From Dehalococcoidia bacterium (GTDB lineage: Bacteria > Chloroflexota > Dehalococcoidia > Bin125): a DNA stretch of 64,000 nt. The notes under the pieces were generated by a model that searched no databases, was not told the origin of the DNA, and worked only from the letters and a program-made list of their open reading frames with translations. The first letter of the stretch is position 1, and each line of letters starts with the position of its first letter. A program made the translations under genes and the position numbers. Location: the NCBI GenBank assembly GCA_963662615.2, contig CAXXSR010000002.1, positions 64,001 through 128,000 of the forward strand, given 5' to 3'. Of the stretch, positions 1-64,000 are shown in pieces.

Positions 1-662
1 CCGATCCGGCTGGTGGCGCTGATGTTGATGGGGGACTGCTGCTCGCCCGTGTTGCACGTGGCGAACGCGGGGCTGAGGTCGCCCCAGGCGCCGGGCCTAT
101 CCGCGGCCCCGGCGTAGGTCCAGTGCGGCGCGCCGCCGCCGTGCGCCTCTTCGGCGGCCGGCTCCGCGTCCCCGTGCTCGGGGGCGGCGTCGACTGCCTC
201 GTGAGGGTCAACGGCGCCGTGCTCCGCGCCGCCGGCTTCCTCCGCCGTCGCGGCCACCTCGTGAGCGGTCGCGGCGTCCTGATCGGCGGCCTCTCCGTGC
301 TCAGCGACGGCGGCGCCGTGCTCGGCGACCTCTCCGTGCTCAGCAACGGCGGCGCCGTGCTCGGCGACCTCTTCTCCGTGCTCAGCGACGGCGGCGCCGT
401 GTTCGGCGACCTCTTCTCCGTGCTCAGCGACGGCGGCCCCGTTGTGTCCGGCTCCGCCGCCCTCCGCCTCGTGCTCGGGCTCGGTGGCAGCGTGCTCTTG
501 ATCAGCCGCTCGCTGCTCCCGCAGTTCGGCCAGCGTCGACCCCTCCCCTGCGCCCTCGGACGCGGCGCTATCGCCGCCGCCGCAGGCCGCGAACAGCAAC
601 ATCGCGGCGACCGGGAAGATGAGCAGAGCCGGCCAGTTCCTCTTGCGTCGAAACATCTGCAT
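1..662 (-). CDS. Alpha-carbonic anhydrase lipoprotein with His/Glu-rich N-terminal repeats (5' part only; runs off the window edge)
   Basis: Manual translation from ATG at 662: MQMFRRKRNWPALLIFPVAAMLLFAAC (lipobox), then EHGAAVAEHGEEVA repeats, then PHWTYAGAADRPGAWGDLSPAFATCNTGEQQSPINI, the typical alpha-CA N-terminal motif. Not in the ORF track because its stop lies outside the window. Confidence 0.85.
   Translation of the reverse strand, partial: MQMFRRKRNWPALLIFPVAAMLLFAACGGGDSAASEGAGEGSTLAELREQRAADQEHAATEPEHEAEGGGAGHNGAAVAEHGEEVAEHGAAVAEHGEEVAEHGAAVAEHGEVAEHGAAVAEHGEAADQDAATAHEVAATAEEAGGAEHGAVDPHEAVDAAPEHGDAEPAAEEAHGGGAPHWTYAGAADRPGAWGDLSPAFATCNTGEQQSPINISATSRI
291..437 (-). repeat. In-frame 39/42-nt tandem repeat, about 4 copies, encoding EHGAAVAEHGE(E)VA
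   Basis: Repeated ctctccgtgctcagcgacggcggcgccgtgctcggcgac units on the + strand. Confidence 0.9.
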
Positions 663-985
663 TTCGCCTCCAGAATCCAACGATGTTGCCCACTAAGGGT
701 CGTCCCCGCCCCGGCGTCCACTGACGCCTTCTTAGGCGAGCATGTCCAACGTAAGAGGACGCACCCACGCGCCCCATCGGGGATCATGCTTAGGCGGACA
801 CCGGAAAAGTCAGATTCCAGGCGAATATTTCTCGGGAGCCTTAAGGCGAAGCCAAAGGGCCTGCCGCCCTTCCGGAGGAAGGACCCCGCCCGCCCCGCAG
901 CCTCTCAGGTGGCCCAGCGCGATGCGTCGGCGGGACGTGGCTCGCCCCCAACGCCGCCCAACCGCCCGCAGCGAAGCCCGCGTTC

Positions 986-2197
986 CTAGCTCCCGGCAGC
1001 CGCGGCCATAGCAGCCCGCCAGCGGCCCTCAAGGTCGGCGGCGCGCACTGTCTCCAGGACGTAATCCCCGTAGGCGCGGGAGGTCGCCCCGGTGTCACGG
1101 CCGGTCATGACCAGCGCGCGCTCGTACTGACCGCAGAGGTCCAGGGCTCTGTTGAGGCGGTCGCCGAGTTCCGCGTAGCCGATGTGGGAGAGGAGCATGG
1201 CGCCGGCGCGGATCAGGGAGGAGGGATCGGCGTACTGGGCACGCCCCTCCCGCACCATCCGCGGGGCGGAGCCGTGGATCGCCTCGAACATCGCGCAGCG
1301 ATTGCCAATGTTGGCGCTGCCGGCCGTGCCCACGCCGCCCTGTAGCTCGGCCGCCTCGTCCGTGAGGATGTCGCCATAGAGGTTGGGCAGCACCAGGACC
1401 TGGAAGCCGGCGCGGCGCTTGGGGTCCACCAGCTTCGCCGTCATGATGTCGATGTACCAGCCCTCCCAGGAGATGCCCGGGTAGTCCTCTCCCACCTGCC
1501 GAGCCGCGTCCAGAAAGGCGCCGTCCGTGGTCTTGACCACGTTGGCCTTCGTTACCACGGTGACGCTGGTCTTGCCGTTGGCCTTCGCAAATTCAAACGC
1601 CGCCCGAATGATGCGCTCGTTCCCCGGGTTGGAGAGAATCTTGAAATCGATGTTGAGGTCGTGCCACTGCAGGCCCTGGCTGCCCACGGCGTAGACGTCT
1701 TCCGTGTTCTCGCGGAAAAAGGTCCAATCGACTCCCTGGGACGGGATCCGCACGGGCCGGACGTTGGCAAAGAGGTCCAGCTCCTTGCGCATGGCAACGT
1801 TGGCGCTCTCAATGTTGGGCCATTGATCGCCCTTTTCCGGCGTGGTGGTGGGGCCTTTGAGCGTGACGTGGCACTGCTTGATGGCGGTGAGGATGTCGGC
1901 GGGGATCGCTTCGCCGGCGGCGGCGCGATTCTCAATGGTCAGGCCGTCGATGGTGCGAAACTCGACGGCGCCCGCCGCCAGCTGGTCCACCAGCAACACT
2001 TCCAGGACATGCCGCGCCTCGGCGGCGATGGCGGGACCAATGCCGTCGCCACCAATGACGCCAATGATCACCGTTTTCAGGGCCCGGTAATCAATGGGGT
2101 CGCCCTGCTCCTTGATCCGTGCGACGCGGGCGGCCTGCTCCTCCAGGATGCGGCCGAAGTGCTCCTTGGCGTCTTCAATCGCGTCTACGCGCGCCAC
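986..2197 (-). CDS. Isocitrate/isopropylmalate-family beta-decarboxylating dehydrogenase (probably isocitrate dehydrogenase)
   Basis: [45 protein letters not shown] and EAIHGSAP motifs; a separate leuB lies at 53868. Confidence 0.85.
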   Translation of the reverse strand: MARVDAIEDAKEHFGRILEEQAARVARIKEQGDPIDYRALKTVIIGVIGGDGIGPAIAAEARHVLEVLLVDQLAAGAVEFRTIDGLTIENRAAAGEAIPADILTAIKQCHVTLKGPTTTPEKGDQWPNIESANVAMRKELDLFANVRPVRIPSQGVDWTFFRENTEDVYAVGSQGLQWHDLNIDFKILSNPGNERIIRAAFEFAKANGKTSVTVVTKANVVKTTDGAFLDAARQVGEDYPGISWEGWYIDIMTAKLVDPKRRAGFQVLVLPNLYGDILTDEAAELQGGVGTAGSANIGNRCAMFEAIHGSAPRMVREGRAQYADPSSLIRAGAMLLSHIGYAELGDRLNRALDLCGQYERALVMTGRDTGATSRAYGDYVLETVRAADLEGRWRAAMAAAAGS

Positions 2198-2310
2198 TGC
2201 CGCTCCTTCCGCGCCTCGTCACGTGAGGGCGGCACCCATGGGCCCGCCGCGCCCGAGTCTCAAGGATCGCCCTCGGCGGCGCAAGCGGCCACGTTGGCGG
2301 GCCGGCCGAC

Positions 2311-4311
2311 TTAGCCGCTCAGCCCCAAGTCGCGGAGGAAGGCGTTGGGCGTGGGCTCGCGGCCGAGAAACTCCCGCACGAGCGCATCGCCGTCCTCAGC
2401 GCCACCGCGCTCCAAGATCATGCGCCGATAATCCCGGCCCAACGCGGGATCGTGGAGACCGCCCTGCTCAAAGCGCGTGAACATGTCGTCGCCGTAGACC
2501 TTCGACCAAAGGTAGCCGTAGTAGCCGGCGTCGTAGCCGAAGAGATGACCGAAGCCCGCCTGAAAGTGCGTATCGCTGACGAAGGGGAAGCCGGTGATGG
2601 GATGGAGTTCCCGCGCGATGGCGTCGGTGTCCTTCCGTTGCCCGGGGCCGTGATAGGCGAGGTCGAGGCGGGCGAAGTAGATCTGTCGCAGCGTGGCGAT
2701 GCCGCTGCTGACGTTCTTGGCCGCCACCATGCGGTCGATCAGGTCCGCCGGCAGCGGATCGCCGCTGCGGTGGTGGCGGGTGAAGCTCCGCAGGACGTCG
2801 GGCTGCCAGCACCAGTGCTCCAGCATCTGCGAAGGCGCCTCCACGAAGTCACGCTCCACGTGGGTGCCGGCAAAGCGGAGATAGCGGGAACGGGTCAGCG
2901 TCTGGTGGAGGATGTGGCCGAACTCGTGGAAGAGTGTGATGACCTCCGAATGTCGCAGCAGCGACGGCGACACGGCGGTGGGCTTGGTGAAGTTCGCCAC
3001 CATCGCGCTGATGGGCCGCTGGTACGTTCCGTCCGCAAGCAGGCGCCCGTTTCGCAGCGGGAAGGCCGCGGCGTGGCCGAACTTGTCCGGCCGCGGGTGC
3101 AGGTCCAGGTAAAAGTGGCCGAGGAGTTGCTCCTCCCGCGCATCGACGATGTCGAAGAGGCGCACGTCCGGATGCCACGGCCGCGCTTCCGCATGGGGCA
3201 GGAAGCGGACGCCCACCAGCGTTTGGTAGACAGCGAAGAGGCCCTCCAGCACGGCGTCCAGCGGGAAATACTCGACGACCTCGAAAGGGTCAACGCGGTG
3301 CTCTTCACGCAGGACGCGCTGTGTGTAGTAGCGCCAATCCCAGATCTGCACGGGGGCATCGCCGTCCAGGTGGCCTCGCCTCGATTCGCGCAGGACCTCC
3401 ATGTCAGCCCGGGCTTTGAACGCCACGCGGCGTTCCAGGTCATCGAGAAAATCGCCCACCGCGTGAGCCGTCTTGGCGACGCGAATCTCCAGCACGAAGT
3501 CGGCCCAGGAGCCGTAGCCAAGGGTCGTGGCGACGTCGTCGCGCAGCGCCACGGCCTCCTCCAGCAGCGCCAGATTCGTCTCGGACGCCTTGTTGTGGTT
3601 CTTGCGAAAGAGCGCTTCACGAAGGGCGCCGTCGTCCGCGGACTCCAGGAACGGGAACAGCTCTGGGTAGTCCAAGGAGACGCGGTACTGCGTCTCCCCG
3701 TTCACCTCTTCGGTGCGCAACCCCTGGATGTACGAATCCGGCAGGCCCGCGAGCTGGTCGCGTGAGAGAAGGAGGGCATCGTCATATTCATCGATGTTGC
3801 GACGAAACGCGATGCTCAGGGAGACCAGCCGCTCTTGTCGTTCCTGGACGTGACGCCGCTTCTGGGGCGACAGATCCATGCCGTTGCGGCGGAAGTCGCG
3901 AAGCTCGTGCGCCAGCAGGCGGGCTGCGTCGCCCTCCAGCGACCGGCCTTCGGCGCTGTCCGCGTACGCGCGCACGGCTCGCGAGATCTCCTCGCGAAAG
4001 CCCAGGGCGGTGGCAAAGGTGTCCAGTCGCTCCTCGTACTCGTGCGCCGTCTCGCGGATGGCGGCGTCGGTCGCCACCTGCGAGAGGAAACCGTAGCGGC
4101 CGCCGGCCTGGTCCAGGAGGTCGGCGATCTCCTCCAGCGGTTGCAGCGTGTTCTGAAACGTCCGCTGGCCCTCCGGCACGGAAGCCAGTTCGTCCACGAG
4201 CGCTTCGGCCCCGCGCATGGCGGCCTCGCAGCCGCTGCCGATCGCGGCCGGCGTGACGCCGGCGTAGTCGAAGGGAGCGAAGGGGTCGGCGGAGGCGTCC
4301 GAAGTTGCCAT
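2311..4311 (-). CDS. M3 family oligopeptidase (thimet oligopeptidase/PrlC-like)
   Basis: HEFGH zinc motif, DFVEAPSQMLE, FGHLFGYDAGYYGYLWS; start placed at MATSD. Confidence 0.92.
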   Translation of the reverse strand: MATSDASADPFAPFDYAGVTPAAIGSGCEAAMRGAEALVDELASVPEGQRTFQNTLQPLEEIADLLDQAGGRYGFLSQVATDAAIRETAHEYEERLDTFATALGFREEISRAVRAYADSAEGRSLEGDAARLLAHELRDFRRNGMDLSPQKRRHVQERQERLVSLSIAFRRNIDEYDDALLLSRDQLAGLPDSYIQGLRTEEVNGETQYRVSLDYPELFPFLESADDGALREALFRKNHNKASETNLALLEEAVALRDDVATTLGYGSWADFVLEIRVAKTAHAVGDFLDDLERRVAFKARADMEVLRESRRGHLDGDAPVQIWDWRYYTQRVLREEHRVDPFEVVEYFPLDAVLEGLFAVYQTLVGVRFLPHAEARPWHPDVRLFDIVDAREEQLLGHFYLDLHPRPDKFGHAAAFPLRNGRLLADGTYQRPISAMVANFTKPTAVSPSLLRHSEVITLFHEFGHILHQTLTRSRYLRFAGTHVERDFVEAPSQMLEHWCWQPDVLRSFTRHHRSGDPLPADLIDRMVAAKNVSSGIATLRQIYFARLDLAYHGPGQRKDTDAIARELHPITGFPFVSDTHFQAGFGHLFGYDAGYYGYLWSKVYGDDMFTRFEQGGLHDPALGRDYRRMILERGGAEDGDALVREFLGREPTPNAFLRDLGLSG

Positions 4312-4478
4312 AGCGTTGGCAACCGTATCAGAGCATTGGCGCTCAGGGCGCAGCGGAGGAGCAGGCGCGCGGGAGGTGGTATACAGGTGCGAGAAAGCGC
4401 CAGCCGGGCAGGATCCGAATGTCGTGACGGGTTGAAGCCGGCCTCGATTGGAATGATGACCACGCCCCGGAAAGCGCC

Positions 4479-5648
4479 ATGGAAGCCGCACTGATCGTCG
4501 TCACTGTGGTCGCCGTCCTCCTCGGAGGCGCCGTGATCTACTTGATCGCGCGCCGGGCACGGTCGAGCGACGTCGATACCGAACCGCTCCTGACGGCCTT
4601 GCGCGGCGGCATCGCAGAGCTGCAGCAGCGGGCGCTGCAAGACAATAGCGAACAGTTCCTTACTCTCGCCGACGCTCGGCTCAAAACGGAGACGGCCCGC
4701 GGCGAGGAGCAGCTGAAGTCGCGCCAGCGGGAGATCGACACGGGGATGCGCAACATTGCGCAGGCATTGGAGAAGATGACCGGGTTCGTCCAAGCCGTGG
4801 ACAAGAAACGCAGCGACAGCATCCTTGAACTCGCCACGGTGACGACCGCGCTGATGGAAACAACCAGTCGGCTCGATCAGGCGCTCGCCGGCGGGCAGAC
4901 GCGTGGACAGTGGGGCGAGCGCATGGCGGAGGACGTCCTCCGCGTTGCGGGGTTCATTGAGGGTGTGAACTTTCGCAAGAACAGGCAGATCGATGCCGGC
5001 ACAACTCGCCCCGATTTCACGTTCCTCCTACCGCAAGAGCGGGTGCTGCACATGGATGTGAAGTTCCCGCTGGCCGGCTACCTGCGCTTCCTTGAGGCGG
5101 ACACGGACAGCAGCCGGACCGCCGCTACCAAGGAATTCCTCACGGACGTACGCCAACGGATCAAGGAAGTCACGACCCGGGATTACATCGATCCCGGCAA
5201 CGGGACACTCGATTACATGCTCGTCTTCATCCCCAACGAGCAGGTCTACGGATTCATTCACCAACAGGACGCGAGCATCGCGGACGAGGCGCTGCGCCAA
5301 CGCGTCGTGCTCTGTTCGCCGCTCACCCTCTTCGCCGTCCTCGCCGTGATGCGGCAGGCAATGGAAAACTTCCGTCTCGAGCAACATGCGAATGAGATCC
5401 TCGCGGCGCTGGGGGCATTCAACAAGCAGTGGACCAATTTCAAGGAGGCCATGGACGGCGTTGGGCGGCGCATCGAGCAGACGCAGAAGGCCTACGACAT
5501 CATGTCGGGAACGCGAGTGCGCCAGCTCGACCGGCAGGTCACCCGAGTTGAGCGACTGCGGCAGGAAGCGGGCATCGAAGCCGTGCTGCTGGATGAAGGC
5601 CAGCAGGATCCGGCCGAGATCCCCCCGTCCGTGGCCGACGTGGATTGA
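4479..5648 (+). CDS. rmuC: DNA recombination protein RmuC
   Basis: N-terminal TM and coiled coil, RGQWGE, RPD...DVKFPL, FIPNE, CSPLTL motifs. Confidence 0.9.
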   Translation: MEAALIVVTVVAVLLGGAVIYLIARRARSSDVDTEPLLTALRGGIAELQQRALQDNSEQFLTLADARLKTETARGEEQLKSRQREIDTGMRNIAQALEKMTGFVQAVDKKRSDSILELATVTTALMETTSRLDQALAGGQTRGQWGERMAEDVLRVAGFIEGVNFRKNRQIDAGTTRPDFTFLLPQERVLHMDVKFPLAGYLRFLEADTDSSRTAATKEFLTDVRQRIKEVTTRDYIDPGNGTLDYMLVFIPNEQVYGFIHQQDASIADEALRQRVVLCSPLTLFAVLAVMRQAMENFRLEQHANEILAALGAFNKQWTNFKEAMDGVGRRIEQTQKAYDIMSGTRVRQLDRQVTRVERLRQEAGIEAVLLDEGQQDPAEIPPSVADVD

Positions 5649-5761
5649 GGTCGAATCTTTACCCCCTTGTATAAGAAGGCGGAGCCTCGGGGGCGCGCCC
5701 CCAGCGAGACGCAGGCGCTTGCTGCCGGACGAGGCAGCGAATCGAGGAGGAGGCGGGCGGC

Positions 5762-7162
5762 ATGACGGACCTCAACTTTGCCTCGATCGAAGAGCTGGCG
5801 GCGCTGATCCGCGCGAAGGATCTGTCCCCAGCGGAGCTGATGGAGCACACCCTGGCGCGGATTGAGGCGCTGAACCCACGGCTGAACGCGCTGGTGGCGC
5901 TGGATGCCGAGCGGGCGCGCGCGGAGGCGGCGGCGCAGACGCGGCGGCTGGCCGCCGGCGAGGAGCTGGGACCGCTGGGGGGCATCCCGCTCGGGGTGAA
6001 GGACCTGGAAAACGCGGCGGGGTTCGTGACCACCCGAGGCTCCCGCCTCTTCCGCGACAGCCCGCCCGCCCCCGAGGACGATGTGCACGTCGCCCGCCTC
6101 AGGGCGGCGGGGGCGATCGTGGTGGGAAAGACGAACACGCCCGAGTTCGGCCTCTTTCCCTACACCGACAACGAGCTGTTCGGCCCCACGCGCAACCCCT
6201 GGAAGCCGGAGCGGACGCCGGGCGGCTCCAGCGGCGGGTCGGCAGCGGCGTTGGCCTCCGGCATGCTGGCCCTGGCGACGGCCTCGGACGGGGGCGGGTC
6301 GATCAGGATCCCGGCCTGCTACAGCGGGCTGTACGGGCTCAAGCCATCGTTCGGGCGGGTCCCCATCGCGCCGCGCCTCCACGACGCCTGGATGGACACC
6401 AGCGTCTACGGCCCGCTCACGCGCACCGTCCCGGATGCGGCGCTCCTGCTCGACATCATGGCCGGCCCGCACGACGGCGACCGCAATTCGCTGCCGGCAG
6501 CCGGAATTTCCTATCGGCAGCGGCTGGAAGCGCCGTTGCCCCCTCTGCGCATCGCCTTCAACCGCACGCTGGGCGTCACCCGCGTGCAAGCGGACGTGAT
6601 GCGTGAGGTGGAGGCGGCCGTCAACACCTTCTCCGAACTGGGCCACGCCGTGGAGGAGAACGAGGACACGATCCCGGAGACGGGGTTGTGGTGGTTGAAG
6701 ATCGCGGCCTTCAACATTCTGGGGGAGCTGTGGGAGGCGTACTCGACCCACCACGACGCGATCGGCGCCGCCGCGCACGCCCTGCTGGAGCCCGGTCTGG
6801 ACACCGACGCCGAGGATTTCGGCACGTTCGCGCGGTTGCGCCGTGAGATCACGGAGTGGACCCGGGGGCTTTTCGAGCGCTACGACCTGCTGCTCACGCC
6901 AACCTTGCCCACGGAGGCGTTCTCGGCGGAAGGGCCCATCCCCATGGAGCTGGACGGCGAGCCGTTCAGCCCCATCGCTTTCACCTACCCGTTCAATTTC
7001 ACCGGCCACCCCGCCGCGTCGCTGCGGGCCGGGATGACCGATAACGGGCTGCCCTGCGGGCTGCAGATCGTGGGGCCGCGCTTCCGCGACGACTTGGTGC
7101 TACAGGCGTCGCGGGCGTACGAGCGGGCCCGACCCTGGGCGGATCGGTGGCCCGAGCTCTAG
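5762..7162 (+). CDS. Amidase signature family enzyme
   Basis: GVKD, GKTNTPEFG, PGGSSGGSAAA, SDGGGSIRIPA. Confidence 0.95.
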   Translation: MTDLNFASIEELAALIRAKDLSPAELMEHTLARIEALNPRLNALVALDAERARAEAAAQTRRLAAGEELGPLGGIPLGVKDLENAAGFVTTRGSRLFRDSPPAPEDDVHVARLRAAGAIVVGKTNTPEFGLFPYTDNELFGPTRNPWKPERTPGGSSGGSAAALASGMLALATASDGGGSIRIPACYSGLYGLKPSFGRVPIAPRLHDAWMDTSVYGPLTRTVPDAALLLDIMAGPHDGDRNSLPAAGISYRQRLEAPLPPLRIAFNRTLGVTRVQADVMREVEAAVNTFSELGHAVEENEDTIPETGLWWLKIAAFNILGELWEAYSTHHDAIGAAAHALLEPGLDTDAEDFGTFARLRREITEWTRGLFERYDLLLTPTLPTEAFSAEGPIPMELDGEPFSPIAFTYPFNFTGHPAASLRAGMTDNGLPCGLQIVGPRFRDDLVLQASRAYERARPWADRWPEL

Positions 7163-7346
7163 CGGGCTAGTCCCGCAGCGGCTCCACGCCGGCGCGCGGC
7201 CCTGGGACCCGGATTGCCAAACGGCGTCGGTGAAGCGCCTGTCGCAAACGCCATCGGCGAATTTGGTCACGCCAGCCTCCCCCGCGTCGACGGCGGAGCG
7301 CCGCCGCATGCTTGCTACACTCGCCGCAGCCAACCCGAGGGGAACC

Positions 7347-9908
7347 ATGATCGAACACGCCGACCCAGCCGGGCCGAATGTGCTTACGCAAGAGGAGGCG
7401 GCTCAACGAGTCCGCCAGATCAGCGAGGTGGAATACGACCTCGCGCTTTCGCTCCGGGCCGGGGCGACCGGCTATGAAGGCGACGCCACGCTCCGCTTCC
7501 GGCACACGAGCCCATCGGCGGGAACGGTCCTCGACTTCACCGGCAAGGAGATCATCCGCCTCGCCATCAACGACGACGAAGTTACCGAGGCGCGCTGGGC
7601 ACGGAACCGGCTCCATCTGCCGGGCGACCGTCTACGCGAGCAGAACATCGTCCGCATCGTCTATCGCAATGAGTACGACCACACGGGAGTGGGCCTGCAT
7701 CAGTTCGTCGATCCGGAAGACGGCCAGGAGTACCTCTACACACAATTTGAGCCGTATGAGGCGCACCGGCTGCTGCCCTGCTTCGACCAGCCCGATATCA
7801 AGGCGCGTTACCGCCTCCGCGTGGCCGCCCCGGCGGACTGGGTCGTGGTCACGAACTACCCCGAGGCGGCGAGAGGGCCGGCCGATGAGGGCCGCACGGC
7901 GCGGGAGTTCGAGCAGACGGCGAAGTTCAGCCCCTACCTTCTTGCCCTCGTCGTGGGACCGTTCCGCCGGTTCGACGATCGCTACCGCGACGTCCCGCTG
8001 GCCGTCTACTGCCGGGAGTCGCTGGCGAGACACATGGACGCGGAGGAGTTCTTCGAGATCACCAAGCAGGGCTTGGGAGCCTTCGAGGAGTACTTCGACT
8101 ACCCCTACCCGTTCGCCAAGTACGATCAGCTCTTCGTGCCCGAGTTCAATTTCGGCGCCATGGAGAACGTCGGTTGCGTGACCTTCAGCGAGCGAATGAT
8201 CTTCCGCGATCCGCCCACGGAGCTGCAGCGCCTCAATCGTGCCGAGGTGGTGCTGCACGAGATGGCGCATATGTGGTTCGGCGACCTTGTCACCATGCGC
8301 TGGTGGAACGACCTCTGGCTGAATGAGAGCTTCGCCACATACATGGCCTACCTGGTCATGCACCAGGCGACGCGTTTTCGCGCCGGCGCCTGGCCGGCCT
8401 TCAACGCGCGCATGAAGGCCTGGGCGTACCGGCAGGACCAGCTGGTCACCACCCACCCGATCTCGGGAGAGGTGCCCGACACCGACGCCACCTTCCTCAA
8501 CTTTGACGGAATCACGTACGGCAAGGGCGCGTCCGTCCTCAAGCAGCTGGTGGCAGCCATTGGACCGGAGGGGTTCCGGGCGGGAATGCGCCACTACTTC
8601 CGCCGCTACGAATGGGGCAACACCACGCTGCAAGAGTTCCTGGGAGCGCTGGAAGAGGGATCGGGGCGTGACCTCGGGCAGTGGTCCGCGGTGTGGCTGG
8701 AGACAGCGGGGTTGAACACCTTGACGCCGGTCTGGAACCCCCGTGCAGGCGCCATCGATTCGTTCAGCATTGAGCAATCGGCGCCGGCGGATCATCCAAC
8801 CCTGCGGCCGCATCGGATCGAGCTGGCCGTCTTCGACGCCGACGCCGACGGCGCCCCAGTCCTGCGCGACGCCGTCCCGCTGGAGGTCGACGGTGCGCGC
8901 ACGGAGGTGGCGGCGCTGGCCGGGGCCGCCGCGCCGGCCGCCGTCTTTCCCAACTACGGCGATCACGCCTACACCAAAGTCGCGCTGGACGGCCGCTCCC
9001 TGACCTTCGTGCGTGAGCGGCTGGAGCGCTTCGACGATCCGCTCCTGCGGCTGCAGCTCTGGGGGACGCTCTGGGAGATGGTGCGGGACCAGCGCTTTCG
9101 CTCCACAGAGTACCTGGCGCTCGTGCGTGAGAAAGCGCCGCTGGAAGGAGAGCTGGAGCTGACCAGCACGATCCTGGGCAACGCGCACTTCGTGCTGGCA
9201 CGCTACCTGCCGGAGGCGCGGCGCCCGGCGGAAGCGGCGAAACTCTACGACCTTGCCTGGGAGCGGCTCTACGCCAGCGAGGAGCAGGACTTCCGCATCG
9301 TCTGGGCGCGGGCGGCCATCGCAGCGGCCGAGAACGAGGACGCGATCGTCAAACTGCTGGCGCTGGCCGACGAGGGGACCGGGATTGCGGGCTTCGAGCT
9401 GGACCAGGAGATGCGCTGGGGGCTGGTGATCAAGGCCGGCGCCTACGCCTTGCCGGACGCCGCCAAACGCCTGGCAGCGGAACAGGAGCGCGACGCCAGC
9501 GATCGCGGGGTGCGCGCGGGGGAGACCGCCCGCACTTCCGCACCGGACTCAGAGGTGAAGGCGGCGGGCTGGCATCGATTCACCAGCGATCGGGAGTCGT
9601 CACTGCACGTACTCCGTGCTGCGATGCAGGGGTTCTTCTGGCCGCATCAGACGGACCTGACGAAGGAGTACGTGGGGCGTTTCTTCAATGAAGTGCGCAA
9701 CGTCTTCCAGACGCGGGACAAGGATTTCGCGACCGCCTATTTCCACACGCTCTATCCGCACCACCTCCTCACGGAGGAGGTCACCGGCGGCACGGAGGAT
9801 CTGATCGGAACGCTCGCGCCGGACGAGCCGCTGTTGGACCGGAGCTTGCGGGAGGCGCTGGACGAAGTGCGACGGGCCGCTGCCTGTCGCGACTTCGCGG
9901 CGTCGTGA
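7347..9908 (+). CDS. pepN: Aminopeptidase N (M1 family)
   Basis: GAMEN and HEMAH...WLNESFA motifs; TQFEPYEAHR. Confidence 0.95.
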   Translation: MIEHADPAGPNVLTQEEAAQRVRQISEVEYDLALSLRAGATGYEGDATLRFRHTSPSAGTVLDFTGKEIIRLAINDDEVTEARWARNRLHLPGDRLREQNIVRIVYRNEYDHTGVGLHQFVDPEDGQEYLYTQFEPYEAHRLLPCFDQPDIKARYRLRVAAPADWVVVTNYPEAARGPADEGRTAREFEQTAKFSPYLLALVVGPFRRFDDRYRDVPLAVYCRESLARHMDAEEFFEITKQGLGAFEEYFDYPYPFAKYDQLFVPEFNFGAMENVGCVTFSERMIFRDPPTELQRLNRAEVVLHEMAHMWFGDLVTMRWWNDLWLNESFATYMAYLVMHQATRFRAGAWPAFNARMKAWAYRQDQLVTTHPISGEVPDTDATFLNFDGITYGKGASVLKQLVAAIGPEGFRAGMRHYFRRYEWGNTTLQEFLGALEEGSGRDLGQWSAVWLETAGLNTLTPVWNPRAGAIDSFSIEQSAPADHPTLRPHRIELAVFDADADGAPVLRDAVPLEVDGARTEVAALAGAAAPAAVFPNYGDHAYTKVALDGRSLTFVRERLERFDDPLLRLQLWGTLWEMVRDQRFRSTEYLALVREKAPLEGELELTSTILGNAHFVLARYLPEARRPAEAAKLYDLAWERLYASEEQDFRIVWARAAIAAAENEDAIVKLLALADEGTGIAGFELDQEMRWGLVIKAGAYALPDAAKRLAAEQERDASDRGVRAGETARTSAPDSEVKAAGWHRFTSDRESSLHVLRAAMQGFFWPHQTDLTKEYVGRFFNEVRNVFQTRDKDFATAYFHTLYPHHLLTEEVTGGTEDLIGTLAPDEPLLDRSLREALDEVRRAAACRDFAAS

Positions 9909-10035
9909 CGGGGGAGCGCCTGCAGTCCAACCGCATCGGGGCCGCCCTTCGCCGTCGAGATGAACGGAATTGAAGGCGCTAGGGCCGGCGGCGGCGATAC
10001 CATGACGGTGAAGGGCAAACGGACACGCCGCACTC

Positions 10036-10788
10036 ATGGATCGCTTCCCCGACACCTCCTGGGACCCCGATCGGCCGGACGTCGCCACGTTGCTGGCCGG
10101 GGCCCGGGTACGCGACACGGGACAGATCGCCGAGGCTTCTAATTACGTCTTCCTGCTGGCGCTAGAGGACGACGAAGCGGGCCTGGGTTACGCGGTCTAC
10201 AAGCCGCTGCGGGGCGAGTCGCCCCTCTGGGACTTTCCGCCGGCCCTCTATAAGCGGGAGGTGGCAAGCTACCTGGTCAGTCAGGCGCTCGGCTGGGGCC
10301 TGATCCCGCCCACCGTCGCCCGCGCCGACGGGCTGGAGCACGGCGTCGGCTCCCTCCAGCTCTACATCGCCGTCGATCATCGCTGCACCTACTTCGACCT
10401 GCGCGATGCGCACGCGGAGACCATGCAGCGCATCGCCACGTTCGACTGGCTCACGAATAACGCGGACCGCAAGGGCGGGCACGTCGTGCTGGACGCGCGC
10501 GGGCGGGTCTGGGGCATTGACAACGCCCTCACGTTCCACACGGAGGAAAAGCTGCGCACGGTGATCTGGGATTACGCCGGCGAAGCGGTCCCGGAGGCGC
10601 TGCTGGCCGACGTCGGCGCCCTCGTCGCACGGCTGCAAGGCGACTCCGAGCTGCAGCGCGATCTTGGCCAATTCCTGGATCCCAGCGAACTGGCGATGCT
10701 GGAGCGGCGGGGGCAGGCGATCCTTGACACGCCGCGCCTCCCGCATCCGCCTCAGGGGCGCCGCCCCTATCCCTGGCCGCTTATTTAG
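10036..10788 (+). CDS. SCO1664-family PI3/PI4-kinase-like protein
   Basis: AVYKP.RGE.PLWDFP, REVASY, NNADRKGGH and IDN motifs. Confidence 0.8.
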   Translation: MDRFPDTSWDPDRPDVATLLAGARVRDTGQIAEASNYVFLLALEDDEAGLGYAVYKPLRGESPLWDFPPALYKREVASYLVSQALGWGLIPPTVARADGLEHGVGSLQLYIAVDHRCTYFDLRDAHAETMQRIATFDWLTNNADRKGGHVVLDARGRVWGIDNALTFHTEEKLRTVIWDYAGEAVPEALLADVGALVARLQGDSELQRDLGQFLDPSELAMLERRGQAILDTPRLPHPPQGRRPYPWPLI

Positions 10789-10914
10789 CGAGCGCGGCGA
10801 GAGGAGCGAGCTGCGAGACGTTCCCTCGCCGCGCTCAATGCGCGGCCGCACCACTGCGTTTGATCGGTGCCAAGGCGGCTCCGCCGTGCGGCGACGGCGA
10901 TGGCAGAACTCCAC

Positions 10915-11658
10915 CTACTCGTCGCGGGAGTTGCGGACGAGGATCTGGCCCGGGCCGCCCTCCACGGGGATGCGCTTCAGGGCCAGCGCGATGCGATTCT
11001 CGGCGTCGAGGGCAGCCCAGTACGTAGCAAGGACGCTCTCGACGTTGCCGTCGAGGGGGAGCCAGAGGGGGTCGCCGCGGAAGCTGGGGAGCGGGGCGCC
11101 ATCTGACTGGTAGGTCGTGAGGCAGAGGCCGTAGCCGGGAGGCGGCAGAGCGGGCCGGAAGGTGGTGCGGTCCGTGAGGCCGAGATCGGCCTCGTTGGCG
11201 CGAAGGATGCTCAGGGCGATGCGCGGCGCGACCCCGTGCGGACGGCCGCGCAGGTCAATGACACCGCCAATGCGGGAGGTGTAGTGGGGCGGATCATCCT
11301 CGCGCTCCCGGCTGGCCAGCGCCTCCTCGAAGTCGCCGCCGCCGCCGATGCTGTCGACGATCGTGCGGGTGTGGTCGCCGTTCGTCACGACATAGACGTC
11401 GGGCAGCTCCCGCATCGCTTCGTAGATGATGAGTTCGGGATCGGCGACGGTGGTGACATCGATGGGCTCGGTACGCAGCGTGGTGCCCGCCACGACGAAG
11501 CGGCGGTTGCGGCTGTTCTCGCTGCGTCCCATGATCCAGTAGAGCTGGATCCAAGCGTCGCCGTCGGCGGCGCGGCCTAGGACAAGGCCGCGACCGGGAT
11601 AGCGGTTGTCGCGCAGGTGGCGGTGGAAGTTTCCTTGGGCCGTGGCCGCCAGGTCCAT
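10915..11658 (-). CDS. Stand-alone IMP cyclohydrolase-like protein (PurO/Ntn fold)
   Basis: YPGRGLVLG, YWIMGRSENSRNR, LIIY, TNGDHT, YTSRIGG; adjacent to AICAR transformylase. Confidence 0.8.
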   Translation of the reverse strand: MDLAATAQGNFHRHLRDNRYPGRGLVLGRAADGDAWIQLYWIMGRSENSRNRRFVVAGTTLRTEPIDVTTVADPELIIYEAMRELPDVYVVTNGDHTRTIVDSIGGGGDFEEALASREREDDPPHYTSRIGGVIDLRGRPHGVAPRIALSILRANEADLGLTDRTTFRPALPPPGYGLCLTTYQSDGAPLPSFRGDPLWLPLDGNVESVLATYWAALDAENRIALALKRIPVEGGPGQILVRNSRDE

Positions 11659-11679
11659 CGCTAGACTCCCATCACTGCC

Positions 11680-12855
11680 TCAGTGGCGAAAGAGCCGGAG
11701 GCCGGAGAAGGCCATGACCATGCCGTACTGGTTGGCGGCCTCGATCACGCCCCCATCGGCGACGGAGCCGCCGGGCTGGAGCACATACTGCACCGCGCTG
11801 GCCTGGGCGCGGTCAACATTGTCCCGGAAGGGAATGAAGGCGTCGTGGCTGAGCACGGCGCTGAAGCCGCCGATCCATTCGCGCCGCTCAATGGCGCCCA
11901 GGGGCTTGACGCCGGTCACGCGCAGGAGGCTCCGGAGGTGGCGGCGCTCGGCCGGGGAAAGATCAGCGTAGGCGATGAACTGCTCGCGGGCGGTGAAGCG
12001 ATCGGGCCGCTTCAGACGCTCTTGGAACGGCAGGTCAAGGATGCGTGGGTGCTGTTGCAGCATCCAGCGGTCGGCCTTGGCGCAAGCGATGCGCGTGCAG
12101 TGAATCCGCGATTGTTGTCCGGCGCCCATCCCGATGACCTGTCCGTCGGCCGCAACGCAGACCGAGTTTGACTGGGCGTAACGCAGCGCGACGGTCGCGA
12201 CCATGAGGTCGCGGACGGCTTCGGGCGGAACGGCGGTGCGCTTGGTGACCACGTTTTGCAACAGGGCGGGCGTGATGGGGGCGGCGTCGCGGGGCTGCTC
12301 CAGGACCAGGCCGAAGCAGTCGCGCCGCTCCCGCTCGGACGGTTCGTACGAGGGGTCCACCTCAAGCGCGACGTAGGCGCCGCCCCGCTTCTGGCGGAGC
12401 ACGTCCAGGGCAGCGGGCTCATAGCCGGGGGCAATGATGCCGTCCGACACCTCGCGCCGCAGGACCTCGGCCAGCGACGTGTCCACCACCTCGCTGACGG
12501 CGGCGAAGTCGCCGTAGGCCGACACCAGGTCGCCGCCGCGGGCACGGACGTAGGCGCAGGCAATGGCAGAGAGTTCGCGGCCCCCGACCTCGTAGGCGTG
12601 CTCAAGCGGCTCGCTCAAGGGGAGGCCGATCGCCGCGCCGGCGGGACTGACGTGCTTGAAGCTGGTCGCCGCGGGCGTGCCGGTCGCGGCGCGGAGTTCG
12701 CGCACGAGCTGCCAGCCGCTGAGGGCGTCGAGGAGGTTGATATAGCCTGGGGCGCCGTTGCGGACTCGGATCGGGCTGTCGCCGTCCTCCACATACGCGC
12801 GTGCCGGTTGCATGTGGGGGTTGAGGCCGTAGCGCAGCTTGATCTCGGCGGCCAT
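11680..12855 (-). CDS. purH: AICAR formyltransferase (PurH C-terminal domain only)
   Basis: LRYGLNPH, YINLLDA, SFKHVSPAG, QSNSVC, GAGQQSR, QPGGS, RLFRH; the MGS-like cyclohydrolase domain is absent. Confidence 0.9.
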   Translation of the reverse strand: MAAEIKLRYGLNPHMQPARAYVEDGDSPIRVRNGAPGYINLLDALSGWQLVRELRAATGTPAATSFKHVSPAGAAIGLPLSEPLEHAYEVGGRELSAIACAYVRARGGDLVSAYGDFAAVSEVVDTSLAEVLRREVSDGIIAPGYEPAALDVLRQKRGGAYVALEVDPSYEPSERERRDCFGLVLEQPRDAAPITPALLQNVVTKRTAVPPEAVRDLMVATVALRYAQSNSVCVAADGQVIGMGAGQQSRIHCTRIACAKADRWMLQQHPRILDLPFQERLKRPDRFTAREQFIAYADLSPAERRHLRSLLRVTGVKPLGAIERREWIGGFSAVLSHDAFIPFRDNVDRAQASAVQYVLQPGGSVADGGVIEAANQYGMVMAFSGLRLFRH

Positions 12856-12994
12856 GCCCTGCTCTCCCCGACGCTGAGGGTGGCCCAGTGGCTGGCCCCT
12901 GGAACCCTCCGTCCATTGCCTAGCGACCCCGCGGCGCGGCGTCAACCGTCGCCGCCGGCACGGTGTGGAGAACCTGGCTGGGGCCGCGGCGCGA

Positions 12995-13876
12995 TCAGCC
13001 CAGGAGATCCTGCAACGCGCCTTCCAGAGTGGGATGGCGGAAGGTGTAGCCCGACGCCTGCGTCCGCTGTGGGAGGGCGCGCTGGCTCGCCATCAGGACC
13101 ACGGGCACGACCTCGCCCAGAGCGAGCCGGAGGGCCAGAGGCGGGACGGGCAGAATGGCGGGGCGGTGCAGGACCCGGCCGAGCGCCTTGGTGAAGGCGG
13201 CGTTGGTGACCGGCTGGGGCGCCGTCACGTTCAGCGGCCCCGAGACGGAGTCGTTGTCAAGGGCGTGGAGGATGACGCCGACGACGTCGTCAAGGTGAAC
13301 CCAGGCCATGTAGTGGCGCCCCCGACCCAAGGGACCGCCCACCCCGAAGCGGAAAGGCCGAGCGAGGCGAGGCAGCGCGCCGCCGTCCCGCGCCAGCACC
13401 ACGCCGTTGCGAAGCAGCACGGTGCGCACGCCTGACGGCCCCGCGGCCGCCTCCCACTCCTGGCAGAGCCGCGCCAGGAAGTCGGCGCCGGGCGGGGAGC
13501 TCTCCGTGAGCTCCTCATCGCCGCGGGATCCGTAGTAGCCCACGGCCGATGTCGAGACGAGCACGCTTGGCTTTGCGGTCGCCGTTCGAATCGCGTCCGC
13601 CAGGCGTTGCGCCGTGCCAATGCGGCTCTCCCGCAGCTCGCGCTTTCGCCTCGTCGACCAGCGCTTCGCGGCCAAGTCGGCGCCGGCCAGATGGACGGCA
13701 GCGTCCACCGCGGCGACGACGTCCTCGAGGTCGCCCCAGCCGGCCCAGCTGACGCCGTCGGCCTGCCGGGCCGCTGGGCTGCGGCTGATCCCCGTCACGG
13801 CGTCGCCACGCGCGATCAGCGCCTTGCTGAGGGCGCCACCGATCAGCCCACTGGCGCCGGTGACGAGCACGTGCAT
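12995..13876 (-). CDS. TIGR01777-family NAD(P)-binding epimerase/oxidoreductase
   Basis: VTGASGLIG, SAVGYYG, CQEWE, GGPLGRG.HYMAWVH, NVTAP.PV.N. Confidence 0.9.
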   Translation of the reverse strand: MHVLVTGASGLIGGALSKALIARGDAVTGISRSPAARQADGVSWAGWGDLEDVVAAVDAAVHLAGADLAAKRWSTRRKRELRESRIGTAQRLADAIRTATAKPSVLVSTSAVGYYGSRGDEELTESSPPGADFLARLCQEWEAAAGPSGVRTVLLRNGVVLARDGGALPRLARPFRFGVGGPLGRGRHYMAWVHLDDVVGVILHALDNDSVSGPLNVTAPQPVTNAAFTKALGRVLHRPAILPVPPLALRLALGEVVPVVLMASQRALPQRTQASGYTFRHPTLEGALQDLLG

Positions 13877-14054
13877 CTGTGTGTCCCTTCCCTGCCGCAC
13901 TCACCGAGTGAGGCTTCGCCAGGGTAGCGACGGCGGCAGGCGCCGTCACGGGGAGTGAGGGAGTGAGCGAGTCAGCGAGCTGCCCGGCGCGGAAGCGCCC
14001 CGCGGCCACGGGACGAAACACGCTGACCACGACCGCGCTCGCTCCGGCCGGGCA

Positions 14055-14627
14055 TCAGGAGCCGGGTGACGGGGCGTCCGGGGGATCGGGCGGGGGATCG
14101 GCAGGATCGTCGGGATCGGCTCGCGCGGGCGGCGCATCGGGGGACGGAGGCTCGTCGCCGGAACCGCTGTCGCCGCTATCGCCGGGCGGGTCGGGAGGGG
14201 CCGGTCCGGCCGCAGGTCCCTCGCTGGAGGCGTCGGGACCGCGACCCTCGGGCGTGAGGCCAAGGGCGCGGCCCAATTCGTCCGCAGTCGCCGGGTCCAA
14301 GCCGCTCAACTCGTGGAGCTGCCGGGCCATTTGATCAAGCTGCTCCTGCGTGACGCCCATGCTCTGCATGGTCTCGCGAACCAGGCGACGGACGTCATCC
14401 ATGTCCTGACGGATGAGAGCGTCGGCTAGCTCCAGCTGGGTCTCCACCGCGCGGAAGCCGGTGCGGCGGTCGGACTCTTCCATCTCCAGCAGGGTGGACA
14501 TGAGCCGGGTGAAAAGCGTGGTGGTCCGAGCGATGCGGATACGATCGTCGGGATGGGGCGGGAAGGTGCCGGTGACGGCGACCTCTACCCCCGTCCGCTT
14601 GTCGGCGGCGACGTACTGCTCCGGCAT
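14055..14627 (-). CDS. Hypothetical protein with Pro/Asp-rich C-terminal tail
   Basis: Helical core (RIRIARTTTLFTRLMSTLL...), GGGAGGG SD-like sequence upstream, divergent from the LOG gene. Confidence 0.6.
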   Translation of the reverse strand: MPEQYVAADKRTGVEVAVTGTFPPHPDDRIRIARTTTLFTRLMSTLLEMEESDRRTGFRAVETQLELADALIRQDMDDVRRLVRETMQSMGVTQEQLDQMARQLHELSGLDPATADELGRALGLTPEGRGPDASSEGPAAGPAPPDPPGDSGDSGSGDEPPSPDAPPARADPDDPADPPPDPPDAPSPGS

Positions 14628-14767
14628 CGCGCGCTCCCGCCCCACCGCCACCTGCGCCGCCTCAGGCGCACCTGCCTGCATCTTAGCCGTTGCGGCAGCG
14701 GGCACGAGCGCGGGTACCGGCCTGAGGGGAGGACCCCGGCCGGCGGCGACGCCCTATCCTGTTCCCC

Positions 14768-15556
14768 ATGACGGACGCGACCGGCCCGGCTTCGGGGACC
14801 GAGGGGCCGCTGAAGGCCTACGAAGATCTGGACTTTCTGCGCAGTGCCGATGCGCGCGTGATCCGCGTCATCGCGGAGCTGCTGGTGCCGCAGTACCGCC
14901 TTGAGGAGAAAGGCATTGAAGACACCATCGTTTTCTTCGGCTCGTCGCAGGCGCCGCCCGACGAGGAGCAGGCGAAGCACGTAGAGCAAGAGCGGCTCGC
15001 CGGTTACTACCGCGATGCGCGGGAGCTGGCGAACCGGCTGACCGTGTGGAGCCGCAACCGCCCGGATGGGCGCCAGTTCGTGGTCTGCAGCGGCGGCGGC
15101 CCGGGGATCATGGAGGCGGCGAATCGCGGCGCGCGCGACGCCGGAGGCCCGTCGATCGGCTTGGGGATCAGCATCCCGGTCGAGCAGGGGATCAATGACT
15201 ACGTCACGCCGGGACTGGCGTTCGAGTTTCACTACTTCTTCGTGCGCAAGTTCTGGTTCGTCTACAACGCGAAGGCGTTAGTGTTCTTTCCCGGCGGGTT
15301 CGGCACCATGGATGAGCTGATGGAAGTGCTCACGTTGGTGCAGACGCAGAAGGTGCGCAAGAAGATGGGCATCGTGCTCTACGGCCGGGACTTTTGGACC
15401 TCCGTGCTGAACTTCGACGTGCTGGTCGCCCACGGCGTGATCTCACGGGAGGACCGCGAGCTGTTCGTCATCGCTGACGATGTCACCGACGCTTTCAACC
15501 GGATCTGCTCGTTCCTGGAGGAGAACTACGGCCCCAGTCTGCTGGAAGAGCAGTAG
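14768..15556 (+). CDS. LOG-family (TIGR00730) Rossmann-fold nucleotide phosphoribohydrolase
   Basis: SGGGPGIMEAANRGA, FHYFFVRK, PGGFGTMDEL. Confidence 0.9.
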   Translation: MTDATGPASGTEGPLKAYEDLDFLRSADARVIRVIAELLVPQYRLEEKGIEDTIVFFGSSQAPPDEEQAKHVEQERLAGYYRDARELANRLTVWSRNRPDGRQFVVCSGGGPGIMEAANRGARDAGGPSIGLGISIPVEQGINDYVTPGLAFEFHYFFVRKFWFVYNAKALVFFPGGFGTMDELMEVLTLVQTQKVRKKMGIVLYGRDFWTSVLNFDVLVAHGVISREDRELFVIADDVTDAFNRICSFLEENYGPSLLEEQ

Positions 15557-15609
15557 GGGCAGCGCCGGCCACTGCCCCGCGGTCGGGCGGGCCCTTCTTC
15601 CGATCGTCT

Positions 15610-16560
15610 TCAGAGTGATGCCAAAAACGGGCGGATCGCGTCCAGGAAGCCGGGCGTGTTCTGGGTGTGGACGTTGTGCCCGCACTTGGGCACCGTCACG
15701 AGCGCGCCCGCGGGGAGTCGTCGCACGAACGCCTCCGCCGCCTTCGGTTCCAGGATGTTCGAGGATTCGCCGCGCACCACCAGCGTGGGGCAGCGGATCT
15801 CCGCGACCTTTTCCAGCGGGACGGGTGGATTGGTGCGGGCGCGGGCGGCGCGGAAGTCCGGATCGTGGAGGAGGCGGTCCGACTTGCTGATGTACTTGCC
15901 GTCCGCCCGCTGGATGAGGTTGTAGCGCGCCGTCCGCTGCATGTGCTCGCGCGAGCGGAAGGGGTCGTAACGGGCGACACGGTCGATGAACTCGTCAACG
16001 CTGTCGAACTCGACGTTGTGCGTGATGAACTTGGCGATAGCGGCGGCGCCCTGGGCCGAGATCTGCGGGCCGCTGTCCACAACGACAAGCGCTCTGAGGA
16101 GAGCCGGCTCTTTCAGGGCCAGCGACAGCGCCACGATGCCGCCCATGGAGTGTCCGATGACGATGGGCTCTTGCAGCCCTTCCGCCCGGACCAGCCCCAG
16201 GGCATCCTCCACCATGGCGCCGGTGCCGTAGTCGGCATCGCGGGCCCATTCGCTGTCGCCGTGGCCGCGCTGGTCGAGAGCGTAGACGTGGTGGCGATCG
16301 GCGAGGTGGAGGCTGACCAGGTCCCAGGAGTGCGCCGACTGATTGCTGCCGTGGAGGAGGAGGATGGGAGGCGCGGCGGCATCGCCCCATTCCAGGAAAT
16401 GCAGACGCAGCTGGTTGATCACGGCGTTGCGCGACACGTAGCGAATGTGCGGCGAGTGCGCGATGCCCAGATCCGAGGCGCTCTGGCGCAGGCTCACGAA
16501 CTCGTCGAATTGCGTCATGTCGAGCGGCTCGGCATCGGCGGCGAATTCGCTGAGAGGCAT
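15610..16560 (-). CDS. Alpha/beta hydrolase
   Basis: LLHG, DQRGHGDS, GHSMGG nucleophile elbow, C-terminal GHNVH. Confidence 0.9.
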   Translation of the reverse strand: MPLSEFAADAEPLDMTQFDEFVSLRQSASDLGIAHSPHIRYVSRNAVINQLRLHFLEWGDAAAPPILLLHGSNQSAHSWDLVSLHLADRHHVYALDQRGHGDSEWARDADYGTGAMVEDALGLVRAEGLQEPIVIGHSMGGIVALSLALKEPALLRALVVVDSGPQISAQGAAAIAKFITHNVEFDSVDEFIDRVARYDPFRSREHMQRTARYNLIQRADGKYISKSDRLLHDPDFRAARARTNPPVPLEKVAEIRCPTLVVRGESSNILEPKAAEAFVRRLPAGALVTVPKCGHNVHTQNTPGFLDAIRPFLASL

Positions 16561-16753
16561 CCGCCCTCCCCCGTGAGGGCCTCGCGGACGCAATGCGTCC
16601 GGCTGCGGTCCTGGGGCTGCAGGATACAGGGCGATCCGCTCCGCGCGGCGCGCCAGGCGGACATCGCGGCGGCGATCGCGGATGTGTTAGCGTTCGGGAT
16701 GAGGGGGCACGGAGGTGACCAGGCTGCTGCCTCGACTGGGCCGGGACCGATCG

Positions 16754-19322
<2,569 letters not shown>

Positions 19323-19465
19323 TCTTGGCGGCTAGATCTTCCTTCGAGTGGCGCCTCCGGCGTGGCGGCGAGGGGGGCGGCCTCCAGCGCGCCTGCGGCC
19401 CCGTGCGGTCGGACCCGCGCGCCCTTGGCAGAGGGCGCAAGTGGTATCCTGCCGGTACTTTCGTA

Positions 19466-19510
19466 GCCAACGCGGCCTTAGCCAATGCGGCCTTGGCCAC
19501 TGTGGTTCTT
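19466..19510. repeat. Three degenerate 15-nt tandem repeats
   Basis: gccaacgcggcctta / gccaatgcggccttg / gccactgtggttctt. Confidence 0.6.
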
Positions 19511-19625
19511 AGCCCATGTGGCAAAGCGTCGACGTCCCAGGGGGGCGACGGGCACGAACTGACGTGGGCGCCGCACCACTGGGTTCGACCATGAGCAGTT
19601 GAGCCATGGAGAAAGGAGGGGAGCG

Positions 19626-20558
19626 ATGCCCCTGACCCCGGAGACAGAAGCGATGCTGAAGGAAGCAGCGGCGTCGGGCATGCGCCCCTACCAGGACCTG
19701 TCGGTGGAGGAAGCGCGCGCGCAGATCCGTAAGGTCTTCGCCCAGCGCGGTCCAGGGGAACCGGTGGCGCATGTGGAGAATCGGACGATTCCCGGTCCCG
19801 CCGGCGAGATCCCGGTTCGGGTCTACCGCCCGGACGGCAGCCCCCCCTTCCCGACGCTGGTCTACTTTCACGGGAGCGGCTTCGTCATCGCCGATCTGGA
19901 TACGCACGACCCCATCTGCCGCAGCCTGACGAACTCCTCCGGCTGCGCGCTGGTGTCCGTGGACTACCGCCTGGCGCCGGAGCACCCGTACCCGGCCGCG
20001 CCCGAGGACTGCTACGCCGCCACGCAGTGGGTCGCGGAGCACGGCAGCGAGATCGGCGCCGACGGGTCACGCATCGCCGTGGGAGGCGACAGCGCCGGCG
20101 GCAACTTGGCCGCGGTCGTGGCCCTGATGGCGCGCGAGCGCGGCGGACCGCCGATCGAGGCGCAGATCCTGATCTACCCCGTGACAGACCACAACTTCAC
20201 GACGCCGTCATACCGCGACAACGCCGAGGGATACGGGCTGGGCGCGGGCACCATGCGGTGGTTCTGGGGGCACTACTTGGCGAACGAGGCGGACGGAGCG
20301 GAGCCCTATGCATCGCCCCTGCGCGCGTCGGACCTGAGTGGCCTGCCGCCCGCGCACGTGGTCACCGCCGAATACGATCCGCTGCGCGACGAAGGCGAGG
20401 CCTACGCCGAGCGGCTCAAGCAGGCGGGCGTCCGTACCACCTCCGTCCGCTACAACGGGGTCGTGCACGGCTTCTTCGGCGCCATGAACCAGATCCCGGA
20501 CGCGCGCGAGGCGATCGCGACAACAGCGGCGGCACTGCAAAAGGCGCTGCACGCCTAG
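19626..20558 (+). CDS. HSL-family esterase/lipase (copy 1)
   Basis: HGSG, DYRLAPEHPYP, GDSAGG, DPLRDEG, HGF. Confidence 0.93.
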   Translation: MPLTPETEAMLKEAAASGMRPYQDLSVEEARAQIRKVFAQRGPGEPVAHVENRTIPGPAGEIPVRVYRPDGSPPFPTLVYFHGSGFVIADLDTHDPICRSLTNSSGCALVSVDYRLAPEHPYPAAPEDCYAATQWVAEHGSEIGADGSRIAVGGDSAGGNLAAVVALMARERGGPPIEAQILIYPVTDHNFTTPSYRDNAEGYGLGAGTMRWFWGHYLANEADGAEPYASPLRASDLSGLPPAHVVTAEYDPLRDEGEAYAERLKQAGVRTTSVRYNGVVHGFFGAMNQIPDAREAIATTAAALQKALHA

Positions 20559-20588
20559 GTCCGCGCGAGCGAGGACGGAGATCCGGCA

Positions 20589-21521
20589 ATGCCTCTGACC
20601 GCGGAAACGGAAGCGCTGCTGAAGACGTTCGCGGAGGCCGAAGGGCCTACGTTGCAGGAGATGACGCCGCAGGAGGCGCGAGCCGCCTACCGGGAAATGC
20701 GGGCCCTCCAGGGGGAGCCGGAGGACGTGGCGGTGGTGGAGGAGCGGACGGTGCCGGGACCGGCCGGAGACATTCCTGTTCGCGTCTATCGTCCTGAAGG
20801 CGCGGGAGCGTTCCCGGCGCTGGTACACTACCATGGGGGCGGCTGGATCATCGGCGATCTTGACACGCATGATCCCCTTTGCCGCCATTTCGCCAACGCC
20901 GCAGGGTGCGTGGTGGTGGTGCCGGACTACCGGCTGGCGCCCGAGCACAAGTACCCGGCCGCCGCCGACGATTGCTACGCGGCGACGAAGTGGGTGGCCG
21001 AACAGGGCGCCGAGATCGGCGTGGACCGCTCCCGCATCGCGGTGGGCGGGGACAGCTCGGGCGGCAATCTAGCAGCGGTGGTGGCGCTGATGGCGCGCGA
21101 CCGCGGCGGGCCGACCCTGGCAGCGCAGGTCCTGATCTACCCGGTCACGGACCACCGCTTCGACACCGCGTCATACCGCGATAACGGCAAGGGCTACTTC
21201 CTGGAAACCGACTTGATGCAGCTGTTCTGGGACTCCTACCTCAGCGGCGACGACGACGGCGCCCAACCGTACGCATCGCCGTTGCGCGCGCCGGACGTGA
21301 GTGGCGTGGCGCCCGCGCACATCATCACGGCGGAGTTCGACGTGCTGCGGGATGAGGGCGAAGCCTACGGCAAGCGTCTACAGGAGGCCGGGGTCGCCAC
21401 CCAAATCCAGCGCTATGACGGCATGATGCACGGCTTCGTCCAGTTTGGCGCCGCGATTCCGCAAGCCCACGACGCCATTGCCGACGTGGTGGCGGGGTTG
21501 AAAGCGGCCTTCAGCCGTTAG
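20589..21521 (+). CDS. HSL-family esterase/lipase (tandem paralog)
   Basis: HGGG, GDSSGG, DVLRDEG, HGF; same N-terminus MPLT.ETEA as copy 1. Confidence 0.93.
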   Translation: MPLTAETEALLKTFAEAEGPTLQEMTPQEARAAYREMRALQGEPEDVAVVEERTVPGPAGDIPVRVYRPEGAGAFPALVHYHGGGWIIGDLDTHDPLCRHFANAAGCVVVVPDYRLAPEHKYPAAADDCYAATKWVAEQGAEIGVDRSRIAVGGDSSGGNLAAVVALMARDRGGPTLAAQVLIYPVTDHRFDTASYRDNGKGYFLETDLMQLFWDSYLSGDDDGAQPYASPLRAPDVSGVAPAHIITAEFDVLRDEGEAYGKRLQEAGVATQIQRYDGMMHGFVQFGAAIPQAHDAIADVVAGLKAAFSR

Positions 21522-21596
21522 AGGGTCGCGCCCTGGCAGCGCGAGGGGCGACCGCCGGCGATGGGCGCAGCAGAGGTCGGGCGCGCATGGGCGCGC

Positions 21597-22217
21597 TCAG
21601 CGCAGCTCAACGCGGCCCTTGGGACAGTCGATCACCACGGAGAGAGCCGGCGCGTCGGCGGTCACCACCTCCAGATCAACGCCCAGCGCCTTCAACAGAG
21701 GCCGCACGGCGTCGGGGCGGGGATGCAGGCCGCGGAACTGCACGAGAGTGCAGCCGTGCGCGGCGCTCTCCGCGGGATGAGGCGTGTCCCCCCAGTCGAT
21801 GAGGAACGGGACGAGGCCGTCGCCGGCGGGGGGACCGTCGCGGCGAGTCAGACGCCACTCCACTCGACCCCCGTCCGGCCGCAGGCGGCTCATTGGCCGT
21901 ACCGCGCCGGGGTCGTAGCCGGCGGCCCGGGCCGCCGCGACGCGCGCCTCCAAGTTCGTGCCCCTCGCGGCCCAGGAGATGAGTCCGGCCGTGCGCATCG
22001 CGTCGAGGCCGTGGGCTCGCGCTTCGGCTGGGGGCGGCTGCGCCGGGTCCGGCGCGATCACCTCCAGGTAGGCGCCGCCGCCCAGGTCGAGCAAGGCGTT
22101 GTGCGTCCCCCTCCCTGGGTGCGAGCCACCCTCCGAGGGGCGCACGCCCAAGCGGGCGTCCAGATCCGCCTGCCCGGCTTTCAGATCCGACACACCGTAG
22201 ACGAGGTGATCGAGCAC
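21597..22217 (-). CDS. VOC/glyoxalase-like family protein
   Basis: LDHLV, GGSHPGRGTHNAL, YLEVIAPDP, PFLIDW. Confidence 0.85.
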   Translation of the reverse strand: MLDHLVYGVSDLKAGQADLDARLGVRPSEGGSHPGRGTHNALLDLGGGAYLEVIAPDPAQPPPAEARAHGLDAMRTAGLISWAARGTNLEARVAAARAAGYDPGAVRPMSRLRPDGGRVEWRLTRRDGPPAGDGLVPFLIDWGDTPHPAESAAHGCTLVQFRGLHPRPDAVRPLLKALGVDLEVVTADAPALSVVIDCPKGRVELR

Positions 22218-22302
22218 GAGCGCTCCGTCCGCGTCGCGGATCAGCGGCCGCCGAGGGGGAGTGGGCCGGTCGCGAGCGAGGCGGCCAGTATAGGCCCGCG
22301 GC

Positions 22303-23490
22303 TCAGGATGCGTGGGCGGCGCGAAAGTGCTCCCGCGCCGACGCCAACAAGTCCGGAGCGAGGCAAAGGTCGAGCGCCGTCATCGCGAGCGCCTTCGCCG
22401 CCGTCAGCGTCTCCGCGTGCGCCTCCTCCGTGGCCGCGGCCTGAGCGAACTCCGGCGTGTGAATGCCACCGTCAGTGCGAATGGCGAAGTAGGGGTGGAT
22501 CGACGGCGCCACGTGACTGACGTTGCCCATGTCGGTGCTGATGACGGGCCCGCGTCTGAGGGTCACGTCTTTGGGCGGCAGCGTTTTCCCAAGCGTTTTC
22601 GCGTTGGCGACGTACGCTTGGGCGAGGGGGTCATTGGTGATCAGATTGCTGTACGGCCGCCCGACCCACTGGTACTCCAACCGGCAGCCGGTGGCCTGGG
22701 CGGCCCCGCTGAAGCAGGCGAGAACGCGCTCCTTGAGGCCCGCCAGCTCGGCATCGTCCGCGGCGCGGAGGTAGAACTCCGCCGCGGTGTGGTCAGGGAT
22801 GATATTGGGCTGTTCGCCGCCCCGCCGGATCACGCCGTGAACGCGGCTGGTCGGCGTCATCTGCTGCCGCAGCAGCGAGACCGCGTTGTACGCCAGCACC
22901 AGCGCGTCGAGGGCGTTGACGCCCTCCCAGGGGGAGGCGGCGGCGTGCGCATGCTTGCCGTGGTACTCCACGAGGAGCGGCTGGATGGCCAGCACGCCGG
23001 CCCAAGCGCCGTCGTTGGGGGTCGGATGCACCATCATGGCGGCGTCGACGTCGGCAAAGGCGCCACGCTCGATCAGCGCGATCTTGCCGCCGCCGCCCTC
23101 TTCGGCCGGCGAGCCGAGCACGACCACGGTTCCCCGGCCCTCCCCCAGCGCCGCCTTCAGCGCCAGCCCGGCGGCGGCCCCGGCGATGGCGATGAGGTTG
23201 TGCCCGCAGGCGTGGCCAATGCCGGGGAGGGCGTCGTACTCGCAGAGCAGCGCCACCGTGGGACGGCCGCTGCCGGCGCGCGCGCGGAAGGCAGTCTCCA
23301 GCCCGTATGCGCCTCGCTCCAGGCTGAAGCCTTGCTGCTCCAGGAAGTCAGTGAGGAGTTGGTGCGCGCGCACCTCCTGAAAGTTCAGTTCCGGGTGGGC
23401 GTGAATGTCTAAGCTGAGCGCGCGGAGCGGCGCTGAGGCCGCGTCAACGGCTCGTTGGACGACCGCTTTCATGGCGCCGGCATCGGGCAT
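22303..23490 (-). CDS. M20 family amidohydrolase
   Basis: HPEL.F.E, EYDALPGIGHACGHN, PAEEGGGGK, STDMGNVS. Confidence 0.92.
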   Translation of the reverse strand: MPDAGAMKAVVQRAVDAASAPLRALSLDIHAHPELNFQEVRAHQLLTDFLEQQGFSLERGAYGLETAFRARAGSGRPTVALLCEYDALPGIGHACGHNLIAIAGAAAGLALKAALGEGRGTVVVLGSPAEEGGGGKIALIERGAFADVDAAMMVHPTPNDGAWAGVLAIQPLLVEYHGKHAHAAASPWEGVNALDALVLAYNAVSLLRQQMTPTSRVHGVIRRGGEQPNIIPDHTAAEFYLRAADDAELAGLKERVLACFSGAAQATGCRLEYQWVGRPYSNLITNDPLAQAYVANAKTLGKTLPPKDVTLRRGPVISTDMGNVSHVAPSIHPYFAIRTDGGIHTPEFAQAAATEEAHAETLTAAKALAMTALDLCLAPDLLASAREHFRAAHAS

Positions 23491-23863
23491 GGCCTCGCGC
23501 TTTCGTGCCGCGGCTGCGCTGGGCGCCAGAATAGCGCAGGCCGCCACCCGCTCGATCGATCGATCGATTGAGCGGAGCAATGAACCGTATAGCGATCGCG
23601 CGAGAGCACGCGGCGCGATTGGCGCTGCGGTGTCGAGCGAAGCGGCTGGTTGTAATCGGGGTGTTACCGGTGCCTGCGCGGGGGCGCGGCCTGCTACGAT
23701 AACGACGGTTAAGAAGTGCGCATGAAGGACTGAGAGCGGCGGCGATCGCTCGGCGTGCGCACCAGGAGAGCAACAACGGCGGGGCGCCTAAGGCGTTTGA
23801 GTTCGACGGGCTGAATCGACGGACTCCGCCCCCGCCGCGCCGGCTAGGGAAAGGGCCAGGGAG

Positions 23864-25717
23864 ATGGCGGAGACGCCCGCGCTGGAGCCGCGGGAGTCCA
23901 CGCAGGTGCGCGACCGAGTCACAGTTCGCTTCGCCGGCGACTCCGGCGACGGAATGCAACTCGCCGGCAACCGCTTTACCGACGCCACCGCCGTCTTCGG
24001 CAACGATTTCAGCACCCTGCCCAACTTCCCCGCGGAGATCCGCGCACCCGCCGGCTCACTGGCCGGTGTCAGCTCATTCCAGGTCAGCTTCTCGCGGCTC
24101 GACATCCACACGCCGGGCGATGCGCCGGACGCGCTGGTGGTGATGAACCCAGCGGCGCTGCGCGTGAACCTGGGCGACCTCCCGCTGGGCGGTCTGCTGA
24201 TCGTGAACGAAGACGCCTTCACCACGGCGAACTTGAAGAAGGCCGGCTACGCGTCGGATCCACTGGAAGACGGCACGCTGAGCGCGTATCGGGTGATCCG
24301 CGTCCCGGTCACATCAGGGGCGAGCGCCGCCGCCGCGGAGGCGGGCGTCACAGCGCAGGAAGCGGAGCGGACGAAGAACTTCTTTGCGCTGGGAGTCGTG
24401 TACTGGCTGTACGACCGCGATATGAAGCCCACCCTGGAGTGGATCAGCACGAAGTTCAGCCGGCGGCCAACGATGGTTGAGGCGAACCAGCGCGCCCTGC
24501 GAGCGGGGTTCCACTTCGGCGAGACGGCCGAGCTGGCTGACGCGCACGTCTCCGTGCCACCGGCACGCCTGCGCCCCGGCGAATACCGGACGATCACGGG
24601 CAGCGAAGCGACGGCGATGGGCTTGGTGGCCGGGGCGCAGCTGTCCGGCCGAGACCTCTTCTACGGCAGCTACCCCATCACCCCGGCCACCGACGTGTTG
24701 CATCAGCTGGCGACGTACCGCCACTTCGGAGTGCGCACGTTCCAAGCGGAGGATGAGATCGCTGCCGTGGGCGCCGTCATTGGTGCGGCCTTCGGGGGCG
24801 CGTTGGCGGTGACCGGCACCAGCGGACCGGGGATCGCGTTGAAGAGCGAGGCGCTGGGGCTGGCGGTGATGACGGAGCTGCCCCTGGTGGTCTTGAACGT
24901 CCAGCGGTCCGGGCCCAGTACGGGGATGCCAACTAAGACCGAACAGGCCGATCTCCTGCAGGCGATGTTCGGCCGCAACAGCGAGAGCCCGATCTGCATC
25001 GTCGCGCCCCGCAGCCCGGGCGACTGCTTCTACATGGTCATTGAAGCGGTGCGTCTGGCCTTCACCTTCATGACGCCCGTGATCTTCCTGTCGGACACGT
25101 ACCTGGCCAATTCGGCGGAGCCGTGGCCGGTACCCGACGTGAATCAGCTGACGCCGATCACCGTGCGGCTCCATGAGGATCCCGAGACGTTCGCGCCGTA
25201 CAAGCGCGATCCCGAAACGTTGGCGCGAATGTTCGCGATTCCCGGCACGCCGCATCTCCAACACCGGATCGGCGGCTTGGAGAAGGCCGATGTCACCGGG
25301 GAGGTGTCGTACGACCCGGACAACCACCAGCACATGGTGGAGCTGCGGGCGCAGCGGATCGAAGGGATCGCGAAGTTCATTCCGAACGTGGATGTGGAAG
25401 GGCCGGAGGAAGGCGATCTACTGGTCCTCTCCTGGGGGAGCACGTATGGCGCCGTCATCACCGGCGCCGACGACGCGCGCGGGCGCGGCGCCAGCGTCGC
25501 CACGGCGCACCTTCGCTACCTCAACCCGTTCCCGGCGAACCTGGGCGACGTGGTCAAGCGCTACCGGACGGTCCTCATCCCCGAGAACAACCTGGGCCAG
25601 CTGCGGATGCTGGTGCGCGCGCAGTATCTCGTGGACGCCGTGGGGCTCAACCAAGTTTCGGGACAGCCCTTCAAGGCGGCGGAGATCACGGAAGCGATCC
25701 TGAAGGCGGGCAGGTAG
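23864..25717 (+). CDS. korA: 2-oxoacid:ferredoxin oxidoreductase subunit alpha
   Basis: FAGDSGDGMQL, YPITPA, QAEDEIAA, TSGPG, QRSGPSTG.PTK.EQ. Confidence 0.93.
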   Translation: MAETPALEPRESTQVRDRVTVRFAGDSGDGMQLAGNRFTDATAVFGNDFSTLPNFPAEIRAPAGSLAGVSSFQVSFSRLDIHTPGDAPDALVVMNPAALRVNLGDLPLGGLLIVNEDAFTTANLKKAGYASDPLEDGTLSAYRVIRVPVTSGASAAAAEAGVTAQEAERTKNFFALGVVYWLYDRDMKPTLEWISTKFSRRPTMVEANQRALRAGFHFGETAELADAHVSVPPARLRPGEYRTITGSEATAMGLVAGAQLSGRDLFYGSYPITPATDVLHQLATYRHFGVRTFQAEDEIAAVGAVIGAAFGGALAVTGTSGPGIALKSEALGLAVMTELPLVVLNVQRSGPSTGMPTKTEQADLLQAMFGRNSESPICIVAPRSPGDCFYMVIEAVRLAFTFMTPVIFLSDTYLANSAEPWPVPDVNQLTPITVRLHEDPETFAPYKRDPETLARMFAIPGTPHLQHRIGGLEKADVTGEVSYDPDNHQHMVELRAQRIEGIAKFIPNVDVEGPEEGDLLVLSWGSTYGAVITGADDARGRGASVATAHLRYLNPFPANLGDVVKRYRTVLIPENNLGQLRMLVRAQYLVDAVGLNQVSGQPFKAAEITEAILKAGR

Positions 25718-25724
25718 GCGCTCC

Positions 25725-26759
25725 ATGGCGGTGAAAGCGAACGACCAACCAGCCGACGCCCGCGCTCTGACGAAGAAGGACTTTTCGTCCGACGCGGACG
25801 TGCGCTGGTGCCCGGGCTGCGGCGACTATTCCGTGCTGGCGCAGGTGCAGCGGATGATGCCGGATCTGGGCGTTGCCCGCGAGAACACGGTGTTCATCTC
25901 GGGCATCGGCTGCTCAAGTCGGTTCCCGTACTACATGAACACGTACGGATTCCATAGCATCCACGGCCGCGCCCCGACGCTGGCGACCGGTCTCAAGTTG
26001 ACGCGGCCGGAGCTGCTGGTGTGGGTGATTACCGGGGACGGCGACGGACTCAGCATTGGCGGCAACCACCTGCTCCACGTGCTGCGGCGGAACGTTGACG
26101 TCAATATCGTGCTGTTCAACAACCGCATCTACGGGCTGACAAAGGGCCAGTATTCGCCTACGTCAGAGATGGGCAAGACGACGAAATCATCGCCGATGGG
26201 CACGATTGAGAACCCCCTCAACCCCATCAGTGTGGCGCTGGCAGCGGAAACCACCTTCGCGGCCCGGTCGTTCGACACCGATCCCGCGCACCTGACCGCC
26301 ATCCTCAAGCGCGCCGCAGCGCACCAGGGAGCGGCCTTCGTTGAGGTGTACCAGAACTGCAACATCTTCAACGACGGCGCCTTTCGCGACTTTACCGACA
26401 AACCCGTCCGCAACCAACGCATGATCTATCTGGAGCACGGCTCGCCCATCCTCTTCGGTGACGACAAGGAGAAAGGGATCGTGCTGAACGGCATCAGGCC
26501 CGAGATCGTGGAAGTGACGGACGAGAACCGAGACCGCGTGCTCGTGCACGACGAACAGTTGCCCGACCCGACCGTCGCGCACCTGCTGGCGCACTTCAGT
26601 TACCCCGAGATGCCCGTCCCGGTGGGCGTCTTTCGCGATGTGCAACGGCCCACCTACGGCGACCTGCTGTCAGCGCAGATCGCGACGGCGAAGGAGCAAC
26701 GAGGCGAGGGCGATCTCGCCGCGCTGCTCAAGGGCGACAGCACCTGGCTGGTGGAATAG
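25725..26759 (+). CDS. korB: 2-oxoacid:ferredoxin oxidoreductase subunit beta
   Basis: WCPGCGD, GIGCSSR, GDGD TPP motif, NNRIYGLTKGQ.SPT. Confidence 0.93.
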   Translation: MAVKANDQPADARALTKKDFSSDADVRWCPGCGDYSVLAQVQRMMPDLGVARENTVFISGIGCSSRFPYYMNTYGFHSIHGRAPTLATGLKLTRPELLVWVITGDGDGLSIGGNHLLHVLRRNVDVNIVLFNNRIYGLTKGQYSPTSEMGKTTKSSPMGTIENPLNPISVALAAETTFAARSFDTDPAHLTAILKRAAAHQGAAFVEVYQNCNIFNDGAFRDFTDKPVRNQRMIYLEHGSPILFGDDKEKGIVLNGIRPEIVEVTDENRDRVLVHDEQLPDPTVAHLLAHFSYPEMPVPVGVFRDVQRPTYGDLLSAQIATAKEQRGEGDLAALLKGDSTWLVE

Positions 26760-26992
26760 CAGCAGCGTCCCCCGTCCTGGCCTCAGCCCCGCATCGCTGA
26801 GCGCGGCGAGATCGACTCGCACAACCTATGCACGCACTACGCCAAGCAGGTGCAGGGCCTGTTCCGGCGCTTGCGCGCCCGCGCGACCGCGCCGAACTAT
26901 GCTCAGCGGCCGGCCGATCCTCCCTTCCGGCGTGGTGCGACCCGCCGGGTGTTGCGACCGCTAGAGCCGCCCCTCCTTCTGCTCCCCTTTCG

Positions 26993-27022
26993 TTGACACC
27001 TTCTCCCGCCGCCCCCTACCTT
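26993..27022 (+). promoter_or_regulatory. Putative sigma70 promoter, probably giving a leaderless transcript
   Basis: TTGACA-N18-TACCTT, 6 nt before GTG 27029. Confidence 0.5.
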
Positions 27023-27028
27023 CAATCC

Positions 27029-27394
27029 GTGGGCCTGCAACGGACCTGGACGCTGCATAATACGCTGGCGGGAGCGCTGGAGCAGGTCATCGAGCAGCTG
27101 GAGGCACAGCTGAGCGAGGCCTCGGTCGGGGAGCTGGTGGAGTTCGTCGATGGCTTCCTGCCGGGCCGGACGGCGTCCCCGGAGTGGACGGCGTCGCTGG
27201 AGCGGCTGGCGGAGGTCATGTGGTCCGCCCTCCCGACCGAGACCATGGAGGCCGTGGGCGCCATCTACGCATCACGCGAGGGGCCCATGTGGCAGCCGCT
27301 CGTGAACAAATTCTCAGCCGAGCACGGGCAGCGGCTCTTGGGACAGCGGTGGCGGCCGGCGGGCGCGCGCCGGGCGGCGGTGGTGTTGCGCTAG
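27029..27394 (+). CDS. Hypothetical protein
   Basis: Host-like codon usage from GTG 27029; promoter-like motif immediately upstream. Confidence 0.6.
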   Translation: MGLQRTWTLHNTLAGALEQVIEQLEAQLSEASVGELVEFVDGFLPGRTASPEWTASLERLAEVMWSALPTETMEAVGAIYASREGPMWQPLVNKFSAEHGQRLLGQRWRPAGARRAAVVLR

Positions 27395-27446
27395 GACCTG
27401 CGCGACGACGTTCCTCCCTGAGGGCAGGGGATGCGATGAGGCAGAC

Positions 27447-29030
27447 GTGACGGAACAGCGCGGGTATCAAGCCCTCCGAGAGGCCATCGTCTCAGCCGAC
27501 TATCGGAGCGCAACGGCGACGTTCGTGGAGCTGCTGCGGGATGAGGAGCCGCTGAAGAAGCTGGTGACGGCCTCGGTGGATACGACGGCTCCCTACATCC
27601 AGGCGCCGGCGCACATCATGTCGCGGCCCGACGGCGGCGTGCAAACCGTGAACTACGACCACACCGTGCTGGGATGGCGGGCCTCCATGCAGCTGGCGCA
27701 CCGTCTTGGCGAACGCGGCGGCCTGCTCCCGATCACCCAGGCGATCTGGTACGTGCCGCAAGGATTGAACCCCTGGGATCAAGTCTTGTGCCGCTTCCCC
27801 GGGCACTACGCGCGCGACAAGTTCAAGTGCGACAGCCGCGAGGAAGAGCGCGCCCAAGGGCACAACTTTGACGGTCCCGCTTGGGAGACGCCGCAGGTCC
27901 GCTTTGAGGACTGCGATCCCATTCGCGGCGGCTCCAGCAGCGCCCGCTTGCACGACATGGCCGCCGCCATCCGGCAGGGCGACCGCGCCGACGGATACGG
28001 CCTCTTTCTGGGGCTCGCCGACGACCCGGAGCAGCGCACGGCGCTGAAAGAGGCCATGCTCTTCGCCGGGATCATTGACCTGCAGGAGAGCATAATTGAC
28101 CGTAGGGAATACCAGAACATCGGGCACAAGGCGCTGCGGGCCCGGGCCATGGTGGACCTGGCGGACGACCTGGGCTGGGAGAACGCCCACGGCCTCTTCT
28201 ACACGGTGGTGCCGGATATGGGCACCACGCCGCGCCTGCACGCGCTCTGGACTCAGGCGTCAAGCGTGGTGGAGACGCAGTTCCGGCAGAACTGGCAGAC
28301 GCTGAAGCAAGACAACCGGGCGCCGCTGACGCCTCGGGAGGTGGAGGAGACCGTCGACGTCGTCCTCTGGGGCCTGCCGAGCGACGTGGTGGCGCACATC
28401 TCGCAACGGCTGCGAGAGGGCAAGGCGCTGCTGGCCATCGGCGATGCCATCGTCGTGGCATTTTGCCGCTTCATCATCGACCAGCTCGAAAATCGCGCTG
28501 CCTATTTCATCCCCGGCCACGCGCTCGACTACTGCAACGTGGTGCATCACTGGATCCGAACGTACGATAATCCGCACCAGGCCAAGGCGCTCTACATGGA
28601 GGCTGTGTTCGTCAATGACATGGTCCGGGCGGACAGGCTCTTCCCCCGCGACCCCGAGAACGAATTGCGACCGGACGAGCATGCGGCTTGGGCCGAGGCT
28701 CTGCCGCTGCGTGACCTGCTCCCGACGATTGACGCGGCCATCACGGACCTGGACGCCGATCGCGCCATCGCGCTGGTGGATGCATACCTGGCGAGGACGG
28801 AGGAGCGGCAGCGCCTCCTGGCCACGATCGCGTTCTCGGTGTGCAAGTTCCAGAATGACCCGCACATCCAGCGCAATTGCATCTCCACGATGGAGGAGTT
28901 CACGGAGAACCGCAGCGGGCAGCGCGATACGATCATCCGCGCGGCCACGAAGTACGCGTCGCACGCAACCAAGCGATCCCTCGACTTCGGCGCGTACGAC
29001 ATTTTCCGGACGAGCTTCGCCGCCGGCTAG
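27447..29030 (+). CDS. Hypothetical helical protein (527 aa) with several His-containing motifs
   Basis: Long ORF with host-like codon usage; motifs YDHT.LG, PGHY, IGHKALRAR, PGHALDY, DPH.QR; family not recognised. Confidence 0.75.
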   Translation: MTEQRGYQALREAIVSADYRSATATFVELLRDEEPLKKLVTASVDTTAPYIQAPAHIMSRPDGGVQTVNYDHTVLGWRASMQLAHRLGERGGLLPITQAIWYVPQGLNPWDQVLCRFPGHYARDKFKCDSREEERAQGHNFDGPAWETPQVRFEDCDPIRGGSSSARLHDMAAAIRQGDRADGYGLFLGLADDPEQRTALKEAMLFAGIIDLQESIIDRREYQNIGHKALRARAMVDLADDLGWENAHGLFYTVVPDMGTTPRLHALWTQASSVVETQFRQNWQTLKQDNRAPLTPREVEETVDVVLWGLPSDVVAHISQRLREGKALLAIGDAIVVAFCRFIIDQLENRAAYFIPGHALDYCNVVHHWIRTYDNPHQAKALYMEAVFVNDMVRADRLFPRDPENELRPDEHAAWAEALPLRDLLPTIDAAITDLDADRAIALVDAYLARTEERQRLLATIAFSVCKFQNDPHIQRNCISTMEEFTENRSGQRDTIIRAATKYASHATKRSLDFGAYDIFRTSFAAG

Positions 29031-29203
29031 GCGTTGAGCGTCGCCCTCTAAACGTTCGTCCCAAGCGGAGCCTGCCGTGCCTGTTTCGAACCCTTGAGCG
29101 CAAGGGACCGCGGCGCTGTCCCGATCAACGGGCGTGGCCGGCGCTCCGCCCCTCACATCCGCGCGTGATCACTCCGCGTTCACGCCATACGCTGTGAGCG
29201 GAG

Positions 29204-30430
29204 GTGCAAGCGATGAGTGACGCGCCGCGCGTGCGCGACTGGATCGCCTCGGGTGCGTTGCTGCCGCCGGTTGGCGAGGCGCCGGCGGCGGTGGATCTGG
29301 CGCGTGCGCTGGCCCGGCTCAGCGGCGCCCCTGACGTAGAGCCGGGACCGGGGACGGCCGCGCTGGCCGAAGCGATCGGGCCGGCGGATCAGCTCATCTT
29401 CGTCCTCATTGACGGGCTCGGGTGCAACCTCCTTGGCGACCTGCCGGCCAACTCCTTCCTGCGCCGGCGGACCGTCCTGGAATTGCGGGCCGTCTTTCCG
29501 TCCACCACGGCCACTGCCCTGACCTCGCTGGCCACGGCGGCGTGGCCGGCGCGACACGCGATCCCTGGGTGGTTCACGTACCTCCCCGAACAGGACATCA
29601 TGGCGACGATCCTGCCCTTCGTGGAGCGCTTCGGCGAGAAACCGCTTGAGGAGTACGGCGTGACCGCCGTGTCCGCCTTCCCCTGCCCGTCGGCCCTGGC
29701 GGCGTACGGGCGCGCCGTACGGACGTATCACCCCCGCGCGATCACCGACAGTCAGTACACGCGCTACCAGCGCGGCGCTTCCCCCGGCGACGGCTACGAC
29801 GCCCTCAGCGACGGCGTGGATGCGGTCTGCCGGCGCGTCCGCGAGGCGCAGGCGCCAACGTTTCACTACCTTTACATTCCCGACGTGGACGGGGCGGCCC
29901 ACCGGCACGGATGGGACGCGCCGGAGGCGCACGCCGCCCTCGCCAACGTGGACGCCCAACTCGCCCGGCTGGCGGAGGCCACCCGACCCGCCGGCACGAA
30001 CGGAAGCGGCGTGCGCATGGTCATGAGCGCGGATCACGGCATGCTCACGGTGCCCGAGGAAGCGAAGCACGTCATGCGCGCCGACGACCCGATCATGGCG
30101 GCGCTGCGGTTTCCGCCGTCGGGGGAGCCGCGGGCACCGCTCTTCCACGTGCGTCCTGGACAAGCGGAGCCGTTCAGGGCGCAGTTCCGCGAGCGCTGGG
30201 GCGAATGGTTCGCGCTGCTCACGGTCAGGGAAGCGGAAGAGCTGGCGCTGTTTGGGCCGGAACCGCTGTCCGCACCGGCGCGGGCGCGGATCGGCGATTT
30301 CGTGGGCATCGCTGCGGGGCCGGACGTGCTCCTCTATGAGGCCAACGGGCCGGCCGGCATCAGCACGCTGCGGGGCTACCACGGTGGGCTGACACCGGCG
30401 GAGATGCGGATCCCGCTCATCATCGCCTAG
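29204..30430 (+). CDS. Alkaline phosphatase superfamily / nucleotide pyrophosphatase-phosphodiesterase
   Basis: LIDGLG, FPSTTATALTS, D.AAH, SADHG, GYHGG. Confidence 0.88.
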   Translation: MQAMSDAPRVRDWIASGALLPPVGEAPAAVDLARALARLSGAPDVEPGPGTAALAEAIGPADQLIFVLIDGLGCNLLGDLPANSFLRRRTVLELRAVFPSTTATALTSLATAAWPARHAIPGWFTYLPEQDIMATILPFVERFGEKPLEEYGVTAVSAFPCPSALAAYGRAVRTYHPRAITDSQYTRYQRGASPGDGYDALSDGVDAVCRRVREAQAPTFHYLYIPDVDGAAHRHGWDAPEAHAALANVDAQLARLAEATRPAGTNGSGVRMVMSADHGMLTVPEEAKHVMRADDPIMAALRFPPSGEPRAPLFHVRPGQAEPFRAQFRERWGEWFALLTVREAEELALFGPEPLSAPARARIGDFVGIAAGPDVLLYEANGPAGISTLRGYHGGLTPAEMRIPLIIA

Positions 30431-30478
30431 CGTCCGCGGCGTCCCGGGACACGGACGCAGGCGCCGTCGTGCGCCGCT

Positions 30479-32050
30479 TCAGTCCGCGGCTCCGCCGTCT
30501 TCGTACAGCCGCCCGTTGGGGGAGTGGTTGACGATCGCGAACCAGAAGGCGTTGTGGCCGTTGAGGCGGGCCAGCGTCTGGCCGTCATCCGCGACCAGCG
30601 CCGTCTCCGTCAGTTGCCAGGTGCGGCCATCGGCGCTGGTGAGGAGCCCGGCGGCGAGATCGGCAACCTCGAAGGCGAGGCCGGCGCTCTCGTAGCCGCG
30701 ACCGCCGCCGCCGTCGGCCGTCGCTACGACGACGATCGGCTGACCGCCGATCTCGTCGTGGATAAGGCTGCGCTCGCGCAGGAGCCGCACCGGATACGCC
30801 GTCAGCTCCTCCTCCACGCGGACCACGACGACGACCTCCTTGGCGGGGAGGCGGCTGTCCCCCGTAGGCACCGGGAACATGAGGCGGGGCGACGCGTTGT
30901 AATCCCGGTAGGCGACGCCGGGACCGTAGTCGCGCTCGAAGCCGGTGTTGATATCCAGGACGGTGGTGTCGGGATGGGCCGCCAGCCACTGCTCCCAGGT
31001 GGTGTTCACGCTGGGGAGAGGTGCCACGCGGATGCCGCTGCCGACCAACTCGCCCCACACGGGCTCACCCACGAACTGATCCCACAGCGTGTTGGTGACG
31101 CGGTCATACATGAGTTTGTTGGAGCGGTAGAGGAGGCCGCTGGTGCCGAAACGGTAGACCGCGCCGTCCACACGACCGTCGTAGAGGATGGGGCTCCCGC
31201 AGAGCGTGCAGTAGACCAGCGAGACCGGGACGCCGCCCACGGTGTCGTTCACCAACTCGTGCCAGGCGATGATGCGCACCGGGTAGGCGCGGGCGTCGCC
31301 GTTGATCTCGACGCCGACGATCTGGTCGCTGGGATTGATCCAGCCGGCCGCCTCGTCCGGGGTGAGGAAGACGGGCGACTCAAGCGGGGGAATGCCGTCC
31401 ACGCCGACGCCGCCCCAAACAACCTCCCGTCCCGCGATTGTGCGGGGCTGCGCGGGGTCCAGGAACTGCGCGAAGGTGGGATGGATCGTCCCAAAGAGGC
31501 GTTGCTTGAAGCGGAGGTAGGCGGGCTCCTCCTCTTCCGGCGTCGTGGCCGGGAACAGCTCTAGGAACGCTCGGATGGAAAACGCCAGCGGGTCGTTGAA
31601 GCGTTCCCGCAGGTACAGGACGACCGCAGTGGCGTAGGGGCTGCCCGACAGGTTGAGATCGACGATGTAGGGGTCCGCCGTGGCCAGGTCGGAGGCGAAC
31701 AGTTCGTTCAGCAGCGAGCGCAGCTCGGGCGGCACGGGGCCGGGATCCACGCCGAGCCGCTGCTCCCAATCGATCATCGCGTCCCAGTAGATGAGCCGGT
31801 CCCAGTCGCCGTCGCTGGGGTCGGACGGAGCCGTCACCTCCGCGGCCGCGCCGGTGCCGGTAGGAGCAGGCTCTTCAGCGGCAGAGGCCGCCGGCTCCGC
31901 ATCCGCTAGTTGTGCCGACGCGTCCTGAGCCGTCGCGACGGCGGGGTTGGCGCTGTCTGGAGAGCCGGGGCCGGCGTCGGCAGGGTCATCGGCGCCGCCG
32001 CCACATGCCAGCAGGAACAAGGCCGGCGCCAGCAAGAGCAGACGTTTCAC
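30479..32050 (-). CDS. DUF3179-domain lipoprotein
   Basis: Lipobox LLAC; DGIPPL, RAYP..I..WHE.VND, YCTLC, FGTSGLLY.SN.LMYD..T..LW.Q. Confidence 0.85.
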   Translation of the reverse strand: MKRLLLLAPALFLLACGGGADDPADAGPGSPDSANPAVATAQDASAQLADAEPAASAAEEPAPTGTGAAAEVTAPSDPSDGDWDRLIYWDAMIDWEQRLGVDPGPVPPELRSLLNELFASDLATADPYIVDLNLSGSPYATAVVLYLRERFNDPLAFSIRAFLELFPATTPEEEEPAYLRFKQRLFGTIHPTFAQFLDPAQPRTIAGREVVWGGVGVDGIPPLESPVFLTPDEAAGWINPSDQIVGVEINGDARAYPVRIIAWHELVNDTVGGVPVSLVYCTLCGSPILYDGRVDGAVYRFGTSGLLYRSNKLMYDRVTNTLWDQFVGEPVWGELVGSGIRVAPLPSVNTTWEQWLAAHPDTTVLDINTGFERDYGPGVAYRDYNASPRLMFPVPTGDSRLPAKEVVVVVRVEEELTAYPVRLLRERSLIHDEIGGQPIVVVATADGGGGRGYESAGLAFEVADLAAGLLTSADGRTWQLTETALVADDGQTLARLNGHNAFWFAIVNHSPNGRLYEDGGAAD

Positions 32051-32340
32051 GAAGCCATCCTTGCACGCGCATTTCATCGCCCGCACGTGTCTTGGTTACG
32101 GTTGGCCGTCCGCGCCGGATTCGCGCCGGGCCGAGAGCCGACGGCGCCGTCCCCCCGAAAACGGGACGTGACCGGCCTCGCTTGCCGCCTGGCCCTCGCA
32201 CCATGACGTCGGCCCGACCATTATGTCATTCGTGACGCCCTGCCAAGAGCCGGGCGGGTAGGCGCAAACCAGGGGATGCCCTGTTCACCTGCCATCGGTC
32301 ATAATGCCCAGGCCCTCGAGAACAGAGATGGAGGAGAGAG

Positions 32341-32757
32341 ATGGCGTCCACGGTCAGCAAGCTATCGATCAGCGCGGAGGCGGCGCGGCAAGCGATCGCC
32401 GGAGCGGAAGCGAAGGCGGGGGAGCTGGGCATCGCTGTGGCGACCGCGGTGCTGGACGAATCCGGAGTGCTGAAAGCGTTCAGCCGCATGGATGGGGCTC
32501 CGGTCATCAGCGTGGAGATCGCGAAGACGAAGGCGTTCACCTCTACGTTGGGCATGGCATCCGATCAGCTCTTCGAGTACATCAAGGACGACCCATCGAT
32601 GATGGCAGGCGTCCCCACCCTGCCGGGACTCACGGTCGTCGGCGGCGGCGTGCCGGTGTTGGAGGGGGCGACTCCCGTAGGCGCCATTGGCGTCAGCGGC
32701 GGAACCTGGCAGCAGGACAAGGAGTGCGCGGAGGCGGGCGTGGCCGCCACCGGCTAG
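32341..32757 (+). CDS. GlcG/HbpS-family heme-binding protein
   Basis: AVLDESG.L..F.RMDGA, A..KA.T, GGGVP, GAIGVSGG..QD. Confidence 0.9.
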   Translation: MASTVSKLSISAEAARQAIAGAEAKAGELGIAVATAVLDESGVLKAFSRMDGAPVISVEIAKTKAFTSTLGMASDQLFEYIKDDPSMMAGVPTLPGLTVVGGGVPVLEGATPVGAIGVSGGTWQQDKECAEAGVAATG

Positions 32758-32773
32758 GCGCGTTGGAGAGAGG

Positions 32774-34126
32774 CTAGCCGCCGGCGACGGTTGACGACCG
32801 TCCGCCCTCCACGCCTAGCGGCCCTCCGCCCTCAACGCCTGCCGGCGCGGGCGTCCCCTCCACGGCGGCCCTGGCGTATGGCAGCAGCATTTGCATTGGC
32901 GTGAACGGCGTCGCCAGCGAGACCGCGACCCCTCGCAGCAGACCGATCACGCGGCCGATCAGGATCAGGTCATGTGGGATTGCGTTGATCGGGTTGTGGT
33001 CGAGCGCGGTATTCGATTCCCGCACGACGGCGGGATCGCCCAGGACGGGGCGGGCATCGAAGAGGAGGCGGACAAGAGTGAGGAGGCTGGCGGGCTCGTC
33101 GTGGCGGGTGCGGATGCCGAGTTCACGAAAGGCGGCGAGCACCGCGGCCGGGTCGCGCCCATTCGATGCGAGGACCAACCGCGCGAATCCCAAGCGCACC
33201 TGATCCGGTAGCTCCTTGGTTAAGCCGAAGTCCAGCAGCGCAACCTTGCCGTCGCGCCGGACCAGGATGTTTCCCGGATGGGGGTCGGCCTGGAAGAGGC
33301 CGTCGATCATGATCTGCCGCCCGTAGGCCGCGGCCAGCGCGCCGGCGACGGCGACGGGGTCCACGCCCATGCGATCGAGGGCGGCCAGGTCGAGCACTCT
33401 GGCGCCGTCCACGTAGTTGCTGACCAGCACGTGGCGTGTGAGCATGCCGCTGATCACCTCTGGAACGACCAGGCGCGTCTCCCCGGCGAGATTGGCGGCC
33501 ACCCGCCGCTGCATCTCCGCCTCATGCACAAAGTCCAGCTCCCGCGGCATCTCGCGCGCGAGCTCGGCCGCGACGGCGCAGTAGTCGAAGCGCGACTCGC
33601 GCCGGGCGAGCAGGCGGACCACGGTTTCAAGGTTGCGCATGTCCAGCCGGACCAGATCGCCGACTTCGGGGTATTGCACCTTGACTACCACCTGGCGGCC
33701 ATTCGGGAGGCGGGCGCGATGCACTTGCGCCAGTGACGCCGCCGCAAGGGGACGGTCGTCGAAGTGACTGAACAGTTCGTCAATGGGACGTCCCAGCTCC
33801 CGCTCGATGATGGCGCGAATCAAGGCCGCGGATCGCGGGGGCACGCGGTCGTGCAGGGCTCCGAGCCGATGCACGTAGGGCGCCGGGACGATGTCAGCGC
33901 GGGCGCCGATGAACTGTCCCGCTTTGATCATGAGCGCTTGGAGCGAGACGGCCAGGTCGAACAGCCGCTTGGCCGACCTGTCGTGCTGGGCGTCCCACAG
34001 CGTCGCCGCTTGCGCGGCCGTGAGCCCGCGGACGCGGCGCTGCGTCCACTTGTAGCCGAGATAGATGACGGCCGCGTTCCAGGCGACGCGCAGCGATCGT
34101 TGGGAGCGATGCAACGACGCGGACAT
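32774..34126 (-). CDS. ABC1/UbiB-family atypical kinase
   Basis: KAGQF, AAASLAQVH, VKVQYP, ELDF..E, ADPHPGN, LDFG. Confidence 0.92.
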   Translation of the reverse strand: MSASLHRSQRSLRVAWNAAVIYLGYKWTQRRVRGLTAAQAATLWDAQHDRSAKRLFDLAVSLQALMIKAGQFIGARADIVPAPYVHRLGALHDRVPPRSAALIRAIIERELGRPIDELFSHFDDRPLAAASLAQVHRARLPNGRQVVVKVQYPEVGDLVRLDMRNLETVVRLLARRESRFDYCAVAAELAREMPRELDFVHEAEMQRRVAANLAGETRLVVPEVISGMLTRHVLVSNYVDGARVLDLAALDRMGVDPVAVAGALAAAYGRQIMIDGLFQADPHPGNILVRRDGKVALLDFGLTKELPDQVRLGFARLVLASNGRDPAAVLAAFRELGIRTRHDEPASLLTLVRLLFDARPVLGDPAVVRESNTALDHNPINAIPHDLILIGRVIGLLRGVAVSLATPFTPMQMLLPYARAAVEGTPAPAGVEGGGPLGVEGGRSSTVAGG

Positions 34127-34173
34127 GTGCCGAGTCTAGCGGGCCAGCAGAGAGCCGCAGGGGAGCGAGCGAC

Positions 34174-35103
34174 TCAGGCGCCGTCCCCGTGCACCTCCGG
34201 CAGGACCTCGTCGATCAGGCGCTGAGTCTGGGAGAGGACGTCGGCGTCGCCCTCGGCGATGGGACGGAGAACGAACTTGGAGATGCCGGCCGCCGTGTAC
34301 TCGTCGATGCGCGCGCGGATCTCCGCACGGCCGCCGACGGCCAGGTACTGCCGTGCCGGCAGGGGCGGACTGCGTTGTGCCAGGTCGGCGGCGGCGCGCT
34401 CAACGGCGGGCTCGTCCCAGCTGCCAAAGCGGAAGGCGAAACTCGCGCCGTAGTGGTCGGCGTCAATAGAGCGGCCGAGCGCTGCGCTCTCCCGCTTAAT
34501 CGCCTCCACGACGGCGTCCACCTGCGACGGTGGCAGGATCCCCGCTAACCAACCCGAGCCAATGGTGGCGGTACGGCGGATGGCGGCCCGGCTGCTGCCG
34601 CCGATCCAGAGCGGCAGCGGCTGCTGCACCGGCTTCGGATCGACGCTGGCGTCGCGATAGCGATAGTGACTTCCCTGAAAGGTGACGCGCGCCTCGCTCC
34701 AGAGACGGGTCATCAGGAGGAGCGCTTCGTCGGCTTGCGCGCCGCGTTGGCGGGCACTGCGGCCGGTGGCGCGCCACTCCGGGGCCGTGTCGGCGCCAAC
34801 GCCGAAGGCGGGGAGCAAACGCCCTTGGCTGAGAAAGTCGATGGTCGCGCACTGCTTCGCCAAGACCAGTGGGTCGCGGAACGGGACCACGGCCACGTTC
34901 ATGCCGAACTTGAGCCGCTGCGTGCGGCCCGCGAGGGCGGCCATCACGCTCAGCGTTTCCAGGAACGGGCGCGGCGAGACGAGCCGGTCGGTCTGCCAGA
35001 GCGAGTCGACATCGCCGTCTTCGCAGAGATCGACCCAGCGCCAGAAGGCGTCGGCAGCGGAAAAGGGGAAGGCGGCGAGGCCCAAACCGACACGAACGCT
35101 CAT
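34174..35103 (-). CDS. LLM-class (luciferase-like, possibly F420-dependent) oxidoreductase
   Basis: LAGRTQRLKFG.NV, P..LAKQ.ATID.LS.GR, PKPVQ.PLP.WIGG.S.AA.RR. Confidence 0.9.
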   Translation of the reverse strand: MSVRVGLGLAAFPFSAADAFWRWVDLCEDGDVDSLWQTDRLVSPRPFLETLSVMAALAGRTQRLKFGMNVAVVPFRDPLVLAKQCATIDFLSQGRLLPAFGVGADTAPEWRATGRSARQRGAQADEALLLMTRLWSEARVTFQGSHYRYRDASVDPKPVQQPLPLWIGGSSRAAIRRTATIGSGWLAGILPPSQVDAVVEAIKRESAALGRSIDADHYGASFAFRFGSWDEPAVERAAADLAQRSPPLPARQYLAVGGRAEIRARIDEYTAAGISKFVLRPIAEGDADVLSQTQRLIDEVLPEVHGDGA

Positions 35104-35194
35104 TGCCTGCCCTCGATTTCGCGGCAGTGAGGCCCGGCGGCCTCGCCGTCGCGGCCACGATAGCGGATGCGCCGCAGCGGGCCGGCCTGCGGGC

Positions 35195-35365
35195 CGCTCG
35201 CCGACCGCCGGAAGGCGCGGCAGCTTGACCGGGACCTGGCCGCTTCCTAGCCTCCTCCCGACCGCGCCCAGGAGCCTTGCGAGACCTCATGCGGGGAGAG
35301 CACCTGAATGCGATTCGTTATGCCCACATCCTTGGGGAGCCGATTGACCGCCCTTAGGGGCCGGC
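35195..35365 (+). repeat. 171-bp direct repeat, copy 1 (promoter, 5' UTR and first codons of CSLREA gene 1)
   Basis: Matches 41347-41517 with 2 mismatches by manual comparison; contains TTGACC-N17-TAGCCT (35225-35253). Confidence 0.92.
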
Positions 35366-38241
35366 GCGCCCGTCCACCCCTGGTGTTGGCCTCCGCCGCC
35401 GTGGTCGTGGCGGTGATTGCGGCCACGCTGGCACTGGTACTGACGCCCGGGACGGCCCACGGCGCCAACTTCACGGTCAATTGGCAGCCAGACGGGGTAG
35501 ACATCACCCCAGGCGACGGCATCTGCTCGGCCGGACTCCAAGGTTGCACGCTACGCGCGGCGGTCATGGAGGCGAACGCGCTCGACGGCGACGACACGAT
35601 CACGTTGCCTGCCGGCACCTACACGCTGACCATCGCGGGGACGGGCGAGAACGCCGCCGCCACCGGCGACCTCGACATCGCCGACCTCGCCAACAAGGTG
35701 ACCATCACCGGCGCTGGGGCCGCCAGCACGATCATCGACGGCGGCGGCATCGACCGCGTCTTTCAGGTCCTCGGTTTGAGCACGCTGGAACTCTCGGGCG
35801 TCACTGTCACCAACGGGAACGCCGGCGGCGGCGACGGGGGCGGCATCCGGGTCGGCGGCAGCCTGACGCTGACCAGCAGCAGGGTCAGCAACAGCACGGC
35901 CAGCGCCGGGGGCGGCATCTACGTTCAACCTTCCGGCGGCTTTCTCCAATTCGCCGGCTCGCTCACGCTGAATCTCAGCACCGTCGGCCCCAACAACAGC
36001 GCGACCTTCAGCGGCGGCGGCATCTGGAACGGCGGCTCCGCGACGCTCACAGACGGCGTCGTGGAAAACAACTTGGCGGGATTCGATGGGGGCGGCATCT
36101 TTAACAGTGGGACGCTGACCCTGATCCACACCACCCTCAGCGGGAACGCGACCAGTAGTGGAGACGGCGGCGGCATCCACAATGACGGCGGCGCCACGCT
36201 CACTCTGGACGACAGCGCCGTGGTGAGCAACACGGCGACGGCCGGTGACGGAGGCGGTATCAGCAACGTTGGGGCGCTGACGGTGAGCAACAGTAGCGTG
36301 AGTAACAACACCTCGACCAATGGCGTGGGCGGCGGCATCGACAACGCCGGGATGCTGACCCTCAGCAACACGACCGTTAGCGGCAACAGCACCACGGACC
36401 AGGGCGGCGGCATCTACAGCTCTGGCGCCAGCGCGGTGGTGGCGATGACAGGGGGCGCCGTTCAGGGCAACACGGCCGCGATCGCTGGCGGCGGTATCTG
36501 GAACGATGGCACCGTGACGCTGACCGGCAGTACAGTCAGCGGCAACACGACGAACGGACATGGCGGCGGCCTCCACAACGTAGGGGGCGCGAGCGCCACG
36601 CTGACGAACGCCACGGTCAGCAACAACACGGCGCCCGCCAGCGGTGGTGGCATCTACAACTCCGAGAGCGCTCTCAGCGTGGTGGACAGCACGTTCATCG
36701 GCAATCAAGCCGGGTTTTGCGGCGGCGCCATCCACAACATCGGCCCCACCGCGACGCTCGCCCTGACCCGCACGACGGTGAGCGGGAATACGGCAGGGGA
36801 TGATGGTGGCGGGGTTAGTAACGTCGTAGGCGCGATGGCGACGGTCACCGCCAGCACCATCAGTGGCAACACTGCTACCAGCACGGCAGGCGGCATTGAG
36901 AACGGGAGCGGCGCCTCGCTGACGCTGACGAACAGCACAATCAGCGGCAACACCACGACGGGGGCTGGGGGCGGCATCCTCAACGACAATAACGCCGCGT
37001 TGACGGTGCTCAACAGCACAATCAGCGGCAACATCGCCGGGGGCGTGGGGGGCGGCATCGCGCACAGCGGCGCCACGACCACGTTGAAGAACTCGATCGT
37101 GGCCGGGAACACCGCGGCCAACTGCGATGGCTCCATGCTCTCGTTCGACAACAACCTGGACAGCGACAACACGTGTAATTTGATCGCGCCGGGCGACCTC
37201 CCCGGCCTTGACCCGCTGCTGGGCCCGCTGGCGAGCAACGGCGGCCCCACCCAGACGCAGGCGTTGCTCGCGGGCAGCCCGGCGATCAACGCCGGCAACG
37301 ACGTGGGGGCGCCCCCAACCGATCAGCGCGGCTTCCCCCGGGTCGGCGTCAGCGACATCGGCGCGTTCGAGTTTCAAGGGCTCGACGCCGACGGCGACGG
37401 CTTCGACGACATCGCGGCGGGCGGGACCGACTGCGATGACGGCGACGCGACCATCTTCCCCGGCGCCACCGAGATCCCCTACGACGGCATCGACCAGGAC
37501 TGCGACGGCAGCGACCTGACCGACGTGGACAGAGACGGCTTCGAGGCCGACCAGGCCGTCGGCGGCACGCCCGACTGCGACGACACCGACGCGACCGTCT
37601 TCCCGGGCGCCACGGAGATCCTCGACGACGGCATTGACCAGGACTGCGACGGGGAGGACGCCATCAGTGAGCCGGAAGCGGTCCTGACGGCGACCTTCGC
37701 GCTGGTGGGCGGCTTCAACGCCATCGTCTTCCCCGGCGCGGATGACACGCCCATTGCGGACCTGGCCACCGCCATCGGCTCCATCACGGACGCCATCTTC
37801 CGCTTCGATGAGACGTCGCAGAGCTGGTTGGTGTATCGGCCCGACGTCGTGGTGCCGGGGTTGAATACGCTGGCCATGGCCAACCAGCGCGACGTCCTCT
37901 TTGTCCGTCTCGCCGCGGGCGGCGTGGCCACCTTGATGTGGGAGGACGTGCTGGCGGCCGGGCCGGTGAGCGTGGATCTGCCGCCGGGGTTCAGCTTCGT
38001 GGGCTTCACCGGCGCCGATGGGACGGCGGTGGCCGACCTGCTGGCGATGCTCCCGGCCGGGGTGGATGCGGCCTTCCTCTTCGCCGCGGAGGATCAGGAA
38101 TACGACGTCTTCCGGCGCGGCGAGCCGAGCTTCTTGAGCACGTTCACCTCCGCGGACCGGCTCGAGGCCCTGTTCATCCGCAACACGACGACCAGCACGG
38201 CGGTCCTCTCCTGGGAGCAGGTGGCCGCGGGCGGTCCCTGA
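35308..38241 (+). CDS. Secreted CSLREA/choice-of-anchor-Q beta-helix repeat protein with Asp-rich MopE-like repeats and a duplicated C-terminal domain (paralog 1)
   Basis: Signal peptide ending AHG-A; CTLRAA; many GGGI.N / N.T.SGN repeats; LGPLA.NGGPTQT, DQRG, DIGAFE; DCDD..A.IFPGA.E...DGIDQDCDG. Confidence 0.9.
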
Positions 38242-38660
38242 GCCGCGGGCCACGCCTGGGACGCGGCTTGCCTCCGATGCGGCGAGGCGAATCACGCGGT
38301 AGCTGCCGGCGGTCGATCACGGCTGGGGAAGCGCCACGGGCGGATGAGACACAGCGCGGATAACATCCCGCGTTGCGCGGGTTGTCCCCGCGGCCCACGT
38401 CCGTTCCGGTCGCCGAACCGCGACGGCGCCACCATCTTCATTTCACCGTGAGACGGTGCCCATCCTCGCGCCTGCCTCTGGGTGCGGGGGCCGTGAAAGA
38501 GGACAGATGCCTCTCGGCGGTTTGCCTGCGTCCCGCTTTGTGTGGCCGGCCGGCCCCCGGCCGTAAGGATTTCTCTACTCGCCCGTCTTACTCAGTGAAG
38601 GGTGCAGAGGCCTCTAGGCTCTGCCGCCGAACTGCGATCGCAAGAAGGCGAGGGGAAGCG

Positions 38661-39287
38661 ATGCCACCGTTCCAGGCGGGCCCGGATGCGGCGACGATGC
38701 AGGCGCGCGGTCGCGGCGCGAGCGACAGCGCTGATCCCGACACAGATAGCGTCACGCGCTTCGCGGCGCTGTATGAGGAGACGTTCGACGCGGTCTATCG
38801 CTACGCCTGCGTCCTCATGGGCGACGCCGGCCAAGCAGAAGACATTGCCGCGGACGTGTATCTCTGCGTGCGTGGCGGCAGCGGGGATCGTACCCGGAGG
38901 GAGGGCACGGCGCTCTCGTGGCTCCTCTCCATCACGCACAACTGCGTCTGCTCCGTGCTCCGCAAGCGGAGCGCGGAGCAAGCGGACGTGGACCTGCTGC
39001 TCAGGCAGCCTAATACGGGCGCGGGGCCGGAGGCCGCTGTGCTGGCCTCCGTTGACCGACGGCGGACCCGGGAGGCCATGGCGTCGCTGACGCCCACACA
39101 GCAAGAAGTGATCGTCCTGCGCTTTTTCGGCGATCGTTCCCATGCGGAGATCGCGGCGCGGATGCAGCGCAGCGAGAACGCGGTGCGGGCGCTGCAATAC
39201 CGAGCGCTGCGCCAGCTGAGACTGGGACTGGAGGGGCGTGCGAGCCCGTTCCCGTCGCCGGCGGGCGCGGCGGCGGCTGGAGAATAA
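38661..39287 (+). CDS. ECF-type RNA polymerase sigma factor, with an apparent local compensated frameshift
   Basis: FAALYE....VYRY, AEDI.ADVY, SWLLSITHN; region 4 L...QQEVIVLRFF...SHAEIA..M.RSENAVRALQYRAL. Confidence 0.8.
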   Translation: MPPFQAGPDAATMQARGRGASDSADPDTDSVTRFAALYEETFDAVYRYACVLMGDAGQAEDIAADVYLCVRGGSGDRTRREGTALSWLLSITHNCVCSVLRKRSAEQADVDLLLRQPNTGAGPEAAVLASVDRRRTREAMASLTPTQQEVIVLRFFGDRSHAEIAARMQRSENAVRALQYRALRQLRLGLEGRASPFPSPAGAAAAGE

Positions 39288-39429
39288 CGACCGATTTTCT
39301 CAATGACGGGGCGGCCGGCGCTCTGCCGGTACGCGGGACAAGCGCCGGGCCAGCAGCGTTCCGCTTGACCGGCGCGCCGTGCGTGTGGATGTTCCGATCC
39401 TGGTCCGGACGCGGAGCTGATGGGCGGTC

Positions 39430-39960
39430 TCAGACCTTTCGCACGTCGCTACCGACGCGCACGGTCCCGGCCTTGATCACGACGGCGTTGATCCCGCGTA
39501 GGTGGAGATTTGCTCTGGCGGGAGCATTGATGAATCTCGCAGCCTCAGTTCCGTAGCGCCGAGAGAATTTCCCACATCCGGTATGGGGAACCTCGCTCAC
39601 TTCCAGCACGACATCGTCGATCGTCAGGCGCTGACCCGCGGGAAGGTTGTTCGCACTCAGATCCAGATCGACGATGAGTTGGTCCCCGGCTAGAGACCAC
39701 CGCTCTCGACTCCCCGCTATGAGGTTGAGGATCCGCGAGTTCATGAGCGTCACCTGCGCTCGTGGATGTCCGCCGCTGGACTTCCATTTGTCACCGTCCA
39801 CGCCGCCTTGCGGCGAGAGCCGAGCCGCGTGGGGAGACTCACGTTGGTCCTCCGCGGGCCGGAGGAAGATCGCCTCTAACTTCCCCGCGTCCTGGGGCGA
39901 CTCAAGGACCTCAGTGATTCCCGCATCGAGCTGCTCCCGGCTTGCGAACTCACTGGTCAC
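39430..39960 (-). CDS. MOSC-domain protein
   Basis: G.DGD.W, QVTLMNSR, AGDQL.VDLDLS..NLP.G, PHTGC.KF, LRGINA.V...G.VR.G. Confidence 0.85.
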   Translation of the reverse strand: MTSEFASREQLDAGITEVLESPQDAGKLEAIFLRPAEDQRESPHAARLSPQGGVDGDKWKSSGGHPRAQVTLMNSRILNLIAGSRERWSLAGDQLIVDLDLSANNLPAGQRLTIDDVVLEVSEVPHTGCGKFSRRYGTEAARFINAPARANLHLRGINAVVIKAGTVRVGSDVRKV

Positions 39961-40241
39961 CTGAGTTCCCTCCTCTGCGCGGATCCCGCAAGCGCGCGTG
40001 CCACGCGCATGCTGGAGCCGTGATCGCGTCGCCGTCGCAGCATAGCCTCCCACCCCTCGCCGTCCACCCGTCTCCCTTAATCGCGGGGGGGTCACGCTGG
40101 ATGGGAGCGGGACAGGCGCCAAGGCGATCCGATCCAGACGATCGATCGCCTGGAAGGCGACGTTCGGAGTCAACCCGGAACGCTTTCCAGTATCCCGACC
40201 GGCAAAGCCGCAGACGAACAATGCGACGAGGTGAGCGGGAG

Positions 40242-41337
40242 ATGGCGGCGCAGGCATCAACGCTGTTCGAACCACGCGCGCTCCCACGGGTGGCCACATC
40301 CTTCGTTGGCCGTGAAGACGAGCTCGCCGAAATCCGGCGCCAAGTTTTGGAGTGGGGCGGCCCCCTGATCACGCTTGTCGGGCCGGGAGGGATCGGCAAG
40401 TCGCGTTTGGCAATCGAGTCCGCCGCCTCCATCGCAGCGGAGCTGGCGGACGGCGCCGCCTTCGTTCCGCTGCAGGCGGTCGCGTCGGGCGAGGCGCTGG
40501 TTCTCGCCATCGCCGAGGCGGTCAACTTCCCCGTCGGGCGGCCAAGGCGATCCCACGAGCCGGCTGCTGGCCTTCCTCCAGGACCGCGAGATGAAACGGT
40601 TGCTCGCCGCCGTCCTCCTCACGCGCGGTTGGATAGCAATTCGACTGGGGCAGTTGGACGAGGCGCAGCGCGTCCTTCAGAACAGCCGCCACCTCTTCAA
40701 TGACCTCGGCGTGGATTCCGCCCCGTACACCTTCGCCGACGATCCGAACGCTGCCCTGGGGATCCTGGCGCGCGTCGGCGGCGACCTCAGCGAGGGCCAA
40801 ATGCACTTCGAGGCGAGCCACGCGCTGCGCACCGCGTTCAACGATCCGGAGGGCATGGCGCTCGCCCTCGCGCACCCGGCGGAGACGGCGGCACTGCAGG
40901 GGGACGCCCGCGAGGCCGAACGCCGCTACCGCTAAGCGCTGGTCCTCTATCGCGACATTGGCGATCGCGGCGGCCTGGGCAGCGCGCTGTGTGGACTCGG
41001 TCGCGTCGCCTGCGGCCGGGGCGAAATGCACACAGCGCATGCCTGCTTTTTATGCGCCCTTGAGATTGCGGCGGAGATCCGTGTCGTTCCCCTGATCTTC
41101 GACGTGCTGCGCGGCGTGCCGGAACTCCTACTCGCCTCCGGCGAGCGCGCCCTGGCGGTTGAACTGCTTGCGTTCATCACGCATCACCGCAGCGCCCCCG
41201 ACGAGACGAAAACGAACGCCGAGACGCTGCTTGCCGGCACCACCAAGTGGTACACGAGCCAGATCTACGGCAAGCTCGGCGTGCGCAATCGCTCACAGGC
41301 CGTGCTGCGCGCCCGCGAACTGGGCGTGGTCCTCTAA
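40242..41337 (+). pseudogene. Decayed STAND ATPase-TPR-LuxR transcriptional regulator
   Basis: TSFVGREDEL and Walker A GPGGIGKS; frameshift near 40540; TPR fragments; in-frame TAA 40933-40935; only the C-terminal half of the LuxR HTH remains (TTKWYTSQIYGKLGVRNRSQAV). Confidence 0.85.
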
Positions 41338-41346
41338 CCGGCGCGA

Positions 41347-41517
41347 CGCTCGCCAACCGCCGGAAGGCGCGGCAGCTTGACCGGGACCTGGCCGCTTCCT
41401 AGCCTCCTCCCGACCGCGCCCAGGAGCCTTGCGAGACCTCATGCGGGGAGAGCACCTGAATGCAATTCGTTATGCCCACATCCTTGGGGAGCCGATTGAC
41501 CGCCCTTAGGGGCCGGC
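41347..41517 (+). repeat. 171-bp direct repeat, copy 2
   Basis: Offset from copy 1 is 6152 bp, identical to the offset between the two start codons. Confidence 0.92.
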
Positions 41518-43658
41518 TCGCCCGCTCGCCCCTGGCGTTAATGTCCGCTGCCGCGGCGACTGCGGCGCTGGCGGCCGCGCTGGCGCTGGTACTGACGCTC
41601 GGCACGGCCCACGGCGCCAACTTCACCGTCTCGAGCACTGCAGATGGCATCGACATGTTCCCGGGCGACGGAAATTGCCACTCACCGGGGTTTCCGATCC
41701 CGGGCCCGTGCACTCTGCGCGCCGCGATCATGGAGGCGAACGCGCTCGACGGCGACGACACCATCACCTTGCCTCCCGGCACCTATTTCCTGACCAACGC
41801 CGGCACGGGCGAGAACGCCGGCGGCACCGGCGACCTCGACATCGCCGACTTCGGCAACAAGCTGACCATCACCGGCGCGGGCGCCGCCACCACCATCATC
41901 AACGGCGGCGGCATCGACCGCGTCATTCAGGTCCTCGGTTTGACCACGCTGGAACTCTCCAGCGTGACAATCACCAACGGGGACACGACCAGCAGCGGCG
42001 GCGGCATCTTCAACCGCGGCACGCTGACGCTCACGAACAGCACCGTCAGCGGCAACACGGCGGACGGGGCAGGCGGCGGGATTACTAACTTTGACATGGG
42101 CACGGCGACGCTGACGAACGTCACGGTGAGTGTGAACACGACGGGCGGCAGCGCCGGCGGCATCTTCAACAGCGGCACCCTGACGCTGACGAACAGCACG
42201 ATCAGCGGCAACACGGCGGCACAAGGCGGCGGCATTGAGAACCGCGGCACGCTGACGCTGACCAACAGCACGGTTACCGGGAATATGAGCCTTGCCGGGG
42301 GCGGCGGCATCCTTAACCTCAGCGGCACGCTCACGCTCACGAACAGCACCGTCAGCGGCAACACGGCGGACGGGGCAGGCGGCGGGATTTCGAACTCCGG
42401 CGAGGCGACGCTGACGAACAGCACCGTCAGCGGCAACGCCGCGGCCTTCGACAGCGGCGGCATCCTGCACCTGGACGGCCCGCTTACGCTGAAAAACTCG
42501 ATTATCGCGGGGAACAGCGCACCCGACTGCGATGGGTTGGCAGTCACTTCGTTGGGGAACAACATCGACGGCGACAGCACGTGCAACCTCGCGGGCCCGG
42601 ACGACCAGCCGGGGGTCGATCCACTCCTGGGGCCCCTGGCGGACAACGGCGGGCCCACCCAGACCCAGGCGCTGCTGGCAGGGAGTCCGGCGATCAATGC
42701 GGGCGACGACACCGCGGCCCTCGCGATCGATCAGCGCGGCTTCCCCCGCGTCGGCGTCAGCGACATCGGCGCGTTTGAGTTCCAGGGGCCTGTCGGCGTC
42801 GATGCTGACGGGGACGGCTTCGACTCCATCGCCAGCGGTGGGAGCGACTGCGACGATACGAACTCAACGATCTTCCCCGGCGCATCGGAGACGCCGTACG
42901 ACGGCATCGATCAGGACTGCGACGGCAGCGACCTGGCCGACGTGGACGGCGACGGCTTCGACGCCGACCAGGCCACGGGCGGCACGCCCGACTGCGACGA
43001 CACCGATGCGACCATCTTCCCGGGCGCCACGGAGATCCTCGACGACGGCATTGACCAGGACTGTGACGGGGAGGACGCCATCAGCGATCCGGAAGCGGTC
43101 CCGACGGTCACCTTCTCGCTGGTGGGCGGCTTCAACGCCCTGGTATTCCCCGGCGCGGATGACACGCCCATTGACGACGTGGCCACGGCCATCGGGTCGA
43201 TCACGGACGCCATCTTCCGTTTCGATGCAGATAGGCAGAGCTGGTTGGTGTACCGCCCCGACGTCGTGGTGCCGGGGTTGAACACGCTGGCCACGGCCAA
43301 CCAGCGCGACGTCCTCTTCGTCCGGCTCCCGGCCGGCGCCGAGGCCGCGCTGAGCTGGGACGACGCGCTGTCGGCCGGGCCCGTGAGCGTGGCGCTGCCG
43401 CCGGGGTTCACCTTCGTGGGCTTCACCGGCGCGGCGGACACGGCGCTGGCCGACCTCCTCGCCCCCCTGCCGGCCGAGGTCAGTGCGGTCTTCCGCTACG
43501 ACGCCGCCACGCAGGGGTACGACATCTTCCGGCGCGGCCAGCCCGCCTTCCTCAGCACCGTCACGACCGTGGACCGCCTCGACGGCCTCTTCCTCGTCAA
43601 CAGCACCGCCGACACGGTGACGCTGGCCTGGGAGCAGGTCGCCGGCGGCGGCCCCTGA
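41460..43658 (+). CDS. Secreted CSLREA/choice-of-anchor-Q protein (paralog 2, fewer beta-helix repeats)
   Basis: Same architecture as 35308-38241; ends WEQVAGGGP versus WEQVAAGGP. Confidence 0.9.
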
Positions 43659-43791
43659 GCGGTTGACCCCTCGCGTTTGCGACCCGCGACGGCGCGCGGC
43701 GCGCGGGGAGTTTGTTCGCACGGTCAGACATGCATTGCTCCTGGCGCGCCCACCGAAGGGACCGGCGCCGTCATGCGGGGGCGGCGGCGCC

Positions 43792-44982
43792 TCAGATCAC
43801 GTGGCGGGTGCGCAGGTCGGCGATTGCCGCGGCGTCGAAGTCGAGCGTGGCCAGGAGTTCGTCGGTGTGCTCGCCGAGCGCCGGCGCCGGCAGCCGCATC
43901 CGCTCCGGCTGCGGAGCGCGCGCAAGGTGGATCGGTTGACCGACCACGCGGATCTCTCCGCGCTGCGCGTGGTCAACGGCTCTGGCGATGTCCAGGTGTT
44001 GGACCTGCGGATCGGCGAAGGTCTGATCGATCGTGTTGATGGGGCCGCAGGGAACTCCCGCGTCGTTGAACGCCTGCACCCAATGGCTGCTCGGCCGTTC
44101 GCGCGTCTTCTCCGAGATCACGGCGTTGAGCGCCTTGCGATTCTTTGAGCGTCGCTCGGGCGTGGCGTAATCGGGATGGTCGATCAGGTCGGAGCGACCG
44201 ATAGCCCTGCAGAGTCGCCGGTAGAGGGTGCTGTTCGACCCGGCGATGTTGATGTGCCCGTCCGCAGTAGGGAAGACCCCGGTGGGGATGAGAGTGGGGT
44301 GGTCATTGCCGGCTTGGCCGGGGACCTCACCGTCGATCAGCCAGCGCGTCGCCTGCAGGTCGAGCATCGCGATTTGGGCCTCCAGCAGGGAGGTGTGGAC
44401 CCACTGCCCCTGGCCGGAGCGCTCACGCTCGAAGAGCGCGAGCAAGATGCCCTGCGCCAGGTAGTTGCCCGCGCAGAGGTCGGCGATGGGAATGCCAACG
44501 CGGACCGGGCCCTGCCCGGCGAGCCCGGTGACCGACATGATCCCCCCGATCCCCTGCGCGATCTGGTCCACCCCCGGACGCTCCCGGTAGGGGCCGTCCT
44601 GTCCGAAGCCTGAGATGCTGCCGTAGATGATGCGGGGGTTGACGGCGCGGACGGCGTCGTAGTCCACGCCGAGGCGGTGTTTGACGGCGGGCCGGTAGTT
44701 CTCCACGACGATGTCGGCAGGTGTGGCGAGGCGCAGGAAGATGGCGCGTCCCTCGGCGTGGCTGAGGTTGAGCGTCATGCTGCGCTTGTTGCGATGGAGG
44801 TTGAGGAAGTCGGATCCTTCGCGCGGGCCGGCGAGGGCGTCGTCCGTCTCGGATCGGGGCGGCTGCTCGACCTTGATGACGTCGGCGCCCCAATCGGCGA
44901 GCTGCCGTGTGGCGGTCGGGCCGGCGCGGGCGCGCGTCAGATCAAGGACGACGATTCCATCCAGGGGCAGGCGGCCGGACAT
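43792..44982 (-). CDS. CaiB/BaiF family III CoA-transferase
   Basis: LDLTRARAGP, GADVIKVE, RNKRS.TL, ENYRP, SISGFGQ.GPY, D..AG. Confidence 0.93.
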   Translation of the reverse strand: MSGRLPLDGIVVLDLTRARAGPTATRQLADWGADVIKVEQPPRSETDDALAGPREGSDFLNLHRNKRSMTLNLSHAEGRAIFLRLATPADIVVENYRPAVKHRLGVDYDAVRAVNPRIIYGSISGFGQDGPYRERPGVDQIAQGIGGIMSVTGLAGQGPVRVGIPIADLCAGNYLAQGILLALFERERSGQGQWVHTSLLEAQIAMLDLQATRWLIDGEVPGQAGNDHPTLIPTGVFPTADGHINIAGSNSTLYRRLCRAIGRSDLIDHPDYATPERRSKNRKALNAVISEKTRERPSSHWVQAFNDAGVPCGPINTIDQTFADPQVQHLDIARAVDHAQRGEIRVVGQPIHLARAPQPERMRLPAPALGEHTDELLATLDFDAAAIADLRTRHVI

Positions 44983-45246
44983 GGGGACCTCCTCAGGTAC
45001 CGTGAGGATACCCGGCGGCGACGATACTGCGGCGCGATTGGAAGTGCTGATGCCGGCGCTGTCCCTGAACTCGCCGCCCGGGTCACTCCTGTAATCGCGG
45101 CGCGAATCATGTCGCGACAGAGCCTGCGGCCCCGGCTCCCCAGCCGTCGGCACCGGTCGCCCGATGCGGCCATTTGCGGCTCTTCCCGCCTTGGTGACTT
45201 GTGTCACAGCCGTCACGTCTGCCGTGCGATCGCCATCTACCTGCTA

Positions 45247-45489
45247 GTGAAGCGACGCCTGAGGACGGAGGCCCCGTTGCCCCTGCACGAGTCCGCAGCC
45301 CTGGAAGCGTTCGGGGAGACCCGCCTGCGCCAAGTCGCCCGTCTGGCGGCGTTGGAGCGAGCGCACACGGACGCGCTCAACGATCTGGGCTCGGTGGTGG
45401 TGACCCGCGCGATGATCACGCTGCTCAAAGATTGCATCGCCGCGGGCATTGACGAGCACCGCGTCGTCGCGGCCCTTCGCCCCGCATAG
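45247..45489 (+). CDS. Small hypothetical protein
   Basis: Helical ORF ending RAMITLLKDCIAAGIDE; start uncertain. Confidence 0.45.
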   Translation: MKRRLRTEAPLPLHESAALEAFGETRLRQVARLAALERAHTDALNDLGSVVVTRAMITLLKDCIAAGIDEHRVVAALRPA

Positions 45490-45585
45490 CGCACCAGGTC
45501 GGGCTTCGGCGGCGGCGGCGCGCTTGCGGGCTCGGCGTGTCCCCATTGCCGCCCCGCGCCGGCGGCGCGGGGCGGCTGGACTGGC

Positions 45586-47061
45586 TCACCGCTCGGGCGG
45601 ATACAGCTCGAACAAGGCGCCAATCGCGGCCTGCACGACTTGGCCCCCGGGGCCTACGGGCCCAGCCCCGTTGCTGACCGCGATGCGCCCCGTCCCAAGC
45701 CCCGGGAAGAGGTAGACGGACGCATACCAGAGGCCGTTGCTGCCGTCATGGGTGTAGATCGCGCCGAACGGACTCTCGTACACGCCCCAGCCGAACGCAT
45801 ATTTGCCGTTGGGGTCGCCCTCATAGGGCACGTCGGCGGGGGTGAAGATCCGCTCGACGGTCGATCGGCTGAGAAAGTCGCTCTCGCCCTCGAGGCCGCG
45901 CATCAGCTCGCTGAGGAACTTCACCCAGTCGGCCATCGCGCAGTACACGGTACCGGCCGGGCCGATGACCGGATCCCGCCAGATTTCGGTGTCGGGCTGA
46001 GTCGGATCGATCGGTGTCCCGCTCGCATCGTGCCCCCAGGGCGCCTCCGAGCCGTCCGCGCCCGGTGCGCCGAATCCACACGACTCCATGCCGAGCGGCT
46101 CGAACAGCTCGGCCCGCATCAACTCCTCCCAGGCCATGCCGGTCGCCGTCTCCAGCGCCGCGCCGGCAACGACGTAGCCCAGATTCGCGTAGTGCGACGA
46201 CGTCCCCGGCTCGATCGGCGGTGGCATCTCGAGCAGGAGCCGCGCGATCACCGCTCGCTGCTCCTCGACGGGTAGTGCCAGCACCGAGTCGTCGGGGTCG
46301 AGTTCGACCGCGTCATCGATGCCCCCCGTGTGCGACAGCAGCTGGGCCAGCGTGACCGCCGCGTAGTCGGGGTGGATTGCGACACCGTGCGGGAACGCCT
46401 CGCTCAAGGTGGTGTCGAAGGAGACGCCGCGACCTTGCTCCTGCAGGCGCCCCAACAGGGCTGCGGTCATCGCCTTCACGTCCGAGCCGAGGTGGAAGCG
46501 GTCATCAACGGTCACGGGCGTGCTCTCGCCGCTTCTCCGAACGCCGATCGCAGCCGCATCGATGATCGTGCCGTCCACGCTGAAGATCGCCGCTGCCACT
46601 GCCGGCGCCCCAGCCTCTGCCAGGATCGCCTCGAGCGCCGCAGACAGCGTCTCGGCACTCGGCGGCTCCGCGCTCGGCGGCTCTACGCGCGGCGGCTCCG
46701 CGCTCGGCGGCTCCGCGCTCGGCGGCTCCCCGCTCGGCGGCTCCGCGCTCGGCGGCTCTACGCGCGGCGGCTCCGCGCTCGGCGGCTCCGCGCTCGGCGG
46801 CTCCCCGCTCGGCGGCTCCGCGCTCGGCGGCTCCGCGCTCGGTGGCTCCGCACTCGGTGGCTCCGCGCTCGGCGTCTCCGCGTTCGACGGCTCCACGCTC
46901 GGCGGCTGCGCGCCCGGACTGACTCGAGCCTCATCCGCGATGGCGGAATCAGCGAGCGCGGGTTCGTCCTGCGCCACGTCGCCGTTGCCGCAGGCGATGG
47001 CGACCCCGGCCGCGAGCGCCACAAGCGTCAGCGCCAACGACGTCACACCACGGCGGCGCAC
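45586..47061 (-). CDS. Serine hydrolase (beta-lactamase/PBP-like) lipoprotein with a PPSAE repeat linker
   Basis: Lipobox AIAC; SxxK (SDVK), LLSHTGG, YAN, HDGS. Confidence 0.88.
   Translation of the reverse strand: MRRRGVTSLALTLVALAAGVAIACGNGDVAQDEPALADSAIADEARVSPGAQPPSVEPSNAETPSAEPPSAEPPSAEPPSAEPPSGEPPSAEPPSAEPPRVEPPSAEPPSGEPPSAEPPSAEPPRVEPPSAEPPSAETLSAALEAILAEAGAPAVAAAIFSVDGTIIDAAAIGVRRSGESTPVTVDDRFHLGSDVKAMTAALLGRLQEQGRGVSFDTTLSEAFPHGVAIHPDYAAVTLAQLLSHTGGIDDAVELDPDDSVLALPVEEQRAVIARLLLEMPPPIEPGTSSHYANLGYVVAGAALETATGMAWEELMRAELFEPLGMESCGFGAPGADGSEAPWGHDASGTPIDPTQPDTEIWRDPVIGPAGTVYCAMADWVKFLSELMRGLEGESDFLSRSTVERIFTPADVPYEGDPNGKYAFGWGVYESPFGAIYTHDGSNGLWYASVYLFPGLGTGRIAVSNGAGPVGPGGQVVQAAIGALFELYPPER
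46651..46905 (-). repeat. 17 x 15-nt in-frame tandem repeat (PPSAE) with a 75-nt higher-order unit
   Basis: ctccgcgctcggcgg units; PPSAE-PPSGE-PPSAE-PPSAE-PPRVE occurs twice. Confidence 0.95.
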
Positions 47062-47247
47062 GGCGGCGAAGCCGATGCTGACGCCGTGGAGAGCCCGCAC
47101 GGCGGTGTCGCTGGAGCCGTAGACCTTCGTCCCCTCCACCACGCGGGCGGCGATCGCGCGATCGACCCCCGGGGGTGGCGGCGCCACGGTCGGGCGTTCG
47201 AGTGTCGGTGCGCCGAGCGCGGCGAATATCTGAGTTGCGAAGAACAT
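47062..47247 (-). pseudogene. N-terminal remnant of a LolD/MacB-type ABC ATPase, in frame with the serine hydrolase
   Basis: AARVVEGTKVYGSSDTAVRALHGVSIGF, ending before Walker A; GGAGGAG RBS upstream of ATG 47247. Confidence 0.65.
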
Positions 47248-47689
47248 CTCAAGTCTCCTCCAGTGATGCCGCCCCCGGCGGTTGCCTGTGGGGCCGGTTG
47301 AACCTTGACGAGGAGTACCGTATGCAGAAAGCGGGCCGGAATCGCCCGCCGCGGGGACGATTCTGGCCGATCCGGCAGGGGGATCTTGGAGGTCGCACCG
47401 TCCGTCCCCGGGCGGACCTGCGCGGACGATCCCCACCCCGAGGCGGAGACAGACTCCGCCGCGCGGCGGAGGACGGCGCCGGGCGCTGGCTGCCATCATG
47501 TGAGCAGAGGCGAGCGGAGGAGCGACAATGGCGCGCGCGGCGGACCCGGCACCTCCGGCCACTCCCGGCTCCCCGGGCTTGCCGTCGGACGCGCTTACGG
47601 CCTCGCATGCGACCGCGCGGTCACGGCGACTGTCGCGGCTGCGCTTGCCGCTGCCGCGTCCAACGAGGTCCGACTAGATCCTGGTCGGC

Positions 47690-48817
47690 GTGGTTCTGAG
47701 CATCGAAGTCGCGTCGATCATCGGCGAAGAGGTGCAGGACGAAGCGGACTTCACGCCACTGGTCTTGCCTTTGTTGGCGGCGGTGGTCGGGTCGTTGCTC
47801 TGGCGGCGCCGCTACCCCGTCGCCGTGCTGGCGATCGTCTCGCTGAGCGCGATTCTCTGGGCGATCTTCGATCCCATCGGCGACGGGGTCCTGCCGCTGC
47901 TCGTCGGGCTGTACTCGGTGGCGGTGTGGGAGCCGAATCGACGGCACGCGGTCGGCGCCGCGGTCGGGGTCGCGGCGATCGTCGTCGTCGTTATGGTCGT
48001 GCAGGTCGCCTTGGACGACCTGGAGCTGCTGGGGCTCGTGCTCTTCTCCCTGGTCTTCGTGGGTGCCTGGATGGTTGGCTGGGTCGTCCGCATCCGGCGC
48101 GAGCTTGCCGGGGAACGCACGGCCCGCCGCGAGGAGACGCTTCGCGAGGAGTCGCGTGCCGCGGCCGCGGCGGAGCGGGTGCGCATCGCCCGGGAGTTAC
48201 ACGACGTCGTGGCGCACAGCGTAGGCGTGATGACGGTGCAAGCGGGGGCGGCCCGGATGACCGCGAGGGGAAACCCGGCCGCGGCCACCGACGCGATCGC
48301 CGCGATCGAGGAGTCCGGCCGCGAGGCGATGCAGGAGCTGCGCCGCATTGTCACCGTGCTCCGCGCCCACCCGGATGCCGCCACTCAGAGCCCCCTGACG
48401 CCACAACCCGGCCTCGCCGATCTCGGCGAGCTCAAGAGTCGATTGGAGGGCGCGGGCGTTGGGGTGGCCGTTGAGGTCGAAGGCACCGCACGGGTCCTGC
48501 CCCCGGCCGTCGACCTGACCGCGTATCGCATCGTGCAGGAGGCCCTGACCAACGTGCTCAAGCACGCCGGGCCGGCGACTGCGACCGTGCGCGTGCGCTA
48601 TACCGAGGCCACGGTGGAGCTCGAAATCGCGGATAACGGCCAGGCGCGTCCGGGCGACCCGATCCCGGAGCGCGGCCACGGCCTGGTGGGAATGCGCGAG
48701 CGGGCCTCGCTGTTCGGCGGCACGGTGGAGGCGGGGCCGCACCCGCAGGGTGGCTTCCAGGTCCGGGCGGTCCTGCCGGCGCCCCCCGGAGACGCGGGTC
48801 TTGAGGAGCGGCGGTGA
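47690..48817 (+). CDS. HisKA_3 membrane sensor histidine kinase; original start possibly 47528 with an in-frame TAG at 47675
   Basis: ERVRIARELHDVVAH, AYRIVQEALTNVLKHA, D.G, GHGLVGMRER; N-terminal TM helices. Confidence 0.88.
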   Translation: MVLSIEVASIIGEEVQDEADFTPLVLPLLAAVVGSLLWRRRYPVAVLAIVSLSAILWAIFDPIGDGVLPLLVGLYSVAVWEPNRRHAVGAAVGVAAIVVVVMVVQVALDDLELLGLVLFSLVFVGAWMVGWVVRIRRELAGERTARREETLREESRAAAAAERVRIARELHDVVAHSVGVMTVQAGAARMTARGNPAAATDAIAAIEESGREAMQELRRIVTVLRAHPDAATQSPLTPQPGLADLGELKSRLEGAGVGVAVEVEGTARVLPPAVDLTAYRIVQEALTNVLKHAGPATATVRVRYTEATVELEIADNGQARPGDPIPERGHGLVGMRERASLFGGTVEAGPHPQGGFQVRAVLPAPPGDAGLEERR

Positions 48818-49479
48818 TCCGCGCCGTCGTCGTCGATGATCAGGCGCTCGTGCGGACCGGCTTCGCGATGATCTTGAATAGCCAGGACGACATCGAAGTG
48901 GTCGGGGAGGCAGGGAACGGGCAGGAGGCGATCGATATGGTCGCGCGCCATCGCCCGGACGTCGTCCTGATGGACATCCGCATGCCGGAGCTGGACGGGA
49001 TCGAGGCGACCCGTCGGATCATCTCCGAGGCGGGGAATACTGCCCGCGTCCTGATCCTCACCACCTTCGACCCGGACGAGTATGTCTTCCAGGCCCTCCA
49101 AGCCGGGGCGAGCGGCTTCGTGCTCAAGGACATTCCGGCCGAGGATCTGGCCGCGGCGGTGCGGGTCCTCGCCCGCGGCGACGCGCTGCTCGCCCCCTCC
49201 ATCACCAAGCGGCTGATCGCGGAGTTCGCCCAGGCGGCGCCACGGCCGCCCCCGGACGACGTGGACGTCTCGGCCCTTACCGAGCGCGAGCGTGAGATCC
49301 TCGCGCTGGTCGCCCGCGGCCTTTCCAACGCCGAGATCGCGGACGAGCTGATGATCGGCGGGGCGACCGTCAAGTCGCACGTTTCCAGCGTCCTCGGCAA
49401 GCTGGGCCTGCGCGATCGCGTGCAGGCGGTTGTGTTCGCGCACGAGTACGACTTGGCAGGGCGGAAGGGGCCCGGCTGA
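48814..49479 (+). CDS. NarL/LuxR-family response regulator
   Basis: VDDQ, DVVLMDIRMP, LTTFD, LK; HTH LTEREREIL...SNAEIA...TVKSHV; start overlaps the kinase stop (GTGA). Confidence 0.95.
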   Translation: MIRAVVVDDQALVRTGFAMILNSQDDIEVVGEAGNGQEAIDMVARHRPDVVLMDIRMPELDGIEATRRIISEAGNTARVLILTTFDPDEYVFQALQAGASGFVLKDIPAEDLAAAVRVLARGDALLAPSITKRLIAEFAQAAPRPPPDDVDVSALTEREREILALVARGLSNAEIADELMIGGATVKSHVSSVLGKLGLRDRVQAVVFAHEYDLAGRKGPG

Positions 49480-49723
49480 CGCCGTTCGCCGTAGACGGCG
49501 GTCCAACGGCCGGCCCCATTCGAGGCGGATGATCGCCGTACGCGGCGTTCGCGGGGCCCGTCAGGTCCGACCGCGGGCCGTGCGCGCCGGGCAGCCCCTT
49601 GTCGGGGACACGAGCAACGTGCTCGGGGGTGTCGATGGCCGCCGACCGGATCCGCAGCCGCTCGCCGCAGGCGGCGTTCCGGCCGCTGCCGGCGGTGGCG
49701 GAGACGGCGAAGTGGGGGGGTAA

Positions 49724-49800
<77 letters not shown>

Positions 49801-49857
49801 GCCTGAATGGAGGCTACGCGGCGGCGCGGTCGGAGACAAGCGCTTGGGCCGCATCCG

Positions 49858-50433
49858 CTAGAGCGACGTAGAGCCCTCGTCCTCGCTGGTAGCGCCCGGC
49901 GAGGCCTCCGTCGTCGTGGTGGTCCCGCCCGCGGGCTCCTCGGTTGCGGCTTCGTCATCGGGCGTGGTGGGCGGTGGCTCTGGCGTGAAATCGGGAGGCG
50001 GGATGCGCAGCTCCTGGCCCACACGAAGCCTGTCAGGGTTGGCGAGGTCGTTGTAGGCGGCGAGCGCTTGGATGGTGGTCTGGAAGCGTCGGGCGATGGC
50101 GCCGAGCGTGTCGCCGGCCAGGACGGTGTAGACGTCCTGGTCCTCCTCCACCTGCAGGTCCGACTCCTCCAGCGGAATCTGCTCGATCCGCGCGACGGGC
50201 GCCGGCTCATCGGGAGGGGGAGGCTCCAAGATCAGCGACGGCGCGGCGGGCAGGAGGTTGGTCCCGGTCGCGGCTGTGAGCGCCTCGTTGGGCTCATCCT
50301 CGTCCGCGGACAGGAGGCTGAACTCCGTGACCAGGAGGACCGCAACCGTGATGGGGATCGCCAGAACGAGAATCGCGAGCAGGCCCAGGGTCCGACCGGA
50401 CCAACCCCAAGTGGAGGGCGGCCTGGCGCTCAC
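49858..50433 (-). CDS. Membrane-anchored LysM-domain protein
   Basis: N-terminal TM; [44 protein letters not shown]. Confidence 0.9.
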
Positions 50434-50440
50434 GGCGCGG

Positions 50441-50545
50441 TCCTCGGAGCGGCGGTTCTAGGAGCGGCGGTTCTAGGAGCGGCGTTCCTAAGAGCTGCGG
50501 TCTTAGGAGCTGCGTTCCTAAGAGCGCTGGTCCTAGGAGCGGCGG
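50441..50545. repeat. 7 x 15-nt tandem repeat reiterating the end of the upstream zinc-ribbon gene
   Basis: tcctaggagcggcgg-like units at 50441, 50456, 50471, 50486, 50501, 50516 and 50531. Confidence 0.9.
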
Positions 50546-50757
50546 CCCTCACCCCGCCGCGCATCCAGTACCGGCTCGTCCAGGTAGACGTCGCCGTTGC
50601 GGATCTTGATGTTGTAGCCGCACTCGGGATTCGTGCAGACCCAGGCCTTGAACTGGATCGAGGCGCCCTGCCCGCCGAAATCGGAGAGCGGCACCAAGGC
50701 GCCCCCCTGGCAGCGCTGACAACGCGGAAATGCCAATTGCAGTTCACCAGCAACCAC
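50533..50757 (-). CDS. Small zinc-ribbon hypothetical protein
   Basis: CQRC...CTNPEC; LVPLSDFG.QGA.I.FKAWVC; start uncertain. Confidence 0.7.
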   Translation of the reverse strand: MVAGELQLAFPRCQRCQGGALVPLSDFGGQGASIQFKAWVCTNPECGYNIKIRNGDVYLDEPVLDARRGEGRRS

Positions 50758-50972
50758 CCGTCCATCCCTTTCCCCGCAAGACGCTGCGGCACTACAGAAA
50801 GTTCCAGGCCGCCGTCCACGCCTCGGTCGTCGCCTATTGTACCCCGGCGTCGCTTTACGCCCTTCTTACATGTTGATCACCGCTCCTTGATTCTGTGGCG
50901 CGATAGTGCAGTGGCGCGATAGTGCGGTGGGATGCGGTCACTGCCGGCTGCCGGTTCCGAAGGAGCATAACC

Positions 50973-51869
50973 ATGCCGCAACATCCGTGGCTCAGTTTGA
51001 CGGCGCTCGCCGTCGCGGTGGCCAGCATTGGGCTGGGGACCGCGGCGCTCGTTCTCGCCTTGGATGAGGACGACCCCGTGTTCGTGACCGCGCAGCCGGG
51101 GCTGCGCGCCGCTCCGGCCTTTTCGCTGGTCCCCGAGCAGCAGCGCGACCGATTCCCAGGCGACTTCGAGCCGCCGGACCTGGACCGGTTCCGCGAACGG
51201 TTCCGGGAGGCCCGAGCGGAGGAGTCGGGCGCGCAGCTCGGCGTCAACATCGCCGAAACGGACGGTGGCATTGTGGTGCAGGCGGTAATTCCCGAGAGCG
51301 CGGCCGAGAGGGCGGGGCTGCGCGAGGGCGATGTCATCATCGCGTTCGACGGGGAGTCTATCGACGACGCCGCATCGCTCCGCGCGGCGGTGCAGGAGCG
51401 CGAGGTGGGGGACGAAGTAACGCTCACGGTTGAGCGGGACGAGGAGAGGCAGCGACTTGACGTCACCCTGGGCGAGCGCCGCTTCGGGGCGGCGTTCCCC
51501 GAACGTCCGCCGACGCCGTTCGAGGGGCCGCTGGGCGAGATCCTGCGCAACGTGCCCTTCGCGTTCGCCCTGGGGGGCGCGGAGGCGTTGAGAGGCGGCC
51601 TGCGCTCGTTCACCTTCAGGGGCAGCGATGCCGAGGGCAAGGCGATCACGGTGGAGCTGATCGTGGGCGCGTTGATCGAATTTAACGACGCCGAGGTCCG
51701 CGTTGGGGAGGGCGACGAGGCGCGGAGCTTCGAGGTGACGGAGGAGACGGACGTTGCGCCGGAGGGCGTCACGGTCGGCGAAGGTGACCAGGTCATGGTG
51801 GTCGCCGTGAACGGCGTCGCGATGGTGGTGGTCAAGGCCGAGTCGCTGCGGCTGCCGGCCTTCGGCTAG
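50973..51869 (+). CDS. Membrane-anchored PDZ-domain protein
   Basis: LGV, V..V.PESAAERAGLREGDVIIAFDG, V.LTVER; AGGAG RBS. Confidence 0.85.
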   Translation: MPQHPWLSLTALAVAVASIGLGTAALVLALDEDDPVFVTAQPGLRAAPAFSLVPEQQRDRFPGDFEPPDLDRFRERFREARAEESGAQLGVNIAETDGGIVVQAVIPESAAERAGLREGDVIIAFDGESIDDAASLRAAVQEREVGDEVTLTVERDEERQRLDVTLGERRFGAAFPERPPTPFEGPLGEILRNVPFAFALGGAEALRGGLRSFTFRGSDAEGKAITVELIVGALIEFNDAEVRVGEGDEARSFEVTEETDVAPEGVTVGEGDQVMVVAVNGVAMVVVKAESLRLPAFG

Positions 51870-53500
51870 GCGCGCCCCTTCTCCCCTGCCGCCGCGTCCC
51901 ACTGCGGGCGCTTGTAGAGGAAGTATTCGAAGGCGTCGGAGAGGGCCATCCAGGACGCGTCGATAACGTCGGTGGAGGAGCCGACGGTGTTCCAGATGTG
52001 CTCGCCGTCCGTGGACTCGATCAGGACGCGCACGGAGGCCTCCGTCCCGGCCCCGGCGTCAAGAATGCGCACCTTGTAGTCCAGCAGGTGCATGCGGTCG
52101 ATCTCGGGATAAGCCTCTCGCAGACCCTTGCGGACCGACTGATCGAGGGCGTTGACGGGGCCGTTGCCGTCGGCGGCGGTCTGATAGACGTTGCCGCCGA
52201 CGGCGATCTTGGTCATGGCCTCGGCCGCCATCTCGTTGCCGGCATCATCATCGCCGCCGTGATGACGGCGGCGCTCGACGATGAGGAAGTCGTCAAGCAC
52301 GAACGGAGGCGTGTAGGCGGCACGGAGCCGCAGGGCCAGGAGCTCGAAGGAGGCCTCGGCGCCTTCGTACTGGTAGCCGCGGCTCTCCATGGTCTTGACC
52401 CGCTCCAAGAGGGCGCGCGTCTCGTCCTTGTTGAGGGGGAAGTCCAGCCCCCGCTCCTGGAGCTTGTAGGAGATGTTGCGCTGCCCGGAAAGCTCGCTGA
52501 CGAGGACGCGGCGGGCGTTGCCGACGAGCGCCGGCTTGACGTGTTGGTAGGTGTCCTCATCCTTCATGATGCCGGCCACGTGATAGCCGGCCTTGTGGGC
52601 GAAGGCGCTCTGGCCCACGTACGAGGCCTGGTTGGGCAGGGGCAGGTTGGCCAGCTCCGCGACGAACAGGCTGACGTTGGTCAAGTCGCGGAGCTGGTCG
52701 TCGGAGACGAGCGGGATCCCCATCTTGAGTTGCAGATCGGCGATGACGCTGGTCAGGTTGGCGTTGCCGCAGCGCTCGCCATAGCCGTTGACGCAGCCCT
52801 GCACCTGGATCACGCCGGCCTCCACGGCTGCCAGGGTGTTGGCGACCGCCAACTCACAGTCGTTGTGGCAGTGGATGCCGAAGCGGGCCTCCGGCACGGC
52901 TTCGCGCGCGGCGGCGACGGCGGCCAACAGCGCGGAGGTGATCGCGCCGCCGTTGGTGTCGCAGAGGACCAGGTACTCCGCGCCTGCACGCTGGGCGGTC
53001 TGGAGCGTCTGGAGGGCGTAATCAGGGTCCTGTCTGAAGCCGTCGAAGAAGTGCTCGGCGTCGAAGTGGACCTCGCGGCCCTGATCACGCAGGTAGGCGA
53101 CGGACTCGCGGATCATGGCGAGGTTCTCTTCCTTGGAGGTCTCGAGGGCGACGTCAACGTGGTAGGCGCTGGCCTTGCCGACGAGCGTGACGACGGGGCT
53201 CTGCGCCGCGACGAGCGCCTGGATGCTGAAGTCCTCCTCCACGCGGGAGTCCGGCTTGCGGGTGCCGCCGAAGGCGACGAGCTTGGCCCGCTGCAGGGGC
53301 TGCGCCTGCATGCGCTGGAAGAACGCCTTGTCCTTCTCGTTGCTGCCGGGAAAGCCGCCTTCAACGTAGTCAATGCCGAGTCCGTCGAGCCGATGTGCGA
53401 TGGCGACCTTGTCGTCCAGCGAGAAGGCGATGCCCTCCATCTGGGAGCCGTCGCGCAGGAGGGTGTCGTAGAGGATGACGCGGGGGGCCTGGTCAGTCAT
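51866..53500 (-). CDS. cimA: Citramalate synthase
   Basis: DT.LRDGSQ, FDAEHFFDG, CDTNGG, HCHND, YEGAEASFEL, LLDYKVRIL. Confidence 0.92.
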   Translation of the reverse strand: MTDQAPRVILYDTLLRDGSQMEGIAFSLDDKVAIAHRLDGLGIDYVEGGFPGSNEKDKAFFQRMQAQPLQRAKLVAFGGTRKPDSRVEEDFSIQALVAAQSPVVTLVGKASAYHVDVALETSKEENLAMIRESVAYLRDQGREVHFDAEHFFDGFRQDPDYALQTLQTAQRAGAEYLVLCDTNGGAITSALLAAVAAAREAVPEARFGIHCHNDCELAVANTLAAVEAGVIQVQGCVNGYGERCGNANLTSVIADLQLKMGIPLVSDDQLRDLTNVSLFVAELANLPLPNQASYVGQSAFAHKAGYHVAGIMKDEDTYQHVKPALVGNARRVLVSELSGQRNISYKLQERGLDFPLNKDETRALLERVKTMESRGYQYEGAEASFELLALRLRAAYTPPFVLDDFLIVERRRHHGGDDDAGNEMAAEAMTKIAVGGNVYQTAADGNGPVNALDQSVRKGLREAYPEIDRMHLLDYKVRILDAGAGTEASVRVLIESTDGEHIWNTVGSSTDVIDASWMALSDAFEYFLYKRPQWDAAAGEKGRA

Positions 53501-53607
53501 GGCGATATCTCACGAGTTCAGGCCGGAGGCCGGCGGGTAGGCGGTCGGAAAGGGAAACGGGCGCTGTGAGAGCGGGACCGGACCGAGCCGCTAGGCGCGT
53601 CGGGCGT

Positions 53608-53655
53608 CCTTCGACCCTTCGGCAAGCTCAGGACAGGCAGGCTCAGAATGAGCGG
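53608..53655. repeat. REP-like CCTTCGAC-AGGCTCAG element with a nested second copy
   Basis: CCTTCGAC[CCTTCGGCAAGCTCAGGACAGGC]AGGCTCAGAATGAGCGG; related sequences at 57982 and 60583. Confidence 0.7.
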
Positions 53656-53867
53656 GAGCCCACGCGCCGGCCGCTACAGCACTCGGGTCAGGGCAATCGC
53701 ATCCGCCGCGTGATGAACCGCGGCGGAGGAGCGCTCCTTTGGTGTGCAGGCGAGGTGGTTCACGTATCCGTTCCTCACGAATCCGGGCGAGCAGACGGAT
53801 CCAACGTAGCGCGGCGGCCGGGCTGGCGGCAAGGGGATGCAGGCGAGCAGGAGTGGGCGCGGTGAAG

Positions 53868-54962
53868 TCAGATCGCCTCGGCGATGAGCGTGCCCAGGGT
53901 GGCGGTCTCGATCGCAGGCTCGCCTTCCGTGACGAGGTCGGCCGAGCGATGGCCCGCTTGCAGCACCTGTTCCACGGCGCGCTCGACGGCGGCTGCCTCA
54001 GGCTCCAGGCCGAGCGACAGGCGCAGCATCAGGGCGACGCTGAGGATCGCCGCGACGGGGTTGGCGACGCCCTTGCCGGCGATGTCGGGCGCGGTGCCAT
54101 GGATGGGTTCGTAGAGGCCCAGGTTCGTGCCCCCACCGCGACGGCGCCGTGCGCCCAGGCTGGCGCTGGGCAGCATGCCCATGGAGCCGACGAGCATGGA
54201 GGCTTCATCCGTGAGGATGTCGCCGAAGAGGTTCTCGGTGACGATGACGTCGAAGTCGGCGGGGCGGCGGATCAGCTGCATGGCGCAGGTGTCGACGAGG
54301 AGGTGCTCCAGCCGCACGTCGGCGAAGTCGCGGGCGACCTCCAGGGCGATCTCCCGCCAGAGGCGAGAGCTATCGAGGATGTTGGCCTTGTCGACGCTGG
54401 TGAGATGGCGTCGCCTGCCGCGGGCCAGCTCGAAGCCGAGGCGGAGGATGCGCTCGATCTCGCGCTCGCTGTATTTGAGGGTGTCGACGGCCTTGCGGCC
54501 GCGGCTGTCGCGCCAGCGCCGCTGGGGCTTGCCGAAGTAGATGCCGCCGGTGAGCTCGCGCAGGACGACCAGGTCCACACCCTCAACGATGTGGGCTTTG
54601 AGCGTGCTGCTGTCTGCCAGGAAGCCGAAGACTTTGACGGGGCGAATGTTGGCGAACAGGCCCAGCTCCTTGCGCAGGCCCAAGATGGCGTCCTCAGGCC
54701 GGGCCGTGGCTTGGGGGCCGTCCCACTTGGGGCCACCGACGGCGCCGAAGAGGACGGCGTCCTGACGGCGGCAGAGCTCGAGGTCCTCGGGTCGGAGGGC
54801 GACGCCATAGGCGTCGATGGCGCCGCCGCCGACGCGCGCCTCGGCGTAGTCGAAGGCGTGGCCGAAGCGTTGGGCGACGGCGTCCAGGACCTTGACGGCC
54901 TCGGCGATCACCTCGGGGCCGATGCCGTCGCCGGGGAGGAGGGCAATCTTGAAGGCGGCCAC
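53868..54962 (-). CDS. leuB: 3-isopropylmalate dehydrogenase
   Basis: [57 protein letters not shown]. Confidence 0.96.
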
Positions 54963-55063
54963 CGCTGGCTCCAGATCTCTGGGCTCAGTAGAGCGCGCCG
55001 GAGGCCTGGGGGGAAGGGATTCGGACGGGCTCAGTGTAGCACGCGGAGAGGGCAATTGGTTAC

Positions 55064-55092
55064 TTGACACACCTGACCGCATGTTCTAGCCT
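55064..55092 (+). promoter_or_regulatory. Transposase promoter with its -35 inside the left TIR
   Basis: TTGACA-N17-TAGCCT, followed by an AGGAG RBS. Confidence 0.7.
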
Positions 55093-55114
55093 GCCTCCAG
55101 TTTAGGAGTCGGCC

Positions 55115-56104
55115 ATGAGCACCCCAGCGCCCAGCTACCTGGAAGTCCTGAAGTGGTCGGATGCCGAGTGCCGCGCCTACCTGGAGGCGCAACGCTGGCC
55201 CACCGGCCCCGCCTGCCCGAAGTGCGGGAACATCGGGGCGTGGACGATCACGCGCCGGTCCAAGACCAAGAACAAGGTGTCGCAGTTCTACTGCTGCAAG
55301 GCGTGCAAGCGGCAGTTCACTGCCACCGTGGGAACCATCTTCGAGGACAGCAAGATTCCGCTGTCCAAGTGGTTCGCGGCGATATACCTCATGTGTGAGT
55401 CCAAGAAGGGCGTGAGCGCCCACCAGCTCCACCGCCAGCTTGGGATTCAATACCGCTCGGCCTGGTACATGTGCCACCGCATCCGCGAGGCGATGCGGGA
55501 GAAGGGGCCGCGCCCGATACTGACCGGCGCGATTGAGGCGGACGAGACCTACGTTGGAGGCAAGGTGCGCGGCGCGCCGATGGCCCGCTCACGTCGCAAG
55601 GCGCGCAAGGGCCAAGCGTACGCCCTCGGGGACAAGGTCATCGTGTTCGGTCTGCTCCAGCGCGGCGGCGAAGCGCGCACGATAGTGATCCCCAACGTCA
55701 AGCACGCAACCGCGCGGGGGCGACTCGCCCGCCACATCGACTTCAGCAAGGCGAAGCTCTATACGGACGGCCACCCGGCCTATCGCGGGATACGGCACTT
55801 CCTGCCGCACGCTTACGTGGACCATGAGCGGGAGTACGTGAAGCGCGATGCCCCCGAAGTTCACACGCAGGGGATCGATGGCTATTGGAGCATCCTCAAG
55901 CGCGGGCTAACCGGCGTGTTTCACCACGTCGGGCCGGCCTACCTGCCCCAATACCTGCATGAGTTCGAGTACCGCTTCAATCGTCGTCAGATAACGGACG
56001 CGGAGCGGTTTCAGGCGCTGCTTGGGCAGGTGACTGGTCGGCTGGAGTGGTATCGGGAGCGTCCGGCGCTGGGGGGCGCTTCGGAGCCCGAATCAGCTTC
56101 TTGA
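55115..56104 (+). CDS. IS1595-family DDE transposase
   Basis: Zn ribbon RWP..P.CPKCG...CKACKRQFT..VGTIFE.SK.PL.KWF; HTH; EADETYVGG, YTDG, H..I.GYWS..KR...G.FH; YL.EF.YRFN. Confidence 0.95.
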   Translation: MSTPAPSYLEVLKWSDAECRAYLEAQRWPTGPACPKCGNIGAWTITRRSKTKNKVSQFYCCKACKRQFTATVGTIFEDSKIPLSKWFAAIYLMCESKKGVSAHQLHRQLGIQYRSAWYMCHRIREAMREKGPRPILTGAIEADETYVGGKVRGAPMARSRRKARKGQAYALGDKVIVFGLLQRGGEARTIVIPNVKHATARGRLARHIDFSKAKLYTDGHPAYRGIRHFLPHAYVDHEREYVKRDAPEVHTQGIDGYWSILKRGLTGVFHHVGPAYLPQYLHEFEYRFNRRQITDAERFQALLGQVTGRLEWYRERPALGGASEPESAS

Positions 56105-56171
56105 TCGCGTCCGCGAAGTTCAGCGGGTGGAGCGAGACGCGGGTGTCCTGATGCTTCCCGTCGTGTGCCAT
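55977..56171 (-). CDS. Small convergent ORF overlapping the transposase 3' end
   Basis: SLHPLNFADAIKKLI helical motif; resembles short ORFs recalled from IS1595 ends (not verified). Confidence 0.45.
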   Translation of the reverse strand: MAHDGKHQDTRVSLHPLNFADAIKKLIRAPKRPPAPDAPDTTPADQSPAQAAPETAPRPLSDDD

Positions 56172-56206
56172 AGCGCCTGATCAGTTCCTGCTCTCCAACG
56201 GACATG

Positions 56207-56253
56207 CCACGATATGACCGCGGTCACTACCGCGCAACCACTATATGTTGGGG
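56207..56253. promoter_or_regulatory. Tandem NrdR-box-like operators
   Basis: CCACGATATGACCGCG (56207) and CCACTATATGTTGGGG (56238), starts 31 bp apart. Confidence 0.45.
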
Positions 56254-56315
56254 TCCATCTTCATAAGGGGGTTATCTCCCTAGTAGAAAGCCCTAAACTG
56301 GCCCTTAACCAGAAC

Positions 56316-56594
56316 CGCCCGCTTGTGGCGGGCGACCGGCGGACTCACACGGCTGGGGACCACGACAATCCCTAGCTTACGCAGCCCGTCGATCCCCGTC
56401 AAGCGCGAGCTTTTGGCTATGTCTCGCCATTTTCCGGCGCAAGCCGGCTGGTCGTCTCCTACATGGTGGGAGGCGAAAACTGACCCGGAAGGTCGCCGCT
56501 CAGTGAGTGGGGCAAGCGACCTTCCGGGCCCCTGGAGGTGATATATGGCGCGATACCCCGTCGCGTCGATAGAACGGTAGGCCCCTCAGGGGCC
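56316..56594 (+). ncRNA. Candidate structured RNA or leader in the IS cargo
   Basis: Eight consecutive stem-loops, including a GCAA tetraloop and a perfect 13-bp stem (56484-56496/56516-56528); family not recognised. Confidence 0.45.
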
Positions 56595-56661
56595 AACGCT
56601 ACTACTGAACCTTGGCAAGGCCCAGGGCTCTGGATTGTACATAACTCAGCAAAGGAATGCT

Positions 56662-56970
56662 ATGCCTATCAACAGCGATCGCTACGCCTTCACCCCGGAA
56701 AACATCGAGCTGGCCCCGAACGACGCTGGCGTTTATCAGTTGGAAGACGCTGGCGGCATTACCTATATCGGGCGTGCGGCGGGACGGACTGTCACGATCC
56801 ATAGTCGTCTACGGGACCACCAGAGCGGGCGAGAAGGACCGTGCACTCAGGTAGCGACGCATTACCGCCGTGATGTGACCAATCAGGCCGCTGACCGAGA
56901 GGAGAAGCTGCTAGAGGAGCACTTACGGCAACACCGGCGGTTGCCCCGCTGCAACGATGTGATGCCGTAG
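56662..56970 (+). CDS. Stand-alone minimal GIY-YIG nuclease (102 aa)
   Basis: AP...GVYQL.....ITYIGRA...I.SRLRDH...REE.LL....LP.CN; AAAGGA RBS. Confidence 0.85.
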   Translation: MPINSDRYAFTPENIELAPNDAGVYQLEDAGGITYIGRAAGRTVTIHSRLRDHQSGREGPCTQVATHYRRDVTNQAADREEKLLEEHLRQHRRLPRCNDVMP

Positions 56971-56976
56971 CTGGAC

Positions 56977-57207
56977 TCACTTGATCCAGGTTGCGCGACA
57001 GAGGCCGGTGAGGGCAGTACCTGAGCCGGCCTCTTCGCCATCTCGATCGAAAACAAACTCGCGATTGCCGAGGGACAGGTCGCCGTACACGCGCAGACGG
57101 CTCGTCCCGTCCTCAACAGTCTCGAACTGGAAGCTGAGGCCCGACACCGGGTCCTCGATCATCTGCTCCTTGACCGTCCACGGGCGGCCACCGGGCTTTA
57201 TCGGCAT
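56977..57207 (-). CDS. Small hypothetical IS passenger protein (76 aa)
   Basis: GAGGTGG RBS upstream; convergent with the GIY-YIG gene (6-nt gap); beta-rich sequence. Confidence 0.6.
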   Translation of the reverse strand: MPIKPGGRPWTVKEQMIEDPVSGLSFQFETVEDGTSRLRVYGDLSLGNREFVFDRDGEEAGSGTALTGLCRATWIK

Positions 57208-57500
57208 GACCCACCTCGCCCGTCCACACCCGCCGCGCCACTCAAACGTGAGCGGCTCCTATGGTCAAGACCACCACCACCGCGTTGACATCGCGTCTCA
57301 TCCATAGTACGTCCGTTCAGGTGTGTCTAATGCTCAATTACCCGGAGAGCGATATTACAACCGCTTTTGGCGTATCACCAGATGGCGGGTGGCTGAAACG
57401 GGGGGCTGGGGCCAGCAGATGGACAGGGTGAGGACAGGGGAGGGACACGGAGAGGCAGGCAGGGGACAGGGATCGGGCGGGGTCGGGACGGGGAGGGGAC

Positions 57501-57620
57501 AGGTCACTGCGTGCCGGGTCACTGCGTGACGGCCCGGTGGGGGATGGGTCACTGCGTGCCGGGTCACTGCGTGACAGCCCGCTGGGGGACGGGTCACTGC
57601 GTGACGGCCCGCTGGGGAAC
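57501..57620. repeat. 8 x 15-nt array of two unit types, with palindromic core GTCAC-TGC-GTGAC
   Basis: A=gggtcactgcgtg(cc/ac), B=ggcccgctggggrac-like; order AAB AAB AB. Confidence 0.9.
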
Positions 57621-57699
57621 GGCGATGGCTCCCTTACTCGTCTGTTCCGCTGCGGTCCGAGTTTAGCCATCCCTCCGAGATGGCTCGTTCGCGGGTGAC

Positions 57700-57864
57700 T
57701 CAACAGCCCGGATCGCCGTAGCGGCCGCAGCAGTTCTGGCGCCTGCGGGGGCGGTACGACCAGTTGACGAGCATGCGTTTGAGGTCAGCCGGGGAGCGGA
57801 CGCGGCGCATGTTCGTGACGGCGTCGCGGAGGGAGGGGCGCAGGCTGGGAGCGTCGTCGCACAT
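57700..57864 (-). CDS. 54-aa protein with C-terminal CCGRYGDPGC motif
   Basis: Manual translation MCDDAPSLRPSLRDAVTNMRRVRSPADLKRMLVNWSYRPRRRQNCCGRYGDPGC*; below the ORF-track length cut-off. Confidence 0.6.
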   Translation of the reverse strand: MCDDAPSLRPSLRDAVTNMRRVRSPADLKRMLVNWSYRPRRRQNCCGRYGDPGC

Positions 57865-57981
57865 GGGGTTGTTATTTCTCGGTTCGCCCTGCGACTTTTT
57901 CGCCCGCGCTCGCGACTCGTCTGGTCCCGCCCGGCGTGCGTGTCCGCTCGCGCCGGGGCTTGATGATCGGGGCGATGTCGG

Positions 57982-58043
57982 CGCCGTTCGCCCCTTCGAC
58001 AGGCTCCTTCTGCTACGCGAAGGACAGGTCAGGGTGAGCGGTG
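57982..58043. repeat. REP-like palindromic element with nested insert, overlapping the leuD stop
   Basis: CGCCGTTCGCC-CCTTCGACAGGCT[CCTTCTGCTACGCGAAGGACAGGT]CAGGGTGAGCGGTG. Confidence 0.7.
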
Positions 58044-58628
58044 GGTCGTAGGCAGAAAGGGCGGGCGCTCGACTTCGAAGGCGTCGATGTGCGCTTCCTG
58101 CTCCAGCGTGAGGTCAATCCCGTCGAGACCGTCGAGGAGGGTGTGCTTGACGAAGGGGTCGATGTCGAAGGAGCGGGACCAGCCGTCGGGCGTGGCGACG
58201 GTCTGCGCGTCGAGGTTGACGGTGATGGCGGCGTCCGGGGTGTCGAGGGCGCGACGCATCAAGTGTTCCACGTCGGCGGGGGGCAGGGCGACGGTGAGGA
58301 GGCCCATCTTGGCGCTGTTGTTGCGGAAGATGTCGGCGAAGGTGGGCGCGATCACGGCCCTGACGCCCATCTGCTGGATGGCCCAGACGGCGTGCTCCCG
58401 CGAGGAGCCGCAGCCGAAGTTCGCGCCCGCCAGCAAGATGGAGGCGCCGGCGTACTGGGGCCGGTTGAGCACGAAGTCCGGGTCCTCCCGCCACGATTCG
58501 AAGACGAAGGCGCCGTAGCCGGTGCGCTCGATGCGCTTGAGGTATTTGGCGGGGATGATCTGGTCGGTGTCGACGTCGGCGCGGTCGAGGGGGATGGCGT
58601 GGCCGGTGACGGTCGAAACGGGGTCCAT
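58029..58628 (-). CDS. leuD: 3-isopropylmalate dehydratase small subunit
   Basis: DVDTDQIIP, NFGCGSSREHAVWA, FADIFRNN, GLD.I.LTL. Confidence 0.96.
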   Translation of the reverse strand: MDPVSTVTGHAIPLDRADVDTDQIIPAKYLKRIERTGYGAFVFESWREDPDFVLNRPQYAGASILLAGANFGCGSSREHAVWAIQQMGVRAVIAPTFADIFRNNSAKMGLLTVALPPADVEHLMRRALDTPDAAITVNLDAQTVATPDGWSRSFDIDPFVKHTLLDGLDGIDLTLEQEAHIDAFEVERPPFLPTTHRSP

Positions 58629-58638
58629 ATGGCTACTC

Positions 58639-58893
58639 CTAGCCGCTTGCAGCGATACCGGATTCATCGACGCGGAGGGACCAGGTGAAGGCGCGCCGCG
58701 GCTCCGGCTCCTCCCCCAGCTCCCGGCGCGTCGCCAGCCAAGCAGCGATCGCCTCGTGAAGGTGCGTGCGCAGCTCGTCCAACGTCTCAGCCTGCGCGAC
58801 GCAGCCGGGCAGGTCAGTTACCTCGGCCCAGTAGCCACCCTCCTCCGCCTCGTACACGGCGACGGTGTAGGCGGTGTCATCGTTCGTCGTCAT
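58639..58893 (-). CDS. hicB: HicB-family antitoxin (short, no DNA-binding domain)
   Basis: Y.V.VYEAEEGGYWAEV.DLPGC..Q.ETLDEL...L.EAI..WL. Confidence 0.88.
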   Translation of the reverse strand: MTTNDDTAYTVAVYEAEEGGYWAEVTDLPGCVAQAETLDELRTHLHEAIAAWLATRRELGEEPEPRRAFTWSLRVDESGIAASG

Positions 58894-59105
58894 CGTGCGT
58901 CCGCAAACTGCTCTGGTGTCACACCGGCGCGCCGAATGAGACGGTGAAGCAAACTGATCTTCAGCGTACCAGTCGGGATAGCGAGGAGCGCCCCGTTAGG
59001 CATCGTCACCATTCGGTAGTTCTTCCTCGTTCGCCGTTCCACGCCGCCCAACCCCACGAAGGCCGTGACCGCCTGCTCCTGGCGAACGTTGCGCAGTTGC
59101 GGCAT
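58890..59105 (-). CDS. hicA: HicA-family toxin-like protein
   Basis: MPQL.......AV.AF..LG...IP...LK..LL..LIR.AGVT.EQF; ATGA coupling to hicB; the expected GSH motif reads KNY. Confidence 0.75.
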   Translation of the reverse strand: MPQLRNVRQEQAVTAFVGLGGVERRTRKNYRMVTMPNGALLAIPTGTLKISLLHRLIRRAGVTPEQFADAR

Positions 59106-59121
59106 CGATAGTTCGAGGGCG

Positions 59122-60528
59122 CTAGCCCCACTCGCGGACGTCAACGAAGTGGCCGGCGATGGCGGCGGCGGCGGCCATGGGCGGGCTGACGAGGTGGGTG
59201 CGGCCGCCCTTGCCCTGACGGCCCTCAAAGTTGCGGTTGGAGGTGGAGGCGCAGCGCTCGCCCGGCTGGAGGATGTCCGGGTTCATGCCCAAGCACATGG
59301 AGCAGCCGGCCTCACGCCAGTCGAAGCCGGCGTCGCGGAAGATGTCGGCGAGGCCTTCGGCCTCGGCCTGCTGCTTCACCAAGCCGGAGCCCGGCACGAC
59401 CATGGCGCGGACGGTGGGGGCGACGCGCTTTCCCGCCACGACGGCGGCGGCGGCGCGCAGGTCCTCCACGCGGGCGTTGGTGCAGGAGCCGATGAAGACG
59501 CGGTCCAGGGGGATATCGGCAATGGGCGTTCCGGTACGAAGGTCCTGGTACTTGAGGGCGCGGTGAGCGGTCTCGCGGGTGGCGCGGTCCGGCATCGCCT
59601 CCGGGTCCGGCACGGCCCCGGTGACGGGGACACTTTGGGCCGGGTTCGTCCCCCAGGTGACAAAGGGCACGATCTCGTCGCCACCGATGACGACTTCCTT
59701 GTCGAAGGTGGCGCCGTCGTCCGTGGGGAGCTGTCGCCAAGCAGCGAGGGCGGCGTCCCATTGCCCGTCCTGGGGGGCGAAGGGGCGGCCGCGAACGTAG
59801 TCGAAGGTGGTCTCGTCGGGCGCGACGAGGCCGGCGCGGGCGCCGCCCTCAATGGTCATGTTGCAGACGGTCATGCGCCCTTCCATGGAGAGGCTGCGGA
59901 TCACGTCGCCGTGGTATTCGATGACGTGGCCGGTGCCGCCGCTGACCCCGATGCGGTTGATGATGGTGAGGATGACGTCTTTGGCGGTGCAGCCGTCGGG
60001 CAGGGCGCCGGTGACCTCCACGGACATTTGCTTGACCGGCCGTTGCGCAAGCGTCTGGGTGGCGAGGACGTGCTCCACCTCCGTCGTGCCGATGCCGAAG
60101 GCGAGCGCGCCGAAGGCGCCGTGGGTGGAGGTGTGGCTGTCGCCACAGACGATGGTGAGGCCGGGCTGCGTCAGCCCCTGCTCGGGACCAATGATGTGGA
60201 CGATGCCCTGGCGCAGGTCACGGACGTCAATGAGGGGGACGCCGAAGTCGTGGCAGTTGGAACGGAGCGCTTCCACCTGTTGCTGCGCGAGGGGGTCGGC
60301 GAACGGCTCGGTGCGATTGTCGGTGGGGACGTCATGGTCGGGCACGGCAATGGTGAGATCGGGGCGGCGGACGCGGCGCCCGTTGAGCCGGAGCCCCTCG
60401 AAGGCTTGGGCGGAGGTGACCTCATGGATCAGGTGCAGGTCCACGTAGAGCAAGTCGGGGGCGCCTTGCTCGCGCCGGGCCAAGTGGCTCTCCCAGATCT
60501 TCTGGGCCAGGGTGCGCGCTTGCGGCAT
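59122..60528 (-). CDS. leuC: 3-isopropylmalate dehydratase large subunit
   Basis: [49 protein letters not shown]. Confidence 0.97.
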
Positions 60529-60582
60529 ACGTCAGCCTCTCGATCGCCCGCGGGCGGGTGTGGAGCTTCGCCATTTCCGAGA

Positions 60583-60630
60583 GCGCCGCTCGCTCCTTCG
60601 GCCCGTCGGCAAGCTCAGAGTGAGCGGCGC
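60583..60630. repeat. REP-like palindromic element (third copy)
   Basis: GCGCCGCTCGCT...CGGCAAGCTCAG-AGTGAGCGGCGC, with complementary ends. Confidence 0.7.
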
Positions 60631-60844
60631 AGCTGTGGGGCTGCGCGACGCGCCGAAGCGCGTCGGACTTTCATTCTAAAGGTTACGCTGGCATTCTAGC
60701 GGCTGCGCGGAACGCGCCAAGGGGGCATCGCCAGGGGGGCCAGGACGACTACAGGGGCAGGGCGGAACAGCGATCCCGCCCGGTGGCGCCATTGCGACCG
60801 TTTTGCAGCCGGCCGTCGTCGTGCAGCCCGCCGTCAGCGCGGCG

Positions 60845-62398
60845 CTAGGGGACGCGCTCTTGCCTGCTGGCCGCCTTCGCGCCGACCTTCCCGGTGAGGT
60901 AGCGGTTGACGGCGTTCATGTAGGCGCGCGCGCTGGCCACCAAGATGTCCTGGTCGGAGGCGCGCCCCGTGTAGATGACGCCCTCCACCTCAATGCGAAT
61001 GGTGACCTCGCCCTGGGCATCAAGGCCTTCCGTGGCGGCGGTGACGGCGTACTCCGTGAGCGTATCCGTCATCCCCGTGATCCCGCGGATGGTGCGATAG
61101 ATCGCGTGGACCGGGCCGCTGCCGGTCTCCGCGGCGGTGTGGATCTCGCCATCAGGGCCGCGCAGAGTGATGCTGGCGGTGGGCGTGGTGCCGGTGCCCG
61201 TGGTCACGTTGATGGACTCCAGATGCCAGGCTTCCTCGGTTTGGCCGAGGCGGTCGGCGACGATCGCTTCGAGGTCGCGGTCGTCCACGACGTCCTTGCG
61301 GTCGGCGAGATCCTGGAAGCGAAGAAAGGCGCGGTTGAACTCTTCGTCCTCGAGCTCGAAGCCCAGGTCCAGGAGGCGCGAGCGGACGCCGGCACGGCCG
61401 GAGAGCTTGCTGAGCACGAACTGGCTGCCCTCGGCCCAGCCCACTTCGTGCGGGTCCATGATCTCGTAGGTCTCACGCAGCTTGACGACGCCGTCCTGAT
61501 GGATGCCGGACTGGTGACGGAAGGCGTTGAGGCCGACGATGGCCTTGTTGGGCTGGACGTGCATGCCGGCGAACTCCTGGACCATGCGCGAGGCCGGCAC
61601 CAGGTACTTCGGTTCGACGTTGGTCTCCGCGTCCATGAAGTCTCGGCGCGTGCGGATGGCCATCACGATCTCCTCCAGGGAGGCGTTGCCGGCGCGCTCG
61701 CCGAGCCCGTTGATCGTGCACTCCACCTGGCGCGCGCCGGCGAGCACGGCGGCGAGGCTGTTGGCGCTGCTGAGGCCAAGGTCGTTGTGGCAGTGGACTG
61801 AGAGCGCGACCTTGTCCGCGCCGGGAACGTTCTCCAGGATGTCGCGAATGAAGGCCTCAAACTCTTCGGGGATGGCGTAGCCCACGGTGTCGGGAATATT
61901 GATGGTGGTGGCGCCCGCCTCAATGACCTCCTTGAGCATGCGGAGGACAAAGTCGCGGTCGGAGCGGGTGGCGTCCATGGGACTGAATTCCACGTTCTCC
62001 ACATTGGTTTTGGCGCGCGCGACCATCTCGCGCGCCTGCAGGAGGACGTCCTCGCGATCCTTGCGCAGCTGATGGGCCATGTGGATGTCGGAGCTGCTGA
62101 GGAAGACGTGGAGACGGGGCTCTTCGGCGTGGGCGATGGCGGCCCAACCCTGGTCGACGTCGTTGGGAACGGCGCGGCAGAGGGTGGCGATGGAGGTGCC
62201 GCGCACCTCCTTGGCGATACGGCTGACGGCGTCGAAGTCGGCGGGGCTGGCGGCGGCGAAGCCGGCTTCGATGCAATCGACCTGCATGCGCTCGAGCAGC
62301 TTGGCGATCTGCAGCTTCTCCTCGGCGGAGAAGCTGACGCCGGCGGCCTGCTCACCGTCGCGGAGGGTGGTGTCGAAGATCTTGACTCGATCTGGCAT
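60845..62398 (-). CDS. leuA: 2-isopropylmalate synthase
   Basis: IFDTTLRDGEQ, PDTVGY, HCHNDLG, GERAGNA.LEE, H.SGIHQDG; C-terminal regulatory domain present. Confidence 0.97.
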   Translation of the reverse strand: MPDRVKIFDTTLRDGEQAAGVSFSAEEKLQIAKLLERMQVDCIEAGFAAASPADFDAVSRIAKEVRGTSIATLCRAVPNDVDQGWAAIAHAEEPRLHVFLSSSDIHMAHQLRKDREDVLLQAREMVARAKTNVENVEFSPMDATRSDRDFVLRMLKEVIEAGATTINIPDTVGYAIPEEFEAFIRDILENVPGADKVALSVHCHNDLGLSSANSLAAVLAGARQVECTINGLGERAGNASLEEIVMAIRTRRDFMDAETNVEPKYLVPASRMVQEFAGMHVQPNKAIVGLNAFRHQSGIHQDGVVKLRETYEIMDPHEVGWAEGSQFVLSKLSGRAGVRSRLLDLGFELEDEEFNRAFLRFQDLADRKDVVDDRDLEAIVADRLGQTEEAWHLESINVTTGTGTTPTASITLRGPDGEIHTAAETGSGPVHAIYRTIRGITGMTDTLTEYAVTAATEGLDAQGEVTIRIEVEGVIYTGRASDQDILVASARAYMNAVNRYLTGKVGAKAASRQERVP

Positions 62399-62628
62399 TG
62401 GCGTACCTGTCCTTGCGTTTTTGGGGCGGGCGGCGCGCGGGAGGACCGCAGGGAGATAGCGCGGGGACGCAGACGGAAGCCGCCGCCCCGGCCGGCCGAT
62501 AGCTAGCGGGGCCGGCCAAGGACGCCACGGGCCGAGGCAGCCCGCGGGTTTTTTTCTCCATCGCGTGTGGTGTCGCGCATGAGGGCCCCATTATGGCAGA
62601 CGCGATGGGGAAATTACAGGGCTAAACC

Positions 62629-63045
62629 CTAGGGGGTCAGGCGCCGGCCCGCCGCCAGGGTCCGGTGGGTCTTGGCGACGAGCAGCAGGGCGAGGCCGAA
62701 CACGAGCAGGCCGTTGGGGACGTGCAGGATGGCGACCCAGCGGGCCTCTTCCGAGGTCAGGCTGCCCAGCAGCCACTGGATGATCCAGAGGAGCGCCAGG
62801 GCGATGGCGAGGCGGAGGACGCGGGATTCCCCGGGGAAGCGGGTGACGTATGCCAGGATTACCAGCACGACCACGAAGATCATCGATACGAAACCGAGAT
62901 CCCGGTGTGCATCGATCAGGTCGCCGTTGAACTTGTCGTAGAAGCCGCCGAAGAGGAACGCTTGCAGGATGACGAGCAGCGGGGTCAGGGAGACGAGCCA
63001 GGCGAAGGCCCGAGCGAGCTGAGGGCGTTGCGGGGATCGTTCCAT
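62629..63045 (-). CDS. Small four-TM membrane protein with two His residues
   Basis: Four hydrophobic segments; IDAH..LG and ILHVPNG. Confidence 0.7.
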   Translation of the reverse strand: MERSPQRPQLARAFAWLVSLTPLLVILQAFLFGGFYDKFNGDLIDAHRDLGFVSMIFVVVLVILAYVTRFPGESRVLRLAIALALLWIIQWLLGSLTSEEARWVAILHVPNGLLVFGLALLLVAKTHRTLAAGRRLTP

Positions 63046-63053
63046 GCGATTTT

Positions 63054-63101
63054 CTCGTTATCGCGCGTCCGCGCGGGCTCGTTATCGCGCGGCCGCGCGG
63101 G
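63054..63101. repeat. 24-nt tandem duplication just upstream of the membrane-protein gene
   Basis: ctcgttatcgcgcgtccgcgcggg / ctcgttatcgcgcggccgcgcggg. Confidence 0.85.
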
Positions 63102-63160
63102 CAGGCCCAGGCGCGGGGCGCATCGCTGGGTGACGCTCTGAAGCGGAGCGCCAGCCGTGA

Positions 63161-64000
63161 CTAGTCGGCCTTCTCCTGCAGCCAGGCCATCATGCCGCGG
63201 AGTTCCGCGCCCACGGCCTCGACGGGGTGCTGCTTGGCGCGTTCGCGCAGCTTCAAGAAGGCGGGCCGGCCGGCGCTGTTCTCCAGGATCCACTCGCGGG
63301 CGAAAGCGCCCGAGCGGATCTCCTCCAGCACCTCCTTCATGCGCTCCTTGACGCCGGCATCGATGATGCGGGCGCCGCGGGAGTAGTCGCCGTATTCGGC
63401 GGTGTCGGAGATGGAGTAGCGCATGTTGCCGAAGCCGCCCTCATAGATGAGGTCCACGATGAGCTTGAGTTCGTGGACGGTTTCGAAGTAGGCGGACTCG
63501 GGCTGGTAGCCGGCGTCGACCAGGGTCTCGAAGGCGGCGTGCATGAGGGCGGAGACGCCGCCGCAGAGCACGGTCTGCTCGCCGAAGAGATCGGTCTCGG
63601 TCTCCTCCAAGAAGGTGGTTTCCAGGACGCCGGCGCGGGTGGCGCCGAGGCCGCGGGCGTAGGCGAGCGCGGTCTGCTTGGCGGTCTCGGAGGCGTTCTG
63701 ATGGACGGCGAGCAGGGCGGGCACGCCGCCGCCGGCCTCGAAGACGCGGCGGACGAGGTGGCCGGGCCCTTTGGGCGCGATCATGGAGACGTCGACCTCT
63801 TCGGGGGCCTCGATTTGGTTGTAGTGAATGTTGAAGCCGTGCGCGAACATGAGCGTCTTGCCCTCGCGCATGCCGTGGGCGATGTGGTTGTCGTAGAGTT
63901 CCTTCTGGATGTGGTCCGGGGCGAGGAGCATGACGATGTCGGCCTCTTCCGCCACCTCATCCACGGTGCCCACCCTGAGACCGAGATCTTCCGCCGTTTT
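63161..64000 (-). CDS. ilvC: Ketol-acid reductoisomerase (5' end outside the window)
   Basis: [52 protein letters not shown]. Confidence 0.97.

Follow-up and report, generated by a model that had tools for sequence, protein, structure and literature searches.

Between leuB and leuD in this genome lies an IS1595-family transposon whose right half holds hairpin-rich DNA and the gene for a minimal GIY-YIG nuclease. The question it raises is whether these two parts form a transposon-borne RNA-nuclease unit or cargo of some other kind. The first-pass annotation of the window (the whole 64-kb stretch of DNA that was analysed) proposed a unit comparable to TnpB or IscB, or else an RNA-regulated toxin or defence module. 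We find that the anatomy it described is real, that the comparison with TnpB and IscB fares poorly, and that the cargo is best read, tentatively, as a selfish or defensive two-gene cassette.

A complete IS1595 transposon with passenger genes

Positions 55051-57342 are a complete IS1595-family transposon, with terminal inverted repeats (TIRs), a target-site duplication (TSD), a transposase and passenger genes. From left to right it contains the transposase gene, a hairpin-rich spacer, a 102-aa GIY-YIG nuclease gene and a convergent 76-aa gene (ORF76). The features of the element are these:

55044-55050: left copy of the TSD, CGGAGAG, 7 bp, identical to 57343-57349
55050-55088, plus strand: left inverted repeat (IRL), 39 nt, 74% complementary to the right one, including ACTTGACACAC
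55115-56104, plus strand: IS1595-family DDE transposase, 329 aa, with an N-terminal zinc ribbon
55977-56171, minus strand: 64-aa small ORF bearing the motif VSLHPLNFADAI; converges on the transposase gene and overlaps its 3' end
56172-56449: lower-GC spacer that separates the small ORF from the hairpin array
56450-56594, plus strand: array of four to five hairpins, a structured leader 5' of the nuclease gene
56545-56580, plus strand: 11-codon mini-ORF with GGAGG 6 nt upstream of its ATG, not conserved
56662-56970, plus strand: minimal GIY-YIG nuclease, 102 aa, Pfam DUF7508, recognised by profile, fold and invariant residues
56977-57207, minus strand: ORF76, 76 aa, all-beta, not assigned to any known family, converging on the nuclease gene
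57305-57343, minus strand: right inverted repeat (IRR), 39 nt, pairing with IRL at 74%
57343-57349: right copy of the TSD, CGGAGAG, a 7-bp direct repeat

The 39-nt TIRs, the CGGAGAG on both sides and the IS1595 transposase bear out the earlier description of a complete element with a 7-bp duplication, and its account of passenger genes also stands, as the nuclease and 76-aa genes lie inside the ends. The TSD is 7 bp here, compared with 8 bp, the usual length in the IS1595 family, in the sister elements L091, L114 and L115. IRL shares ACTTGACACAC with the ends of these three elements and of L108.

The transposase is a DDE enzyme of the IS1595/ISXO2 type. It matches DDE_Tnp_IS1595 (PF12762, E 5.7e-34), Zn_ribbon_IS1595 (PF12760, E 2.5e-11) and, in NCBIfam, transpos_IS1595 (NF033547, 213.9 bits against a cut-off of 75). 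Its closest relatives are the transposases of L091 (58% identical) and L114 (47%). The 64-aa small ORF, absent from the first-pass annotation, occupies the first 67 nt of the segment proposed there to be RNA. In some 30 related IS1595 loci its motif marks a same-strand small ORF 3' of the transposase, and the ORF is antisense to the transposase in L091 and L114, as it is here. No family for it was found in PADLOC, PHROGs or NCBIfam.

The element is present as a single copy in its genome. Contigs of strains from three other studies have the same insertion site occupied; contigs of two of the four sequencing runs (X8 and X9) bridge both junctions there, and no empty site or joint across the element was seen in the contigs of the four. 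This element thus displays neither of the two signs of mobility, further copies or empty sites. That the family moves is indicated only indirectly, by sister elements that lie elsewhere, each with its own TSD. When the right half of the element was searched as DNA in 100 relatives, the sole match was one of 36 nt at chance level.

A stand-alone GIY-YIG nuclease of the DUF7508 family

The nuclease matches DUF7508 (PF24348) at 27.6 bits, above the cut-off of 26. Against PF01541 it scores 18.6 bits, under the gathering cut-off of 22.6, and NCBIfam returned only a sub-threshold UvrC match. Its AF2 model (pLDDT 93.5) has the GIY-YIG alpha/beta fold. The Foldseek top 10 for this model comprises UvrC GIY-YIG domains and one plant Grx N-domain, and the best structural match is the N-terminal GIY-YIG domain of UvrC (TM 0.61-0.67; profile E 5.9e-5). 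In the alignment with UvrC, GVY, YIG, R and E all find their counterparts.

Y25, Y35, R49, H53, E80 and N98 are invariant in 34 sequences, which covers the catalytic residues of the superfamily (Tyr of GIY, Tyr of YIG, Arg, Glu and Asn). The catalytic pattern noted earlier in the 102-aa ORF is therefore confirmed by fold and invariant residues alike. Family-specific features include an invariant C97, a nearly invariant C61 and a conserved C-terminal LPRCNDVMP tail. The catalytic fold accounts for all of the roughly 100 residues; this is a bare catalytic domain without a DNA-recognition domain, just as the first reading had it.

Relatives of the nuclease measure 99-126 aa and only three longer forms (195-200 aa) were found; the DUF7508-type family is therefore essentially stand-alone. 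A CsrA-like N-terminus on one 195-aa homolog (P0169) might have hinted at RNA binding. We discount it because the homolog comes from a single short contig and its nuclease part starts with its own Met after a linker, so that two genes may have been read through.

The nuclease gene has a conserved convergent partner

We find that the DUF7508 nuclease and ORF76 form a conserved convergent pair, new in this analysis. A convergent adjacent ORF76 homolog is present at 22 of 35 nuclease homolog loci, from several phyla, and in 13 of 18 pairs the overlap between the two stop codons is exactly 4 nt. The spacing of the remaining pairs is +6 (this element), +3, -11, -11 and -63 nt. The 76-aa ORF seen in the first reading is thus a real, conserved gene.

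This conserved pairing is the strongest signal at the locus, and the first-pass annotation missed it.

ORF76 has 351 relatives, counted as cluster representatives at E <= 0.001. Foldseek found no match for its fold in PDB or BFVD at E <= 0.001, which is not evidence of a new fold. The best Z in the wide VIA-align search was 5.7 (KhtT N-domain), within the noise level, and the best protein atlas score (0.76) was to unnamed clusters. PADLOC, PHROGs and NCBIfam contained no family for it. With both proteins supplied as alignments, complex prediction for the nuclease and ORF76 reached a best score of 0.20 against a mark of 0.32, a result that is neutral as to binding.

Nine distinct loci (L004, L005, L098/L101, L102, L103, L107, L111, L120) have no ORF76 despite downstream room. 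The catalytic residues are intact at these loci; the nuclease can therefore exist without ORF76. The tree of nuclease homologs, in which 6 of 30 inner branches are supported, shows ORF76 presence to be scattered, with five changes, at least two of them forced; we read no sequence of gains and losses from it.

The pair is patchily distributed and recurs in mobile contexts

Three further IS1595 transposons (L091, L114 and L115) enclose this pair within their own TIRs, in two arrangements, the cassette being flipped with respect to the transposase in L115. At L108 it adjoins an IS1595, L108/L109 as a whole have it in or beside one, and at L121 an IS1595 transposase is about 4 kb away. The cargo of L114 also includes a TumE toxin domain and that of L115 a SocA/Panacea antitoxin domain. 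Elsewhere the pair is found without an IS1595 transposase in the fetched flanks (e.g., L105, L116, L117, L118 and L096), and it also turns up near integrases, in a prophage-like region and in nuclease-rich islands.

The homolog loci are labelled Chloroflexota, Alphaproteobacteria, Thiotrichaceae, Planctomycetota, Ignavibacteriota and Bacteroidota. Within Chloroflexota, the phylum of the host, about 3 of 400 sampled genomes have a small-frame family member. The distribution of the pair across phyla is patchy and mobile. None of the 80 loci of the closest transposase relatives has the pair, and the transposase therefore has no need of it.

Neither protein had a match in sequenced plasmids or phages (tblastn), nor in PADLOC or PHROGs. 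Our literature search found no paper on DUF7508, none pairing IS1595 with a nuclease/partner cargo, and no description of the pair, including under GIY-YIG with toxin-antitoxin; the supplementary homolog lists of the Ssn paper lay outside this search.

A hairpin array precedes the nuclease gene

The hairpin array is preceded by a spacer of lower GC (56172-56449; 0.565-0.65 against about 0.68-0.72 in the flanks). It is presumed to be a divergent promoter region, and no sigma-70-like site was found in it. It resembles none of the 35 homolog loci in sequence. The region between the transposase and nuclease genes is hairpin-rich: 56105-56662 folds with z -3.13 on the plus strand and -1.82 on the minus strand, and 56430-56540 alone reaches z -4.26, with none of 200 shuffles as good. 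These values uphold the earlier report of about 280 nt of consecutive hairpins. The terminal hairpin, GGCCCC-N3-GGGGCC, looks like a terminator.

The array and the leaders of the sister elements L091 and L114 have collinear structures. A covariance model built from those two leaders (R1) has its best match within the whole window at 56450-56594 (15.5 bits, E 0.015), although it also scores 12-13 bits at other GC-rich places there. In the alignment of three sequences on which this leader homology rests, which is fitted to the model, 20 of 41 pairs are changed on both sides yet kept, and 99.2% of paired cells are standard pairs; R1 pairing includes G-U pairs on the plus strand. R1 found no match in L115 with filters off, and among 45 sources with default filters it recovered only its two training sequences. 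By these searches, the structured region is found in one IS lineage only.

Hairpin-rich DNA is nonetheless a wider property of the family. The 250 nt upstream of nuclease homologs have a mean z of -1.84 (25 loci), compared with -0.56 for 34 control segments (Mann-Whitney p 0.004). Values of z <= -2 occur at 11 of 25 loci against 6 of 34 controls, and z <= -5 at 3 of 25 against 0 of 34. The plus strand folds better at 17 of 25 loci, a preference that is not significant (Wilcoxon p 0.07). Of the conserved upstream 300-400 nt that the first reading had suggested looking for, the hairpin-rich character and the collinear array in two sisters were found, but no sequence is common to the upstream regions of most loci, whose hairpins also differ in sequence. 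The Rfam search it proposed gave no family in the window region at E <= 10, nor, at gathering thresholds, did 11 homolog loci match any.

No hairpin of the element has a second copy elsewhere in the genome. Direct repeats in 56105-56662 are confined to single 10-14-nt chance pairs, in contrast to the tandem direct repeats upstream of the toxin gene that mark type III (ToxIN-like) toxin-antitoxin systems.

The 11-codon mini-ORF, with its GGAGG box, is present as first described. Leader-peptide attenuation through it was considered and rejected: it is not conserved in L091, which has no ATG at the equivalent place, and its start codon is lost in one strain, reading ATA at 56547 (single contig, depth 3).

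A possible selfish or defensive cassette

We tentatively read the cargo as a selfish or defensive nuclease/partner cassette in which the hairpins act in cis on the nuclease mRNA, as its leader or insulator, and give this reading a probability of roughly 45%. The cassette would be a self-contained two-gene module of the toxin-immunity kind. The predicted nuclease would supply a harmful activity and ORF76 would restrain or direct it. We propose that the convergent overlap couples expression of the two genes, because each transcript must enter the other gene. The array would be a structured sense-RNA leader or insulator, most likely acting in cis rather than as a separate guide RNA; it may stop read-through arriving from the transposase and keep nuclease translation low. 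The earlier suggestion of an RNA-regulated toxin or defence module comes close to this reading.

The cassette reading is supported by the completeness of the transposon, the intact catalytic set of an essentially stand-alone nuclease, the conserved convergent pairing, the patchy spread over phyla, the repeated carriage by IS1595, the toxin-antitoxin-type cargo of the sister elements L114 and L115 and the precedent of Tn3-family cargo. For the leader it draws on the R1 match and the better folding of the plus strand. Counting against it are the convergent layout, the loci free of ORF76, the lack of PADLOC or PHROGs matches and the absence from the plasmid and phage collections. Type II toxin-antitoxin pairs are normally co-directional operons of two adjacent, co-transcribed genes, whereas these genes are convergent, 6 nt apart here and overlapping by 4 nt in the 13 pairs.

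Alternative readings

The nuclease could instead be Ssn-like, a structure- or sequence-specific ssDNA nuclease with the adjacent hairpins as its cognate DNA sites and ORF76 as a modulator. SsnA offers a precedent: it is described as a 94-aa single-domain GIY-YIG protein, its gene flanked by hairpin repeats (PMC11893778). The nuclease here is likewise a bare domain, and hairpin-rich DNA is enriched upstream across its family. However, SRM/NTS hairpins neither flank the gene nor occur in many genomic copies: the published degenerate SRM pattern matches nowhere in 54500-58000, twice in the 64-kb window and 26 times in the genome of 2.66 Mb, no hairpin of the element recurs, and the hairpins vary between loci and lie on one side of the gene only. 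The assignment to DUF7508 and the sub-threshold PF01541 score also count against it. We regard this reading as a live rival, though less probable than the cassette.

It is somewhat less probable still that the pair is ordinary cargo, in which a non-toxic nuclease serves repair or housekeeping alongside an accessory protein and the hairpins are left over from intergenic terminators. The relatives without ORF76, the terminator-like terminal hairpin and the lack of a defence-database match would suit it. The conserved 4-nt tail-to-tail overlap and the patchy, cross-phylum distribution in mobile contexts are nevertheless untypical of housekeeping genes.

A more speculative proposal, which we regard as rather improbable, is that DUF7508 is a second, unrecognised branch of minimal GIY-YIG enzymes that recognise hairpins, each with its own small beta-protein regulator. 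IS1595 would then have recruited the pair and its cognate array for maintenance or drive, and the nuclease would act on adjacent structured ssDNA or RNA. Such a transposon-borne nuclease with its structured nucleic acid would be functionally parallel to TnpB and its omega-RNA while built from unrelated parts.

We also think it quite improbable that the nuclease and ORF76 serve the IS, cutting the second strand at its ends or breaking empty sites for copy-back recombination. The latter role has been proposed for TnpB in IS200/IS605. Carriage by IS1595 is indeed repeated, in independent arrangements (this element, L091, L114, L115 and L108/L109, with L121 at a distance). Yet the closest transposase relatives do without the pair, the pair occurs without an IS1595 transposase in its flanks, the nuclease has no DNA-recognition domain for site specificity, and the element is a single copy at one site in the strains seen, with no empty site.

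An RNA-associated or RNA-guided unit, in which the hairpin region yields a stable non-coding RNA that binds, guides or gates the nuclease, is very improbable. Although the array is real, collinear in three related elements with compensatory changes, and folds better on the sense strand, it has no Rfam match in the window region at E <= 10 or, at gathering thresholds, in 11 homolog loci, R1 recovers just its training sequences (45 sources, default filters) and is silent in L115 with filters off, the upstream sequence is not common to most loci (nor is the spacer similar at any of the 35), no type III-like tandem repeats are present and the protein is all catalytic fold. A TnpB/IscB-like unit is thus not supported.

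Significance

That stand-alone small GIY-YIG nucleases can have site-specific activity of their own has been shown only recently (Ssn, 2025; PMC11893778). We define DUF7508 as a different stand-alone family, with an obligate-looking convergent partner and repeated carriage by IS1595 and other mobile elements. Should the pair be a toxin-immunity or defence cassette, it would add a new nuclease type and an unusual tail-to-tail geometry with overlapping stops to transposon-stabilising cargo. If instead the nuclease recognises the adjacent hairpins, the family may be a new source of structure-specific nucleases. At 102 and 76 aa, the pair is compact and easy to test.

Comparison with known systems

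The first-pass annotation recognised no described system with this layout, a statement that holds in part. A similar layout is found in Ssn (SsnA, cd10448), which also combines a single-domain GIY-YIG protein of about 100 aa (within 150 aa; 102 aa here) with hairpin-forming DNA beside its gene. SsnA binds the hairpin repeats (NTS/SRM) and cleaves nearby in ssDNA (Chenal et al. 2025, PMC11893778), and its authors liken the layout to an IS. The defining SRM motif of Ssn is absent here, however. This locus further differs in its one-sided hairpins without dispersed copies, its Pfam family (DUF7508) and its dedicated convergent partner gene, a feature for which Ssn is not known to have a counterpart.

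Tn3-family transposons are described as having toxin-antitoxin pairs as cargo (Lima-Mendez et al. 2020, PMC7157771), and the compact two-gene cassette inside a transposon is like theirs, with toxin and antitoxin domains in sister elements. The genes here differ in that they converge, with overlapping stops, instead of forming an operon; a GIY-YIG nuclease would be the toxin, and its partner lies outside known antitoxin families.

The best match of the nuclease in both structure and sequence is the N-terminal GIY-YIG domain of UvrC. UvrC itself has about 600 aa and additional domains, and it works with UvrB in excision repair, whereas the nuclease here is a bare domain with the additional C97, C61 and LPRCNDVMP tail.

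In TnpB and IscB systems the nuclease is of the RuvC type (and HNH), and a conserved guide RNA lies at the end of the transposon. The likeness to TnpB/omega-RNA in IS200/IS605 lies in a nuclease beside a transposase with structured sequence nearby. Unlike TnpB and IscB, this nuclease has a GIY-YIG fold and another size, no conserved RNA family was found by our searches, the structured region is internal rather than terminal, and 80 of 80 related IS1595 loci are without the pair.

Members of the IS1595 family with passenger genes are the transporter-IS variants in ISfinder. This element resembles them in its DDE_Tnp_IS1595 transposase with zinc ribbon, its TIRs, its short TSD and the extra genes inside its ends. 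What sets it apart from other passenger-carrying IS1595 is the cargo itself: one specific nuclease/partner pair, conserved and present in at least four elements.

The conserved convergent gene pair

The conserved unit is a convergent pair: a gene for a minimal GIY-YIG nuclease (DUF7508) and ORF76, which encodes its partner protein. In 22 of 35 nuclease-homolog loci, tblastn detected a homolog of ORF76 that directly follows the nuclease gene on the other strand; these 35 include duplicates (L092/L093, L100/L116, L108/L109, and L005/L119), and some of the 13 loci with no ORF76 match are partial or cut by a contig end (L112, L113, and L006). In 13 of 18 pairs examined, the frames share exactly 4 nt at their overlapping stop codons; the other five spacings are +6 (the window), +3, -11, -11, and -63. 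This geometry is kept at only 31-63% protein identity, on contigs labeled as six phyla. The paired genes leave no space between them for a terminator, so each transcript must continue into the opposing gene. The nuclease occurs without ORF76 in nine distinct loci, where its catalytic residues are intact; the nuclease tree is too poorly resolved to order ORF76 gains and losses.

Features of the element in the window
55051-57342: IS1595-family transposon
55044-55050 and 57343-57349: flanking direct repeat CGGAGAG
55050-55088 and 57305-57343: inverted repeats, 39 nt, 74% complementary
55115-56104: transposase ORF, IS1595 family
55977-56171, minus: small basic ORF, motif VSLHPLNFADAI
56172-56449: lower-GC stretch between small ORF and hairpin array
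56662-56970: nuclease ORF, 102 amino acids
56977-57207, minus: ORF76, 76 amino acids

The nuclease and its partner

The nuclease scores 27.6 against the DUF7508 Pfam model (gathering score 26) and 18.6 against the general GIY-YIG Pfam model, below the gathering score of 22.6. Its predicted fold (pLDDT 93.5, from an alignment of 34 relatives) best matches the N-terminal GIY-YIG domain of UvrC (TM 0.61-0.67, E 7e-4), and a profile search of PDB sequences agrees (E 5.9e-5), aligning GVY, YIG, Arg, and Glu. The catalytic pattern recognized in the first-pass annotation is retained across the family: Y25, Y35, R49, H53, E80, and N98 are invariant in 34/34 sequences. C97 is likewise invariant in all 34, C61 is nearly so, and the C-terminal tail LPRCNDVMP is strongly conserved. 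As only three longer forms (195-200 amino acids) were found, the family consists essentially of the bare domain. One homolog (P0169, 195 amino acids), called as a single protein with a CsrA-like N-terminus and without the conserved Cys at position 61, may be two neighboring genes read through. The short contig L097 has a tRNA gene (252-324, plus strand), a possible integration hotspot, some 530 nt upstream of its nuclease gene.

ORF76 is a genuine gene. Searching with a profile of 23 homologs retrieves 351 cluster representatives at E <= 0.001, of which 232 reach <= 1e-10; almost all are 65-160 amino acids long, and there are a few tandem forms. Tandem domains (four copies in the 327-amino-acid P0018 and two in the 146-amino-acid P0024) suggest that the single-copy protein may work as an oligomer. 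It is predicted to be a five-strand all-beta protein (pLDDT 79.7), and fold searches with this model gave no convincing match.

The element and its relatives

The anatomy of the element is certain: the complete transposon described in the first-pass annotation, with inverted ends and a 7-bp direct repeat, is borne out. Within it, GC content is down to 0.56-0.65, compared with about 0.68-0.73 in the flanks. From ORF translations, we read the insertion site as lying between a 3-isopropylmalate dehydrogenase-like gene and a leuD-like gene on the minus strand. The element is single-copy in the 2.66-Mb genome, whose other contig carries two distant IS1595 transposase paralogs (38-40% identity); a distant paralog at C1 1576887-1577660 (L009 of this genome, G000) has an unusually long open frame of 584 amino acids. 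Contigs from two of four sequencing runs compared (X8 and X9) span the left and right junctions of the element at this very site and differ by about 0.6-0.7% (13/2209 and 15/2072 letters), and no empty-site joint occurs among the contigs of the four runs. Just right of the element (57399-57640), a G-rich stretch precedes repeats of GGGTCACTGCGTG(A/C)C, where strains from other runs vary by a 15-nt indel of one repeat unit.

The small ORF accompanies these IS1595 transposases. In about 30 related IS1595 loci, its motif, of the form (P)VSLHPLSF(D/E)EAI..L, is found in a small ORF that closely follows the transposase on the same strand; in the window, L091, and L114 the ORF is flipped, antisense to the transposase and overlapping its 3' end. 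Homologs lie at L091 4336-4551 (-), L114 3536-3724 (-), L115 2318-2503 (-), and L058 4444-4608 (+), among others. It may be a transposition regulator, and matches no family in Pfam, PHROGs, PADLOC, or NCBIfam.

The cassette in other IS1595 elements
L091: the window's layout, transposase 58% identical; 8-bp duplication ACTGAAGT
L114: the window's layout with a further 1.4 kb of cargo; 8-bp duplication AATGAATT
L115: cassette pointing the opposite way with respect to the transposase; 8-bp duplication CGAAATAA
L108/L109: cassette between two direct IRL-like copies, directly upstream of the transposase

The L091 and L114 elements are inserted in short palindromic targets (GGACGGAACTGAAGTTCCGTCC at L091 3394-3433/5586-5625; GGAAATGAATTTCC at L114 2555-2595/5652-5692), and thus their apparent inverted repeats run past the true IS ends. 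In L108 (770-1725, equal to L109), the cassette is flanked by two direct left-end copies ATACTTGACACACC, with the transposase after the second, which looks like a snapshot of the way in which an alternative end could capture the cassette. Further cargo comprises a TumE-toxin-domain protein with an 88-amino-acid neighbor (L114 3721-4409, minus) and a SocA/Panacea antitoxin-domain protein with a 91-amino-acid neighbor (L115 2500-3337, minus). A c-di-GMP-I-GGC riboswitch (L114 2393-2483, minus; 71.4 bits) sits just outside the left end of that transposon.

Outside IS1595, neighbors of the pair include integrases, FRG-domain proteins, and other nucleases, and some copies show no mobile marker in the flank examined; among relatives lacking ORF76, one adjoins an integrase and another is in a prophage-like region. 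Searches of sequenced plasmids and phages did not turn up the pair. In a sample of 400 genomes of the window's phylum, about 3 encode a small-frame relative, and the remaining matches are UvrC-sized frames.

The proposed structured leader

Of the 558 nt that would make up the putative RNA segment, the first 67 are coding on the minus strand, as part of the small ORF. The 11-codon mini-ORF seen in the first-pass annotation has a good Shine-Dalgarno box but no ATG counterpart in L091, and its start codon is lost in one strain. The lower-GC stretch shows no similarity to any locus compared. Folding of 56430-56540 gives a z of -4.26. Across loci, the 250 nt that precede the nuclease gene show more structure (mean z -1.84, n=25, three at <= -5) than control segments from the same loci (mean z -0.56, n=34, none at <= -5; Mann-Whitney p 0.004, loci not all independent), with no significant strand preference. 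No Rfam family matches the hairpin region or 11 homolog loci.

L091 and L114 share 75% identity across about 210 nt preceding the nuclease gene, and MAFFT aligns the window to these leaders only around a common GGCCCC-loop-GGGGCC hairpin. With default filters, a covariance model built only from L091 and L114 found nothing further in 45 sources. When the filters are off, the model's highest-scoring match on both strands of the 64-kb window is 56450-56594, full length and exactly at the expected place (15.5 bits, E 0.015); other GC-rich places reach 12-13 bits. When the three sequences are aligned by fitting to the model, pairing holds in 99.2% of cells, 20 of the 41 pairs are kept through two-sided changes versus 1-6 with partners slid, and several G-U pairs are used on the plus strand. 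Because this alignment is structure-fitted and has three rows, compensatory pairing across the three leaders is only suggestive.

Comparison with known systems

We infer, as a tentatively favored reading (probability about 0.45), that the nuclease and its partner form a selfish or defensive cassette whose structured leader acts in cis. As far as our searches show, the literature searched holds no description of a conserved convergent DUF7508/76-amino-acid pair with repeated IS1595 capture.

The closest described layout is that of the Ssn family (PMC11893778): single-domain GIY-YIG enzymes of about 94 amino acids that cut single-stranded DNA near NTS/SRM hairpin repeats, which flank Ssn genes and occur in hundreds of dispersed copies. 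A similar hairpin-DNA nuclease is the strongest rival reading here, though of low probability; the Ssn-defining motif is absent from the element (the published pattern has 0 matches, with 26 in the genome), and, unlike Ssn repeats, the element's hairpins are found nowhere else in the genome. Somewhat less likely still is ordinary cargo with terminators. Tn3 transposons are described as carrying toxin-antitoxin cargo (PMC7157771); the pair differs in geometry, because its genes are convergent and form no operon. That the pair helps transposition is improbable: none of 80 loci retrieved by transposase alone carries it, and so it is not a standard part of these ISs. An RNA-guided or RNA-bound nuclease is the least probable reading. 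TnpB/IscB-like systems differ from the pair in fold, size, and their conserved guide RNA.
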